Positions 1 through 32,000 of a stretch of DNA of 32,000 nucleotides are shown here, piece by piece; within the stretch, counting starts at the first letter, position 1; each line of letters opens with the position of its first letter. This DNA comes from Candidatus Saccharimonadota bacterium. GTDB taxonomy: Bacteria > Patescibacteriota > Gracilibacteria > BD1-5 > UBA2023. The DNA lies in NCBI GenBank assembly GCA_963706795.1, contig OY970170.1, positions 510,001-542,000 of the forward strand. Reading direction: 5' to 3'. The position numbers and the translations under genes were made by a program. The notes beneath the pieces are model-generated. The model worked only from the letters and a program-made list of their open reading frames with translations. It searched no databases and was not told the DNA's origin.

Positions 1-62
1 CGAACCTGAGCGACTGCCGACTTTCGGCGTCCTACAGCGTAGAAATACTTGAGAGCTGTCAT
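1..62 (-). CDS. rpsI: 30S ribosomal protein S9, N-terminal fragment (runs off the window start)
   Basis: ATG is the reverse complement of 60-62. It translates to MTALKYFYAVGRRKSAVAQVR, the conserved S9 N-terminus. It lies directly downstream of rplM, as in rplM-rpsI operons. Confidence 0.75.
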   Translation of the reverse strand, partial: MTALKYFYAVGRRKSAVAQV

Positions 63-71
63 AAAAAGAGA

Positions 72-503
72 CTAGATAGAGAGAGTTTCAGGTTGTTGTG
101 CAGCATACTGATGTTCAGTACCTACTTCGAGCTTCAGACGTTGAATCATCGTAGAACGGTGAGAGTTCTTTGGGAGCATTCCAGAAACTGCATGGCGAAG
201 AACCTCAGTAGGCTTTTTAACGCGCATTCGTTCGAGAGGAACTTCCTTGAGACCACCCATGTATTGTGAGTGAGATCGGTAGAGCTTCTGCTCTTCCTTA
301 GAACCAGTAACCGCAACCTTCCCTGCATTGAGAACTACAACGTAGTCACCATTGTCAACGTGAGGAGCAAAGTCTACTTTATTCTTACCTTTAAGGTACG
401 TAGCGATCAATGTTGCGAGGCGACCGAGGGTCTTTCCTTCAGCATCGATGATGAACCACTTTCGGGCATCACCTTTGATCTGCTTTGGCATGAGTGTTTT
501 CAT
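72..503 (-). CDS. rplM: 50S ribosomal protein L13
   Basis: Intact 143-aa ORF with a clear L13 sequence. TAG stop at 72-74. No in-frame TGA. Confidence 0.95.
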   Translation of the reverse strand: MKTLMPKQIKGDARKWFIIDAEGKTLGRLATLIATYLKGKNKVDFAPHVDNGDYVVVLNAGKVAVTGSKEEQKLYRSHSQYMGGLKEVPLERMRVKKPTEVLRHAVSGMLPKNSHRSTMIQRLKLEVGTEHQYAAQQPETLSI

Positions 504-509
504 TGTGCT

Positions 510-869
510 TTATTTAACGAGTTCGAGTTTCACAACTTTTGCAGCATCACCATCACGATACTTGATCGCAGTGATACGAGTAAATCCAGAGGTCTGATCC
601 TTGAACTTTGGAGCAACATTGTTGAAGAGTTCAACAGAAGCAGCCTTAGTGAAAAGAATAGACATAACCTCACGGATAGCAACCATCTCATTGTCGCTAT
701 TAGCAACATTTATAAGACGATCGATTTCTCCGACGATAGCATTTGCTTGCTTCTCAGTTGTCGTGATTGACTTGTGAGTGAAGAAGCTCGTCAAAAGATT
801 GCGAAGCACAGCAGAGCGGTGGTCTTTATCTTTTGTGTGGAATTTTACTTTTTTAACGCGGTGTCGCAT
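510..869 (-). CDS. rplQ: 50S ribosomal protein L17
   Basis: Intact 119-aa ORF (MRHRVKKVKF...), typical L17, located downstream of rpoA. Confidence 0.95.
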   Translation of the reverse strand: MRHRVKKVKFHTKDKDHRSAVLRNLLTSFFTHKSITTTEKQANAIVGEIDRLINVANSDNEMVAIREVMSILFTKAASVELFNNVAPKFKDQTSGFTRITAIKYRDGDAAKVVKLELVK

Positions 870-892
870 AGTATGGTGATTTTGAAAACTTT

Positions 893-1891
893 TTAGTCGT
901 CTCCGAGGAGTTTGAGTCCACGCTCACGAAGTGCGTCGCGGACTTCTGTCATTGCCTTCTTTCCGAATCCCTTGATCGAAGAGAGCTTTGCTTCTGTACA
1001 CTTTGTAAGCTGCTCGATGGAGAGAATCTCACCATTAACGAGAGCATTGAGTGTACGAGGAGAAAGTCCGATGATTTCAATAGGAGTATAGGTTTCTTTT
1101 TCGAGATCAGCTTTGATTTCTTGTTTTTCTTTTTCGAGGATTTCCTTGATATCTCCGATGAATGAACCTTCTACCTGAAGACCTTCTTCGTTGAAGATTC
1201 CAAAGTAAGAAGTGAGCATGTCACCTGAAAATCTAAGAACTTCTTCAGGAGTCATGATTCCGTTTGTGGCAATAACCATTTCGAGTGCATCGAGATTGGT
1301 CATTTCACCTACACGCTGAGACTTTACTTCGTACTTTACTGAGAGAACTGGAGAGAAGTTTGCATCGATGAGGAGTACATTCACGTCTTCTTCGCGCTCT
1401 TTGAGAACATCAACTCCGAGGTAACCAACTGATTTTTCAACGCGGATACTCATGTCGAGCTCGAATCCATCGCGGTCAATTTCAGTGATATAGAGATCAG
1501 GATTCTGAATCTTTACATTAGAGCTTGCTTTGATGTCCTTTGCGCTAACAACTCCTGCCTTTGATTTTACGATGTGGATCCATTCCATATCAGTTCCGCT
1601 CATAGAAACCACGAGGCCCTTGAGATTGAGGAGGATGTCGAGTACTGAATTCTTGATTCCTGGGATTGTAGAGTATTCGTGACCGATTCCCTTGATCTTA
1701 ACTCCGGTAACTCGGCAGCCTGGGATCGAAGAGAGCATCACCCGACGAAGAGAGTTTCCAATAGTTACGCCGTATCCTGAAGGAAGTGGCTGAACCGTGA
1801 ACTTCGCTTCATGAATACCCGTCGTCTCCTGGAGAATCTTTGGTACGCCGATGAGATTGTGGATGATGTGCATAGAAGAATGATGAGACAA
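893..1891 (-). CDS. rpoA: DNA-directed RNA polymerase alpha subunit
   Basis: Intact 332-aa ORF with an N-terminal assembly domain (GNSLRRVMLSSIPG) and a C-terminal HhH domain (LSPRTLNAL). Conserved position between rpsD and rplQ. Confidence 0.95.
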   Translation of the reverse strand: MSHHSSMHIIHNLIGVPKILQETTGIHEAKFTVQPLPSGYGVTIGNSLRRVMLSSIPGCRVTGVKIKGIGHEYSTIPGIKNSVLDILLNLKGLVVSMSGTDMEWIHIVKSKAGVVSAKDIKASSNVKIQNPDLYITEIDRDGFELDMSIRVEKSVGYLGVDVLKEREEDVNVLLIDANFSPVLSVKYEVKSQRVGEMTNLDALEMVIATNGIMTPEEVLRFSGDMLTSYFGIFNEEGLQVEGSFIGDIKEILEKEKQEIKADLEKETYTPIEIIGLSPRTLNALVNGEILSIEQLTKCTEAKLSSIKGFGKKAMTEVRDALRERGLKLLGDD

Positions 1892-1915
1892 GTAGCAGAG
1901 AGAATGCCCTTGAGA

Positions 1916-2542
1916 TTATTTCGAGTAGAATTCGATGATCTTTTGGATGTCGATAGAACGGTCGAAATCTTCTTTTGCTGGGAGAGCCTTAACAGTAATT
2001 GTGAGCTTTGAAGCATTTACTTCGAGCCACTTAGAGTTAGTAACTGCACCGCTTGAATTCGTTTTCATGAATTCTTCGAACTCAGAGATGAGGGTCTTGT
2101 AGATTGGAGACTCCTTCATCTTTTCGCGAAGTTCGATAACGTCACCAACTGCAACCTGGTATGAAGGGATGTTTACCTTTTTACCATTTACAATGAAGTG
2201 AGCGTGACCTACGAACTGGCGAGCCTGCATAATTGTGCGGGCGAAGCTTGCTCGGTAGATAACGTTGTCGAGACGACCTTCGAGGAATGAGAGCATGTTG
2301 TCTCCGGTAACCCCCTGCATTCGCACTGCTCGCTTGTAGTAGGCTGAAAATTGACGCTCAGTAATACCGAACATACGCTTTGCAGTCTGCTTCTTGCGGA
2401 GCTGAACTCCGAATCCAGAAGTCTTTCCGAATTTAGAACCGAGAGGCTTTCGGTGATTCTGTGAGAGGTCATACTTCTCCGACCCGAAGAGGTTGATTCC
2501 TTCACGGCGGCAGAGTTTTGTCTTTGGACCAGTATATCGCAT
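1916..2542 (-). CDS. rpsD: 30S ribosomal protein S4
   Basis: Intact 208-aa ORF (MRYTGPKTKLCRREG...), with the canonical S4 N-terminus and S4 RNA-binding domain. Confidence 0.95.
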   Translation of the reverse strand: MRYTGPKTKLCRREGINLFGSEKYDLSQNHRKPLGSKFGKTSGFGVQLRKKQTAKRMFGITERQFSAYYKRAVRMQGVTGDNMLSFLEGRLDNVIYRASFARTIMQARQFVGHAHFIVNGKKVNIPSYQVAVGDVIELREKMKESPIYKTLISEFEEFMKTNSSGAVTNSKWLEVNASKLTITVKALPAKEDFDRSIDIQKIIEFYSK

Positions 2543-2557
2543 ACGAAACGAGAATAA

Positions 2558-2947
2558 TTAGAGTTTTCGAATTTTTTTCTTGCGGCACCCATTGTGTGGG
2601 ATTGGAGTAATGTCGAAGATTGCCTGAAGATCAACTCCAGCATTTACGACACCACGAATTGCCTGCTCGCGTCCTGCGCCGATTCCTCGAACGTAGACGG
2701 TTGCTCGTTCGAGACCGTGAAGGGTTTTTGCCTTAGAAACAGCGTTTTCGCTTGTGATCTGTGCAGCGTACGGAGTTGCCTCACGTGCTCCACGGAATCC
2801 CGCGCTTCCACCTGTTGCCCAAGTAAGAACGTTTCCTTCCTTGTCAGAAACAACGACGTGTGTGTTGTTGAGAGTAGCCGTAACGGAGATAACTCCCTCA
2901 ACGACATTCTTTCGAGTTTTTTTACTTCTCTTAAGTACAGTAGCCAT
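2558..2947 (-). CDS. rpsK: 30S ribosomal protein S11
   Basis: Intact 129-aa ORF, S11 family (GFRGAREATPYAAQ). Confidence 0.95.
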   Translation of the reverse strand: MATVLKRSKKTRKNVVEGVISVTATLNNTHVVVSDKEGNVLTWATGGSAGFRGAREATPYAAQITSENAVSKAKTLHGLERATVYVRGIGAGREQAIRGVVNAGVDLQAIFDITPIPHNGCRKKKIRKL

Positions 2948-2962
2948 AAAAACAGAGATTGA

Positions 2963-3328
2963 TTATTTCTTCTTGTTTGCAATTGCAACCGCTTTCCCCT
3001 TACGAGTACGAGCGTTTGTCTTCGTGCGCTGTCCGCGAACTGGAAGACGCTTCTTGTGGCGCTGTCCGCGGTAAGAATTGATTTCCTGGAGACGCTTGAT
3101 GTTTTGCTGAATTTCTCGTCGAAGGTCACCCTCGATAAGATAATTCTTAAGTTCTTCACGAATTGCGTCGAGCTCGGTCTCAGAGAGTGAGTCGATCTTT
3201 CGCGTCTTTTCGATCTCGAGCTTTTCGAGAATAGTGACAGCAAGAGAGCGTCCGACACCAAAGATGTACATGAGCGCAATTTCTGCGTGTTTTCCAGTTG
3301 GAAGGTTTACTCCGGCAATTCGAGCCAT
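2963..3328 (-). CDS. rpsM: 30S ribosomal protein S13
   Basis: Intact 121-aa ORF ([10 protein letters not shown]...), canonical S13. Confidence 0.95.
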
Positions 3329-3373
3329 GGAAGGTTTACAATACGAAAAATAAAAAAATCGAGAGGTCTCGAG

Positions 3374-3487
3374 TTATCCCTGTCGCTGTTTATGCTTAGG
3401 ATTCTCACAGATCACTCGTACTACGCCCTTTCGGCGGATAATTGCGCACTTGTCGCAGATCTTCTTCACTGATGGTCGGACTTTCAT
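3374..3487 (-). CDS. rpmJ: 50S ribosomal protein L36
   Basis: Absent from the ORF track because it is too short. Hand translation gives [37 protein letters not shown] with TAA at 3374-3376. It sits between infA and rpsM as expected. Confidence 0.9.
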
Positions 3488-3490
3488 GTC

Positions 3491-3718
3491 TTATTTTTTT
3501 CGAAATACGATGCGCCCTTTTGTGAGATCATACGGTGTCAAATGAACGAGTACCGTATCTCCTACCATGAGGCTAATATAATGTTTACGCATTTTCCCTG
3601 AGATGTATGCCTGTATGACATTCCCCCCGAAATCTTCGGGAAGTTTGACTTCAAAAATAGCTCCTGGAAGTGTGTTGATGATAGTTCCTTCCACTTCTAT
3701 ATTGTCTTCTTTTGGCAT
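3491..3718 (-). CDS. infA: Translation initiation factor IF-1
   Basis: Intact 75-aa ORF with an S1-like fold sequence ([17 protein letters not shown]). Confidence 0.95.
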
Positions 3719-3801
3719 ACTGGATGCGGGAAATCAGGGGGTTTAACGTAAAAATGAAGCTCGCCTATTGTATGGAAAACATTAGGTGGTGCAAATGTTT
3801 T

Positions 3802-4212
3802 TTAACGATTGTTATTTTGGATGTTTCGTTCGTTGATAACCTCACGTATTTTTTCATATACCTTCGGTTGTTTTTTGGAGAGTTCGATGATGGCGTAATC
3901 GACGATTACGAGGAGCAGAGTATCCTCTGTTGCTCTCACCGTTGCAAGGCGTCTCTTAGGTGCATTATCATCAAAGAGTGCCATCTCGCCCACCATGTCC
4001 CCTGCATAACTATTACCAAGAAGCTGTTCTCCGCTGCTTCGTTCGAGATAGACTCTGAGGCTACCGGATTTAACGATATACATCGCTGTGGCATCGTCTC
4101 ATTCGCGGAAGAGGACTTCTCAGGTTTTGAGAAGACGCTCCTGAGCAAAGAGTGAGACAGTATCTTTTTCGGCCTGTGAGAGCCCATCGAAGAGACTTAT
4201 TCAGTCGAGCAT
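3802..4212 (-). CDS. Stand-alone cyclic-nucleotide-binding domain protein (136 aa)
   Basis: Track fragment 3802..4083 extends upstream through TGA at 4099-4101, 4120-4122 and 4201-4203 to ATG 4210-4212. The joined N-terminus is MLD-G-ISLFDGLSQAEKDTVSLFAQERLLKT-G-EVLFRE-G-DDATAMYIVKSG, the classic cNMP-binding pattern with Gly at the TGA sites. No HTH or other effector domain is attached. Confidence 0.8.
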
Positions 4213-4229
4213 AGGATAGAAAAAAGGAA

Positions 4230-6761
4230 CTATTTTCGAGCTACCATCTTATATAATTCGAGCATATCTCCAACTTCGAGCTTGAGATCTCATTTAAATG
4301 TAATACCGCAGTCTTCTCCTGCCTCGATTTCATGGACATCGAGCGGACCAGTCTTGAGATTGGCAACTTCACCAGATCCGACTTTTTCGTTATTGCGAAT
4401 GACGCGGATTTTAGCGCGGTTTTCGATCTTTCCACTCGTCACTCCGAGACCGACGATAAACTTGTCCTTTCCTGAGTAGAAGATTGCCTTAACCACTGCG
4501 TGTCCGAGATCCATGTCATCAAATCGGAGGTCGACCATACCCGTAATGATGTTTTCGACTTTTTCAAGTACGTGGTAGATAACCTTTTTATCGATGAATT
4601 CGATCTTGGAATTGGCGAGTGTCTGGCGAGCGTGGATATTTACTCCGACGTTGTAGGCAATCAGAAGCGCCTGAGACGTTCCGGCCATAAGAACATCTGA
4701 GTCATTGATTTCTCCGACTCCCGAGTGAATAAATGTTACCTGTGTTTCTGAAGTCGAGAGCTTGACGAGCGCGCTCTTGAGAGCCTCGAGTGAACCATTG
4801 GAGTCACACTTAATAACGATCTTGAGCTGCTTGAGCGCACCTGATTTGATACGCGTCAGGAGCATATTGAGCGAAGCACCTTCGAAATTGTGGATACTCT
4901 TCTGTCCCTTCGCAAGCTCAAATTCATGAGCCTTTGTTTGAGAAGTGACCGCATCAGGCATTACCTGGAGAATATCTCCACCTTCTACGACTTTTGAGAG
5001 TCCCATTACCTGTACTGGTACTGATGGACCTGCTTCGTCGATATTTTTACCGCGGTAGTCCTTGAGGCCTCGTACACGTCCATAAGCACTTGCACATACA
5101 ACGTAGTCACCCTTTTTGAGGGTACCTGCATTAATGAGGATGGTTGCAAGTGAACCGAGCTTTTGATCGAGGTGTGACTCAATAACCGTACCTACTGCGG
5201 GGCGAGTTGGGTGAGCCTTGAGATCCATGATATCCGTCGAGAGGATGATCATATCAAGAAGTGTTTCGATACCGAGACCTGTGTGTGCCGAAACCGGAAC
5301 CATAACGGTATCTCCTCCCCAATCTTCTGGTTGAAGTCCATGTTCAGCCATCTGACCGCGGATGAGATCGAGATTCGCACCTGGCTTATCCATCTTGTTG
5401 ACAGCAATCACCATTGGTACATTTGCAGCCTTTGCATGATTGATAGACTCGATTGTCTGAGGCTTCATTCCTTCGTCTGCAGCGATAACGATGACCGCGA
5501 GATCCGTGAGCTTTGCACCACGCGAACGCATAATCGAAAAGGCCTCATGTCCTGGAGTATCGAGGAAGGTAATTTTCTTCCCATTTCGCTCTACCTGGTA
5601 TGCACCGATCTTTTGCGTGATTCCTCCGGCTTCACCTGAAGCGACCGAAGTCTTACGGATGTAGTCGAGGATGGAAGTCTTTCCGTGGTCGACGTGTCCC
5701 ATGATCGAGATGATCGGAGCACGAGTCTCCATCTTTTCTGGATCGTCATTTTTGAGGAGTTCTGCAGTATTTCCCTGCATAATATCCGATACCGAAGCCT
5801 CTGTAGAATGTTCTCGAGTAACTTTTACCTGAAATACTTCTCCGATAAGAAAACACGTATCAAAGTCGATCTTGGTATTGAGATTCGTCATCATTCCGTT
5901 CTTCATGAGCTCTCCGATGATCTTCGGGAGTGGAACTCCGATCTTTTCTGAGAATTCTTTTACTGCGAGCATCTCTGGGATCGCTATCTCCTGACCCGTC
6001 TTGTCGGTAAGGATCTGTTTAATATCTGAGTCAGATTTATCACGACGATCTCCGCCAGTAAATTTTTTACCGCGTCGGAATTTACCATCGTCTTCTGGAG
6101 CAGACTGAGTGCGAAGACCCTTCTTTCCAGCTTTGAATCCTTCACCAGCACCGCCAGTACCTGTTTTTTTACCAACGGGGAGTGAATTACGTCCGCGCTT
6201 TGGAGCATTTTGATGACTCTTTGCGTACTGCGCAAGACGATTAGCATTGGGTCCAGCTCATGCAGCAGGTGTTTGTGTGCCAGAAGCAGGAGGCTTTGTA
6301 TCTGGTCGTTTTGTAGTATCAAATTTTGGCGCTGCCTCAAAAGTGATGCGAGGTGCACGATTTTTTACCTTAAATCCACGATCTTGAAGAAGCGGGTTAG
6401 TGAAGGTTTTTGGTGCAGCGGGCTTTGGAGCCTCAGGACGATTTCCTTCAGGACGGCGCTGTTCTGTGCGAACTGGCGGGCGTGGAGCCTGTGGTGGGCG
6501 AGCAACAACCTTTGGAGCCGCTTCAAACGAAATAATCGGACGGAATGAATCCGTCTTTTTTGGAGTTTCGGGAACGGGAGCTGGAACAGAAGCTGCTGGC
6601 GCAGGGGTTTCTGGACGTGATGCTTCTGGTGCTTCTACTGGATCATTAGGCTTTTTTGCCTTGATCTTGAGCTTGAGACCAGATTTTTTCTCACCCTCTC
6701 ATTCAGAAGAGGCCTTTGGTACACTCGAATAGTAATCGTCGAAATTCGTCGTTTGGGTCAT
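4230..6761 (-). CDS. infB: Translation initiation factor IF-2 (843 aa)
   Basis: Track fragment 4290..5972 holds the GTPase motifs ([20 protein letters not shown]). It reads through TGA 4290-4292 to TAG 4230-4232 ([25 protein letters not shown]). It reads upstream through TGA 6258-6260 and 6699-6701 to ATG 6759-6761. The N-terminal region is Pro/Ala/Lys-rich, as usual for IF-2. Confidence 0.9.
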
Positions 6762-6862
6762 AACAATCAGGAAATTTTTCGCACTAGTATACGCTTTGAG
6801 CGCAAATGTCAAAGAGAAGGGCAACTACAAGATGAATTGCTCAAGGAGGAAGAAGATGTCTT

Positions 6863-7183
6863 TTATCGAAAAGTATACAGGGTTCCGAGCATCTTTCGGA
6901 GTCTAAAAATCCGCACCGGAAAGGGATCTGTCGTTTTCTCGAGATAGAGTATAGCCTCTTTTGAGAGATTTGCACCTGTAATTTCCCAAGTGTGTTCTGT
7001 GGCATTAAAGACACCAGCTATACCATCGGCGATCTTAATACCATTTTCTCGCTTACCGTCTTTGACCGCAAACATCTGGTGCATGATATGATCGACATAA
7101 AAGAGGTCGAGACTGTATTTCATGGCCTCTTTTGGGGATTCGCGAGATTCGGCTAGGCCTCTTGTCTTGAATTGTTCAGACAT
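6863..7183 (-). CDS. Hypothetical protein (106 aa)
   Basis: ORF with ATG at 7181-7183 (MSEQFKTRGLAE...) and TAA at 6863-6865. The track's longer TTG start at 7231 would run into the upstream terminator. No recognisable motifs. Confidence 0.45.
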   Translation of the reverse strand: MSEQFKTRGLAESRESPKEAMKYSLDLFYVDHIMHQMFAVKDGKRENGIKIADGIAGVFNATEHTWEITGANLSKEAILYLEKTTDPFPVRIFRLRKMLGTLYTFR

Positions 7184-7273
7184 GTTTAAATATGAGTTAT
7201 ACGTAGTGTAGTCACAAGCGCAAGAATGCAAGTGAATAGCAAAACCAATATTACATCAGGAAGCATTAAAAAA

Positions 7274-7300
7274 GTCACCGCCTGAGGCGGTGACTTTTTT
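7274..7300. terminator. Intrinsic terminator hairpin, usable on both strands
   Basis: Stem gtcaccgcc / ggcggtgac with loop tga, flanked by an A-run and a T-run. It follows the peroxiredoxin gene on the minus strand. Confidence 0.6.
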
Positions 7301-7308
7301 AAATATTT

Positions 7309-7920
7309 CTATCGAAGTTGTTCTGCAACTTCTCCTGCGATCTTAATAGAAGGAGTGAGAGTCTTCGATCCCTGCTTCCAGCGTGCTGGACAGGCAGTAC
7401 CTGGATTAGAGGCCATATACTGAAGTGCTTCGATCTTGCGAATGAGCTCTTCACTGCTGCGTCCGAGTGGTCCGCTTGTGACTTCGATCACTCGGACGAT
7501 TCCCTCTGGATCAATAACGAATGTTCCACGTGATGCAACACCAGAGACGTGATCATAGATATTATATGAGTCTGCAACTACACCCGTGTGATCGGCGAGC
7601 ATGAGATATGGGAAGTCCTTCATGAGACCTTCGTGTTTTACCCAAGCACGGTGTGAAAATACCGTGTCAGTCGAAGCTGCGAGGATGGTTACCCCGAGTT
7701 CGTCGAATTTTGATTTCATATCTGCCATATCCTTGAGTTCTGTAGGACATACAAATGTGAAGTCTGCTGGGTAGTAGAAGAGGACTGACCACTTCCCCCC
7801 AAGATCTTCGAGATTAATCTGTACTGTATCGTCCTTGAGCGGATCGTATGCTGGGAGATCAAAAGCTGGCGCCGCTGTGTCAATTTTGACCATTTCATAG
7901 CCGAATTCTACGTCGTTCAT
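7309..7920 (-). CDS. Peroxiredoxin (AhpC/TSA family, 2-Cys type)
   Basis: Intact 203-aa ORF with the peroxidatic motif FTFVCPTE and a C-terminal Cys (GTACPARW). Confidence 0.9.
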   Translation of the reverse strand: MNDVEFGYEMVKIDTAAPAFDLPAYDPLKDDTVQINLEDLGGKWSVLFYYPADFTFVCPTELKDMADMKSKFDELGVTILAASTDTVFSHRAWVKHEGLMKDFPYLMLADHTGVVADSYNIYDHVSGVASRGTFVIDPEGIVRVIEVTSGPLGRSSEELIRKIEALQYMASNPGTACPARWKQGSKTLTPSIKIAGEVAEQLR

Positions 7921-8022
7921 ATATTTGAAATTTAAGAATTAGAACCGAGAATCGTAGCAGGAAATCATTTTGAAGCAAATCGATTTTGCCTCTTGCGGCA
8001 GTTTCGTAGAATACGGCCCTAT

Positions 8023-8769
8023 ATGAATACGCAAAAAATCCCCCCTGTACTCTCGCTTGACGGAGTACGTAAGACACTCAACAAAAAAGAAATCCTCCAC
8101 GGAGTATCGCTCAGTGTAGCAGAGGGCGAAGTTTTTGGCTTCCTCGGGCCTAATGGCGCAGGTAAGACTACCACGATGAAATGTATTCTCGGACTCCTTA
8201 AGCTCGATAATGGATCAATTCAAATCTTGGGCGAGAATGGGCTGACACTCGAGGCAAAAAAGCAGATTGGTTTTATGCCAGAGAATACCTATCTCTACAA
8301 ATATCTCACGGGTCGTGAATTTTTGAGATTTAATGGTCGATTCTTTGATATCCCAAAAGATGAGCTCGAGACGCGGATCGACGAACTCATCGAGCGTGTC
8401 GGGCTCGGACATGGCAAAGACAAGCTTTTAGCACAATATTCCAAGGGGATGCTCCAGCGCATTGGACTCGCACAGGCGATCATCAATAAACCAAAGATTG
8501 TTTTCCTCGACGAGCCTATGAGTGGTCTTGATCCGATTGGGCGCAAGATGGTTAAGGACCTCATGCTCGATCTCAAAAAATTAGGAACGACAATCTTCTT
8601 TAATACGCATATTCTCTCTGACGTGGAGAGTATCTGTGACCACTTTGCCATCATCCATTTTGGCAATATTGTTGCCGATGAATACGTAAAAAATCTCACA
8701 AAGCCCCTTGAAACCTACTTCATCGAAAAAATCGAAGGTTCGGCAGAAGGAATTGGAAACGTGATTTAA
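8023..8769 (+). CDS. ABC transporter ATP-binding protein
   Basis: Walker A GPNGAGKTT, signature-like YSKGMLQR, Walker B IVFLDEP. I prefer ATG 8023 over the track's TTG 7993. No permease gene is adjacent. Confidence 0.85.
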   Translation: MNTQKIPPVLSLDGVRKTLNKKEILHGVSLSVAEGEVFGFLGPNGAGKTTTMKCILGLLKLDNGSIQILGENGLTLEAKKQIGFMPENTYLYKYLTGREFLRFNGRFFDIPKDELETRIDELIERVGLGHGKDKLLAQYSKGMLQRIGLAQAIINKPKIVFLDEPMSGLDPIGRKMVKDLMLDLKKLGTTIFFNTHILSDVESICDHFAIIHFGNIVADEYVKNLTKPLETYFIEKIEGSAEGIGNVI

Positions 8770-8786
8770 ATACTCAGTTTACGACT

Positions 8787-9416
8787 ATGTCACCTCATAT
8801 GTCATCACAGAACTTTTTGATAGCGCTCGATCTCGATGAGACACTCGCTGCGACATTTCACGCCGTATTTGAATACGGAAAAGCAAAATATAACTGGAAT
8901 GTTTCGCACGAAGATATCACCATCCATGACTGGTGGACGCTTCCAGAGTTAGGAATCACTCAGGAACAATGATATGCGCTCTTTGACGAATATTTTGAAC
9001 GCGATCTTGGCGATCATAGTATTGGGATTATTGACGGAGCCCGCGAAGGCGTTCGCACGCTCATTGAGATGTGAGCTATTCCCCACATCGTCACTGCCCG
9101 TAATGAACAAGTTCGCAGCAAAGCCACGCAAAACTGGACTATGCGAAATATTCCCGAGATCGTTCATGGTGAGCACATCCATTATACTAATCATTATGAA
9201 GGCCCTAAAAAGCCAAACAAATGAGAGGTGTGTCGCAATATCGGAGCTACTATTCTCGTAGATGATAATCCCGAATTTCTTATTCATGCAGTTGAAGCAG
9301 GTATTACAGGAATCCTTCTTGAAAAGCCCTGGAATAAAAACTTCCCCGAAACTGCCGGAGTTATCCGAGTGGCACACTGGAGTGAAATACCAAACATTGT
9401 AGCTCGTCACATTTAA
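8787..9416 (+). CDS. HAD-superfamily hydrolase, 5'(3')-deoxyribonucleotidase-like
   Basis: Fragments 8787..8972 and 9228..9416 share a frame and join across TGA at 8970, 9069 and 9219 (approximate). HAD motif I is LDLDETL and motif IV is ILVDDNP. Confidence 0.7.
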
Positions 9417-9419
9417 AAT

Positions 9420-9842
9420 ATGTCATTCGATCATCCGCGTGTCTGAGTTGGAGTATTCGTTATTAAAAACGGAAAAATTCTCCTCTGAAAACGCAAAAGT
9501 AAGCATGGATTCGGAGAATGGGCACCACCTGGTGGTCACCTCGAACTCTGGGAAACCCCAGAAGAATGCGCAAAAAGAGAAGTATTCGAAGAAACAGGTA
9601 TCGTCCTTGAGAATATCATCCTCGGGCCATACACCAACAACTTTTTTAGAGATACAGGCAAGCACTATATTACCCTCTTTGCGGTAGCAGAATGTCCCGA
9701 AGATGCCGAACCAGTAAACACCGAGCCCGAAAAATGTGAATGATGGCAATGGCATGACTGGGATAACTTTCCTGAGCCACACTTCCCCGCAATACAGTCA
9801 CTCAAAAGTGTAGGTTTTAATCCTGTACACTACTACGACTAG
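9420..9842 (+). CDS. NUDIX hydrolase (140 aa)
   Basis: ATG 9420, three in-frame TGA (9444, 9486, 9741), TAG at 9840-9842. Nudix box [24 protein letters not shown]. The TGA sites give RV-G-VGVFV, ILL-G-KRK and KCE-G-WQW. The track shows only out-of-frame fragments here. Confidence 0.85.
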
Positions 9843-9878
9843 AGGGAGTTTGCATCATTTATTTTGCGAAGCGTATTT

Positions 9879-9917
9879 ATCTCGTATATTCTCAAGTCGC
9901 ATATACGAGATTTTATA
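9879..9917 (+). terminator. Intrinsic terminator after the Nudix gene
   Basis: Perfect 11-bp inverted repeat atctcgtatat / atatacgagat (9879-9889 and 9901-9911) followed by ttttat. Confidence 0.5.
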
Positions 9918-9939
9918 AATTCAAAGCACTTATTACGTC

Positions 9940-10983
<1,044 letters not shown>

Positions 10984-11205
10984 TTAGGCCTTGCGACAAT
11001 AGGTCGGAATGCTTCCACCATTTCGGTCGATTTGAGCTTCAGAACACACGGGTTTTTGGTTCTTTTCGTGTTCGACAGCACCAAAATAGAGGATAGCGGA
11101 GATTGCTGCGCCAACTGCCAAGCTACCAAAACCGAGTGGCTTTACATTCTTATCAATTCCAATGATTTCTTCAGAGGGAACATTGTGGGAGGATTCGGCT
11201 AACAT
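10984..11205 (-). CDS. Small hypothetical protein with one hydrophobic segment (73 aa)
   Basis: ORF with ATG 11203-11205 and TAA 10984-10986. Possible TM segment LGFGSLAVGAAISAILYFGAV. No homology recognised. Confidence 0.35.
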   Translation of the reverse strand: MLAESSHNVPSEEIIGIDKNVKPLGFGSLAVGAAISAILYFGAVEHEKNQKPVCSEAQIDRNGGSIPTYCRKA

Positions 11206-11312
11206 TTGTTTTTGTTATGTTCGGACTATTCCATCACTCTCTTGCAATATTGTCAAACAAGTCGTGCAAAAAAGATAATTCCCCCTATAGTCTCACCACG
11301 TAATTTCCGTCC

Positions 11313-12482
11313 ATGCGCTATCCAGTACTTACTCTCAAGCCCGAAAAAGAAGCCTCTCTTCGCAACGGTCACCGATGGATATTTTCAGGCGCAGTCGATC
11401 ATGTTGAAGATGTCGAAAATGGATCTATTGTCGCTGTTAAAAATGCCCGCGGCGAGCTCGTAGGCTTTGGAACGTACCATGCATCAACTTCTATTAGTGT
11501 GCGAATACTCTCATTTGGATCAAAAGATCCACTCGAAACTCTGCGTGAAAATATTACCAAATCCGTGCAACTCAGAGCACAACTCTTCGATCCAAAGATG
11601 ACGAACGCAGTGCGCCTCATTCATTCGGAGTCTGACGGTATTCCTGGTTTAGTAGTAGACAAATATGGCGATGTTCTCGTCATCCAAATCTCTACCCTCG
11701 GCACCGAGAAGCTCAAACCAATCATCCTCGAAACCCTCGAGAAACTCATAGGACCTCGGACCATTCTCGAAAAATCAGACATGCCTTCACGTAAAGAAGA
11801 AGGACTCGAACCATTTGAATGATTGATTATGGGGCAAAAGGTTGAGCGAATCACTGTACTCGAAAATGGTATGAAATTTGAGGTGGATTTCAGTGGCCAA
11901 AAGACCGGATTTTTCTTGGATCAAAGAGAAGAACGCAACCTCATTCGCAGTCTTGCAAACGGGAAAAAAGTATTAAATGCCTTCGGATATACTGGTGGTT
12001 TTAGTATCGCAGCCCATACAGGATGAGCGACACGAGTAGACACACTCGACATCTCATCAGCTGCCATCGAGCAGGCCAAAAAAAATCTCTCGATCAATGG
12101 ATTTGATGCAAATCAGCATGGATTTTTTGCTGAGGATGCATTTAGTTTTTTGCGAGAGAAGCCACTCGACTATGACATCGTCATTCTTGATCCTCCAGCC
12201 TTTGCCAAAAAGAAAGCTGATATCGAGCGAGCGACGGCTGGCTATCGCGAGATCAATGCGACCACTATGAAAAAAATGCCATCAGGATCACTTCTCCTGA
12301 CAGCATCTTGCTCGTATTTTATGGACCGTGAACTCTTTCGAAAAATGCTCTTTTTGGCGGCACGTGATGCAAAGAGAAACGTGCGTATCCTCTCGGAACA
12401 TCGCCAGGCACTTGACCATCCTGGACATCTCATGCATCCAGAGGGCGAATACCTCAAGAGCTTCTTACTGGCTATCGACTAG
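11313..12482 (+). CDS. Class I SAM-dependent rRNA methyltransferase, RlmI-like, with N-terminal PUA-like domain (389 aa)
   Basis: Three same-frame track fragments (11313, 11823, 12150) join across TGA 11820-11822 and 12024-12026. Motif I is NAFGYTGGFSIAAHTG-G-A. Motif DPPAF is present. Confidence 0.8.
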
Positions 12483-12966
12483 CCGGAAGATAGCGACGAA
12501 TATAGCGCGAAAGAAGAATATAGTAGGCCACAAACGGCAAATGTCCCGCGATCACCGAGCTAATAATGGCTCACGTACCAAATGAATCTATTCCGAGAAG
12601 AAATTCGATCTTTGAGACAAATGAGCTCGGATTTCCAAGGACTGTTTGTGCGACCAAATACCCGATTTGTGCGAGATAGACTAAGAGAAGTGTGATCCCA
12701 TAAAAAAAGATAGTCGAGAGGAATGGGATATTTTCGGGTGTTGATACATGTGCAGCGAGCTTTATGCGTGAGTCTGCGATCATCAAAGCCAGCATAACCA
12801 AAAGGACCTTCGCAAAGATTTCAAAGAAAGGAATATCCGCAAACATCGGCAATGCCTTCGAAAAAGCAAAAAGTCCTATATAGAGGGTTGTTGTAAGAAG
12901 TGCAGCATGTGAAGCAATGCGAAGTGCGACCTGCGAATCATCGAGATCAGTGGGGAGATTTTTCAT
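12472..12966 (-). CDS. Integral membrane protein, hypothetical (164 aa)
   Basis: Track ORF 12571..12966 stops at TGA 12571-12573. Reading through adds a hydrophobic tail (G-AIISSVIAGHLPFVAYYILL...) to TAG 12472-12474. It converges on and overlaps the methyltransferase gene by 11 nt. Confidence 0.5.
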
Positions 12967-13040
12967 GCTCGAATTATAGAGAGCGTCCTGATCTCTCCAA
13001 GTTTAAAGAAGCTTCGCATGAGGATTCTTTAAAAATATAT

Positions 13041-13093
13041 TTGCATCTCATATTTTATTTTATATAGTACTTTGTATTACAAGGTACTATATA
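13041..13093 (+). promoter_or_regulatory. Candidate sigma70-type promoter overlapping a 33-bp palindromic operator upstream of the PadR gene
   Basis: TTGCAT (13041-46), N16, TATAGT (13063-68). Palindrome TATATAGTACTTTGTA-T-TACAAGGTACTATATA at 13061-13093 matches 15 of 16 arm positions and ends at the PadR ATG. Confidence 0.45.
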
Positions 13094-13422
13094 TGTCAGA
13101 AAACTGAAAAGTCACAACCCAGATGCGCAAGGGCATCCTCGAATACGCAATACTGCTCGTCATAGCGAAGGGCGACGCGTATTCATCGGATATATTGCGA
13201 ATTCTCACAGAACAGAAACTCATAGTGGTAGAAGGCACGCTCTATCCACTCCTCTCGCGACTCAAGACCGATGGTTTTGTTTCCTATACCTGGATCGAAT
13301 CCCAAAATGGACCTCCTCGTAAATATTACCGCCTCACCGAATCATGACGCGAGCTCCTCATGCTCATGCAATCGGTCTGGAAGGAGCTTTCGCAAGCCGT
13401 AGAAGGTATTCGTTCACTCTAA
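13093..13422 (+). CDS. PadR-family transcriptional regulator (109 aa)
   Basis: Winged-HTH core ILEYAILLVI...GTLYPLLSRLKTDGFV...RKYYRLTES-G-RELL. In-frame TGA at 13105 and 13345. TAA at 13420-13422. An alternative start is ATG 13123. Confidence 0.85.
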
Positions 13423-13432
13423 TTTTTCATTT

Positions 13433-14956
13433 ATGTCACTCTTTGTCGCCTCACGCCTTTACGAACTTCCTTCCGAAGAGGCAAAAGTTATCCAAGACTA
13501 TCTCAGTCGGGTCCGCAGATATATCAATGCCCACAATCTCGGAGACGAGCTCATCGATGACCTCGAGAGTAATCTCGCCGAAAAACTCGATGCCATTCTC
13601 GCTCAAAAAAGCCATGGACTCAAGGATATTCTCACAGCAATCCAATCACTCGGAGAGCCTGAAGAAGTTTTCGCATTTGAAGAAACTTCCACACGATCTC
13701 ACGAATCCAAGTGAGATGGAATGAAGAGTATAAAATCGTTCATGAGCCGCCCTTGGAAGCGAAGCCAAACAGATAAGATTTTCTTTGGAGTCTGTGGCTG
13801 ATTCGCCGAAGAACTCTGAGTAGATGCAATCTGGCTTCGAATCCTCTTCATTCTCCTAGCCTTTGCGAGCGGATTTGGAATCCTCCTCTATATCATCCTC
13901 ATTTTTCTTATGGAAAAAAATATGAAGCAGCTTGGTTCAGAAATACAGACTATCAGCGACAAAATTACTCCCGAGCTCCAAGAAGTTGGTCGCAAAATGA
14001 GCAGCAAAAGCGGAGCACTCATGGAATTATTTGAGCGAATAATCGAACTCGCTATCCGAGTATTCTCTGGATTATTTGGACTCTGGGCACTTGGTATCAC
14101 TGTAGCGATCAGCATATTTATTGGAATGGCACATACCAATCTGATTATCGGAAATATGGATATCGGTGGAGCATTTCCAGATTCACTCTATCCTGCACTT
14201 TTTTTCGCATTTGCATGTATATTTGTACTGATGATTTGTTTCTTTGCACGCATGGTCGGCAAGCGAGTTTGGTCACTCATATCACTTGGCCTCATACTCG
14301 GACTGCTTATGATATCTGTCAGTCTCTGAGCGCGAACAGTTACTGCAGGGCTCAGTAAATACAACACCGAATCTGTGATCACCAAAACAGCAACGCTCAC
14401 AGGAATCAAAGACGGTGTATATGAGCTACAGTACAAGCATCGCAATCAATTCTATTCTCCTGATCGACACATCAATATCGTCACAGGAAGTGGCTCGGCA
14501 AGTGGCACCATCACTATCCGATCAGATATCAGTGGATGGGGAAGTAGTGCCGATACTGTCAAAGCAATACTCGCACATTTTATCCCTGCAGAAGGTCGCA
14601 TTGATGGTAACATGTTGATTCTTGGACGAAATACGAATAATCTCTTCGATCAGGTGAGTCCGTTTGTATTCCCAAGCGAATATATCACGATCGTAGTGCC
14701 ACCAGGAATTATCGTACATGAAGAATGATACGCCCGTGAACAAGAATACAATAGACGAATGCTCCAAGAGCGAAGATCTGATCGTATCAAAAGTAAGAAT
14801 ATATCTCGCATATCTGAAGATATCGACAATGAAACCTCTGATATAGAAACAGATTCAGCTCCCGAAGAAAATTCAAGTGGTATGGTCACTCCAGTCCCCG
14901 CTATGCCAGTCATACCTCCATCAGTACCACGAAGCATGACAGGAACTATAAAATAG
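13433..14956 (+). CDS. HAAS(DUF1700)-PspC-domain membrane protein with C-terminal beta-rich (toastrack-like) region (507 aa)
   Basis: Four same-frame track fragments (13433, 13910, 14375, 14759) join across five TGA. PspC motif KIFFGVCG-G-FAEEL-G-VDAIWLRILFILL has TGA at 13799 and 13817. Several TM helices follow. TAG at 14954-14956. It lies immediately downstream of PadR. Confidence 0.8.
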
Positions 14957-14960
14957 CAAA

Positions 14961-14990
14961 AACATCCTCCCATGAATGGGAGGATGTTTT
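14961..14990. terminator. Bidirectional intrinsic terminator between convergent genes
   Basis: Stem aacatcctccc / gggaggatgtt with loop atgaat, flanked by A and T runs. Confidence 0.6.
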
Positions 14991-15822
14991 ACATAAAGCG
15001 GAAATACGAATCTTTGAATTGAACCATAAACTCAATGAAGTTGAGTTTAAAATCAGTATATCCCTGCTGATCACTCGTCATATATGGATCTTTGAGGTGG
15101 TCAAAATGGATATATTTTAACCCCTTTTCGAGTGAGCTCGAAAACCAGTGATCAATAAGACCAGTCCCTGCTTGAAGCGGCTTTGCTTCTCGAGATGTAA
15201 ATGCGACGAGGTGAACGCTTGTGGCACCCGAATCATGCACGGCAAGCCCAGCAACTGGCTTATCACCCTGATATGCTAAGAAGCATCGAACTGTACTCTC
15301 ATCAACCGAGCAAAGCGATCTAAGGTATCGGACATAGTCCTTCTTAAACGCGTGGGTTACTTTCGTGGATAAGAATGCCTCAGCCATCACTTCACTCGAA
15401 ACTTGTTTGATACTGAGATCAGGATTTGCGAGGAATTTTTTACGAGCGCGCTTCGCACGGTCATTCCATTTTTTAGAATAATCAGCTGTTAGCGTCGTAA
15501 AACCCGTCGTAATGAAGTGAGAACCAGGGATCATGAGCCGTCTCCAAGGCTTTGGAATGGTTACCGTCTTCCACGGCACCCAAATAACAATACCATGCTT
15601 AAATCCGAGTTTTTTGAGAAGCTCGAGGTCTGGCTCTTCGCTGATACGTTCAAACTTAGCAACCTGGAAAAGCCCGAAGACATTCTTGAGCCAACCATAC
15701 TGCTTCTTGCCAGTATCCACCAAAGCGAGACCGCATTTCTCGAGGTATTTTCGATAAGTCGGTGAGCTTGTTCGAAAGTAGTAAAAGTCATCAGGTGTAT
15801 CCTGACGTTCGAGATGCTGCAT
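14989..15822 (-). CDS. FemAB-like / GNAT-fold (Acetyltransf_6-type) transferase
   Basis: Intact ORF with no TGA. ATG at 15820-15822 is preferred (MQHLERQD...). The general FemAB/GNAT pattern in the C-terminal half (LAYQGDKPVAGLAVHDSGATSVHLVAFTS) is recalled from memory, not searched. Confidence 0.55.
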   Translation of the reverse strand: MQHLERQDTPDDFYYFRTSSPTYRKYLEKCGLALVDTGKKQYGWLKNVFGLFQVAKFERISEEPDLELLKKLGFKHGIVIWVPWKTVTIPKPWRRLMIPGSHFITTGFTTLTADYSKKWNDRAKRARKKFLANPDLSIKQVSSEVMAEAFLSTKVTHAFKKDYVRYLRSLCSVDESTVRCFLAYQGDKPVAGLAVHDSGATSVHLVAFTSREAKPLQAGTGLIDHWFSSSLEKGLKYIHFDHLKDPYMTSDQQGYTDFKLNFIEFMVQFKDSYFRFM

Positions 15823-15830
15823 ACGTAAAA

Positions 15831-15860
15831 ATAAAAAAATCACCCCGTTAAGAGGTGACT
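15831..15860 (-). terminator. Intrinsic terminator ending the rRNA-tRNA transcription unit
   Basis: Minus strand reads GTCACCTCTTAACGGGGTGA followed by TTTTTTTATTTTT, just 3' of tRNA-Val(UAC). Confidence 0.6.
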
Positions 15861-15876
15861 TTGTTTGAATATGAAA

Positions 15877-15953
15877 TGGTGGGTAATATAGGATTCGAAC
15901 CTATGACCCTCTGCTTGTAAGGCAGATGCTCTAACCAACTGAGCTAATTACCC
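15877..15953 (-). tRNA. tRNA-Val(UAC), CCA encoded
   Basis: Hand-folded cloverleaf GGGTAAT/ATTACCC. Anticodon arm TCTGC-CTTACAA-GCAGA. T-arm CATAGGTTCGAATCCTATA. Confidence 0.9.
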
Positions 15954-15992
15954 ATAAATTTAGAGTGCGTTTCCGATAAATCGAGCAAAAAA

Positions 15993-16069
15993 TGGTGGGT
16001 CATACTAGGCTCGAACTAGTGACCTCTTGCATGTCGAGCAAGCGCTCTAACCAACTGAGCTAATGACCC
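15993..16069 (-). tRNA. tRNA-Val(GAC), CCA encoded, with C instead of U at position 33
   Basis: Acceptor GGGTCAT/ATGACCC. Anticodon arm CTTGC-TCGACAT-GCAAG. The loop reads U-C-GAC-A-U. Confidence 0.8.
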
Positions 16070-16090
16070 GAAACAATTTGGAATCTGAAA

Positions 16091-16167
16091 TGGTGCCCGA
16101 GGCGGGACTCGAACCCACGACCTTCAGCTTAGAAGGCTGCTGCTCTATCCAGCTGAGCTACTCGGGC
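16091..16167 (-). tRNA. tRNA-Arg(UCU), CCA encoded
   Basis: Acceptor GCCCGAG/CTCGGGC. Anticodon loop CTTCTAA. T-arm GTGGGTTCGAGTCCCGC. Confidence 0.9.
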
Positions 16168-16181
16168 GTATTCTCCTCAAT

Positions 16182-16295
16182 CTTGGCGTTTACCGACTCT
16201 CCCACCGTTAAGACGGCAGTACCATAGGCACGACAAAGCTTAACTTCTGTGTTCGGGATGGGAACAGGTGTACCCTTTGCGTATTAAACACCAAG
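16182..16295 (-). rRNA. rrf: 5S rRNA
   Basis: Reverse complement reads CTTGGTGTTTAATACGC...CCCATCCCGAACACAGAAGTTAAGC...GGGAGAGTCGGTAAACGCCAAG. Helix I is formed by the two ends. Confidence 0.85.
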
Positions 16296-16474
16296 ATCGA
16301 AGAGAAAATGACTCCGAGGAATGGATCTCGTACGAGAGATAGATGATGAGAGAAGCAGGAGTGTGTGAGTCAGTCTTGCGACTGACTCTGTGCTCTTTTC
16401 CTGAAAATTGTGGAGAGAACTATGCGCTCTGACATGCGATTAACGAAAGTATCATTTGATACGCCATCAACTTG

Positions 16475-19521
<3,047 letters not shown>

Positions 19522-19951
19522 TTATATTCTGGCTTATGATTCTCTTTGATGGTTTGTTGAGTTTTGTAACAAAACGATACTTTGTTTGGAATTCATGTTT
19601 AATGGAATGGAGCTTTCTGACGTTTGTTTGAGTTGGACTTGCGTCCTTCTCAGTCTTTGGTCTTGTGCTTTGTGTCCGTTATGTGAATTGCAATTGTTTT
19701 TCGCATGTTTAGTTTTGTATATATGCCCTTTTGTGAAGCATATATACGCGTTTATTTTACTTAGTTACTCTTCACGACATTCTTCGTGTTTCTCTCATCG
19801 TCTATTTCTCGTACGTAGATGTTAAGGGGCATTGAGGCCTTACCTCACACACCAGAAGACGAAGTTGATTCCTTGAGAGAAAAAGAGACAGAGTCTGATT
19901 GTAGATCTTGATGCAGAGCATGGTTGATCGGATCAGTGTCAGATACAGATT

Positions 19952-21427
<1,476 letters not shown>

Positions 21428-21600
21428 TAGTTGCCTGTAAGAATTCTCTATTCAGAGGCCTCCGGAAGGGAGCGTGAATAGAGGAGGGTCTACACAGGAC
21501 TTTTTTGATTGTGTACTTGTTGTATCTTTCTCTCAAGAAGACTTCGTCTTCTTGTGTGCGGGTTAAGGAGCAAATTTCGGGACAGCCCCGAAACGTGGTG

Positions 21601-21630
21601 AATTTATATAGAGAAAGTGATGAGAGTCAA
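21601..21630 (-). promoter_or_regulatory. Candidate rRNA operon promoter
   Basis: Minus strand reads TTGACT (21625-21630), N16, TATAAA, with an A-rich UP-like tract upstream. It lies about 175 nt before the 16S 5' end. Confidence 0.4.
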
Positions 21631-21780
21631 AAGTTTTTCGACCTTTTTCTTCACAAAATCTTTGCAATAAGAAAATGACGCCATTTTTTATCATAAATAC
21701 TCCTTTATATGGAGCGCTTTTTTAATGGGTGTATTTAGAGGTATTTAATCCCTTCATTTAGAGACAAAAGAAGCTCTTAA

Positions 21781-21812
21781 AATCCTCCACTTAAAGGTGG
21801 AGGATTTTATTA
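21781..21812 (-). terminator. Intrinsic terminator after the acidic hypothetical gene
   Basis: Stem aatcctccac / gtggaggatt with loop ttaaag. The minus strand is followed by TTTTAAG. Confidence 0.55.
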
Positions 21813-21829
21813 AATACTCTTTGGGAGAA

Positions 21830-22489
21830 TTATACTGCCATCGCGGAGAGTCTTTTTCGTATATGTTCTGACTCTATTTCGTGCAATTCTGTAAGCTGAA
21901 TATCGATAATATCCAGAATTTCATCGTATTCTGTAAGTTCATGATCCATAGATACATATATGTCGCGCAGTTTTTGAATCTCAGGTTCCGTAAGGTTTGA
22001 GTCTTGAATCATTGTGCAAAGCCCCTCGCTATTCTCCTCATAATCATTCGACAATCGTGGGGTGCGTCCAAGAACTCATTCAAAAATTTCACACTTCTGA
22101 TCAAAACGAAGCTGACGAATAGCCTCAGTAATAACTTCATCTGATGGATCTTGGTAGAATAGATCGGTGAGGATATCTATATATTCCGGACGCACTTTGA
22201 TATCATCTAGAAGTCGCCGCTTCATTTCATTAGAGGCTCCACAATAAAAGAATTCGATGAGATCATCTTCATGTCCGAGCTTTCCGTCGTGAAGGATCTC
22301 AAGTATACGCTCAAGTACACGACTTTGGATTTGTCAGTCACTCGTTTCTGAAAGAATGATCTTAATATTCGAAGCATCTGCCTCTGGCATTGAGAGAATC
22401 TTAAGTGCCAATTCCTTTTTTTCGACATCATTAAAAGGAAGACGTTCGAATTCGTCCATACCAAGGTCGACAGAATTTTTAAGATGCAT
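21830..22489 (-). CDS. Acidic hypothetical protein (219 aa)
   Basis: Track fragment 21830..22054 extends upstream in frame through TGA at 22076-22078 and 22334-22336 to ATG 22487-22489. I checked every codon and found no TAA or TAG. The protein is Asp/Glu-rich and helical-looking, with no recognised domain. Confidence 0.55.
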
Positions 22490-22555
22490 GAAGGAGATAG
22501 ATGAATAAACTCTAAATAAATATCTGAATTAAGCAAGCTCGCACCTAAAACAAAA

Positions 22556-22587
22556 AATAACCCAGGTTTTAAAACCTGGGTTATTTT
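22556..22587 (-). terminator. Intrinsic terminator after the intron-containing tRNA
   Basis: Minus strand reads AAAATAACCCAGGTTTTAAAACCTGGGTTATTTTTTG, 14 nt past the tRNA CCA end. Confidence 0.6.
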
Positions 22588-22643
22588 GAATGTCGAATTA
22601 TGGTGGGCCCACCTGGGATTGAACCAGGGACCAATCGGTTATG

Positions 22644-23327
22644 CATCCCACTTCGACTTTCGTCGCCTCTTTCGAGTTCGTGGTCTGGACTATCCCTTCA
22701 CCCACATGGGGTGTCTGCCGTCTAGTCTCTACACCTGCCTTCGCTGAAGCTTCGGCAGGCAAGCCTGCTATGAATCCTACTTTAGTAGAAGCCCCCCACA
22801 GTAGATTGCCTGCAATCCGTAGACTTGGCGAAGGATTGGCTCGGGATTACCACGTAATATTACAGAGGCTTCCCCGAATTTGACAGATATTCACCAGTAA
22901 ATTGCTCTACTGGTAGCCCTTGACGCTGAATCATATTCAATATTATGCAGTTATGATTGATAACATAACTTGCTCCATATGCTCATGCGAGCTTTCTGGA
23001 AAGCAGAAAAAATTTTGTTCTATAGCCTGTAAAAACAAGGCGCATCAGAGTTATTTTCAACAAAAGGAACGTTGACTAGAAAGAAAGATTCTTCTTATCA
23101 AGAGATTCTGAAGTTGTTGTCATACCTGTGGCTACAAGAAAAATCTCGCAGCTCTGGCATTCCATCATAGAGACGGAAAAGAAAAAGATTTTAAGCTTGA
23201 TATGCGCTCACTTTCCAATCGCACTTTAGACGCTGTGGAGTGAGAGCTCCGAAAGTGTATTTTGCTGTGCCATAATTGCCACGCAGAGACACACCATCCA
23301 GAATTGAACTTAGATTCAACGTTTTTA
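22644..23327 (-). mobile_element. Group I intron (IC3-like, tRNA-intron type), 684 nt, in the anticodon loop
   Basis: Minus-strand core motifs match the Azoarcus/Anabaena tRNA introns as I recall them. GTCAAATTCGGGGAAGCC is at 22867-22884. GGTAATCCCGAGCCAATCC is at 22833-22851. GGTGTAGAGACTAGACGG is at 22718-22735. GGGATAGTCC is at 22687-22696. The intron ends ...GGGATG (terminal G at 22644). Confidence 0.8.
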
Positions 23328-23342
23328 AGCCGACTGCTCTAA
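22953..23342 (+). CDS. HNH homing-endonuclease-like protein (129 aa), encoded antisense to the intron
   Basis: ATG 22953 and TAA 23340-23342. Three in-frame TGA at 23073, 23109 and 23241. Motifs: CSICSC...FCSIACKNKA, RF-G-SCCHTCGY, LAFHHRDGKEKDF, LLCHNCHAETHH. The last 15 nt overlap tRNA exon 1 on the other strand. Confidence 0.8.
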
Positions 23343-23378
23343 CCACTGAGCTATAGGCCCGTTAAAAACGGCAGGACG

Positions 23379-23405
23379 AGTATATAAAAAGATCGCCAAA
23401 GTCAA
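23379..23405 (-). promoter_or_regulatory. Candidate promoter of the split tRNA gene
   Basis: Minus strand reads TTGACT (23400-23405), N15, TATACT (23379-23384), about 20 nt upstream of the tRNA 5' end. Confidence 0.3.
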
Positions 23406-23496
23406 AACAAGTCAGGCCACAACTCCACTCACCGTCTAATATATTGAAAAAAGTGACAACTTCCCTATTCTGCATGCAATAATTATTTAGCAAAAT

Positions 23497-23997
23497 ATGA
23501 GCGAAGTGATCCTTCTATCGGTGAGACAGCATGGCATCAAGCTCTTTTTGCGACTTCCTCGATGGATTGTTTTTGGAACAATTGCCGGAGTTCTCGTCGG
23601 AGTTTCGACTGCTTCTTGGACACTTGGAGCTGTAACTGGAATAGCAACCCTTACTGTCGGCGTAGCTCTGGAGTGGAATCGCTTCAAGCGCTCAACGCTC
23701 GACATTACCAATACCCGCGTCTATCTACAGGTATCAAAGGGGCTCCTGAGTGGATTTGAAGCAGGACTGCATTACAAGCAGATTAAAAATTGTACCTTTC
23801 GTAAACAGCACTTACTACATACGCTCACAAATTCTGGCACGCTCTATCTCCGAGCTGGTGCGGATGAAAAGGAGCAGATCATCGCTGAATACGTACCAAA
23901 CGTCGAAAAAATCTCCAAAGCCATTAACTGGATGCTTGCACTCAGTGAAGATGCTCGCATGCATCTCGAGTCTATTCCGACACATGGAGCAAAATAA
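23497..23997 (+). CDS. Membrane protein with bacterial PH (bPH_2/YdbS-like) domain (166 aa)
   Basis: Intact ORF with two N-terminal TM helices. These are followed by the pattern STLDITNTRVYLQVSKGLLSGFEAGLHYKQIKNCTFRKQHLLHTLTNSGTLYL, typical of bPH_2. Confidence 0.6.
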   Translation: MSEVILLSVRQHGIKLFLRLPRWIVFGTIAGVLVGVSTASWTLGAVTGIATLTVGVALEWNRFKRSTLDITNTRVYLQVSKGLLSGFEAGLHYKQIKNCTFRKQHLLHTLTNSGTLYLRAGADEKEQIIAEYVPNVEKISKAINWMLALSEDARMHLESIPTHGAK

Positions 23998-24023
23998 AAT
24001 CTCCCCGAATTCGGGGAGATTTT
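23997..24023. terminator. Bidirectional intrinsic terminator
   Basis: Perfect palindrome aaatctccccg-aatt-cggggagattt between convergent genes. Confidence 0.65.
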
Positions 24024-24648
24024 AGATACTTTCTTTATAGCATGCATCAATCGCACGCGAAAGATCAAGAAGCGCCTTTAATTGGTTTCGTGTAGCAAAA
24101 ACAACAGATTCAGAATCGCGTTTCATGTAATTCACGGAAGCATCAGAAACAATGAGGAGTCTTGCTTCTTGTAAATACTGAGGATTGTATGGTGTATTAT
24201 TTAATCTCTTTTCATGAAAGTGACTATCGAGTAAACAAGGCTGATAGAGATGTGCACCTATTCCACCATCAGCAGCTCTATTGCTCAAAGTTAGCGTATT
24301 ATCAGTAGAGCCATGTTCATGTCTGATCAAAACGGATTCAGGCATTCTATCTAAAATTTTCTTAACGCTGAGATTTGTCTCCTCATATTGTTCAGTCGCT
24401 ATGGACGCCAGTAACTGAAGAACCTTCCCAGATCATTTATAGTGCGAGAGGAATCAACCCCCTCCTGCTCAACGTATTATAATTTCTGGAAAACCGCCAT
24501 TTTCTACCATGCTTATTCGTTCTTTTTCTTCCTCTCATGCACGCTTTAAAGAATCAGATCACCAGACAAAATAGTCCATTACCACATGAGTAATACTGAA
24601 TGCGGCGGGGTGTTTAGAGTCAGTAGTTTGTTCTCCTAAAAGTTTCAT
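24022..24648 (-). CDS. Hypothetical protein with Gly-rich loop (208 aa), possibly a Rossmann-like LOG/SLOG-type fold
   Basis: Track fragment 24022..24345 extends upstream through five TGA (24433, 24454, 24469, 24535, 24559) to ATG 24646-24648. It contains EIIIR-G-AGGG-G-FLSHYK-G-SG and later NRAADGGIGAHLYQP. The fold assignment rests only on remembered LOG motifs (GGGxxG, PGGxGT). Confidence 0.55.
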
Positions 24649-24765
24649 CTGATCGCGTAAATTGAGTGTACTGTATATACGAGTTATCTATTGTCAATTA
24701 TCCAAATAGCGGCTCTGTACACAAAAAAAGACCTCTTTCAAGGCCTTCTGATTCTTTGATTTTCA

Positions 24766-24885
24766 TGGCGGTGGATGAGGGATTCTTCCTTCGTTTCACT
24801 GCGGACGCCTCGGGCCAGAGTCCAAATCGTTGGACTCTTAAAACGCATTCGCGTTTTACCCTCAGTTCGAATCCCGTCACCAACC
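24766..24885 (-). ncRNA. Candidate structured RNA element, copy 1 (tRNA-Ser 3'-end-terminated core)
   Basis: The minus strand starts GGTTGGTGACGGGATTCGAAC and ends GAATCCCTCATCCACCGCCA. The two ends pair for about 16 bp with three 1-nt bulges. Internal hairpins are AAAACGC-GAAT-GCGTTTT and GAGTCCAA-CGAT-TTGGACTC. Confidence 0.4.
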
Positions 24886-24930
24886 ACAAAAAAAGACCTC
24901 TTTCAAGGCCTTCTGATTCTTTGATTTTCA

Positions 24931-25050
24931 TGGCGGTGGATGAGGGATTCTTCCTTCGTTTCACTGCGGACGCCTCGGGCCAGAGTCCAAATCGTTGGAC
25001 TCTTAAAACGCATTCGCGTTTTACCCTCAGTTCGAATCCCGTCACCAACC
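24931..25050 (-). ncRNA. Candidate structured RNA element, copy 2
   Basis: 100% identical to copy 1. Confidence 0.4.
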
Positions 25051-25097
25051 ACAAAAAAAGACCTCTTTCAAGGCCTTCTGATTCTTTGATTTTTTCA

Positions 25098-25217
25098 TGG
25101 CGGTGGATGAGGGATTCTTCCTTCGTTTCACTGCGGACGCCTCGGGCCAGAGTCCAAATCGTTGGACTCTTAAAACGCATTCGCGTTTTACCCTCAGTTC
25201 GAATCCCGTCACCAACC
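25098..25217 (-). ncRNA. Candidate structured RNA element, copy 3
   Basis: 100% identical to copy 1. Confidence 0.4.
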
Positions 25218-25264
25218 ACAAAAAAAGACCTCTTTCAAGGCCTTCTGATTCTTTGATTTTTTCA

Positions 25265-25357
25265 TGGCGGTGGATGAGGGATTCGAACCCTCGCGGCACC
25301 TTGCAGCGCCCTACAGGTTTAGCAAACCCGCCTCTTCAGCCACTTGAGTAACCCACC
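25265..25357 (-). tRNA. tRNA-Ser(GCU), CCA encoded
   Basis: Acceptor GGTGGGT/ATCCACC with discriminator G. Anticodon arm CGGGT-TTGCTAA-ACCTG. Long variable arm. T-arm GAGGG-TTCGAAT-CCCTC. Confidence 0.9.
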
Positions 25358-25378
25358 ATACAAATTAATGCACGCGAG

Positions 25379-25406
25379 AGGATATGGCAGATGAGTAGAA
25401 AGTCAA
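25379..25406 (-). promoter_or_regulatory. Candidate promoter of tRNA-Ser(GCU)
   Basis: Minus strand reads TTGACT (25401-25406), N16, TATCCT (25379-25384), about 20 nt upstream of the tRNA. Confidence 0.3.
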
Positions 25407-25471
25407 ACGGTTTCGCTCACAAATACTCATTCGCTCAAAGTAGAAATACAGAGATATTTCTCAGCCTGGCT

Positions 25472-26620
25472 CTATTCGAACTTCAATCGAATATCGAGGA
25501 GTTCTGGTACATTTCCTGTACGAACGGGTGGGCCCCATGTACCCCAACCAGAAGAAACATAAAATTCAGTATTCCCGATCTTGCGCCCTCCCCAGCTAAT
25601 TTCAAAAATCTGGCTCGTAATAACGCTAAATGGCCAAAGTTGACCGTGGTGCGTATGCCCCGAAAGCTGAAGCGATACACGTCCATCATCCGCAGCTTCA
25701 CGGATAGCTCCTGGCTGATGGTCCATCAAAATCACAGGAAGCCCTGGATCCGTATCCGCAAGAAGCTTCTCAAGGCTCTTGCGTTTTTTGCCTGTAAACA
25801 TAGGAAGACTTGCATCTTCACGACCGACGAGCGTAAATACGCCGCCAAGCACGATGGATTCATCGCGAAGCATAGTAACTCCGTGCGCAATGAGATATGC
25901 ATCGGCGCGTTCTACTCCTCAAATATGTTCATGATTTCCATTCACTGCAAAAACACCAAGTGGAGCATGGAGCTTGCGAATAGAAGTACCAATATCTTGC
26001 TTGATAACTGGCTCGATATCTTCGTCAATTGTGTCGCCTACTAAAAATATCGCATCCGGCTTCAGCGCATTAACATCGCGAACAAATCGTCCAAATCGCT
26101 TCTTGCCAATCATCGTTCCGAGATGAATATCTGTTGCCGCAACAATGTGGAATTCTCCACCCTTACCATTGCCCTTAGGAAAAACGTATTCGAGTTTGCG
26201 GATCGCGGGATGTCTCGCATTGCGCCATCCATGAGCAGAGAATGCAAAAGCTCCTACAAAAACTGCAACTACCTGGGCCAAACGAAAATACGAACTCATT
26301 CCAAAATGCGGTACAAATTCTCGTACGAGTGAGGTAATCGCCGTAATTCCAAAAATACCAAGAACAAGATACGTCAGCATCGCGAGCCAAAATGACCCCA
26401 CCCAAAGTAAAAATGAAACGAAGTGATTTTTAAAAAAACGCTCAACAATACGGGCCACCAAAAACATCGGGGCAATCGTCAAAAAGCCTATCAAATACAG
26501 ACACTGCAAAACTGGAAAAATCCCCAGAGCGCTCCATCCATAAAAAAATACAAAGGCGTTTGCACCACCGTAAACCGCTACGACAAAGAAGATAAATATA
26601 AGAATTCGATGTTTTGGCAT
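25472..26620 (-). CDS. Membrane-anchored metallophosphoesterase (YkuE-like, calcineurin-type)
   Basis: Track fragments 25472..25873 and 25919..26779 share a frame and join across TGA 25919-25921 (NGNHEHI-G-GVE). Motifs are ATDIHLG, GDTID, GNHE and GHTHHG. There are N-terminal TM helices. I prefer ATG 26618-26620, because the track's TTG 26779 abuts a terminator. Confidence 0.8.
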
Positions 26621-26776
26621 GAAATGCACATACAGATATAGGACGTTTTGAACATGGAGGGAGAAATCTAGAGCAGTCCAGAGAGCATGTCCAAAGTTTT
26701 GAAGGAGTGTAGTCGGAAGAAATAAAAACGCAAAGTAAGCACGTTTGTATTTTCGAACCTCCGCAATAGCCAATAG

Positions 26777-26804
26777 CAAAATAAAGACCTCTTTCGAGGT
26801 CTTT
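26777..26804 (-). terminator. Intrinsic terminator following element B
   Basis: Minus strand reads AAAGACCTC-GAAA-GAGGTCTTT followed by ATTTTG. Confidence 0.55.
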
Positions 26805-26823
26805 ATTTGTTTCGATTTACTTA

Positions 26824-26947
26824 ATGACGGAGAGACAGGGATTCTTCCGTCGTTTCACTTCGGACGCGCTCGGCCGAAAGCCAAATCGTTGGCTTTCTAT
26901 TGCTTCGCAATACCTCACGTTCGAATCCCGCCAAAATCTTCGTGCAC
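26824..26947 (-). ncRNA. Candidate structured RNA element B, a diverged homologue of the 24.7-25.2 kb cores, 3' of tRNA-Ser(UGA)
   Basis: The minus strand contains ...GGCGGGATTCGAACGTGAGG, then TATTGC-GAA-GCAATA, then AAAGCCAA-CGAT-TTGGCTTT, then GGCCGAGCGCGTCCGAAGTGAAACGACGGAA. It ends GAATCCCTGTCTCTCCGTCA, which copies the tRNA-Ser(UGA) 3' end with one change (GTCA for GCCA). The 5' boundary is uncertain. Confidence 0.4.
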
Positions 26948-26948
26948 G

Positions 26949-26968
26949 AAAAAACCCCTTTCGGGGCC
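26949..26968 (-). terminator. Intrinsic terminator directly after tRNA-Ser(UGA)
   Basis: Minus strand reads GGCCCC-GAAA-GGGGTT followed by TTTTC. The architecture and spacer (AAAAATATCAAAGCAGAAGG) match those after tRNA-Ser(GCU). Confidence 0.55.
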
Positions 26969-26989
26969 CTTCTGCTTTGATATTTTTAA

Positions 26990-27077
26990 TGGCGGAGAGA
27001 CAGGGATTCGAACCCTGGGTACCTCGCGGCACGACAGTTTTCAAGACTGTTGCAATCAACCACTCTGCCATCTCTCC
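26990..27077 (-). tRNA. tRNA-Ser(UGA), CCA encoded
   Basis: Acceptor GGAGAGA/TCTCTCC with discriminator G. Anticodon arm ACAGT-CTTGAAA-ACTGT. Long variable arm. T-arm CAGGG-TTCGAAT-CCCTG. Confidence 0.9.
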
Positions 27078-27092
27078 GTTCGAAGCCCGCAC

Positions 27093-27120
27093 AGAGTATT
27101 CAAGAACGTTTTCTTGTCAA
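27093..27120 (-). promoter_or_regulatory. Candidate promoter of tRNA-Ser(UGA)
   Basis: Minus strand reads TTGACA (27115-27120), N16, TACTCT (27093-27098). The -10 element is weak. Confidence 0.25.
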
Positions 27121-27171
27121 AACGAATGAATTTTTGCATTTCACAAGTTTGCATTAGACTGGCTTCTCTCT

Positions 27172-28608
27172 ATGAAAAAAACTTTTTTATTCTTCGCTCT
27201 CGTTGTTGTTTGTTGCTCGCTTAATGCGTGCTCAAAAGACAGTAGCACCACGAGCACAGATACCGGATCTCAAAACCCCGATAGCACCTGATCAAACGAA
27301 CCAGGCAAAGAAATGTCTCTCGAGGATCGCATGGATATAGCCAGAAAGCGTGTGGCATTACGCTCCATTATTCGAAAGGGCGACTATTATAAAGCCCGAA
27401 ATGACGCAGAGACCGCCATTCGATACTACAAAAACGCACACGAGCGAATCGATGGCGATGCCAATATTGCTCTCAAACTCGCTGACGCGTATTACGAGCT
27501 CAAGCAATATTCGGATGCTTACGATCTCTATAAGACACTTCCCGTGCAAGAGCTCGACGAAAAGACCAAACTCCGGTTTATTGGTTCGATCATGCTCGAT
27601 ACCGAGCGCAAGGATAAAACCGCCGAGATAGCTAAATATCCTTTTGGTTCAGGAACCAAAGAATATTATGCCCTTGTTGACACCTGTGTGCTTGATGTCT
27701 CAAAATGTAGCGATCAGATTACTAATTCTCCTTCCAAAGACCCTCGTGTCCTTTGACTCGTTGATACGCTTAAAAGCTACAATCAACTGAGTACCGACAC
27801 TACCTATCGCGATGCGCTCGTAGCCGGCAAATTCTACGAGCAGCAATCCTATCTTGCCTCCTACGTAATCGCCAAAAGCGTTATTGATCGACGACCCGAC
27901 TACCGGATCGTTCTCAAAATCGGTGGCTATAGTGAATACGCACTTGGTAATTTTAAAGAAGCATCTTCTCTCCTTGTGAGATACTACACGCTCGAGCCCA
28001 AAGACATCGAGACTGCCTATATGCTCGGTATCGTAAATTATCTCAAAGAAGACTACTCAACGTCCAATCTCTATTTTAATGCTGCTGTTCTCAATGGCTA
28101 CAGTCCAAAAACTGAGCTCGAGCGTCGTCTGATTTATAATTACACCCTCCTTGGGGACGAGCGTGGCGCATTCAAGATTTTTCGATACCTTCTTGAGGAA
28201 CCAGATGCTACGAGTGAAGACTTTGAAATCGCTATATTTATGGCTGTCGAAGGTGGCGAACCTTCCAAGGCTTCTATCTGGAGTCAAAAGGGCATAGCTC
28301 GCTTCCCTGATGATGATCGTCTCCTTGCATTTGCGGGTGGACTCAAACGCGAAATCTGAGAATTCGATGCTGCAGAAGAACTTCTTCGCAAAGCACTCTC
28401 CATAGACGGACGTAACCCTATAGCCTCGCTCGAACTTGGTCGTTTGTATATTGCAAAAAAGGACTATACTCTCGCTCAAGGTTACCTCCAAGACGCTATC
28501 TCTGCAGATCCCGCCGGATTTTTTGCCGAAGAAGCCCAAAAAGAACTCAAAAATATCCCAGCCACTGCGACTGGATCAATCACTGAAACAGGTACTATTT
28601 CACCATAA
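27172..28608 (+). CDS. TPR-repeat lipoprotein (478 aa)
   Basis: ATG 27172. Signal peptide with lipobox: MKKTFLFFALVVVCCSLNAC. In-frame TGA at 27289, 27754 and 28357 join track fragments 27313.. and 27976... TAA at 28606-28608. TPR-like repeats are present (AETAIRYYKNA..., ALKLADAYYELKQYSDAYDLY...). Confidence 0.75.
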
Positions 28609-28610
28609 TT

Positions 28611-29207
28611 ATGAGCGAACTCGAGCATGACAAACAGCCTTCAACGCCTCAGCCAATCGAACACACTGGCATATTTGTAGAAGCCGACAAAAAAAAGCTC
28701 GAAGCGATCGTTGTTGATCGACTCAAGGCACTCTGAAGTCGACTGACTCGCAAGGATATTCAGCTCCTGCTCTCTCATGTCGAAACTGCTCAAAGCATAG
28801 ATGCGCTCAAAGAACGACTCTCAGCTAAGACGGCCGAACGAGCGGACGACGATGCTCTGAGAGAAATCCTCGCCCTCTATAACGAAATCCGAAAAGGTGC
28901 CAAAGAAGGCATTAAAGAACTCAAAATCGACCTCACAAAACTCCTCGGTTCCAACGAACTCGCACTCAAAAAAGGAGTCTTTCTCTCCGAACGTTTCGCA
29001 CTGACAAAAAAACTCGAAAAGAGCGAACTCTGAGACAATATCATTCTCGATATTGTGGGCACAGCCGTAGGAGCTATTGATTCGCTCATTGTGCTCTTAC
29101 GAGTGCTGCTCGATCTCATTTATGATGCTGGGAGACTCGCCGTACATGCAATTACTGCACCAAAGGATCTCTACAAGGAACTCCGAGAACAGTCTCAAAA
29201 ACGCTAA
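28611..29207 (+). CDS. Hypothetical coiled-coil protein with hydrophobic C-terminal segment (198 aa)
   Basis: ATG 28611, in-frame TGA at 28734 and 29031, TAA at 29205-29207. I checked every codon. It starts 3 nt after the lipoprotein stop. Confidence 0.5.
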
Positions 29208-29863
29208 CCTCGTGTAGCAATCGACACGATATTCCGCTCATTTACCATATGGCGAATATCTATAAATCATGCTGTCTCAAATAACTCTGAGAGTTCTTCG
29301 GTCTGAAACGCATGGTAAAATCGTAGCGACTTCGCAAATTTAATGGCAAAATCATATCATCCTGGCGTAGTAGGCTGGTATTTTTTTTGGTTTGCTTCCG
29401 AGGTTAAATGCCAATTTGTCATAAAAAGCTTACCTTCTGTAGCAAGCAATGCTCAAGCTTTTTTAAGAACCTCAAGACGTTCGGATTGCGAGCGCAAATG
29501 ATGGAAGCTGGCGAGAAAGACGATTATGTCAAAATTGTTGTCTATCGTGTCCAGGTTCTGCATGGGTATCACTGAGAACTTGTTTTCTGGATGAGCTTTT
29601 TGAGCCTCTTGTATCATGAGTTTCGATTCGTCGATTCCGTGATAGATCACTGGGATATTTTGCGCTCATAACGCCTCCAAAAGACGACCAGAACCACATC
29701 ATATGTCGAGTAGACGAGGTCTATCTCACTGAATATTTCTCAACTCTGTAGTCAAAATATCGAATTCAGGCCAGTGCATTCCAGCACGAGAACGTGCAAA
29801 GGCAGAGGCGAATCCATCATAATCTGCTACAGTCGAGTGATCTTGAGAATCGTATCAATTCAT
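29204..29863 (-). CDS. Class I SAM-dependent methyltransferase (219 aa)
   Basis: Track fragment 29453..29650 extends both ways across seven TGA. Motif I is RLLDI-G-CGSGRLL (TGA 29699-29701). The post-I region is VIYHGIDES and the C-terminal part is LKKA-G-ALLATEGKLF. ATG at 29861-29863 and TAG at 29204-29206. Confidence 0.8.
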
Positions 29864-30198
29864 CTTTGCAGATTACGGATAAGAGGTGACAGATTGCAGC
29901 CACCCGAGAGCTCACAAGGAACATTCCCTGTACAGATAGTAAGTGAAAGATCTTCTCAAATAGCAAAGAGAACTTCGTAGACAGATATTTCTTTTTTAGC
30001 TATGGAAATACCACCATTTCTACCTTTTTGCGAACGAATAATATTCGCATGTTCAAGATCATTCGCAATTTTTCGAATGAGGGACTCCGAGATCGCCATT
30101 TCTTGAGCGACGACCGAAATTTTTAGAATTCCATCATGTGCGAGGAGATAACGAACGAGCAGCATTGCATACTCGCCACGCGCAGAAATCTTAAGCAT
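29827..30198 (-). CDS. Rrf2-family transcriptional regulator with three-Cys cluster motif
   Basis: MLKISARGEYAMLLVRYL... wHTH. It reads through TGA 29956-29958 and 29860-29862 to TAG 29827-29829. C-x5-C-x5-C (CTGNVPCELSGGC) is typical of Fe-S-binding Rrf2 proteins. Confidence 0.8.
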
Positions 30199-31030
30199 GC
30201 GGGAAGAGTGAATCCACAATATATGCGTTCTTACGCCAATTTGGTGTTACTTTTGCGCGCAAGAAGAGATGAATTGGACGATCTAAAATATCTGTCAAAA
30301 TCAGACGTGATGCCGTACTGATTTCTTGGATTTTTGCACCTCACTTCCCAATCAGGATCTTCTTTTGCGAATCACGCTCTACATGAACATACGCAAGGAC
30401 TCGAAGCCCCTTTGGTGTCTCATCGAGGCTTTCTACTTCAACAAAAAGTGCGTGTGGGATTTCTTCTTCGAGAAGCAAAAATGACTGTTCACGAATGACT
30501 TCCGAGATACGTGTATAGAGGTCTTGATCTGTATAATAATCCTCATCATAGAGCATCGGCCCCTCAGGGAGAACATGCGCGATTTCAGCAAGAAGTTGGT
30601 CATATTCGCCATCTTTGTCAGACACGACAATCGCGTCACTCGGGAGTTTACGCGCTTTAGGAAGATCAGATTTCGTGTAGATTGTAATGACTGGTTTTGT
30701 AACCTTTGAAAGAAGCGTATCAATACGAGCATCTTCTTCTCAAGCAGTACGACTCGCATCGATAAGGCGCAAAATAACGTCTGCCTGATCGAGTGATTTT
30801 CGTGCCTGTGCATTGATTGCCTCGATGAGCAATTCACCTCCTTCATGGAGACCAGGGGTATCTAAAAAGATTGCCTGCATTTCACTGTCTGTAAAAATAC
30901 CGCGAATCGTTTTACGAGTAGTTTGCGGTGCTGCCGAAACAATAGATACCTTCTCGCCAATAATAGCATTGAGAAGGCTAGATTTACCAGTATTTGGTCT
31001 TCCTACGAGTGCTACGAAGCCTACTTTCAT
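30191..31030 (-). CDS. era: GTPase Era (279 aa)
   Basis: G1 GRPNTGKSS, G3 DTPG, G4 TKSD. Fragments join across TGA 30740-30742 and 30341-30343. KH domain is ILIGK-G-GAKIQEISTASR...LFLRAKVTPNWR. TAA at 30191-30193. Confidence 0.9.
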
Positions 31031-31287
31031 GATTTTTTTTGAAATGATTTTTTTAATTCTTGGATCCTACGCGCAAGCTCTTCACTCGACTTTACGGGAT
31101 TCATATAGGAATACATCGTGCCATCAAAGAGAACCGTTGGACTTTGCTTGCAATTTGCCTGGCAGAGACATGTGTCGAGCTCAACTCCCTTATATCAGAG
31201 CCTTTCAACATCTCACTGGAGTCGCATCATTACATACTTTGATCACCGCTCACTACAACTTTTACCGTTACATACTGAGATTTTCAT
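31021..31287 (-). CDS. Thioredoxin-like [2Fe-2S] ferredoxin-family small protein (88 aa)
   Basis: Not in the track because four TGA break it up. Hand translation: MKISVCNGKSCSER-G-SKYVMMRLQ-G-DVERL-G-YKGVELDTCLCQANCKQSPTVLFDGTMYSYMNPVKSSEELARRIQELKKSFQKKS-G-K. The Cys pattern and ...P.V..dg..Y... resemble thioredoxin-like ferredoxins. It overlaps SOR by 20 nt and era by 10 nt. Confidence 0.6.
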
Positions 31288-31753
31288 AATTGATTCATTT
31301 CCAAATACCGTGTTCTATACAGGATGCCCTAATTTCTCATACTTCGTCCAAATCGACTGCAAAATGAGCAATCGGCTCATCTGTGGGTGCAAAATACATG
31401 CGTTCGATGAGATCGCCCGCCGTATCTCGAGCCTCTATCCACTCGATAAAATGTCATTCTTCTTGTGGGTGTTCATCGCCATAGGCACCAATAGTTACGA
31501 CCACTTCATCATCAATCATGCGATAGATTGGAGCATGTTGGGATTCCATTTCGGTCATATCTTCAAGATCCGATATTTCTACCGCTTCTTCGACAACTTC
31601 GACAAATTGGTCTTTTGTTGCCTCACAATGAGGGCAATTAAATGTCGTTTCGTCTATGTATTCAAAAGGAGTACCTGGCATAATACCGAGTTCTTCAATC
31701 CCCATTTTGGAGTCATAGATGTAACGGCACTCGGTGCAAACAGCTCTGGACAT
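31268..31753 (-). CDS. Rubredoxin-domain / superoxide reductase (neelaredoxin-type) fusion protein (161 aa)
   Basis: The N-terminus CTECRYIYD...GTPFEYIDETTFNCPHCEATKDQF is a rubredoxin CxxC...CxxC pair. The C-terminal SOR ligand pattern is QHAP..., GDEHPQEE-G-HFIEWI and SCIEHGIWK-G. In-frame TGA at 31454, 31337 and 31295. ATG at 31751-31753 and TAA at 31268-31270. Confidence 0.8.
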
Positions 31754-32000
31754 ATATCTTGTATAGACCAAAAGCCAAAAAACGCAAGCATGGCCGGGTA
31801 ATTGACTTTTCCGTACTTTCAGTACGATGAATCAAATCCAAGAATCGAAATCGCCTTCGGGGCGCCACTACTCATAAAAATAATTTCATGCCGCAATTGC
31901 TCATCTGACTCCTCGCCTGAGGGGTTGTCTCGGGTATTCTATCGTTTGTTATCATAACAAAGAAGATCCGATCACTCGCCGTTCAAGAAGAATCCAAAGC

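Follow-up and report, generated by a model that had tools for sequence, protein, structure and literature searches.

[quoted passage not shown] In the nomenclature of that survey an insertion between U33 and C34 occupies position 2, the classical tRNA-fMet site (fMet.2Ug), and introns of types Ile2.2Ug and Met.2Ug already stand in its seed alignment. The four classical tRNA introns are assigned there to subgroup IC3. For the cyanobacterial tRNA-fMet intron, Bonocora & Shub 2001 is cited in PMC3984707. An earlier note on the DNA analysed here had called such introns rare in bacteria and its insertion site different from the classic ones. Neither view agrees with the survey, and our own scan with a 21-nt core motif retrieved at least 120 loci from many phyla, two Gracilibacteria MAGs among them.

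The locus described here lies in a 32,000-nt stretch of Gracilibacteria DNA, referred to as the window (GCA_963706795.1, contig OY970170.1, positions 510,001 to 542,000 of the forward strand). Coordinates are those of the window and are collected in Table 1. The locus very probably represents an intact, mobile, IC3-like group I intron that is inserted between U33 and C34 of a tRNA-Ile2 gene, in a host reading UGA as glycine, that splices, and that carries in its P1 loop an HNH cassette serving homing.

The host tRNA species and the core signature are those of the Azoarcus pre-tRNA-Ile(CAU) intron (Ile2.5Ug), the model system for the structure of IC3 introns, and the window intron has the 20-mer GGUGUAGAGACUAGACGGCA in common with the Azoarcus olearius seed. 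However, the Azoarcus intron is inserted after U36 (CAU/AA), while the window intron follows U33. The Azoarcus intron has approximately 200 nt, no ORF, a 3-bp P1 and a guide at the extreme 5' end. The insertion site in a CAU tRNA and the ribozyme family are shared with the cyanobacterial fMet.2Ug intron. The 21-nt core motif retrieves both fMet.2Ug and window-type introns, the two can be aligned throughout, and the fMet.2Ug endonuclease gene is likewise flanked by the 5' splice site and the guide sequence. By contrast, the host of fMet.2Ug is an initiator tRNA, and its endonuclease is encoded on the sense strand and belongs to an unrelated family (2OST match, E = 9e-63). I-Ssp6803I (PDB 2OST) has a PD-(D/E)XK fold. 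There was no host swap in our sample, in which 60 HNH genes were found in Ile2/Met-type hosts and three I-Ssp6803I-like genes in initiator-type hosts.

The Ile2.2Ug and Met.2Ug introns (Gba28.Ile2.2Ug, Sba135.Met.2Ug) also interrupt a CAU tRNA after U33, with U(-1) and omega-G, and their P1 is also formed by exon GGCU and a guide GGGC(U/C). These seed members are short and ORF-less, unlike the window intron, and the core of Gba28 is visibly different (e.g. UAUAUCGGU... and GUAGAGACUAUACGCC), indicating that the window intron is another lineage at the same site. On the side of the endonuclease, phage HNH proteins (PHROG 2255 and relatives, including the intron-encoded I-HmuI and I-PfoP3I) have an HNH motif and two CxxC pairs, as does the predicted window protein. 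Homologues of the latter on viral contigs showed 35-58% identity, but 76 of 80 viral homologues lie outside CAU-tRNA introns of the window type. In the intron-encoded HNH systems so far described, to our knowledge, the gene occupies the sense strand of an intron in a phage protein-coding gene.

Table 1. Features of the interrupted tRNA gene, its intron and the antisense gene (window coordinates; for helices, the two paired strands)
Feature	Position	Strand	Remarks
Possible tRNA-gene promoter	23379..23405	-	TTGACT, 15 nt, TATACT; weak, by eye
tRNA-Ile2(CAU) 5' exon	23328..23360	-	33 nt, last base U33; ARAGORN on joined exons
Group I intron	22644..23327	-	684 nt; starts UAAAAAC, ends GGGAUG; omega-G = 22644
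Predicted HNH homing-endonuclease gene	22953..23342	+	129 aa with TGA = Gly; antisense, within P1 loop
Promoter-like element of HNH gene	22920..22952	+	-35 TTGACG 22920-22925, 15-nt spacer, -10 TATTAT 22941-22946, GCAGTT, ATG
Rfam Intron_gpI (RF00028) match	22664..22954	-	59.3 bits; gathering score 50
Internal guide sequence GGGCU	22915..22919	-	Directly 5' of P2
P2 hairpin	22893..22914	-	ACCAGUA / UACUGGU, conserved loop GAGCAAUU; compensatory changes at 7/7 pairs, 77 sequences
Catalytic core	22687..22886	-	P3-P8
P3	22886-22882 with 22719-22715	-	
P4	22877-22872 with 22846-22841	-	
P5	22868-22867 with 22851-22850	-	
P6	22840-22838 with 22735-22733	-	
P6a and ~90-nt P6 extension	22738..22834	-	Single long hairpin; peculiar to window copy
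P7	22729-22723 with 22692-22687	-	Pseudoknot, bulged A
P8	22713-22709 with 22703-22699	-	
P9	22648..22683 (22683-22680 with 22651-22648)	-	Encloses P9a and P9b, both with GAAA loops; then GAUG to omega-G
tRNA-Ile2(CAU) 3' exon	22601..22643	-	43 nt; first base C34 of anticodon CAU; CCA encoded
Intrinsic terminator of tRNA gene	22554..22587	-	15-bp stem then T-run, 14 nt past tRNA 3' end

The interrupted gene encodes tRNA-Ile2

The joined exons were folded by ARAGORN into a cloverleaf tRNA of 76 nt, the anticodon being CAT and the loop CT-CAT-AA, as the earlier note had it; the coordinates and lengths of the two exons and the 684-nt gap given there proved exact by sequence check and ARAGORN. The ligated exons read ...GCAGUCGGCU/CAUAACCGAUUGG (GGCU/CAUAACC; the slash marks the junction), and an intron-less form of the gene would read ...GTCGGCTCATAACCGAT... 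across the insertion site. U33/C34 is the sole junction in the loop that gives U(-1), omega-G and a 7-nt loop together, which supports the placing of the 3' junction at the terminal G and of the 5' junction after U33 already proposed. Among the matches listed, this junction recurs in 39 loci from genomes and in 60 from metagenomes. In standard mode ARAGORN called no CAU tRNA in the window. In intron mode it returned a tRNA-Leu(TAA), displacing the intron by 3 nt; we rejected this reading because it has no omega-G and a tRNA body without the long variable arm. The possible promoter of the tRNA gene is absent from the output of the consensus scan, as the scan considered spacers of 16-18 nt only. 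ATA accounts for 191 of the 990 isoleucine codons, indicating that an AUA decoder is needed.

The host gene is tRNA-Ile2, judging from its homology to the gene of the phylogenetically very distant E. coli. The spliced tRNA aligned over 76/76 nt with the E. coli tRNA-Ile gene with CAT anticodon (84.2% identity), and this gene was the best full-length match in all 5426 E. coli genomes. Of the two identities put forward previously, Ile2 or elongator Met, the first was thus upheld and the second dropped. The body is of the non-initiator kind, with a G1-C72 pair, an anticodon stem GUCGG/CCGAU without three G-C pairs and the loop CUCAUAA. That the gene encodes an elongator tRNA-Met instead, which would make the intron one of Williams's Met.2Ug type, is quite unlikely, although tRNA-Met and tRNA-Ile2 are alike in the CAU anticodon and the CUCAUAA loop and although Williams's seed alignment includes a Met.2Ug intron with a near-identical P1 (GGCU/CA...UGGGCU). 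Further arguments against this reading, besides the E. coli matches, are a D-loop (AGUGGUUA) and a variable loop (UGGUC) identical to those of E. coli tRNA-Ile(CAT). The pairs G27-U43, C4-G69 and C5-G68 of the spliced tRNA, which are determinants for TilS in E. coli, likewise argue against it. In tRNA-Ile2, C34 of the CAU anticodon is converted into lysidine and the tRNA reads AUA; lysidine would be expected at C34 of the spliced window tRNA as well.

A group I intron of the kind known from bacterial tRNA genes

Matches to the group I model and covariation among relatives identify the insert as a group I intron, IC3-like and of the bacterial tRNA-intron kind. The Rfam match, a check that the earlier note had called for, was significant (E = 8e-13 over the whole window), and all of the core motifs quoted there are present in the sequence. 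The core can be aligned with the four classical tRNA introns and has motifs in common with them; IC3-like is meant in this sense. Pairwise identity to Williams's seeds was 80-89% and does not discriminate between intron types. The alignment column of omega-G holds a G in all 77 sequences.

Covariation in P2-P9 was analysed at 52 pairs in 77 non-redundant relatives, using slid pairings and 500 shuffles as controls. Paired cells made up 96.4% across the relatives, compared to at most 46% in the slid controls. The covariation score was 0.461 (at most 0.114 in the slid controls), and the observed value was reached by none of the 500 shuffles. Compensatory changes were present at 36 of the 52 pairs; all pairs of P9, P9a and P9b show them. 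The P6 extension fills alignment columns 133-215, which are occupied by the window row only, and has a minimum free energy of -41.6 kcal/mol (z = -2.3), while P6 and P6a stay paired. Self-splicing of the intron is predicted from these features.

P1 and the guide sequence

No convincing P1/IGS pairing had been found in the earlier note. Such a pairing does exist, between exon GGCU and the guide GGGCU (22919-22915). The guide lies approximately 400 nt downstream of the 5' splice site, since the P1 loop is filled by the antisense HNH gene, and was overlooked for this reason. The same 129-aa gene, an ORF that had gone unnoticed, accounts for the large size of the intron. The position of P1 and of the guide was established by comparison with ORF-less relatives. 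G22918 forms a wobble pair with U33 (23328), and G22917, C22916 and U22915 pair with C32, G31 and G30, while G22919 pairs either with intron U+1 (P1) or with C34 of the 3' exon (P10). GGGC(U/C/G) is found at the same place 5' of P2 in approximately 95 relatives with exon end GGCU. In one further relative (L098) the exon ends in ..GACU and the guide is GGGUU, a compensatory change. The placement of P1/P2 by Rfam (22954-22900) was rejected, as it begins 373 nt downstream of the true 5' splice site and its hairpin contains no U-G pair; the Rfam P1 hairpin (22954-22925) is spurious because the region belongs to the P1-loop insertion.

P1 is short, with four exon pairs and one intron pair, three of them G-U, and P10 amounts to approximately one pair. 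These weak helices, together with the 90-nt P6 extension present in the window copy only, might suggest a decaying pseudogene that has lost splicing, AUA being read by an uninterrupted tRNA-Ile2 or a tRNA-Ile(UAU) encoded elsewhere; the sequence examined is the 32-kb window. Such decay is very improbable. The same weak P1 pattern is common to about a third of the family, and the P6 extension folds as an unbroken hairpin without disturbing the pairing of P6 and P6a. Moreover, the window copy has standard pairs at 52/52 positions and deviates at 2/92 conserved core columns, which is inside the range of the family. The cloverleaf is perfect, the gene has kept its own terminator, and the window is without another CAU tRNA. 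The locus is real and intact, and it is probably functional and mobile.

A predicted HNH endonuclease gene on the opposite strand

The ORF in the P1 loop contains in-frame TGA codons at residues 41, 53 and 103, and its final 15 nt, including the stop TAA (23340-23342), overlap the tRNA 5' exon. Throughout the window TGA is read as sense, and the IF-2 relatives of the window are Gracilibacteria, the nearest being a MAG with 94% IF-2 identity (P0121). Two of the three in-frame TGAs coincide with glycine positions of the family, G41 (Gly in at least 90%) and G53 (invariant Gly). The ORF retains 44/44 of the family-invariant residues. Among 33 sequences, that of the window included, H71, H72, N89, N108, H110 and H114 and the pairs C56/C59 and C106/C109 are invariant. 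Its place in the P1 loop leaves the ribozyme core intact; in the ORF-less relatives this loop has 45-60 nt in place of the HNH gene.

PHROG HNH families matched the ORF (E = 2.5e-21), and its HNH homologues form at least 322 clusters. No HNH model for the ORF was found in Pfam (E <= 1) or NCBIfam (E <= 0.1), and there was no sequence match in the PDB, I-Ssp6803I (2OST) included. As the matches are to PHROG only, the ORF is filed in the HNH superfamily without a named Pfam family. A structural model of a homologue (P0002, not the window's own sequence) had a pLDDT of 88.3 and gave 47 BFVD matches with E <= 1e-3, nearly all of them phage HNH endonucleases (best E = 1.6e-11). The fold search of the PDB with this model gave no significant match; the top matches were HNH nucleases. 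The protein may be an active endonuclease, whose target would presumably be the anticodon-loop sequence of intron-less tRNA-Ile2 genes.

The -35 hexamer of the promoter-like element directly adjoins the guide complement. Across the family the consensus reads TTGACA-N16/17-TAnAAT-N6-ATG, and 35 of 53 members have at least 9/12 hexamer matches, compared to 2-3% in the controls. The motif was detected in 39 of 58 ORF-bearing introns but in only 1 of 23 ORF-less introns, indicating that it travels with the ORF. The window element matches at 10/12 positions of this consensus, which is sigma-70-type and may not be that of Gracilibacteria, with a spacer of 15 nt instead of the 16-17 nt of the family. 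The geometry of promoter and ATG implies a leaderless mRNA, with transcription probably starting at the ATG.

Because of its short 15-nt spacer the HNH gene may be weakly expressed in the window genome. It could even be silent or inactive, a passenger of an intron that splices but is immobile here and inherited vertically. Intron endonuclease genes commonly degenerate once fixed (the homing cycle), and a silent gene would agree with the sub-optimal spacer, with the three TGA codons and with the ORF-less versions in related Gracilibacteria and Peregrinibacteria (L080, L111). Even so, we regard a silent passenger as unlikely. The ORF is full length, its conserved set includes the CxxC pairs and the H-N-H residues, and TGA at glycine positions is the expected outcome if the gene is translated by a host that uses code 25. 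The frameshifts and the TAA or TAG stops that decay would bring are absent. A mobile intron with a working endonuclease gene is thus our preferred reading.

Distribution of the intron and of the antisense gene

With its insertion between positions 33 and 34, U(-1), omega-G and an Ile2 host identified by homology, the intron is of Williams's type Ile2.2Ug. Introns were typed by direct junction search; approximately 70 of the 120 listed motif-bearing genome loci are outside the typed set. For the core motif, with 18 specified bases in 596 Gb, approximately 9 chance matches were estimated. One match, in Haloarcula (L090), was rejected as an archaeal group I intron: it had no Rfam match at E <= 0.01 and is a chance match.

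The antisense HNH arrangement was present in 8 genome loci (Gracilibacteria, Moranbacteria, Bdellovibrionales, Anaerolineales and two unclassified MAGs) and in 60 of the best 80 metagenome HNH loci, which had been sampled without reference to the ribozyme. The cassette recurs at this site in at least five named bacterial groups. When the ORFs of the window were compared by tblastn with the Gracilibacteria and Peregrinibacteria loci, no synteny was detected beyond the intron itself. Indirect backing for homing comes from the occurrence of intron and ORF at one site in several phyla and from the presence or absence of the ORF among close relatives.

The intron type is already catalogued, while the self-contained antisense HNH cassette appears to be undescribed. 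It is not described by Williams (doi 10.1101/2020.01.27.920355), and no antisense HNH gene in a tRNA intron was found in the literature, which is weak evidence, as coverage of subscription journals is thin.

Proposed mechanism and implications

In the mechanism that we propose for the intact and mobile intron, the tRNA gene would be transcribed from the minus strand and end at its own terminator. The exon end GGCU and the first intron base would pair with the guide GGGCU to form P1, with the 5' splice site defined by the U33-G wobble, while approximately 400 nt of the P1 loop would be looped out and the P2-P9 core would fold. An external guanosine would attack after U33, the terminal G (22644) would then take its place, and the exons would be ligated. 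Since P10 has approximately one pair, it is probably the tRNA body that keeps the exons in place. Splicing would yield a normal 76-nt tRNA. On the other strand, the P1 loop would provide a full cassette: a sigma-70-type promoter, a leaderless ATG, the 129-aa HNH protein and a stop that coincides with the 5' splice site or lies just past it. The HNH protein would cut intron-less tRNA-Ile2 genes, and repair off the intron-bearing copy would spread the intron by homing.

It is possible, though short of probable, that these loci form a class of mobile tRNA introns, so far undescribed, that extends across phyla, with an antisense HNH cassette in the P1 loop, a -35 hexamer abutting the guide complement, a leaderless ATG, a new HNH family specific for the tRNA-Ile2 anticodon loop and a stop at the 5' splice site. 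If this is the case, the cassette could do without a Shine-Dalgarno sequence and without host-gene read-through, which would explain its expression in Patescibacteria, Chloroflexota and Bdellovibrionota. After drift from GGA to TGA, it could also be expressed in a code-25 host. This would extend a known phenomenon and would not overturn current understanding. The locus is a compact natural example of the reading of both strands, with the P1 region of a ribozyme on one and a promoter on the other, and the cassette offers a possible design for the host-independent expression of a selfish gene. The endonuclease family is uncharacterised, and its candidate target, the tRNA-Ile2 anticodon loop, is defined and highly conserved. 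Moreover, TGA at invariant glycines gives clean, independent support for UGA = Gly in this lineage.

There are consequences for annotation. Standard tRNA finders miss an essential gene at this locus (ARAGORN: no CAU tRNA, or a tRNA-Leu in intron mode), and a Gracilibacteria genome in which the tRNA-Ile2 gene is missed seems to be without an AUA decoder. The conserved ribozyme also yields spurious 'conserved' ORFs on the opposite strand. As C34 lies beside the splice site, splicing would be a precondition for its conversion to lysidine, and the translation of approximately 1.4% of all codons in this reduced genome would depend on the ribozyme. A sense-strand copy of the target, UCAUAAC, is present at the start of the ORF and could be the scar of the first invasion of the intron by the endonuclease gene.

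A tRNA-Ile2 gene split by a group I intron

The earlier note had placed a tRNA(CAU) gene, interrupted in its anticodon loop, on the minus strand of the window, and the sequence, the ARAGORN cloverleaf and the Rfam match all confirmed it at the coordinates given there (see table). ARAGORN folded the joined exons into a cloverleaf of 76 nt whose anticodon is CAT. In the uninterrupted 32-kb window, ARAGORN without intron mode found five other tRNAs and no CAU tRNA. Its intron mode called a tRNA-Leu(TAA) at 22601-23360 with the intron displaced by 3 nt; this call is false. The junction used here is the only one in the loop that ends the 5' exon in U and the intron in G while leaving a 7-nt loop. 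The assignment of the intron to group I was also borne out, as the Rfam group I model matched 22954..22664 on the minus strand (59.3 bits against a gathering score of 50; E = 8e-13 for the window).

Features of the split tRNA locus and of ORF-less and ORF-bearing relatives with its anticodon stem
Feature	Position	Strand	Description
tRNA 5' exon	23360..23328	minus	GGGCCTATAGCTCAGTGGTTAGAGCAGTCGGCT; read from sequence
tRNA 3' exon	22643..22601	minus	CATAACCGATTGGTCCCTGGTTCAATCCCAGGTGGGCCCACCA; 684 nt beyond the 5' exon
HNH ORF	ATG 22953 to TAA 23340-23342	plus, antisense to tRNA	129 aa; three in-frame TGA
HNH promoter-like element	TTGACG 22920-22925, TATTAT 22941-22946	plus	15-nt spacer (short); score 10/12
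L093 (genome-scan locus)			Gracilibacteria chromosome; 606-nt intron with antisense HNH; anticodon stem as in window
L080 (genome-scan locus)			Gracilibacteria; 277-nt intron, ORF-less; anticodon stem as in window
L111 (genome-scan locus)			Peregrinibacteria; 300-nt intron, ORF-less; anticodon stem as in window

The tRNA body had been described as resembling tRNA-Ile2 or elongator Met. The Ile2 half of this reading stands, by a full-length match to E. coli tRNA-Ile(CAT), and elongator Met is unlikely. The spliced tRNA aligned over 76/76 nt (84.2% identity) with a gene that every one of the 5426 complete E. coli genomes carries. Because this E. coli gene is annotated as tRNA-Ile and has the anticodon loop CT-CAT-AA, it is the lysidine-dependent tRNA-Ile2, and the host gene is assigned to this type by homology. 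The G1-C72 pair is present and the anticodon stem lacks three consecutive G-C pairs, so the tRNA is not an initiator. An AUA decoder is needed, since ATA makes up 191 of the 990 Ile codons in the long ORFs of the window. The locus is real and intact, and is probably a functional tRNA-Ile2 gene whose group I intron is mobile. Such genomes, when annotated automatically, would show a missing tRNA-Ile2 or a spurious tRNA-Leu.

Host lineage and genetic code

The premise of a table-25 lineage holds. Reading TGA as sense tripled the long-ORF total of the window (from 5,507 to 16,833 aa), with 165 in-frame TGA codons, and two TGA codons of the HNH ORF stand at glycines with full or almost full conservation in the family. 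The window IF-2 is 94% identical to that of a 'Patescibacteria group' MAG, and the named IF-2 matches at 57%-74% identity are all 'Candidatus Gracilibacteria'. A linked 16S-23S-5S operon, followed by tRNA-Arg(TCT), tRNA-Val(GAC) and tRNA-Val(TAC), lies at 15877-21427 on the minus strand, consistent with a published account of operonic rRNA in Gracilibacteria (PMC8172020). At 1476 and 2944 nt, the rRNA genes have a normal length and contain no insertions. The split tRNA, located some 1.2 kb upstream of 16S, nevertheless has its own terminator.

Ribozyme core and guide sequence

The fold was tested on 77 non-redundant cores, aligned from the guide sequence to the intron-terminal G, on which helices P2, P3, P4, P5, P6, P6a, P7 (pseudoknot), P8, P9, P9a and P9b were placed from the window. 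Standard pairs filled 96.4% of the cells, compared to 32-46% when partners were slid by 1-3 columns. Compensatory changes occurred at 36 of the 52 pairs, and the covariation score was 0.461 (control at most 0.114), a value attained by 0/500 shuffles. All 52 pairs are formed in the window copy, and of the 92 conserved columns 2 depart from the consensus (family median 1, maximum 8). The window intron looks catalytically intact and is predicted to be active. An extension of P6 of about 90 nt (22738-22834, minus strand), unique to the window copy among the aligned relatives, folds into one long hairpin (-41.6 kcal/mol, z = -2.3); P6 and P6a remain paired. Two plus-strand ORFs antisense to the core (22533-22913 and 22641-22883) gave 'conserved protein' tblastn matches at other loci because the RNA is conserved, and for no other reason; in MAGs, such ORFs are likely to carry a 'hypothetical protein' label.

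The 21-nt core motif GGTGTAGAGACTNRANGGCAG, scanned against one genome per species, gave at least 120 loci in many phyla. Among those listed (L001-L120), 39 were typed as CAU tRNAs split at CT|CATAA, with introns in two length classes (approximately 220-370 nt and 606-656 nt). About 70 received no type from the ARAGORN-based script; their introns may lie in other kinds of tRNA or in other genes. One motif match, L090 on the archaeal Haloarcula montana chromosome (NZ_CP142027.1), had no Rfam intron at E <= 0.01 and is a chance match.

No convincing P1/IGS pairing had been seen in the window sequence alone, and comparison with the ORF-less relatives supplied one. In the window, L093, L080 and L111 introns, GGGCT lies directly 5' of a hairpin with compensatory stem changes, and the additional sequence of the long introns precedes GGGCT, on the 3' side of the 5' splice site. 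The guide is therefore GGGCU (22919-22915). Its partners are exon GGCU, in which U33 faces G22918, and intron U+1. The P1 loop predicted by this pairing is occupied by the HNH ORF. The guide is GGGC(U/C/G) across approximately 95 relatives with exon ...GGCU, and GGGUU in locus L098 with exon ...GACU. P1 is short in the family (4-5 exon pairs and one intron pair) and P10 has 1-3 pairs; the tRNA body would probably align the exons, by analogy with the work of Zaug et al., as it appears in the reference list of a review.

The antisense HNH endonuclease gene

The HNH ORF matched PHROG HNH-endonuclease families (E = 2.5e-21) and had no match in Pfam, NCBIfam or PDB sequences. At least 322 clusters of homologues (121-129 aa) are present in a large protein collection, nearly all labelled 'hypothetical', and the best homologue among the matches listed was 68% identical. 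Every one of the 44 residues that are invariant in a 33-sequence alignment is retained in the window protein, two CxxC pairs and His/Asn/His among them. The predicted model of a 64%-identical homologue (pLDDT 88.3) matched phage HNH endonucleases with E down to 1.6e-11; a PDB fold search with it gave no significant match, the top ones being HNH nucleases. Disorder in this model is confined to the last 8 residues, which are those encoded antisense to the tRNA exon. The stop codon TAA lies across the 5' splice site in 26 of 53 family members, and the window belongs to a subgroup (5/53) in which the ORF continues for 15 nt inside the exon, giving the tail SRLL.

The distance from the guide complement to the ATG is nearly constant in the family (34-36 nt), with the sequence TTGACA-N16/17-TAnAAT-N6-ATG. 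The conserved bases are T -12 (0.87), A -11 (0.87), A -8 (0.83) and T -7 (0.92) relative to the ATG; as a putative -10 hexamer, they are at the canonical distance for a transcript start at the A of the ATG. A promoter score of at least 9/12 was reached by 35/53 non-redundant family members, compared to 3% of windows inside the ORF and 2% of shuffled sequences, and by 39/58 ORF-bearing but 1/23 ORF-less introns. A leaderless HNH mRNA would be made from this promoter, which adjoins the guide sequence on the opposite strand. The candidate promoters of the tRNA (23379-23405) and of the HNH gene (22920-22946) both have 15-nt spacers, compared to 16-17 nt in the HNH family; this may be chance or a hint of the promoter geometry of the lineage.

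The HNH ATG with its conserved preceding GTT (22947-22959, GTTATGA on the plus strand) reads UCAUAAC on the intron sense strand, the exact sequence of U33-C39 in the anticodon loop after splicing, which is the putative endonuclease target. UCAUAAC lies within 60 nt of the guide in 41/58 ORF-bearing introns and 0/23 ORF-less ones. It could be a scar left when the endonuclease gene invaded the intron at a site resembling its target; Bonocora and Shub reportedly put forward this idea in 2009. Alternatively, it could reflect constraint on the promoter and start region.

Relation to known introns and distribution of the cassette

A survey of approximately 80,000 genomes reported group I introns interrupting 5292 tRNA genes, in four classical types (Leu.3Ug, Arg.5Ug, fMet.2Ug and Ile2.5Ug, all reported as IC3) and 17 new ones, with a mean of 0.49 split tRNA genes per genome in metagenomic assemblies of unnamed phyla (Williams 2020, doi 10.1101/2020.01.27.920355). 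In its seed alignment, P1 of Gba28.Ile2.2Ug and Sba135.Met.2Ug is constructed as in the window intron. Lui et al. (2021) mentioned in passing group I introns in some tRNAs of circularised genomes, mostly CPR and including two Gracilibacteria. In view of both studies, neither the intron type nor its site nor its occurrence in this region of the tree is new, and the window intron adds a member to a catalogued type. No account of the antisense HNH cassette, or of its promoter or family, was found in the literature searched; coverage was incomplete, which makes this absence weak evidence. As far as can be told, the endonuclease arrangement varies the known 'intron plus homing endonuclease' design in a way not described before. 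The locus is useful to annotators and offers a lead to a new family of endonucleases.

All eight long Ile2/Met-type introns among the loci listed from the genome scan carry a homologous HNH gene on the antisense strand; they are labelled Gracilibacteria, Moranbacteria (two), Bdellovibrionales (two), Anaerolineales and unclassified MAGs (two). In a second sample, drawn by the HNH protein alone, 60 of the 80 closest metagenome loci were an antisense HNH in a CT|CATAA split tRNA (intron lengths 595-824 nt, median 611), and 7 more were truncated contigs. Only 4 of 80 more distant viral HNH homologues sit in such an intron. These four (L216, L221, L229 and L262), on IMG/VR contigs classed as viral, have the HNH inside a split CAU tRNA. 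In three of them the exon ends in ...GAACU and the best candidate guide is GAGUUU, with which the splice-site pair would be A-U instead of G-U. The four may represent tRNA introns carried by phages, which had not been seen according to a 2014 review, or misclassified contigs.

By contrast with the antisense HNH of the Ile2/Met type, long initiator-type introns carry a sense-strand ORF that matches PDB 2OST (E = 9e-63), the tRNA-fMet intron endonuclease of the cyanobacterium Synechocystis. The two families showed no exchange of host types in this sample. The 2OST-like sense ORF was present in initiator-tRNA introns at U33|C34 in Spirosomataceae (L045), Saprospiraceae (L076) and Runella (L099) MAGs, which places this endonuclease, known from Synechocystis, in Bacteroidota as well.

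Follow-up and report, generated by a model that had tools for sequence, protein, structure and literature searches.

Mobile group I introns with homing-endonuclease genes are well known from textbooks. The intron of the cyanobacterial tRNA-fMet gene is inserted between CU and CAU, as is the intron described here, and the I-Ssp6803I open reading frame (ORF) lies on the sense strand of its intron. In bacteria and phages, the endonuclease gene has been described on the intron's own strand. An antisense gene is known from the nuclear rDNA introns of myxomycetes, such as Dir.S956-2 and Dsq.L2066/I-DsqI, in which a His-Cys box gene runs antisense to the ribozyme from an internal promoter, and for these introns antisense interference with the precursor of the host RNA is a known difficulty (PMC9548176). 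A first-pass annotation of the DNA studied here had called antisense homing-endonuclease genes unusual, and the literature agreed with this, since those we found in our search were all from eukaryotic nuclear rDNA introns. Our literature search found no description of a bacterial layout with a nuclease gene antisense within a tRNA intron, and the words 'antisense', 'opposite' and 'orientation' are absent from a 2014 review of bacterial group I introns.

We observed this layout in the window, by which we mean the whole 32,000-nt stretch of DNA that was analysed, in a host whose rRNA operon is bacterial. The locus is likely to be a mobile group I intron inserted at U33|C34 of a tRNA-Ile2(CAU)-type gene and carrying an antisense HNH homing-endonuclease gene, as judged from the sequence comparisons below. 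The interrupted gene encodes an isoleucine tRNA(CAU) of tRNA-Ile2 type, lies on the minus strand and is split between U33 and C34. Exon 1 (23328-23360, minus strand) covers tRNA positions 1-33, ends in ...GGCU (U33) and was read from the sequence and with ARAGORN using its intron option, while exon 2 (22601-22643, minus strand) was read from the sequence and extends from the CAU anticodon to the encoded CCA. The joined exons were identical at 76 of 76 positions to the intron-less genes of two metagenome loci (L095 and L190), which are found in a similar tRNA gene order. The top E. coli match of the spliced tRNA was an annotated tRNA-Ile (84% over 76/76 nt), and its predicted G1-C72 pair argues against an initiator identity. 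The tRNA gene has a promoter-like site of its own, TTGACT-N15-TATACT (23379-23405, minus strand), 18 nt before the 5' end of the tRNA, and an intrinsic terminator hairpin (22554-22587, minus strand) was observed downstream of the tRNA.

ARAGORN missed this tRNA when run without the intron option and, with the option, found the split tRNA under the label Leu(taa). We rejected this label, which forces the intron to position 37/38 and gives the name Leu to a type I tRNA whose variable arm is short, and whose boundaries also violate the group I rule (U at -1, G closing the intron). More generally, tRNA finders mislabel or miss such split genes, and the genomes of such bacteria may therefore seem to be without tRNA-Ile2.

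The intron boundaries were set by comparison with the intron-less alleles, together with the rule of a U at -1 and a G at the intron end. The resulting intron (22644-23327, minus strand) is 684 nt long and runs from after U33 to the omega-G at 22644, and the exon-intron junction was unique when set against the intron-less alleles. Its core matched the Rfam group I intron family (RF00028) at 22664-22954 on the minus strand over model positions 1-253, with 59.3 bits against a gathering score of 50, and the introns of relatives scored 54-94 bits against the same model. The Rfam match begins inside the intron, whose true 5' splice site is found another 373 nt upstream on the RNA. Judged by its sequence, the intron RNA is a putative self-splicing group I intron. 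In the P6 region it contains about 89 inserted nucleotides that the Rfam model lacks. The P2 hairpin (ACCAGUA...UACUGGU; 22893-22914, minus strand), read from the sequence directly 3' of the guide sequence, aligns with the P2 of the ORF-less intron of locus L030, and two tandem hairpins with GAAA tetraloops (22655-22676, minus strand), located right before the 3' splice site, are kept in nearly all class A introns.

The P1 pairing connects the exon GGCU with the guide GGCU at 22918-22915, with U33 opposite G22918, and belongs to an extended, long-range P1. The 5' strand of this structure (23303-23331, minus strand) contains the exon GGCU (23331-23328), P1a (23322-23314), CUAAG (23313-23309) and P1b (23308-23303), and the 3' strand (22915-22941, minus strand) contains P1b (22941-22936), UAUG (22935-22932), P1a (22931-22923) and the internal guide sequence GGCU (22918-22915). 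The hairpin that Rfam designates as 'P1' (22950-22923) was rejected as the real P1, the 5' splice site being at 23328|23327 and P1 being long-range. Within the long-range helices P1a and P1b, 82% of the cells were paired, compared with 25-40% when the partner strand was slid. Changes on both sides were counted in 59 cells, two-sided changes were present in 12 of the 15 pairs, and the observed values were reached in none of 500 shuffles (0/500). The P1 duplex had z-scores of -1.7 to -5.5 across 19 elements. CUAAG and UAUG form a receptor-like loop between P1a and P1b, for which the two GAAA tetraloop hairpins are candidate partners. In the pre-tRNA the insert of roughly 360 nt is closed by P1a and P1b, and therefore P1 is predicted still to be able to form and the ribozyme to splice. 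The ORF is located in the terminal loop of this long, covariation-supported stem, i.e. in a peripheral loop, on the antisense strand.

The HNH-type endonuclease ORF (22953-23342, plus strand) contains 129 codons and a TAA stop, encoding 129 amino acids with UGA read as Gly, and is antisense because the intron and tRNA are on the minus strand and the ORF is on the plus strand. The first-pass annotation had placed an HNH ORF in a tRNA(CAU) gene, within a group I intron and antisense to it, and the geometry, the RF00028 match and the PHROGs matches described below all agree with this placement. The two CxxC pairs (C56xxC59 and C106xxC109) and the HNH core motif that it had listed for the 129-aa protein were all present in the sequence (FHHRDGKEKDF, LLCHNCHAETHH). 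The antisense ORF is also the only long ORF of the intron, as had been claimed: the longest frames on the ribozyme strand, measured from stop to stop with TGA as sense, were 71, 67 and 64 aa, none with a Pfam match. The final 15 nt of the ORF (23328-23342) overlap tRNA exon 1 exactly as had been noted, while the accompanying statement that the 3' end runs through P1 and P2 was correct for the 5' strand of the extended P1, which is crossed, but not for P2, which is not.

The ORF has 322 homologues at about 60-68% identity, and relatives are encoded at more than 520 genome loci, so that it is not a chance frame. Comparison with PHROGs gave phrog_2255, 'HNH endonuclease' (E=6.9e-21), and a second HNH family (E=4.7e-16). 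Searches of the window protein against Pfam, including the PF01844 search on the table-25 translation that had been proposed as a check, and against NCBIfam gave no HNH match. Among relatives, 63 of 96 had PF01844 at E<=1 (best 3e-5), including a sub-threshold 19.8 bits against a cut-off of 21.4 for the relative P0002. A phmmer search of the window protein against all PDB chains returned nothing at E<=10, and the family profile gave marginal PDB matches only, all of them to HNH proteins. The AlphaFold2 model of P0002, a 64% identical homologue, had a pLDDT of 90 and contained strands at 68-72 and 102-106 followed by a helix at 107-114, as expected for HNH catalytic residues carried on a beta-hairpin and a helix; with this model the top Foldseek matches in the PDB were all HNH proteins, although weak (E>=0.12). 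Each of the 29 residues invariant across 97 aligned sequences is kept in the window protein, including H71, H72, N89, N108, H110, H114 and both CxxC pairs, and the window protein reads H-H-P compared with H-N-P in most relatives. In the McrA/Endo VII-like HNH subgroup, the motif is likewise flanked by two CxxC pairs that make up a structural zinc site. From the PHROGs matches, the sub-threshold Pfam scores, the motifs and the predicted fold taken together, the window protein is a predicted HNH-type nuclease with an N-terminal zinc ribbon.

Relatives of the gene were observed in three arrangements: antisense within tRNA introns, sense within tRNA introns, and free-standing beside ORF-less tRNA introns. 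Across these loci, the antisense layout recurs in many uncultured bacteria, and the complete element, intron with ORF, was found in Patescibacteria lineages, Chloroflexota and Capsulimonadaceae. An exact 27-nt uninterrupted junction was present in at least 120 metagenome contigs, and degenerate copies of the ORF were observed at three loci (L017, L021, L043). The intron-less alleles, the patchy spread over several phyla, the degenerate ORFs and the free-standing and phage relatives suggest that the element is most likely mobile. This signature concerns the element family, as the closest relative found for the window copy is only about 67% identical; within the 32,000-nt window itself, neither a second copy of the nuclease gene nor an intron-less target was found.

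These relatives also bear on an alternative in which the HNH gene is a selfish element in its own right, with tRNA genes as its targets, and either shelters in the P1 loop or keeps its own target interrupted by means of the intron, protecting the host chromosome. Such a gene would bring about its own movement, whether or not the intron went along, on the model of 'collaborative homing' or endonuclease-gene invasion. Consistent with this, free-standing relatives outside tRNA genes adjoin ORF-less introns at about 19 of 80 loci, e.g. L018 (Lysobacter daejeonensis), L020 (Thermomonas) and L030, and in Klebsiella phage NDO71 more distant relatives are located between tRNA genes, on the strand opposite to them. 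Both orientations and two insertion sites, U33|C34 and U36|A37, are found within the family; in the Xanthomonadales relatives (L018, L020 and others) the intron follows U36 (CAU|AA), which is also the Azoarcus position. However, in 18 GTDB loci of the window type the ORF and intron occur together, with the ORF enclosed by the same conserved set of P1a, receptor-like loop and P1b, which argues for a long-standing composite unit, and we consider an independently moving gene unlikely. An independent gene and a mobile intron carrying its own nuclease gene differ mainly in their history and less in their present mechanism.

Three TGA codons are in frame within the ORF, at codon 41 (23073-23075, plus strand), codon 53 (23109-23111, plus strand) and codon 97 (23241-23243, plus strand). 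The initial reading of all three as Gly was upheld for codons 41 and 53, which fall on columns with at least 90% Gly, and where relatives have mostly GGA or other GGN codons. In the codon 41 column, GGN was observed in 16 of the 18 relatives compared (8 of them GGA), and codon 53 is the first G of the GG.C..CGY motif. Codon 97, in contrast, is silent on the amino acid for TGA because its column varies (D, A, G, S, T, R, V, N). A host RlmI-like gene (11313-12482) agrees with the Gly reading, both of its TGA codons aligning to Gly of E. coli RlmI (PDB 3c0k). Counted over individually recognised genes only, TGA made up 3 of 129 codons in the HNH ORF compared with 3 of 865 in IF2 and 2 of 389 in the RlmI-like gene. 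The window allele is recoded for code 25 and, in a host with the standard code, would end prematurely at codon 41; its residence in a UGA=Gly host has been long enough that three codons, Gly or variable, have turned into TGA. The suggestion that the gene is confined to table-25 hosts holds for the window allele but does not extend to the family, which is common in phages and in code-11 phyla (such as Chloroflexota, Saccharimonadota, Peregrinibacteria, Xanthomonadales, Bacteroidota). Relatives labelled Gracilibacteria had no in-frame TGA.

The high density of TGA could instead mark a retired homing-endonuclease gene, inactive or unexpressed and still open by chance or by constraint from the intron RNA. 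The degenerate copies in the family, the HHP of the window protein in place of the usual HNP and the lack of an intron-less target within the window would fit such a gene. Yet 29 of 29 family-invariant residues are intact, as are the -10 box and the ATG of the ORF, and the RNA helices overlap only its first and last few tens of nucleotides. In addition, two of the three TGA codons fall on conserved Gly columns, with a rough chance of about 0.005 (5 such columns in 129). A gene already out of use is thus quite improbable.

The antisense gene is untranslatable from the pre-tRNA, and so the nuclease needs its own promoter. A putative promoter (22920-22946, plus strand) consists of a -35 box TTGACG (22920-22925), a 15-nt spacer and a -10 box TATTAT (22941-22946), with the ATG 6 nt after the -10 box. 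A generic promoter scan did not list this site because the scan requires a spacer of 16-18 nt, and we assessed it instead from its conservation and from other promoters of the host. TAnnnT at -12 to -7, i.e. 6 nt before the ATG, was observed in 17 of 19 class A elements (background 1.9% per position) and T at -7 in 19 of 19, while the sense-oriented relatives were without the -10 box. A 15-nt spacer is also present in the host's own tRNA-Ile2 and IF2 promoters. The conserved -10 box and the shared spacer both strengthen the earlier proposal that the ORF has its own promoter just upstream. The -10 box at a fixed distance supports a predicted internal sigma-70-like promoter and, because it sits 6 nt before the ATG, a predicted leaderless mRNA.

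An inverted repeat surrounds the start codon of the ORF (22947-22973, plus strand; mean fold z -2.3 over 19 elements) and may form a hairpin. Compensatory changes were observed in one element (L023) and relocation in two others (L026 and L027), and the hairpin was more stable on the ORF strand than on the tRNA strand in 13 of 19, which is not a decisive majority. This hairpin would count against a strictly leaderless mRNA, which would not contain it. We also considered a helix of GGUUAUG (antisense of the H-N-P codons) with CAUAAC (antisense of the start region), which was not adopted, as the HHP of the window cannot form it. The start region is invariant, and this helix offers no covariation. 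A protein that now serves the host or the intron, as a splicing cofactor (maturase) or as a regulator binding the tRNA gene or its own promoter, could draw on the treble-clef type of the N-terminal zinc ribbon, on weak profile matches among relatives to PLATZ (90/96) and DUF2116 (37/96), and on the conserved repeat over the promoter and start codon, which by analogy with I-TevI autorepression could be an operator, but the catalytic HNH residues are invariant in the family, the sequence comparisons gave no sign of RNA binding, and in its covariation and relocation the repeat behaves as an RNA hairpin would and not as a fixed protein-binding site, which together make this role highly improbable.

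For a mobile intron with an antisense nuclease gene, the proposed mechanism begins with the nuclease mRNA, which would initiate at its own sigma-70-like promoter, the complement of the P1 3' strand. Transcription of the nuclease would run head-on into that of the tRNA, and both this collision and the complementarity of the two transcripts are predicted from the geometry. The protein would then recognise intron-less tRNA(CAU) genes by the conserved DNA of their anticodon stem-loop, which it would cut or nick, and repair of the break would copy the intron with the nuclease gene into the recipient allele. We further propose, tentatively, a broader possibility: that this is a large, apparently undescribed HNH homing-endonuclease family specialised in tRNA anticodon-loop DNA and crossing phyla, in which all stages of endonuclease-gene invasion survive side by side and the antisense form couples nuclease expression to tRNA-Ile2 maturation. 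If true, three stages would be present in one family (free-standing beside an ORF-less intron, sense inside and antisense inside), and the same DNA would serve as the P1 substrate helix on one strand and as the nuclease promoter on the other. Coupling through head-on transcription and RNA-RNA complementarity would then be a built-in regulator of a selfish element that occupies an essential tRNA gene.

The antisense gene is of interest in that its transcription would oppose that of an essential tRNA and its mRNA would be complementary to the P1 region of the ribozyme. The family provides a natural series in which the entry of endonuclease genes into introns can be studied, and a set of small nucleases (about 125 aa) that probably recognise a highly conserved tRNA sequence. 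The window allele would be a clear case of a selfish gene recoded to UGA=Gly, which limits the hosts where it is functional.

Among the described systems, the cyanobacterial tRNA-fMet(CAU) intron with I-Ssp6803I resembles the window intron in being a bacterial group I intron in a tRNA(CAU) anticodon loop with a homing-endonuclease gene, and its enzyme is likewise specific for the anticodon region. I-Ssp6803I is a tetrameric PD-(D/E)xK enzyme, whereas the window intron carries the gene of a predicted HNH/zinc-ribbon protein without a PDB sequence match. The structure of I-Ssp6803I has been solved, yet neither the window protein nor the family profile matched it in the PDB searches. The host genes also differ, with tRNA-fMet in cyanobacteria and an elongator of the Ile2 type (G1-C72) here. 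The Azoarcus tRNA-Ile(CAU) intron and related ORF-less IC3 introns share the host tRNA kind with the window intron. The core motifs GUCAAAUUCGGGGAA and GUAGAGACUAGACGGCA of the window intron are, by eye, very similar to the Azoarcus sequence. Compared with Azoarcus, the window intron is inserted three nucleotides earlier (U33|C34), its P1 is greatly lengthened and contains a receptor-like internal loop, and it carries the antisense ORF.

The myxomycete introns share with the window element the antisense layout alone. They are eukaryotic and nucleolar, are located in rRNA genes, and involve pol II promoters, polyadenylation, spliceosomal introns and His-Cys box enzymes, whereas the window element is bacterial, is located in a tRNA gene and combines a sigma-70-like promoter, a predicted leaderless mRNA and an HNH protein. 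Phage HNH genes (PHROG 2255 and 3106; T5-like, Vequintavirinae, cyanophage) are homologous at 32-42% identity, and our searches found no biochemical characterisation of them. These phage relatives are free-standing and outside introns, some of them in tRNA gene arrays antisense to the tRNAs. The collaborative homing of T4 mobE with I-TevIII is like the family in that free-standing endonuclease genes lie beside ORF-less introns in the same target. Collaborative homing is known for phage protein-coding genes, while the window family would target a cellular tRNA gene and, unlike the T4 mobE/I-TevIII cases, contains all stages and both orientations within one protein family.

An rRNA operon and several tRNA genes lie on the minus strand of the window, and reading this strand revealed a tRNA gene split into exon 1 (23360..23328, GGGCCUAUAGCUCAGUGGUUAGAGCAGUCGGCU) and exon 2 (22643..22601, CAUAACCGAUUGG...GGGCCCACCA) by a 684-nt group I intron (23327..22644). 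As in group I introns, a U precedes the intron and G is its last nucleotide; the splice site falls between U33 and C34. The Rfam group I intron model matched positions 22664-22954 of this strand with 59.3 bits (gathering score 50). The ribozyme core spans 291 nt, longer than in L001, L003, L004 and L005, the four relatives compared (185-223 nt), and an insertion of ~89 nt relative to the Rfam model was observed in the P6 region (~22735-22830, minus strand). ARAGORN did not detect the split gene without its intron option. With that option it returned identical gene ends, but the intron was forced to 37/38 and the gene labelled Leu(taa), a label we rejected because the variable arm is short and the exons joined at U33|C34 matched uninterrupted genes on two metagenome contigs at 76 of 76 positions. 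The best E. coli match of the spliced tRNA was an annotated tRNA-Ile (84% across the full 76 nt), and the tRNA has a G1-C72 pair and is therefore not an initiator. From its sequence, we classify the split gene as tRNA-Ile2(CAU)-type.

On the opposite strand, 22953-23342 translates as 129 codons with three in-frame TGA and a TAA stop, and its final 15 nt fall within exon 1, the overlap stated by the first-pass annotation. The longest frame on the ribozyme strand was 71 aa even with TGA as sense, and no Pfam match was found in such frames. The HNH identity first proposed for the ORF was to be tested with Pfam, which gave no HNH match for the window protein; NCBIfam gave none either, and a PDB sequence search returned no match. 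Support for the HNH call came instead from PHROGs families annotated 'HNH endonuclease' (6.9e-21 and 4.7e-16) and from the relatives, 63 of 96 of which matched PF01844 at E<=1 (P0002, the sole member with a score shown, lay just below the cut-off). A search of 5.8 billion proteins yielded 322 relatives of 121-129 aa and ~60-68% identity, nearly all without a name. Alignment of 97 sequences gave 29 invariant columns, all 29 of them retained in the window protein; among them are H71, H72, N89, N108, H110, H114 and both CxxC pairs. The AlphaFold2 model of P0002, a relative 64% identical to the window protein, has a pLDDT of 90 and a strand-strand-helix element bearing the invariant residues; its best PDB fold matches were T4 endonuclease VII, Cap5, a Geobacter HNH nickase and the HNH domains of Cas9, without any of these being significant (E>=0.12). 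A CxxC...CxxxC zinc ribbon makes up the N-terminal 30 residues, and the last ~13, encoded over P1 and the exon, are weakly conserved, of low model confidence, and look like read-through up to a chance stop codon. Among 1.84 billion cluster representatives, a profile search gave E<=1e-30 for 318 clusters and E<=1e-10 for 8,626. Some representatives of 296-361 aa (P0121-P0125) matched the 124-position HNH profile 3-4 times in tandem and could be true tandem fusions or gene-calling artefacts.

The true 5' splice site lies 373 nt upstream of the start of the Rfam match, and the hairpin aligned there as P1, which is poorly paired on manual reading, was rejected as the real P1. Comparison against 18 related elements, and against an ORF-less intron that L030 carries at the same insertion site, places the ORF of the window intron in the terminal loop of an extended P1. 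Innermost on the minus strand, at the splice site, exon GGCU pairs with GGCU at 22918-22915; outward follow P1a (23322-23314, intron nt 6-14, with 22931-22923), an internal loop of CUAAG (23313-09) opposite UAUG (22935-32), and P1b (23308-03 with 22941-36). In an alignment of 16 elements, whose windows were anchored on the loop motif (one sequence's anchor being picked from two candidates by pairing score), 82% of cells were paired, versus 25-40% with the partner strand slid. Two-sided changes were found in 12 of the 15 pairs (59 cells), and none of 500 shuffles reached the observed values. The maintenance of pairing across the ORF implies selection for splicing. The ORF had been said to run at its 3' end through P1/P2; it crosses P1 and not P2. 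In sequence, the internal loop is a classical 11-nt GAAA-tetraloop receptor. Nearly all related introns conserve two tandem GAAA hairpins (22667-22676, 22655-22664) immediately ahead of the 3' splice site, and we hypothesize that these hairpins might contact the internal loop and so dock P1.

The putative promoter of the ORF is complementary to the 3' strand of P1, with the -35 in P1a and the adjoining junction, the spacer made up of P1a, the receptor-like loop and P1b, and the -10 just beyond P1b. This site, TTGACG-N15-TATTAT, had been proposed at first reading and was not listed by a generic promoter scan requiring a 16-18 nt spacer, but it is supported by -10 conservation in relatives and by the short spacers of the genome's own promoter-like sites. 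TAnnnT occurred at -12..-7 from the ATG in 17 of 19 related elements and was shifted one position farther upstream in another, the background being 1.9% per position; T at -7 (19/19) and A at -11 (18/19) stood out among variable neighbours. Promoter-like sites ahead of three tRNA genes and two ORFs likewise combine TTGAC(A/T), a spacer of only 15-16 nt and TAnnnT. They include TTGACT-N15-TATACT before the split tRNA (23379-23405, minus strand), TTGACA-N15-TATACT before the IF2 ORF and N16 spacers before both tRNA-Ser genes; the four sites other than that of the split tRNA are at 25379-25406, 27093-27120, 6786-6812 and 24670-24697 (minus strand). Short spacers may thus be the norm in this organism. 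Sense-oriented relatives had no -10 box, as in L034, L035, L037, L039 and L040 (Bacteroidota, Rhodothermales, Chloroherpetonaceae), tRNA(CAU) introns at the CAU|AA site whose HNH-family ORFs start 20-35 nt past the 5' splice site.

Because 6 nt separate the -10 box from the ATG, the predicted transcription start is the A of the start codon, and the nuclease mRNA should be leaderless. An inverted repeat enclosing the start codon (22947-22973, plus strand) would, as a hairpin, be absent from a strictly leaderless mRNA. Its upstream arm, GCAGTT, is complementary to Asn-Cys codons 6-7; the repeat occupies the same place in L001-L027, with compensatory changes in L023 and a move elsewhere in L026 and L027, and GTT at -3..-1 is invariant (19/19). 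No terminator was predicted on the plus strand downstream of the ORF, so the nuclease transcript would run into the tRNA promoter, and we infer a collision of the two transcriptions. On the tRNA strand, CATAAC at the ORF start (22950-22955, complement of GTTATG) is also the first 6 nt of exon 2 (22638-22643), and the H-N-P codons of most relatives also carry CATAACCC; the identity could reflect target-site mimicry, a relic of endonuclease-gene invasion, or coincidence.

TGA codons 41 and 53 fall in alignment columns that are >=90% Gly, and codon 97 in a variable column. Among 18 related elements compared, codon 41 was GGN in 16 (GGA in 8) and codon 53 in all 18; GGA to TGA needs one G-to-T change. 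Both TGA codons of the host RlmI-like gene also align opposite Gly in E. coli RlmI. UGA thus encodes Gly in the host (code 25), a reading on which the nuclease allele depends. The suggested confinement to code-25 hosts holds for this allele and fails for the family, since relatives occur mostly in standard-code phyla; three labelled Gracilibacteria have no in-frame TGA. TGA is denser in the ORF (3/129 codons; 3 of 6 Gly) than in recognisable host genes (0-3 per several hundred codons; 3/865 in IF2, 2/389 in the RlmI-like gene), small numbers from which we draw no conclusion. Overall, the observation made in the first-pass annotation and much of its interpretation stand, without the code-25 confinement, P2 and direct Pfam support, and with the collision of transcriptions as a prediction.

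At least 520 loci encode relatives in a scan of one genome per species, and 80 of these were fetched and sorted by ARAGORN with introns, backed by Rfam. The ORF lay antisense in a tRNA(CAU) intron at U33|C34 in 18 of the 80, from Gracilibacteria, Peregrinibacteria, Saccharimonadota, Berkelbacteria, Anaerolineales/Chloroflexia and Capsulimonadaceae, and was degenerate in three antisense copies. Fifteen loci had it in sense in a tRNA intron (Bacteroidota and others at CAU|AA, remoter relatives in other tRNAs), and no split tRNA was detected in 28. In ~19, including cultured Lysobacter daejeonensis GH1-9 and Thermomonas sp. LB-4, a free-standing ORF adjoined a tRNA with an ORF-less intron. In the GH1-9 locus (L018) the ORF (1501-1869, plus strand) lies ~70 nt upstream of the tRNA (1097-1433, minus strand) and is divergently transcribed; this and the similar arrangements in L020, L022, L025, L028, L031-L033, L036 and L045 look like 'collaborative homing', in cultured strains too. 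Remoter relatives were found in 73 viral contigs and 276 phage genomes, such as Klebsiella phage vB_KpnM_NDO71 (OP558001, 57163-59958), where HNH-like ORFs sit between the genes of a tRNA array and on the strand opposite to them; one such ORF shares 32% identity with the window protein and overlaps a tRNA-Ile end by 10 nt. The exact uninterrupted 27-nt junction was present in at least 120 metagenome contigs. On two metagenome contigs, L095 (1031-1600) and L190 (497-852), the spliced tRNA of the window has an identical counterpart in an intron-less gene, directly followed by the same two tRNA-Ser genes as in the window (82-93% identical); in the window these three tRNAs are spread over 4.5 kb (22600-27078) with ORFs between. 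Taken together, the presence or absence of the intron between identical exons, its distribution over several phyla and the decaying copies make up the usual signature of a homing element.

Our literature search, incomplete in coverage and no proof of novelty, did not find this HNH family or its antisense layout described. One paper remarks in passing on group I introns in Candidate Phyla Radiation tRNAs. A review of bacterial group I introns covers endonuclease-gene invasion and collaborative homing, and the antisense arrangement is absent from it; antisense endonuclease genes have been described in nuclear rDNA introns of myxomycetes, where their expression is of the pol II type (PMC9548176). 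The window intron shares its host tRNA type with the ORF-less Azoarcus-type tRNA-Ile(CAU) introns. Among described systems, the closest is the cyanobacterial tRNA-fMet intron with I-Ssp6803I, whose enzyme is a PD-(D/E)xK protein, whereas that of the window is HNH-type.

Follow-up and report, generated by a model that had tools for sequence, protein, structure and literature searches.

In the 32,000-nt stretch of DNA analyzed here (the window), a tRNA-Ser(GCU) gene is followed by a tandem array of structured 120-nt cores, each of which ends in a copy of the 3′ end of that tRNA, and a tRNA-Ser(UGA) gene is followed by a single diverged core of the same kind. From their arrangement, fold and conservation we judge that these elements are, on balance, TLR-type tRNA-linked repeats, the structural counterpart of RtT/rttR and rrA/B/F of E. 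coli. An element of this type would most likely be co-transcribed with its tRNA by read-through, trimmed by tRNA-end processing and resized by unequal recombination. Readings of the array as an integrase scar, an antitoxin array, a coding repeat or an assembly artifact were either rejected or are unlikely.

Organization of the tRNA-Ser(GCU) array

TRF places the array at 24720-25284, with a period of 165 nt, 3.4 copies and 99% matches (Table 1). A repeat search recovers three copies of 169 nt that are 100% identical, along with the trailer/terminator in four identical copies, and a search with the tRNA tail finds its last 18 nt repeated exactly at 25098-25115, 24931-24948 and 24766-24783. Every core in this array ends in a copy of the last 20 nt of the tRNA (25265-25284), and direct reading places the start of the identity at G57 (GAATCCC...). 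These results bear out an earlier note, made from the sequence alone, which described three 120-nt cores that are 100% identical, end in the last 20 nt of the tRNA and depart from it upstream of G57. The periods of 165/165/167 nt given there are correct as terminator-to-terminator spacings; from tail to tail, the spacing is 167/167/165. The two values arise because an A4 run replaces A6 in trailer 3, and the runs in the successive trailers read A6/A6/A4/A4. The block repeated in each unit consists of tRNA tail, trailer and terminator and measures 65-67 nt, and the array breaks off after the first 3 nt of a would-be fourth core.

Table 1. Features of the two tRNA-Ser loci (positions are those of the window)
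Feature	Positions	Strand	Basis
Sigma-70-like promoter of tRNA-Ser(GCU), TTGACT-16-TATCCT	25379..25406	-	promoter scan
tRNA-Ser(GCU) gene, CCA encoded	25265..25357	-	ARAGORN, Rfam tRNA
Trailer and intrinsic terminator 1	25218..25264; hairpin 25223-25246, then U7	-	sequence, terminator scan
Core copy 1, 120 nt	25098..25217	-	sequence, repeat search, RNAfold
Trailer and terminator 2	25051..25097; hairpin 25056-25079	-	repeat search, terminator scan
Core copy 2, 100% identical to copy 1	24931..25050	-	repeat search, CM
Trailer and terminator 3	24886..24930; hairpin 24891-24914	-	sequence, terminator scan
Core copy 3, 100% identical	24766..24885	-	repeat search, CM
Last trailer and terminator 4	24721..24765; hairpin 24726-24749	-	sequence, TRF, terminator scan
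tRNA-Ser(UGA) gene, second element host	26990..27077	-	ARAGORN, Rfam
Trailer and terminator preceding core B	26935..26989	-	sequence comparison
Core B, diverged single copy	26825..26934	-	alignment; CM R1 118.8 bits
Displaced native tRNA-Ser(UGA) trailer and terminator	26776..26824; hairpin 26779-26808	-	L030 comparison

In core copy 1, which covariance model (CM) R1 scores at 143.5 bits over 25098-25212, the 5′ segment is complementary to the 20-nt tRNA tail, and the core also contains two hairpins and a conserved single strand rich in purines. Minus-strand terminators lie on either side of every core. The terminator scan reports four such sites within the array, in agreement with the earlier claim that each unit has its own, and the G-U pairs in their stems work on that strand only, which upholds the choice of the minus strand as the meaningful one. 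The terminators of the units have a stability of only -11 kcal/mol, as against -13 to -19 kcal/mol for the others in the window. The first trailer resembles the native tRNA-Ser(GCU) trailer of two relatives that have no element (L048 and L052), and it also aligns with that of a related metagenome-assembled genome (MAG), L030. Promoter-like sites at this locus are found only upstream of the tRNA and after the array; none inside the units reaches the scan threshold, and inspection by hand yields only poor -10 candidates there. A TTGACT...TAT(T/C)CT arrangement also precedes the orthologous tRNA in L030. The 173-aa "protein" on record for the array is a spurious ORF call.

A second element behind tRNA-Ser(UGA)

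Core B lies behind tRNA-Ser(UGA) in the same position and orientation, with cores starting 47-55 nt past the tRNA on the same strand at both loci. Outside the tail, it is identical to the core of the array (core A) at 62/95 positions. Its final sequence, GAATCCCTGTCTCTCCGTCA, differs by one change from the 3′ end of tRNA-Ser(UGA), such that its tail matches its own tRNA at 19/20 positions and does not match the other; the A copies and the L030 element match theirs at 20/20. The copies at Ser(GCU), at Ser(UGA) and in L030 all follow tRNA-Ser genes, the only hosts in the DNA examined, and reproduce the local 3′ end. The tail of core B fits the local tRNA, yet it pairs no further with the 5′ segment of the core, which points to a copying process at the DNA level.

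The trailer ahead of core B resembles that of the Ser(GCU) locus and not the native Ser(UGA) trailer. The latter, with its terminator, lies displaced beyond core B, where it is homologous to the L030 sequence found directly after the tRNA. Beyond these copies, the covariance model run with filters off finds no others in the window, and none were found in nine related loci.

Fold of the core

RNAfold predicts a compact structure for the 120-nt core (-50 kcal/mol, z = -4.45, with none of 200 shuffles as good) that comprises a closing helix, two perfect hairpins and a free GCCA tail, all as described in the earlier note. Both hairpins are kept in core B by seven compensatory double changes. Of the cells, 98.5% pair, versus 25-54% with a slid partner, a level that 0/500 shuffles reach; the covariation set consists of three distinct sequences, and all of the double changes come from the A-versus-B comparison alone. 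The single strand GCGUCCG-N-AGUGAAACGA-N-GGAAG is strictly conserved and rich in purines.

The closing helix is less uniform. The earlier note had described a 5′ end GGUUGGU, resembling the tRNA acceptor strand, and a helix of ∼16 bp. Both are present in the Ser(GCU) cores of the window, but neither is conserved, since the helix common to these cores, the L030 orthologue and core B is only the 7-bp GGGAUUC/GAAUCCC. Because the acceptor-like strand is not kept in L030 or core B, processing by RNase P cannot be a general feature of these elements. Two further candidates were rejected. A second long-range helix predicted by RNAfold (ACUG/CAGU) is broken in L030 without compensation, and the motif behind a hammerhead-like reading of CUGAGG...GAAAC is absent from core B and L030 and has no Rfam match.

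Conservation and turnover among relatives

The related MAG L030 carries one orthologous full copy and a 19-nt stump at tRNA-Ser(GCU). Its core is identical to that of the window at 90/95 positions, whereas the 16S genes of the two lineages are 94.6% identical, the adjacent gene only 73% at the DNA and 72.8% at the protein level, and the trailer hairpin has diverged with compensatory changes. That the core is conserved while the trailer has diverged argues for vertical descent under constraint. Taken together with the shared unit size, tail copy, closing helix and terminator bracketing, a degree of core conservation well beyond the neutral one suggests that selection acts on the design itself.

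Copy number varies from locus to locus. In the window, Ser(GCU) has three elements and Ser(UGA) has one; L030 has a single element and the stump, and four relatives at a greater distance (L048, L049, L052 and L053) have none. Core B is absent from L030. In L050, a sequence whose adjacent protein is 93.7% identical, precisely the first 30 nt correspond to a core-B-like 5′ end, and L047, a contig assembled from short reads of the same strain as the window, breaks off precisely at the tRNA-Ser(GCU) 3′ terminus.

Wider searches returned little else. A scan of genome contigs with GTGAAACGNNGGAAGAATCC gave 46 loci with L030 as the only true relative, the others being chance matches in coding sequence or an unrelated repeat of Acidobacteria. 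Metagenome scans gave 0 matches with GCGTCCGNAGTGAAACGANGGAAG and eight loci with the displaced tail DGAATCCCTCATCCACCGCCA, all without tRNAs and attributable to chance or coding sequence. Two core patterns had 0 matches in 2.9 M viral contigs; by blastn, only the tRNA of the locus matched plasmids, and nothing matched phages or E. coli genomes. Searched against Rfam at gathering thresholds and at E <= 10, both loci returned tRNA only, with no RtT, ribozyme, SRP, Y-RNA-like or other family.

Alternative explanations

Integrative elements duplicate tRNA 3′ ends as att sites, and gene-less derivatives of them that can be mobilized in cis are known as CIMEs. The tRNA-Ser elements could accordingly be read as a miniature gene-less integrative element or island remnant, with the tRNA tails as att sites and tandem accretion of units, moved by a tyrosine or serine recombinase that acts in trans and crosses over between the T-loop and the 3′ end. 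We regard this reading, raised in the earlier note, as improbable, although it has real points of contact with the data. As in att duplications and CIMEs, the direct repeats run from T-loop to CCA, the insert restores an intact tRNA 3′ end and tandem arrays can form. The unit inserted at tRNA-Ser(UGA) has displaced the native 3′ end, now mutated (GTCA), together with its trailer. Presence and absence vary among close relatives, as the lack of core B in L030 and the core-B-like start in L050 show, and the three identical copies imply recent amplification.

Several observations run counter to it. The unit is only 165 nt, no recombinase family is matched among the ORFs around either locus, and the viral contigs (two core patterns) and phages (blastn) gave no match. 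The trailer and terminator inside each unit resemble the native tRNA-Ser(GCU) trailer of element-free relatives. On whether the repeats bound DNA foreign to the locus, the data point both ways: at locus B, the native trailer has given way to a different one, but that trailer and those of the A locus alike resemble the native Ser(GCU) one. Both tails at locus B are of the Ser(UGA) type, an outcome that a single crossover with an element of the Ser(GCU) type cannot yield. Between lineages whose neutral divergence is saturated, conservation of the core at the same locus reaches 95%, as for a functional RNA, while the trailer has diverged. Finally, the E. coli TLRs, which have the same design, are not reported as integrase-linked in PMC8144298. 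In short, the variable presence of the elements and the displaced Ser(UGA) 3′ end speak for this idea, and the missing nearby recombinase, the native-like trailer and the conserved core speak against it.

Still less probable, in our view, is that the cores are decayed tandem duplicates of tRNA-Ser (pseudo-tRNAs) with no function of their own and only the 3′ end still recognizable. The window core starts with GGTTGGT, one change from GGTGGGT of the tRNA, its 5′ segment GGGATTCGAAC is an inverted T-loop/T-stem sequence, and T-arm-like fragments also occur in E. coli RtT. However, the GGTTGGT similarity is missing from L030 and core B, and the cores are not seen by ARAGORN or by the Rfam tRNA model (RF00005), which find no cloverleaf in them and report just five true tRNAs plus one split. 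The interior has no tRNA-Ser similarity recognizable by eye, yet it is 62/95 identical between the loci with compensatory changes, and its conservation far exceeds the neutral expectation.

We consider it very unlikely that an assembly artifact accounts for the repeat or for the count of three copies. The copies are 100% identical, and the same-strain short-read contig ends exactly at the repeat boundary, which means that it does not span the array. An independent MAG (L030) nevertheless has the same element in the same place, a diverged copy lies at a second locus in the window, the A6/A6/A4/A4 variation of the trailers is unlike a collapsed or expanded repeat, and the source contig is 1.27 Mb long.

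There is next to no likelihood that the array is a type III toxin-antitoxin-like RNA for the downstream gene, as had also been proposed, or that it encodes a small repeat protein. Tandem repeats and a terminator do precede an uncharacterized ORF (24022-24687, minus strand), and both strands of the array are crossed by long ORFs. However, no family matches the downstream ORF, which is missing from relatives, the L030 array is followed by tRNA-Met, and a different gene follows core B. That the array frames stay open is due solely to a period, 165, divisible by 3; every frame is broken by the indels and paired stem changes between A and B, and among 5.8 billion proteins those frames match only the genome's own 173-aa ORF.

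Proposed model for expression and turnover

The features of the two loci fit a scheme in which the elements, as tRNA-linked repeats, depend on the tRNA gene for both expression and processing. The tRNA-Ser promoter would drive the locus, and some polymerases may pass the comparatively weak first terminator and transcribe the core as far as the next one. Because a terminator-like hairpin with U7 precedes every core, the cores could be transcribed at a very low level. The 5′ segment of the core is complementary to the copied tRNA 3′ end and can pair with it in a way that frees the ...GCCA tail. The machinery that trims tRNA 3′ trailers would then define and protect the 3′ end of the core, and RNase P might set the 5′ end, in the Ser(GCU) copies of the window only, to give a stable RNA of ∼115-120 nt. 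The purine-rich single strand is a candidate effector surface of such an RNA. The suggestion in the earlier note of a small RNA that mimics a tRNA end is the best fit to the evidence and to the E. coli precedent, but a mimic of the full acceptor stem exists only in the Ser(GCU) copies of the window.

Unequal homologous recombination between the 65-67 nt blocks could expand and contract the array. Spread of the element to the second tRNA-Ser gene, which has AGGGTTCGAATCCCT in common with the first, would account for core B. Arrays of this kind break short-read assemblies at tRNA genes and create spurious ORF calls.

Relationship to E. coli TLRs and other known systems

The earlier note took the array to be no known kind of element. 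This view was not sustained, because the elements bear the hallmark of E. coli TLR/RtT sequences (PMC8144298), which we verified on tyrT-tyrV. [quoted passage not shown] The tRNA-Ser elements agree with this description in position, 3′-end copy and number per locus. For rrA/B/F and rttR, read-through transcription with the upstream gene and processing to a discrete RNA have been shown (PMC8144298). The RtT/rttR element of the tyrT-tyrV operon is traced in PMC8144298 to Egan & Landy 1978, Bosl & Kersten 1991 and Rudd 1999; the tRNA-linked TLRs of E. coli, first described in 1978, are still without an assigned function, and one early functional claim was withdrawn (PMC8144298). In the literature searched, we found no report of TLRs outside Enterobacterales.

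Applied to the E. coli tyrT-tyrV locus, the same analysis gives a period of 178 nt, 3.1 copies and four RtT matches, which the Rfam RtT model (RF00391) scores at 133-137 bits. Every RtT copy finishes with the final 19 nt of tRNA-Tyr, and the RtT fold has the same closing helix (GGGGAAGGAU/AUCCUUCCCC), with ACCACCA left free as the tail. RtT and the tRNA-Ser elements thus both follow a tRNA gene directly, on the strand of that gene, form tandem units of 165-178 nt with 1-5 per locus, and end in the last 18-20 nt of the host tRNA, CCA included. The first tail copy is 147-160 nt past the tRNA in all cases, in E. coli and here. In both, the 5′ end is complementary to the copied tail, which would close the RNA around its hairpins and leave a free ...CCA end. 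The systems differ in that each unit here has its own intrinsic terminator and that the host is not an enterobacterium but a Patescibacteria/Gracilibacteria-type organism that uses genetic code 25.

Our searches also give no demonstrable sequence homology between the two. RF00391 (gathering cutoff 45 bits) does not match the cores of either locus, even at E <= 10, and an nhmmer profile of the interior alone does not match E. coli RtT. CM R1 scores one RtT copy at full length with 22.7 bits and the others with ∼7 bits; tRNA-Tyr itself scores 10-13 bits. Because a tRNA-like tail alone gives 10-13 bits, the link to the E. coli TLRs is architectural and not a demonstrated homology.

A TLR-type design is thus placed in a reduced-genome, code-25 bacterium of the candidate phyla that is very distant from E. 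coli, in elements with no demonstrable homology to RtT, and this offers a comparative handle on the role of the RNA and on how a tRNA 3′ end comes to be copied behind its own gene. We raise, as a tentative generalization, that TLRs may form a general class whose members, whether they arose repeatedly or are very old, copy the 3′ end of a stable RNA that is highly expressed. If so, the copied end would let them borrow the transcription and end-maturation machinery of that RNA, and their common design would join a 5′ segment antisense to the tail with internal hairpins, an effector strand rich in purines and the tRNA tail. On this view, the elements of the Gracilibacteria-type bacterium would be related to RtT by distant homology or else have been invented independently, and would provide a second, unrelated system for working out TLR function and the mechanism of copying.

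Other E. coli elements share part of this design. The rrA/rrB/rrF elements (of rrnA, rrnB and rrnD) have no sequence similarity to the tRNA-Ser elements, and they differ in that the host gene encodes 5S rRNA and that their partners are Hfq, CsrA and the nuclease RNase E. Like the tRNA-Ser elements, they sit between two terminators behind a highly transcribed stable-RNA gene and have a 3′ end that copies that of the upstream gene (PMC8144298), which its authors proposed to act as a processing signal. Conserved single strands containing GGA are also common to both, the motif here being A(A/C)GGAAG. A functional small RNA is cut from a tRNA operon trailer in the case of E. coli 3′ETS-leuZ which, as far as it is described in PMC8144298, neither carries a copy of the tRNA 3′ end nor occurs in repeats, unlike the tRNA-Ser elements, but likewise rides on tRNA transcription and is released by tRNA processing.

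A tandem array of tRNA-tailed cores follows tRNA-Ser(GCU)

The DNA behind tRNA-Ser(GCU) repeats with a period of 165 nt (3.4 copies, 99% matches; Tandem Repeats Finder), and a repeat search recovers three 100%-identical copies of 169 nt along with four copies of the trailer and terminator, also identical. Read directly from the sequence, each unit opens with a 45–47 nt trailer, in which lie the hairpin GGCCUU-GAAA-GAGGUC and a run of U7, and continues into a 120-nt core (core A). The final 20 nt of core A, GAATCCCTCATCCACCGCCA, are those of tRNA-Ser(GCU) from G57 through the encoded CCA, and exact copies of this tail start at 25098, 24931 and 24766. Core A folds (−50 kcal/mol, z = −4.45) into two perfect hairpins and a closing helix that joins both ends and leaves the GCCA tail free, and a terminator scan finds four minus-strand terminator-like sites inside the array. 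The earlier note had described a tandem array of identical tRNA-tailed cores, this same fold and a terminator for each unit; the repeat finders, tail search and direct reading bear out the first, folding the second and the terminator scan the third.

In public databases the array also appears as a 173-aa 'protein', P0121, which is a spurious ORF made by the 165-nt (55-codon) period. The ∼1.3 kb between the array and tRNA-Met begins at the exact end of the array and carries two ORFs, neither of which has a Pfam match. This segment is missing in L030, a Patescibacteria MAG with an orthologous core, and in the related loci L048 and L053, where tRNA-Met closely follows tRNA-Ser(GCU).

Coordinates of the array, core B and neighboring features in the window
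Feature	Position	Strand	Remarks
rRNA operon	16181-21427	minus	16S-23S-5S
tRNA-Met(CAU)	22601-23360	minus	anticodon loop split
Insert in tRNA-Met(CAU)	22644-23327		684 nt
Group I intron match	22664-22954		Rfam, 59.3 bits
∼1.3-kb segment	23400-24720		separates array end from tRNA-Met
ORFs of ∼1.3-kb segment	24022-24687; 23491-23997	minus; plus	
Array	24720-25284		
P0121	24698-25219	minus	
tRNA-Ser(GCU)	25265-25357	minus	array directly 3' of gene
Core B	26825-26934	minus	single diverged copy; terminators both sides; covariance model 118.8 bits
tRNA-Ser(UGA)	26990-27077	minus	upstream of core B
TGA-as-Gly examples	4230-6824; 29204-29872	minus	

A diverged core preserves the hairpins

Outside the tail, core B is identical to core A at 62 of 95 positions. 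Its tail, GAATCCCTGTCTCTCCGTCA, matches the 3' end of tRNA-Ser(UGA) at all but one position and is not the tail of tRNA-Ser(GCU); it is therefore of the local type, yet it adds no pairs to the closing helix. Across the cores, 98.5% of cells pair at the 23 hairpin pairs, a level reached in 0 of 500 shuffles, and slid controls pair in 25–54% of cells. Double changes of the compensatory kind occur at seven pairs (three in hairpin 1, four in hairpin 2), and, judged from sequence, such substitutions keep both predicted hairpins in core B. The 7-bp helix GGGAUUC/GAAUCCC and the stretch GCGUCCG-N-AGUGAAACGA-N-GGAAG are invariant.

The element is confined to a small clade

With each GTDB species represented by a single genome, a homologue scan returned L030 as the sole true homologue; the 45 other matches arise by chance or belong to an unrelated repeat of Acidobacteria. 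L030 has the gene order of the window and an identical tRNA-Ser(GCU), behind which come a trailer, a single complete core, another trailer, only the first ∼19 nt of a further core and then tRNA-Met. Its core is identical to the window core at 90 of 95 positions, as against 94.6% identity for the 16S and 73% (DNA) or 72.8% (protein) for the adjacent gene. Where it is present, the conservation of the element lies far beyond neutral expectation. Between the two, the trailer hairpin differs through compensatory changes, and the core differences fall in the two hairpin loops, the segment past the closing helix and the acceptor-like 5' strand. Mimicry of the tRNA acceptor strand by the core 5' end, as first proposed, thus holds for the core A copies of the window, but because L030 differs there the strand is not conserved.

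No core is found behind the tRNA-Ser(UGA) of L030, and the DNA that follows is homologous to the DNA after core B. Four relatives at a greater distance, L048, L049, L052 and L053, with the same synteny and 52–68% protein identity, have no cores and show a plain tRNA–terminator arrangement. L050 is a short Logan contig; the phosphoesterase of its source organism shares 93.7% identity with that of L030, and precisely the first 30 nt of the contig are a core-B-like 5' end, fused to downstream DNA. This start is the k−1 overlap expected at a repeat boundary, which hints that the L050 genome does have the element. The element is confined to a small clade, and has been gained and lost among close relatives.

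Just past the last terminator of the tRNA-Ser(UGA) locus lies a T-arm-like inverted segment (L050 1–30, L030 5010–5045, window 26735–26780), with the sequence GGGATTCGAACGTGAG in L050 and degenerate forms in the other two; the Ser(GCU) array of L030 likewise ends in a core stump of 19 nt. Segment and stump may be traces left when a unit was lost by recombination, or may hint at how the units arise. A multi-copy repeat of Acidobacteria/Terriglobia MAGs, GTCATTCTGAGGAGCCGAAGGCGGTCCTGAGTGAAACGAAGGAAGAATCC..., often followed by the inverted GGGATTCTTCGC (loci L006, L007, L011, L016, L018, L020, L021, L023, L031, L036, L037 and L038), has a 20-mer in common with the conserved strand of the core; we take this as coincidence. 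The ∼150 nt surrounding each match show no tRNA link.

Host code and other RNA genes

The ORFs of the window are broken under table 11, and treating TGA as a sense codon makes them long. The codon stands at Gly positions, as in the SAM-binding motif LDI-G-CGSG (LDI-TGA-CGSG), and with TGA as Gly, IF-2 has about 864 aa in place of 560. Because of this usage, and because the closest named relative of the metallophosphoesterase beside the locus comes from a Candidatus Gracilibacteria MAG, the host belongs to the candidate phyla radiation and is a Gracilibacteria-type bacterium with code 25. The window's metallophosphoesterase gene sits on a contig of 1,267,896 nt. Table-11 calls for this genome in public protein sets are truncated (P0005 has 286 aa vs about 382).

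The split tRNA-Met(CAU), whose insert matches a group I intron, is not reported by ARAGORN and is uninterrupted in L030, L048 and L053. The rRNA operon has a ∼520-nt spacer without a tRNA and lies directly 5' of tRNA-Arg(UCU), tRNA-Val(GAC) and tRNA-Val(UAC); the 3' ends of the 5S gene and of these tRNAs are not copied downstream in the window.

A model for expression, and alternatives

The copied tail is predicted to pair with the core 5' end, and each core is bracketed by terminators that should function only on the minus strand. The promoter scan places promoter-like sites only 5' of the tRNA and beyond the array, and the unit terminators (−11 kcal/mol) are weaker than the window's other terminators (−13 to −19 kcal/mol). 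We propose that transcription would proceed by read-through from the tRNA promoter and that the tRNA-end machinery would trim the 3' end, halting at the helix and GCCA. RNase P might cleave the 5' end only where a full acceptor mimic exists, as in the core A copies of the window, and the invariant purine-rich single strand is a candidate binding surface. Core copy number varies between relatives; the array may grow and shrink through unequal recombination between the 65–67-nt tail–trailer–terminator blocks, and spread to the second tRNA-Ser gene could have occurred via the shared AGGGTTCGAATCCCT.

No recombinase is found among the ORFs around the loci, and viral and phage searches are without matches, which argues against a miniature integrative element, the most serious rival. 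Such an element would account for the patchy distribution and for the displacement of a 3' end at locus B, but the unit's trailer looks native, both locus B tails are of the local type, and at the orthologous site the core is conserved whereas the trailer has diverged. Decayed tRNA duplicates fail to explain the interior, which is common to the cores and covaries, yet is missed by tRNA detectors. An assembly artefact may touch the exact copy number, but L030 and core B exclude it for the element itself. A coding repeat or an antitoxin array, the latter suggested in the earlier note for the downstream gene, conflicts both with the relatives and with the way the cores differ.

Comparison with E.coli tRNA-linked repeats

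[quoted passage not shown] Those linked to tRNAs have no known function, a 1991 claim for rtT having been withdrawn in 1994, and the copied 3' end has been proposed to be a processing signal (PMC8144298). At the tyrT–tyrV locus of E.coli K-12 we find a 178-nt period (3.1 copies) and four matches to Rfam RtT, the family of the TLRs at this locus. The final 19 nt of tRNA-Tyr, AATCCTTCCCCCACCACCA, close every RtT copy, and in the RtT fold the 5' segment GGGGAAGGAU pairs with this copied tail to enclose internal hairpins, with ACCACCA left unpaired.

All of the sequence-level features that define a TLR are present in the window elements, which also have the terminator–core–terminator bracket of rrB, a TLR behind 5S rRNA. 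In a tail-copy screen of the 26 tRNAs in all the DNA examined, a downstream copy was found only at the two window tRNA-Ser genes, L030 tRNA-Ser(GCU) and E.coli tyrT and tyrV, with the first copy 147–160 nt past the tRNA at every positive locus. The claim that the array is no known kind of element therefore does not survive, its design being that of the E.coli repeats as checked at tyrT–tyrV.

The Rfam RtT model does not match the cores even at E ≤ 10, blastn of the locus against E.coli genomes returns nothing, and an interior-only nhmmer profile of the cores does not match E.coli RtT. The covariance model built here from the three distinct cores scores one E.coli RtT copy full-length at 22.7 bits and the others at ∼7, with tRNA-Tyr alone reaching 10–13 via the tail. 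On the strength of these searches we file the window element as a TLR by definition and architecture, outside the RtT sequence family. It is real, conserved and structured, apparently unrelated in sequence to E.coli TLRs, and of a kind that is known but poorly understood. We found no earlier TLR outside Enterobacterales in the literature and databases searched. The element adds no new principle; it gives an independent system for the long-standing questions of TLR function and TLR origin.

Follow-up and report, generated by a model that had tools for sequence, protein, structure and literature searches.

Candidate miniature integrative modules of about 165 nt at the ends of two serine tRNA genes in a Gracilibacteria-type bacterium

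The single unit following tRNA-Ser(UGA) (unit B) and the tandem array following tRNA-Ser(GCU) (A) were compared in the window, i.e. the whole 32-kb stretch of DNA that was analysed. Both are best explained as a family of about 165-nt non-coding modules inserting at the T loop/3' end of tRNA-Ser genes, and the two serine tRNA genes hit are found in one narrow Gracilibacteria group. Among the explanations weighed for B and A together, a miniature, non-autonomous integrative module at tRNA-Ser ends was ranked first, with a probability of roughly 0.4. The module enters at G57 of tRNA-Ser and supplies a replacement 3' end, a trailer and a terminator, so that the tRNA gene remains intact and the original 20-nt end and the native trailer are moved downstream. 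Repeated gain or amplification resulted in tandem copies, of which 3.4 are found at the GCU gene, and in a decayed partial copy at the UGA gene in relatives. The route by which B arrived is reasonably clear, namely insertion with duplication of a 20-nt tRNA end, which took place at two tRNA-Ser genes and was followed by amplification at one of them.

Host and layout of the units

Several ORFs across the window are uninterrupted only if UGA is a sense codon; in-frame TGA codons occur, among others, in the lipoprotein ORF 27172-28608 (starting at 27172) and in the phosphoesterase gene (25472-26620). The latter is located between both tRNA-Ser genes (26620..25472) and its nearest named homologue is from Candidatus Gracilibacteria. 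Since UGA is read as sense and the phosphoesterase has its nearest homologue there, the host is a Gracilibacteria-type bacterium using genetic code 25, and under this Gracilibacteria/SR1-type code ORF lists based on table 11 break genes into pieces. The source genome has a size of 1.27 Mb and is a reduced Gracilibacteria genome. With code 25, the window encodes rpoA, IF-2, a peroxiredoxin, an ABC ATPase, MnmA, methyltransferases, a PspC-domain protein, a NUDIX protein, a nucleotidase, Era, the phosphoesterase and a few ORFs without match. An rRNA operon (16S, 23S, 5S) followed by tRNA-Arg(UCU), tRNA-Val(GAC) and tRNA-Val(UAC) occupies 15877-21427 on the minus strand; ARAGORN, Rfam and a covariance-model search of the window revealed no module after any of these three tRNA genes.

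Both tRNA-Ser genes were placed on the minus strand by ARAGORN and Rfam, tRNA-Ser(UGA) at 26990-27077 and tRNA-Ser(GCU) at 25265-25357. The former is intact (Rfam tRNA, 59.7 bits) and has the same sequence as the tRNA of L014, a Patescibacteria MAG with the accession JBMOJK01 that is described below. Its 5' leader GCGGGCTTCGAAC (27078..27090, minus strand; also in L014 at about 5174-5186) directly adjoins the first base of the tRNA and has one mismatch to the box at the 5' edge of every core. With 10/11 pairs, the leader is also nearly complementary to the T loop and stem of its own tRNA, and tRNA-Ser(UGA) itself is laid out as box, body, 3' end and trailer.

The order of parts in B, all on the minus strand, is spacer, GAAA-loop terminator, linker, box CGGGATTCGAAC, two hairpins, a 31-nt block, tRNA-end copy, and trailer with terminator. 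The last 20 nt of tRNA-Ser(UGA), G57-A76 (27009-26990), are the proximal copy of the duplicated segment. The trailer of B (26949..26989) consists of the spacer TTAAAAATATCAAAGCAGAAGG (26989-26968) and the terminator GGGCCCCGAAAGGGGTTTTTT, a GAAA-loop hairpin plus T6 (26969-26949). The following 19-nt linker CGTGCACGAAGATTTTGGC (26930..26948) is like the 5' leader of tRNA-Ser(GCU) in L014. The box GGGATTCGAAC ('T2', 26919..26929) is invariant in A, L014-A and B, and is one mismatch away from the inverted T arm (T loop and 3' T stem) of the tRNA. Hairpin 1, TATTGC/GCAATA, is located at 26912-26898 and hairpin 2, GAAAGCCAA-CGAT-TTGGCTTTC, at 26897-26876. The conserved 3' block GGCCGAGCGCGTCCGAAGTGAAACGACGGAA (26845..26875, 31 nt) differs from that of A by two substitutions and by GGCCGAGC instead of GGCCCGAG, and by nothing else. 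The distal, attR-like repeat of G57-A76 is the tRNA-end copy GAATCCCTGTCTCTCCGTCA (26825..26844), which is identical to the end of tRNA-Ser(UGA) at 19/20 positions (CCA changed to TCA), compared to only 14/20 for the GCU type. Then follow the native trailer and the second GAAA-loop terminator of tRNA-Ser(UGA) (26778..26824), which includes a terminator-like site at 26779-26808, and the distal stretch upstream of the phosphoesterase gene (26705..26777), with a degenerate box GGAGGTTCGAAAAT at 26762-26749. B measures 165 nt when counted between the first bases of the tRNA's own 20-mer and of the 20-mer copy.

The A array (24720..25284, minus strand) contains 3.4 copies of the module with 99% identity according to TRF; unit lengths are 167, 167 and 165 nt, and the four tRNA-end copies are found at 25284, 25117, 24950 and 24785. 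The 21-mer AGTGAAACGANGGAAGAATCC occurs four times in the window, with none expected. The final tRNA-end copy of the array is followed by a trailer identical to the unit-internal trailer. The last partial copies end variously, after GTG in the window, GGGATT in L014 and GTGAG in L029, another relative. After removal of the shared tRNA end, A and B aligned with a score of 29.5, compared to -10.0 ± 4.1 for shuffled sequences (z = 9.7; 0/2000), and 72 of 83 aligned core positions are identical. B is best explained as a separate, older-diverged member of the module family. Unit length is kept to 165-168 nt although individual segments differ by +7, -5 and -4 nt, which fits a length- or phase-constrained intermediate.

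An earlier reading of this DNA, made from the sequence alone, had described spacer, GAAA-loop terminator, core and second GAAA-loop terminator after tRNA-Ser(UGA), a core related to those of the array, and a 3' end copied from tRNA-Ser(UGA) rather than GCU, beginning at G57 with CCA altered. All of these features were located as described, except that the core of ~120 nt is present as about 95 nt of core plus the 19-nt linker.

No σ70-like promoter was detected within any unit. Both tRNA-Ser promoters are plain (TTGACA/TTGACT, 16 nt, TAnnnT). A terminator-like hairpin with T run is located immediately upstream of each core, and a terminator follows every tRNA-end copy. Rfam, both at the gathering threshold and at E ≤ 10, has no family covering any core as a whole; the sole matches reaching into unit sequence were two sub-threshold ones, sX4 with 21.5 bits (versus 70) across tRNA-Ser(UGA) and CRISPR-DR46 with 19.9 bits (versus 50) at the second terminator. 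Several identities of the core were considered and rejected. A diverged tRNA-Ser body or pseudogene was discarded, since ARAGORN found none and the core compared to tRNA-Ser bodies gave z = 0.7-1.25 only. Coding potential was rejected because A and B are separated by frame-shifting indels and the ORFs lie in different frames; a spurious 173-aa ORF across the array is contained in a large protein collection and has no relatives there. Motifs of hammerhead and other small ribozymes are not kept in L014 and have no Rfam match. The missing unit promoter, the terminators after the tRNA-end copies, the missing Rfam family and a core unlike a tRNA body all speak for the integrative module.

Relatives, empty sites and polarity of the insertion

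Syntenic loci of relatives were gathered via the phosphoesterase between the two tRNA-Ser genes. An exact-pattern scan of GTDB representative genomes gave L014 as the sole true homologue (phosphoesterase 73% protein identity); the other 21 matches are chance hits or belong to an unrelated acidobacterial/alphaproteobacterial repeat. In MAGs of Acidobacteria/Terriglobia (L003-L011, L015, L017-L019) this is a multi-copy, MITE-like inverted-repeat element, GTCATTCTGAGGAGCCGAAGGCGGTCCTGAGTGAAACGAAGGAAGAATCCC ... GGGATTCTTCGC ... CTCAGAATGAC. It has an exact 20-21-mer in common with the conserved block of the module and also shares the hairpin foot GAAGAATCCC/GGGATTC; the common 20-21-mer was taken as coincidence. 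Scans of JGI metagenomes revealed no copies, IMG/VR gave chance matches only (the best, L047, with 20.7 bits, comprises only the common stretch AGTGAAACGAAG), and a BLAST search of GenBank phages found no copies. A covariance model built from A, L014-A and B and run against the window and 28 loci detected no additional copies, its weak matches being tRNA-Ser genes only. Nothing comparable was found in the literature.

Four further relatives (L023, L024, L025 and L028; phosphoesterase 55-68% protein identity) retain all or part of the gene order tRNA-Ser(UGA), phosphoesterase, tRNA-Ser(GCU), tRNA-Met. None of the tRNA-Ser genes contained in these four loci has a unit; a short trailer and a terminator are all that follows. 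In L014, tRNA-Ser(GCU) is followed by one A unit and a partial copy, and tRNA-Ser(UGA) by no intact B. The empty sites, together with the presence of A and the lack of an intact B in L014, argue for an integrative module. A near-identical strain, L031 (sample ERR12037365), carries B as well; two variable-arm changes (GCAAGG to GTAAAG) separate its tRNA-Ser(GCU) (1542-1634) from that of the window (25265-25357), of which one is located in the loop and the other turns a U.G into a U-A pair.

The two trailers of the UGA locus give the polarity of the event. The trailer 3' of B's 20-mer copy is the orthologue of the native UGA trailer of L014 (69/85 identical), whereas the trailer adjoining the intact tRNA is more similar to the A trailer (56/66, score 64) than to the L014 UGA trailer (54/66, score 47). 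With the native trailer distal and an A-like trailer proximal, the 20-mer is the original tRNA end, displaced by an insertion which brought a replacement end, as expected for an integrative module; the change from CCA to TCA in this 20-mer fits a disused copy. Two arguments of the sequence-only reading do not hold up against these data. It had argued against insertion, which is contradicted by the empty sites in relatives, by L014 lacking an intact B and by the distal position of the native trailer; and it had taken the tRNA-matched end as evidence for co-evolution, but according to trailer polarity the tail is a duplicated target and not a co-evolving part of an RNA.

A direct repeat of ~20 nt reaching from the T loop to CCA, with the tRNA restored, is reportedly the hallmark of integrase-mediated insertion into tRNA genes. 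At the UGA locus, the tRNA is intact and its 20-mer 27009-26990 recurs at 26844-26825; the same applies to A with its four copies. This flanking repeat and the restored tRNA are the signature of integration into a tRNA gene and thus support the integrative module. In L029 and L014, the region from the native UGA terminator to the phosphoesterase start contains a decayed, truncated copy of the 5' part of the unit (L029 versus B, z = 9.6; L029 versus A, z = 6.0; L014 versus B, z = 4.6), so the UGA locus was hit more than once. In the window's own distal flank (26705..26777), similarity to the unit is not significant. The G57 boundary at two different tRNA-Ser genes, combined with the older decayed copies in L014 and L029, points to repeated targeting. 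In L029, the contig start lies exactly 30 nt ahead of the divergence point of B and the flank. This hints at a k=31 assembly branch and thereby at a B-type copy in that genome, whose junction would read GTGAG|GTATTGC. Homology between the L014 linker and the native flank of L023 is not significant (p = 0.47).

Another mobile element is present in the neighbourhood, a group I intron in tRNA-Met, which likewise fits the integrative module. The tRNA-Met(CAU) gene (22601-23360, minus strand) is split in the anticodon loop by an intervening sequence of ~680 nt (5' half 23360-23328, 3' half 22643-22601), and according to Rfam a complete group I intron occupies 22954-22664. ORF 22920-23342, which has the opposite orientation, shows an HNH-like motif by eye (HHRDG...N...CHNCH) without Pfam match. 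In L014, L023 and L025, tRNA-Met is uninterrupted and follows tRNA-Ser(GCU) within 10-340 nt. In the window, two ORFs without Pfam match, 24648-24022 (minus) and 23497-23997 (plus), are located between the A array and tRNA-Met (region 23497-24648). This looks like an insertion or rearrangement, which also shortened the last partial A copy (after TTTTTTTGTG).

Fold and constraint of the core

The main rival to the integrative module, although on balance unlikely, is a small structured RNA gene retained by the host, for which insertion accounts for the arrival alone. Transcription would run in tRNA sense through the terminator, and the transcript would mature in the same way as a tRNA trailer. 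The helix GGGAUUC/GAAUCCC would close the RNA, leaving a 13-nt single-stranded tail with the same sequence as the acceptor 3' strand plus CCA of the adjoining tRNA-Ser.

Structural statements are based on three independent full copies (window A, L014-A and B), and with three sequences covariation statistics are weak, which counts against the host RNA. Between A and B, seven stem pairs were changed on both sides (three in hairpin 1, four in hairpin 2) and none on one side only; thus, the compensatory rewriting of both stems proposed from the sequence alone was confirmed. Paired cells amount to 98.8%, compared to 31-54% when the partner is shifted by ±1 to 3 columns. In total, 7-9 pairs are compensated and no hairpin pair is broken, in favour of a host RNA; the hairpin pairs are all Watson-Crick and suit either strand. 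RNAalifold predicted a compact fold, in which a closing helix is formed by the box GGGAUUC with GAAUCCC, the first 7 nt of the tRNA-end copy, followed by an inner helix, the two hairpins and a small third hairpin. The predicted inner helix contains U.G pairs feasible on the tRNA-sense strand only, and pair 18-73 covaries between the three sequences (U.G, C-G, G-C); both observations support an RNA. The compensated hairpins and the strand-limited U.G pairs point to a folded single strand rather than to a duplex protein-binding site, and in this respect argue against the integrative module.

Compared to shuffled sequences, the folds of A (z = -4.7) and L014-A (z = -3.4) are more stable, as a host RNA would require, but B is no better than shuffles (z = -1.3) and the plus strand folds about equally well (z = -5.0 and -2.3). 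An extended, acceptor-like pairing of leader and tail is confined to window-A and is absent in L014-A and B, which weakens the host RNA further; a tRNA-like minihelix as identity of the core was rejected on the same observation.

Between the window and L014, the A core is identical at 85/90 positions (94%), in contrast to 44/58 (76%) for the A terminator plus linker (Fisher's exact test, p = 0.002), and four-fold degenerate sites of the phosphoesterase are 37% identical, which corresponds to saturation. Both tRNA-Ser genes are identical between window and L014. Of the five differences in the A core, three affect hairpin loops and the remaining two are located just 3' of the box. One of these two keeps its predicted pair (U.G to C-G), and none of the five disrupts a predicted helix. 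So either purifying selection acts on the A core or the core was exchanged recently, and its constraint exceeds that of the terminator in the same repeat. An identity of 94% despite saturated silent sites suggests selection on the folded core; it is easier to obtain by a host function and thus counts against the integrative module. The claim of a selected structure co-evolving with its tRNA-Ser can accordingly be retained in its first half, given the paired changes and the 85/90 identity, and only the tRNA-matched end drops out as evidence for co-evolution. That stems are kept in complete copies while partial distal copies decay, and that the few A-core differences spare the helices, also favours a host RNA.

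On the other hand, a host RNA has to cope with the missing promoter and with an intrinsic terminator immediately preceding each core, with the loss of CCA from the B tail, and with a distribution which indicates that the unit is dispensable (no intact B in L014, unit missing from more distant relatives). Small RNAs from tRNA 3' external spacers, such as 3'ETS-leuZ of E. coli, are likewise non-coding, of the same sense and directly downstream of a tRNA, but they are located upstream of the terminator within the tRNA transcript, whereas the module core is separated from the tRNA by a terminator. If the core was a host RNA, it would represent a new tRNA-linked RNA class of candidate-phyla bacteria.

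Mechanism, further explanations and known elements

For the integrative module, the following course of events would be conceivable. The module would essentially consist of an attachment site and a folded core; its mobilisation in trans would rely on a recombinase gene at another site of the genome, with strand exchange within the 20-nt tRNA segment. Tandem accretion, or unequal crossing-over with the 70-90-nt repeats as partners, may have enlarged the array. In cis, the reaction would depend on the conserved, covarying core, which comprises the box/tRNA-end helix, the two hairpins and the 31-nt block and may work as a folded single-stranded nucleic acid, as in integron attC sites. The excised junction would be the tRNA directly joined to its native trailer, ...CCGCCATTAAGTAAATCG, and precise loss of B would join ...CTCTCCGCCA to TTAAGTAAATCG.

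Several observations weigh against the integrative module. Neither an integrase, a transposase, another recombinase nor a reverse transcriptase was found in the 32-kb window (code-25 ORFs, Pfam) or in the examined parts of L014; the code-25 ORFs of the window belong to housekeeping families or have no Pfam match. No full-length parent or other copy was detected in GTDB representatives, JGI metagenomes, IMG/VR or GenBank phages. A double-stranded circle of 165 bp would be a very small recombination intermediate. Finally, as the trailer is repeated at the end of the A array and the partial copy of L014 reaches GGGATT, the repeat has 70-90 nt, which exceeds the usual length of an att core, and spread and amplification could be due to homologous recombination alone.

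According to a second, improbable rival, the units are inert by-products of tandem duplication or ectopic recombination between the tRNA-Ser loci 1.6 kb apart. Shared T arms and similar trailers would have been used, and unequal crossing-over would later have homogenised the copies, without function or dedicated mobility. All trailers, whether of the two tRNA-Ser genes or of the units, are related, and the box resembles the inverted T arm and the UGA leader and the B linker the GCU leader, as in a patchwork of tRNA-Ser flanks; RecA-type amplification is possible via the 70-90-nt repeats, and the window revealed no recombinase. Yet neutral DNA would neither remain 94% identical when silent sites are saturated nor keep two hairpins through seven paired changes. 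Neither the tRNA genes nor their flanks provide a source for the 31-nt block and the hairpins, and the divergence of A and B (72/83) well predates the split of window and L014, yet L014 has no intact B.

It is highly improbable that the module is a self-propagating folded nucleic acid, which has no fixed attachment site and acquires its tail anew from the tRNA each time. For instance, tRNA-Ser would prime reverse transcription of a small, possibly circular RNA, followed by recombination of the tRNA-linked cDNA into the tRNA gene; as an alternative, scaffold and tail would guide an RNA-directed recombinase. If true, this would be a bacterial tRNA-primed or tRNA-guided mini-element without coding capacity.

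The least probable of the ranked explanations is an RNA-mediated origin. Here, a small RNA with a complementary site for the tRNA-Ser 3' end would have served as template, possibly circular or concatemeric, for reverse transcription starting at the tRNA 3'-OH, and the resulting tRNA-linked cDNA would have entered the tRNA gene by recombination. The Mauriceville retroplasmid of Neurospora integrates through tRNA-primed hybrid cDNA and DRT2 systems make rolling-circle cDNA, both precedents for such an origin. If the 20-nt tail was copied from the tRNA acting as primer, its locus-specific match would be accounted for. As in a retroviral primer-binding site, the duplicated segment reaches from the T loop exactly to the mature CCA end; multi-round tRNA-primed cDNA would be expected to give the observed succession of tRNA, trailer, core, tRNA end, trailer and so on; and the last partial copies stop at different points (GTG, GGGATT, GTGAG). 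Against this stand the lack of a reverse transcriptase in the window, tRNA genes which encode CCA here, so that CCA in the copies proves nothing, a template which would be the strand antisense to the terminators, for which no promoter was seen, and the short last copy of the window, which is more simply explained by the later rearrangement that placed two genes before tRNA-Met.

Returning to the integrative module, the closest known systems are P4-type tyrosine-integrase islands and prophages, and CIMEs (Streptococcus thermophilus ICESt1 family). Like the module, they insert in the T loop/3' part of tRNA genes, restore the tRNA, are bordered by direct repeats comprising ~20 nt of the tRNA 3' end, form tandem copies at one tRNA gene and have empty sites in relatives; CIMEs, in addition, are derivatives without integrase gene. 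The module differs by its size of only 165 nt, by having no genes, by a compensated folded core inside, by the A-array repeats of 70-90 nt and by having no known cognate integrase or full-length parent. Integron cassettes and their attC sites are also small, promoter-less head-to-tail units in which structure is conserved over sequence and the fold may count on one strand only, but the module is without RYYYAAC/GTTRRRY core sites, integron integrase and attI, and its target is the end of a tRNA gene. MITEs and palindrome-associated elements are likewise miniature, non-coding, structured and amplifiable. The module, in contrast, has a terminal inverted repeat of 7 nt only (GGGATTC/GAATCCC), which itself is tRNA T-arm sequence, and a 20-nt duplication (2-10 bp in MITEs), and is strictly found at two tRNA-Ser genes instead of in many dispersed copies; a MITE was excluded on these three features. 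Guide RNAs of the TnpB/Cas12 type share a structured scaffold followed by a locus-specific segment of ~20 nt matching nearby DNA. For the module, no tnpB or cas gene and no Rfam family was found, its 'guide' is explained by target duplication, and such a guide would target an essential tRNA gene. IS91-type elements (GTTC target), integron attC, casposons and IS200/IS605 were rejected because their published defining site motifs or the sizes of their target duplications do not fit.

If the integrative reading is true, the module would be the smallest tRNA-gene-targeting integrative element we know of, with nothing left but a terminator, a folded core of ~95 nt and the tRNA-end segment used for attachment. 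It would mean that integrase-type elements, like transposons, can be reduced to gene-less, still amplifying parasites, which are able to retarget between tRNA isoacceptors. The conserved core would define what is required in cis, which makes recombination via a duplex versus a folded single strand directly testable.
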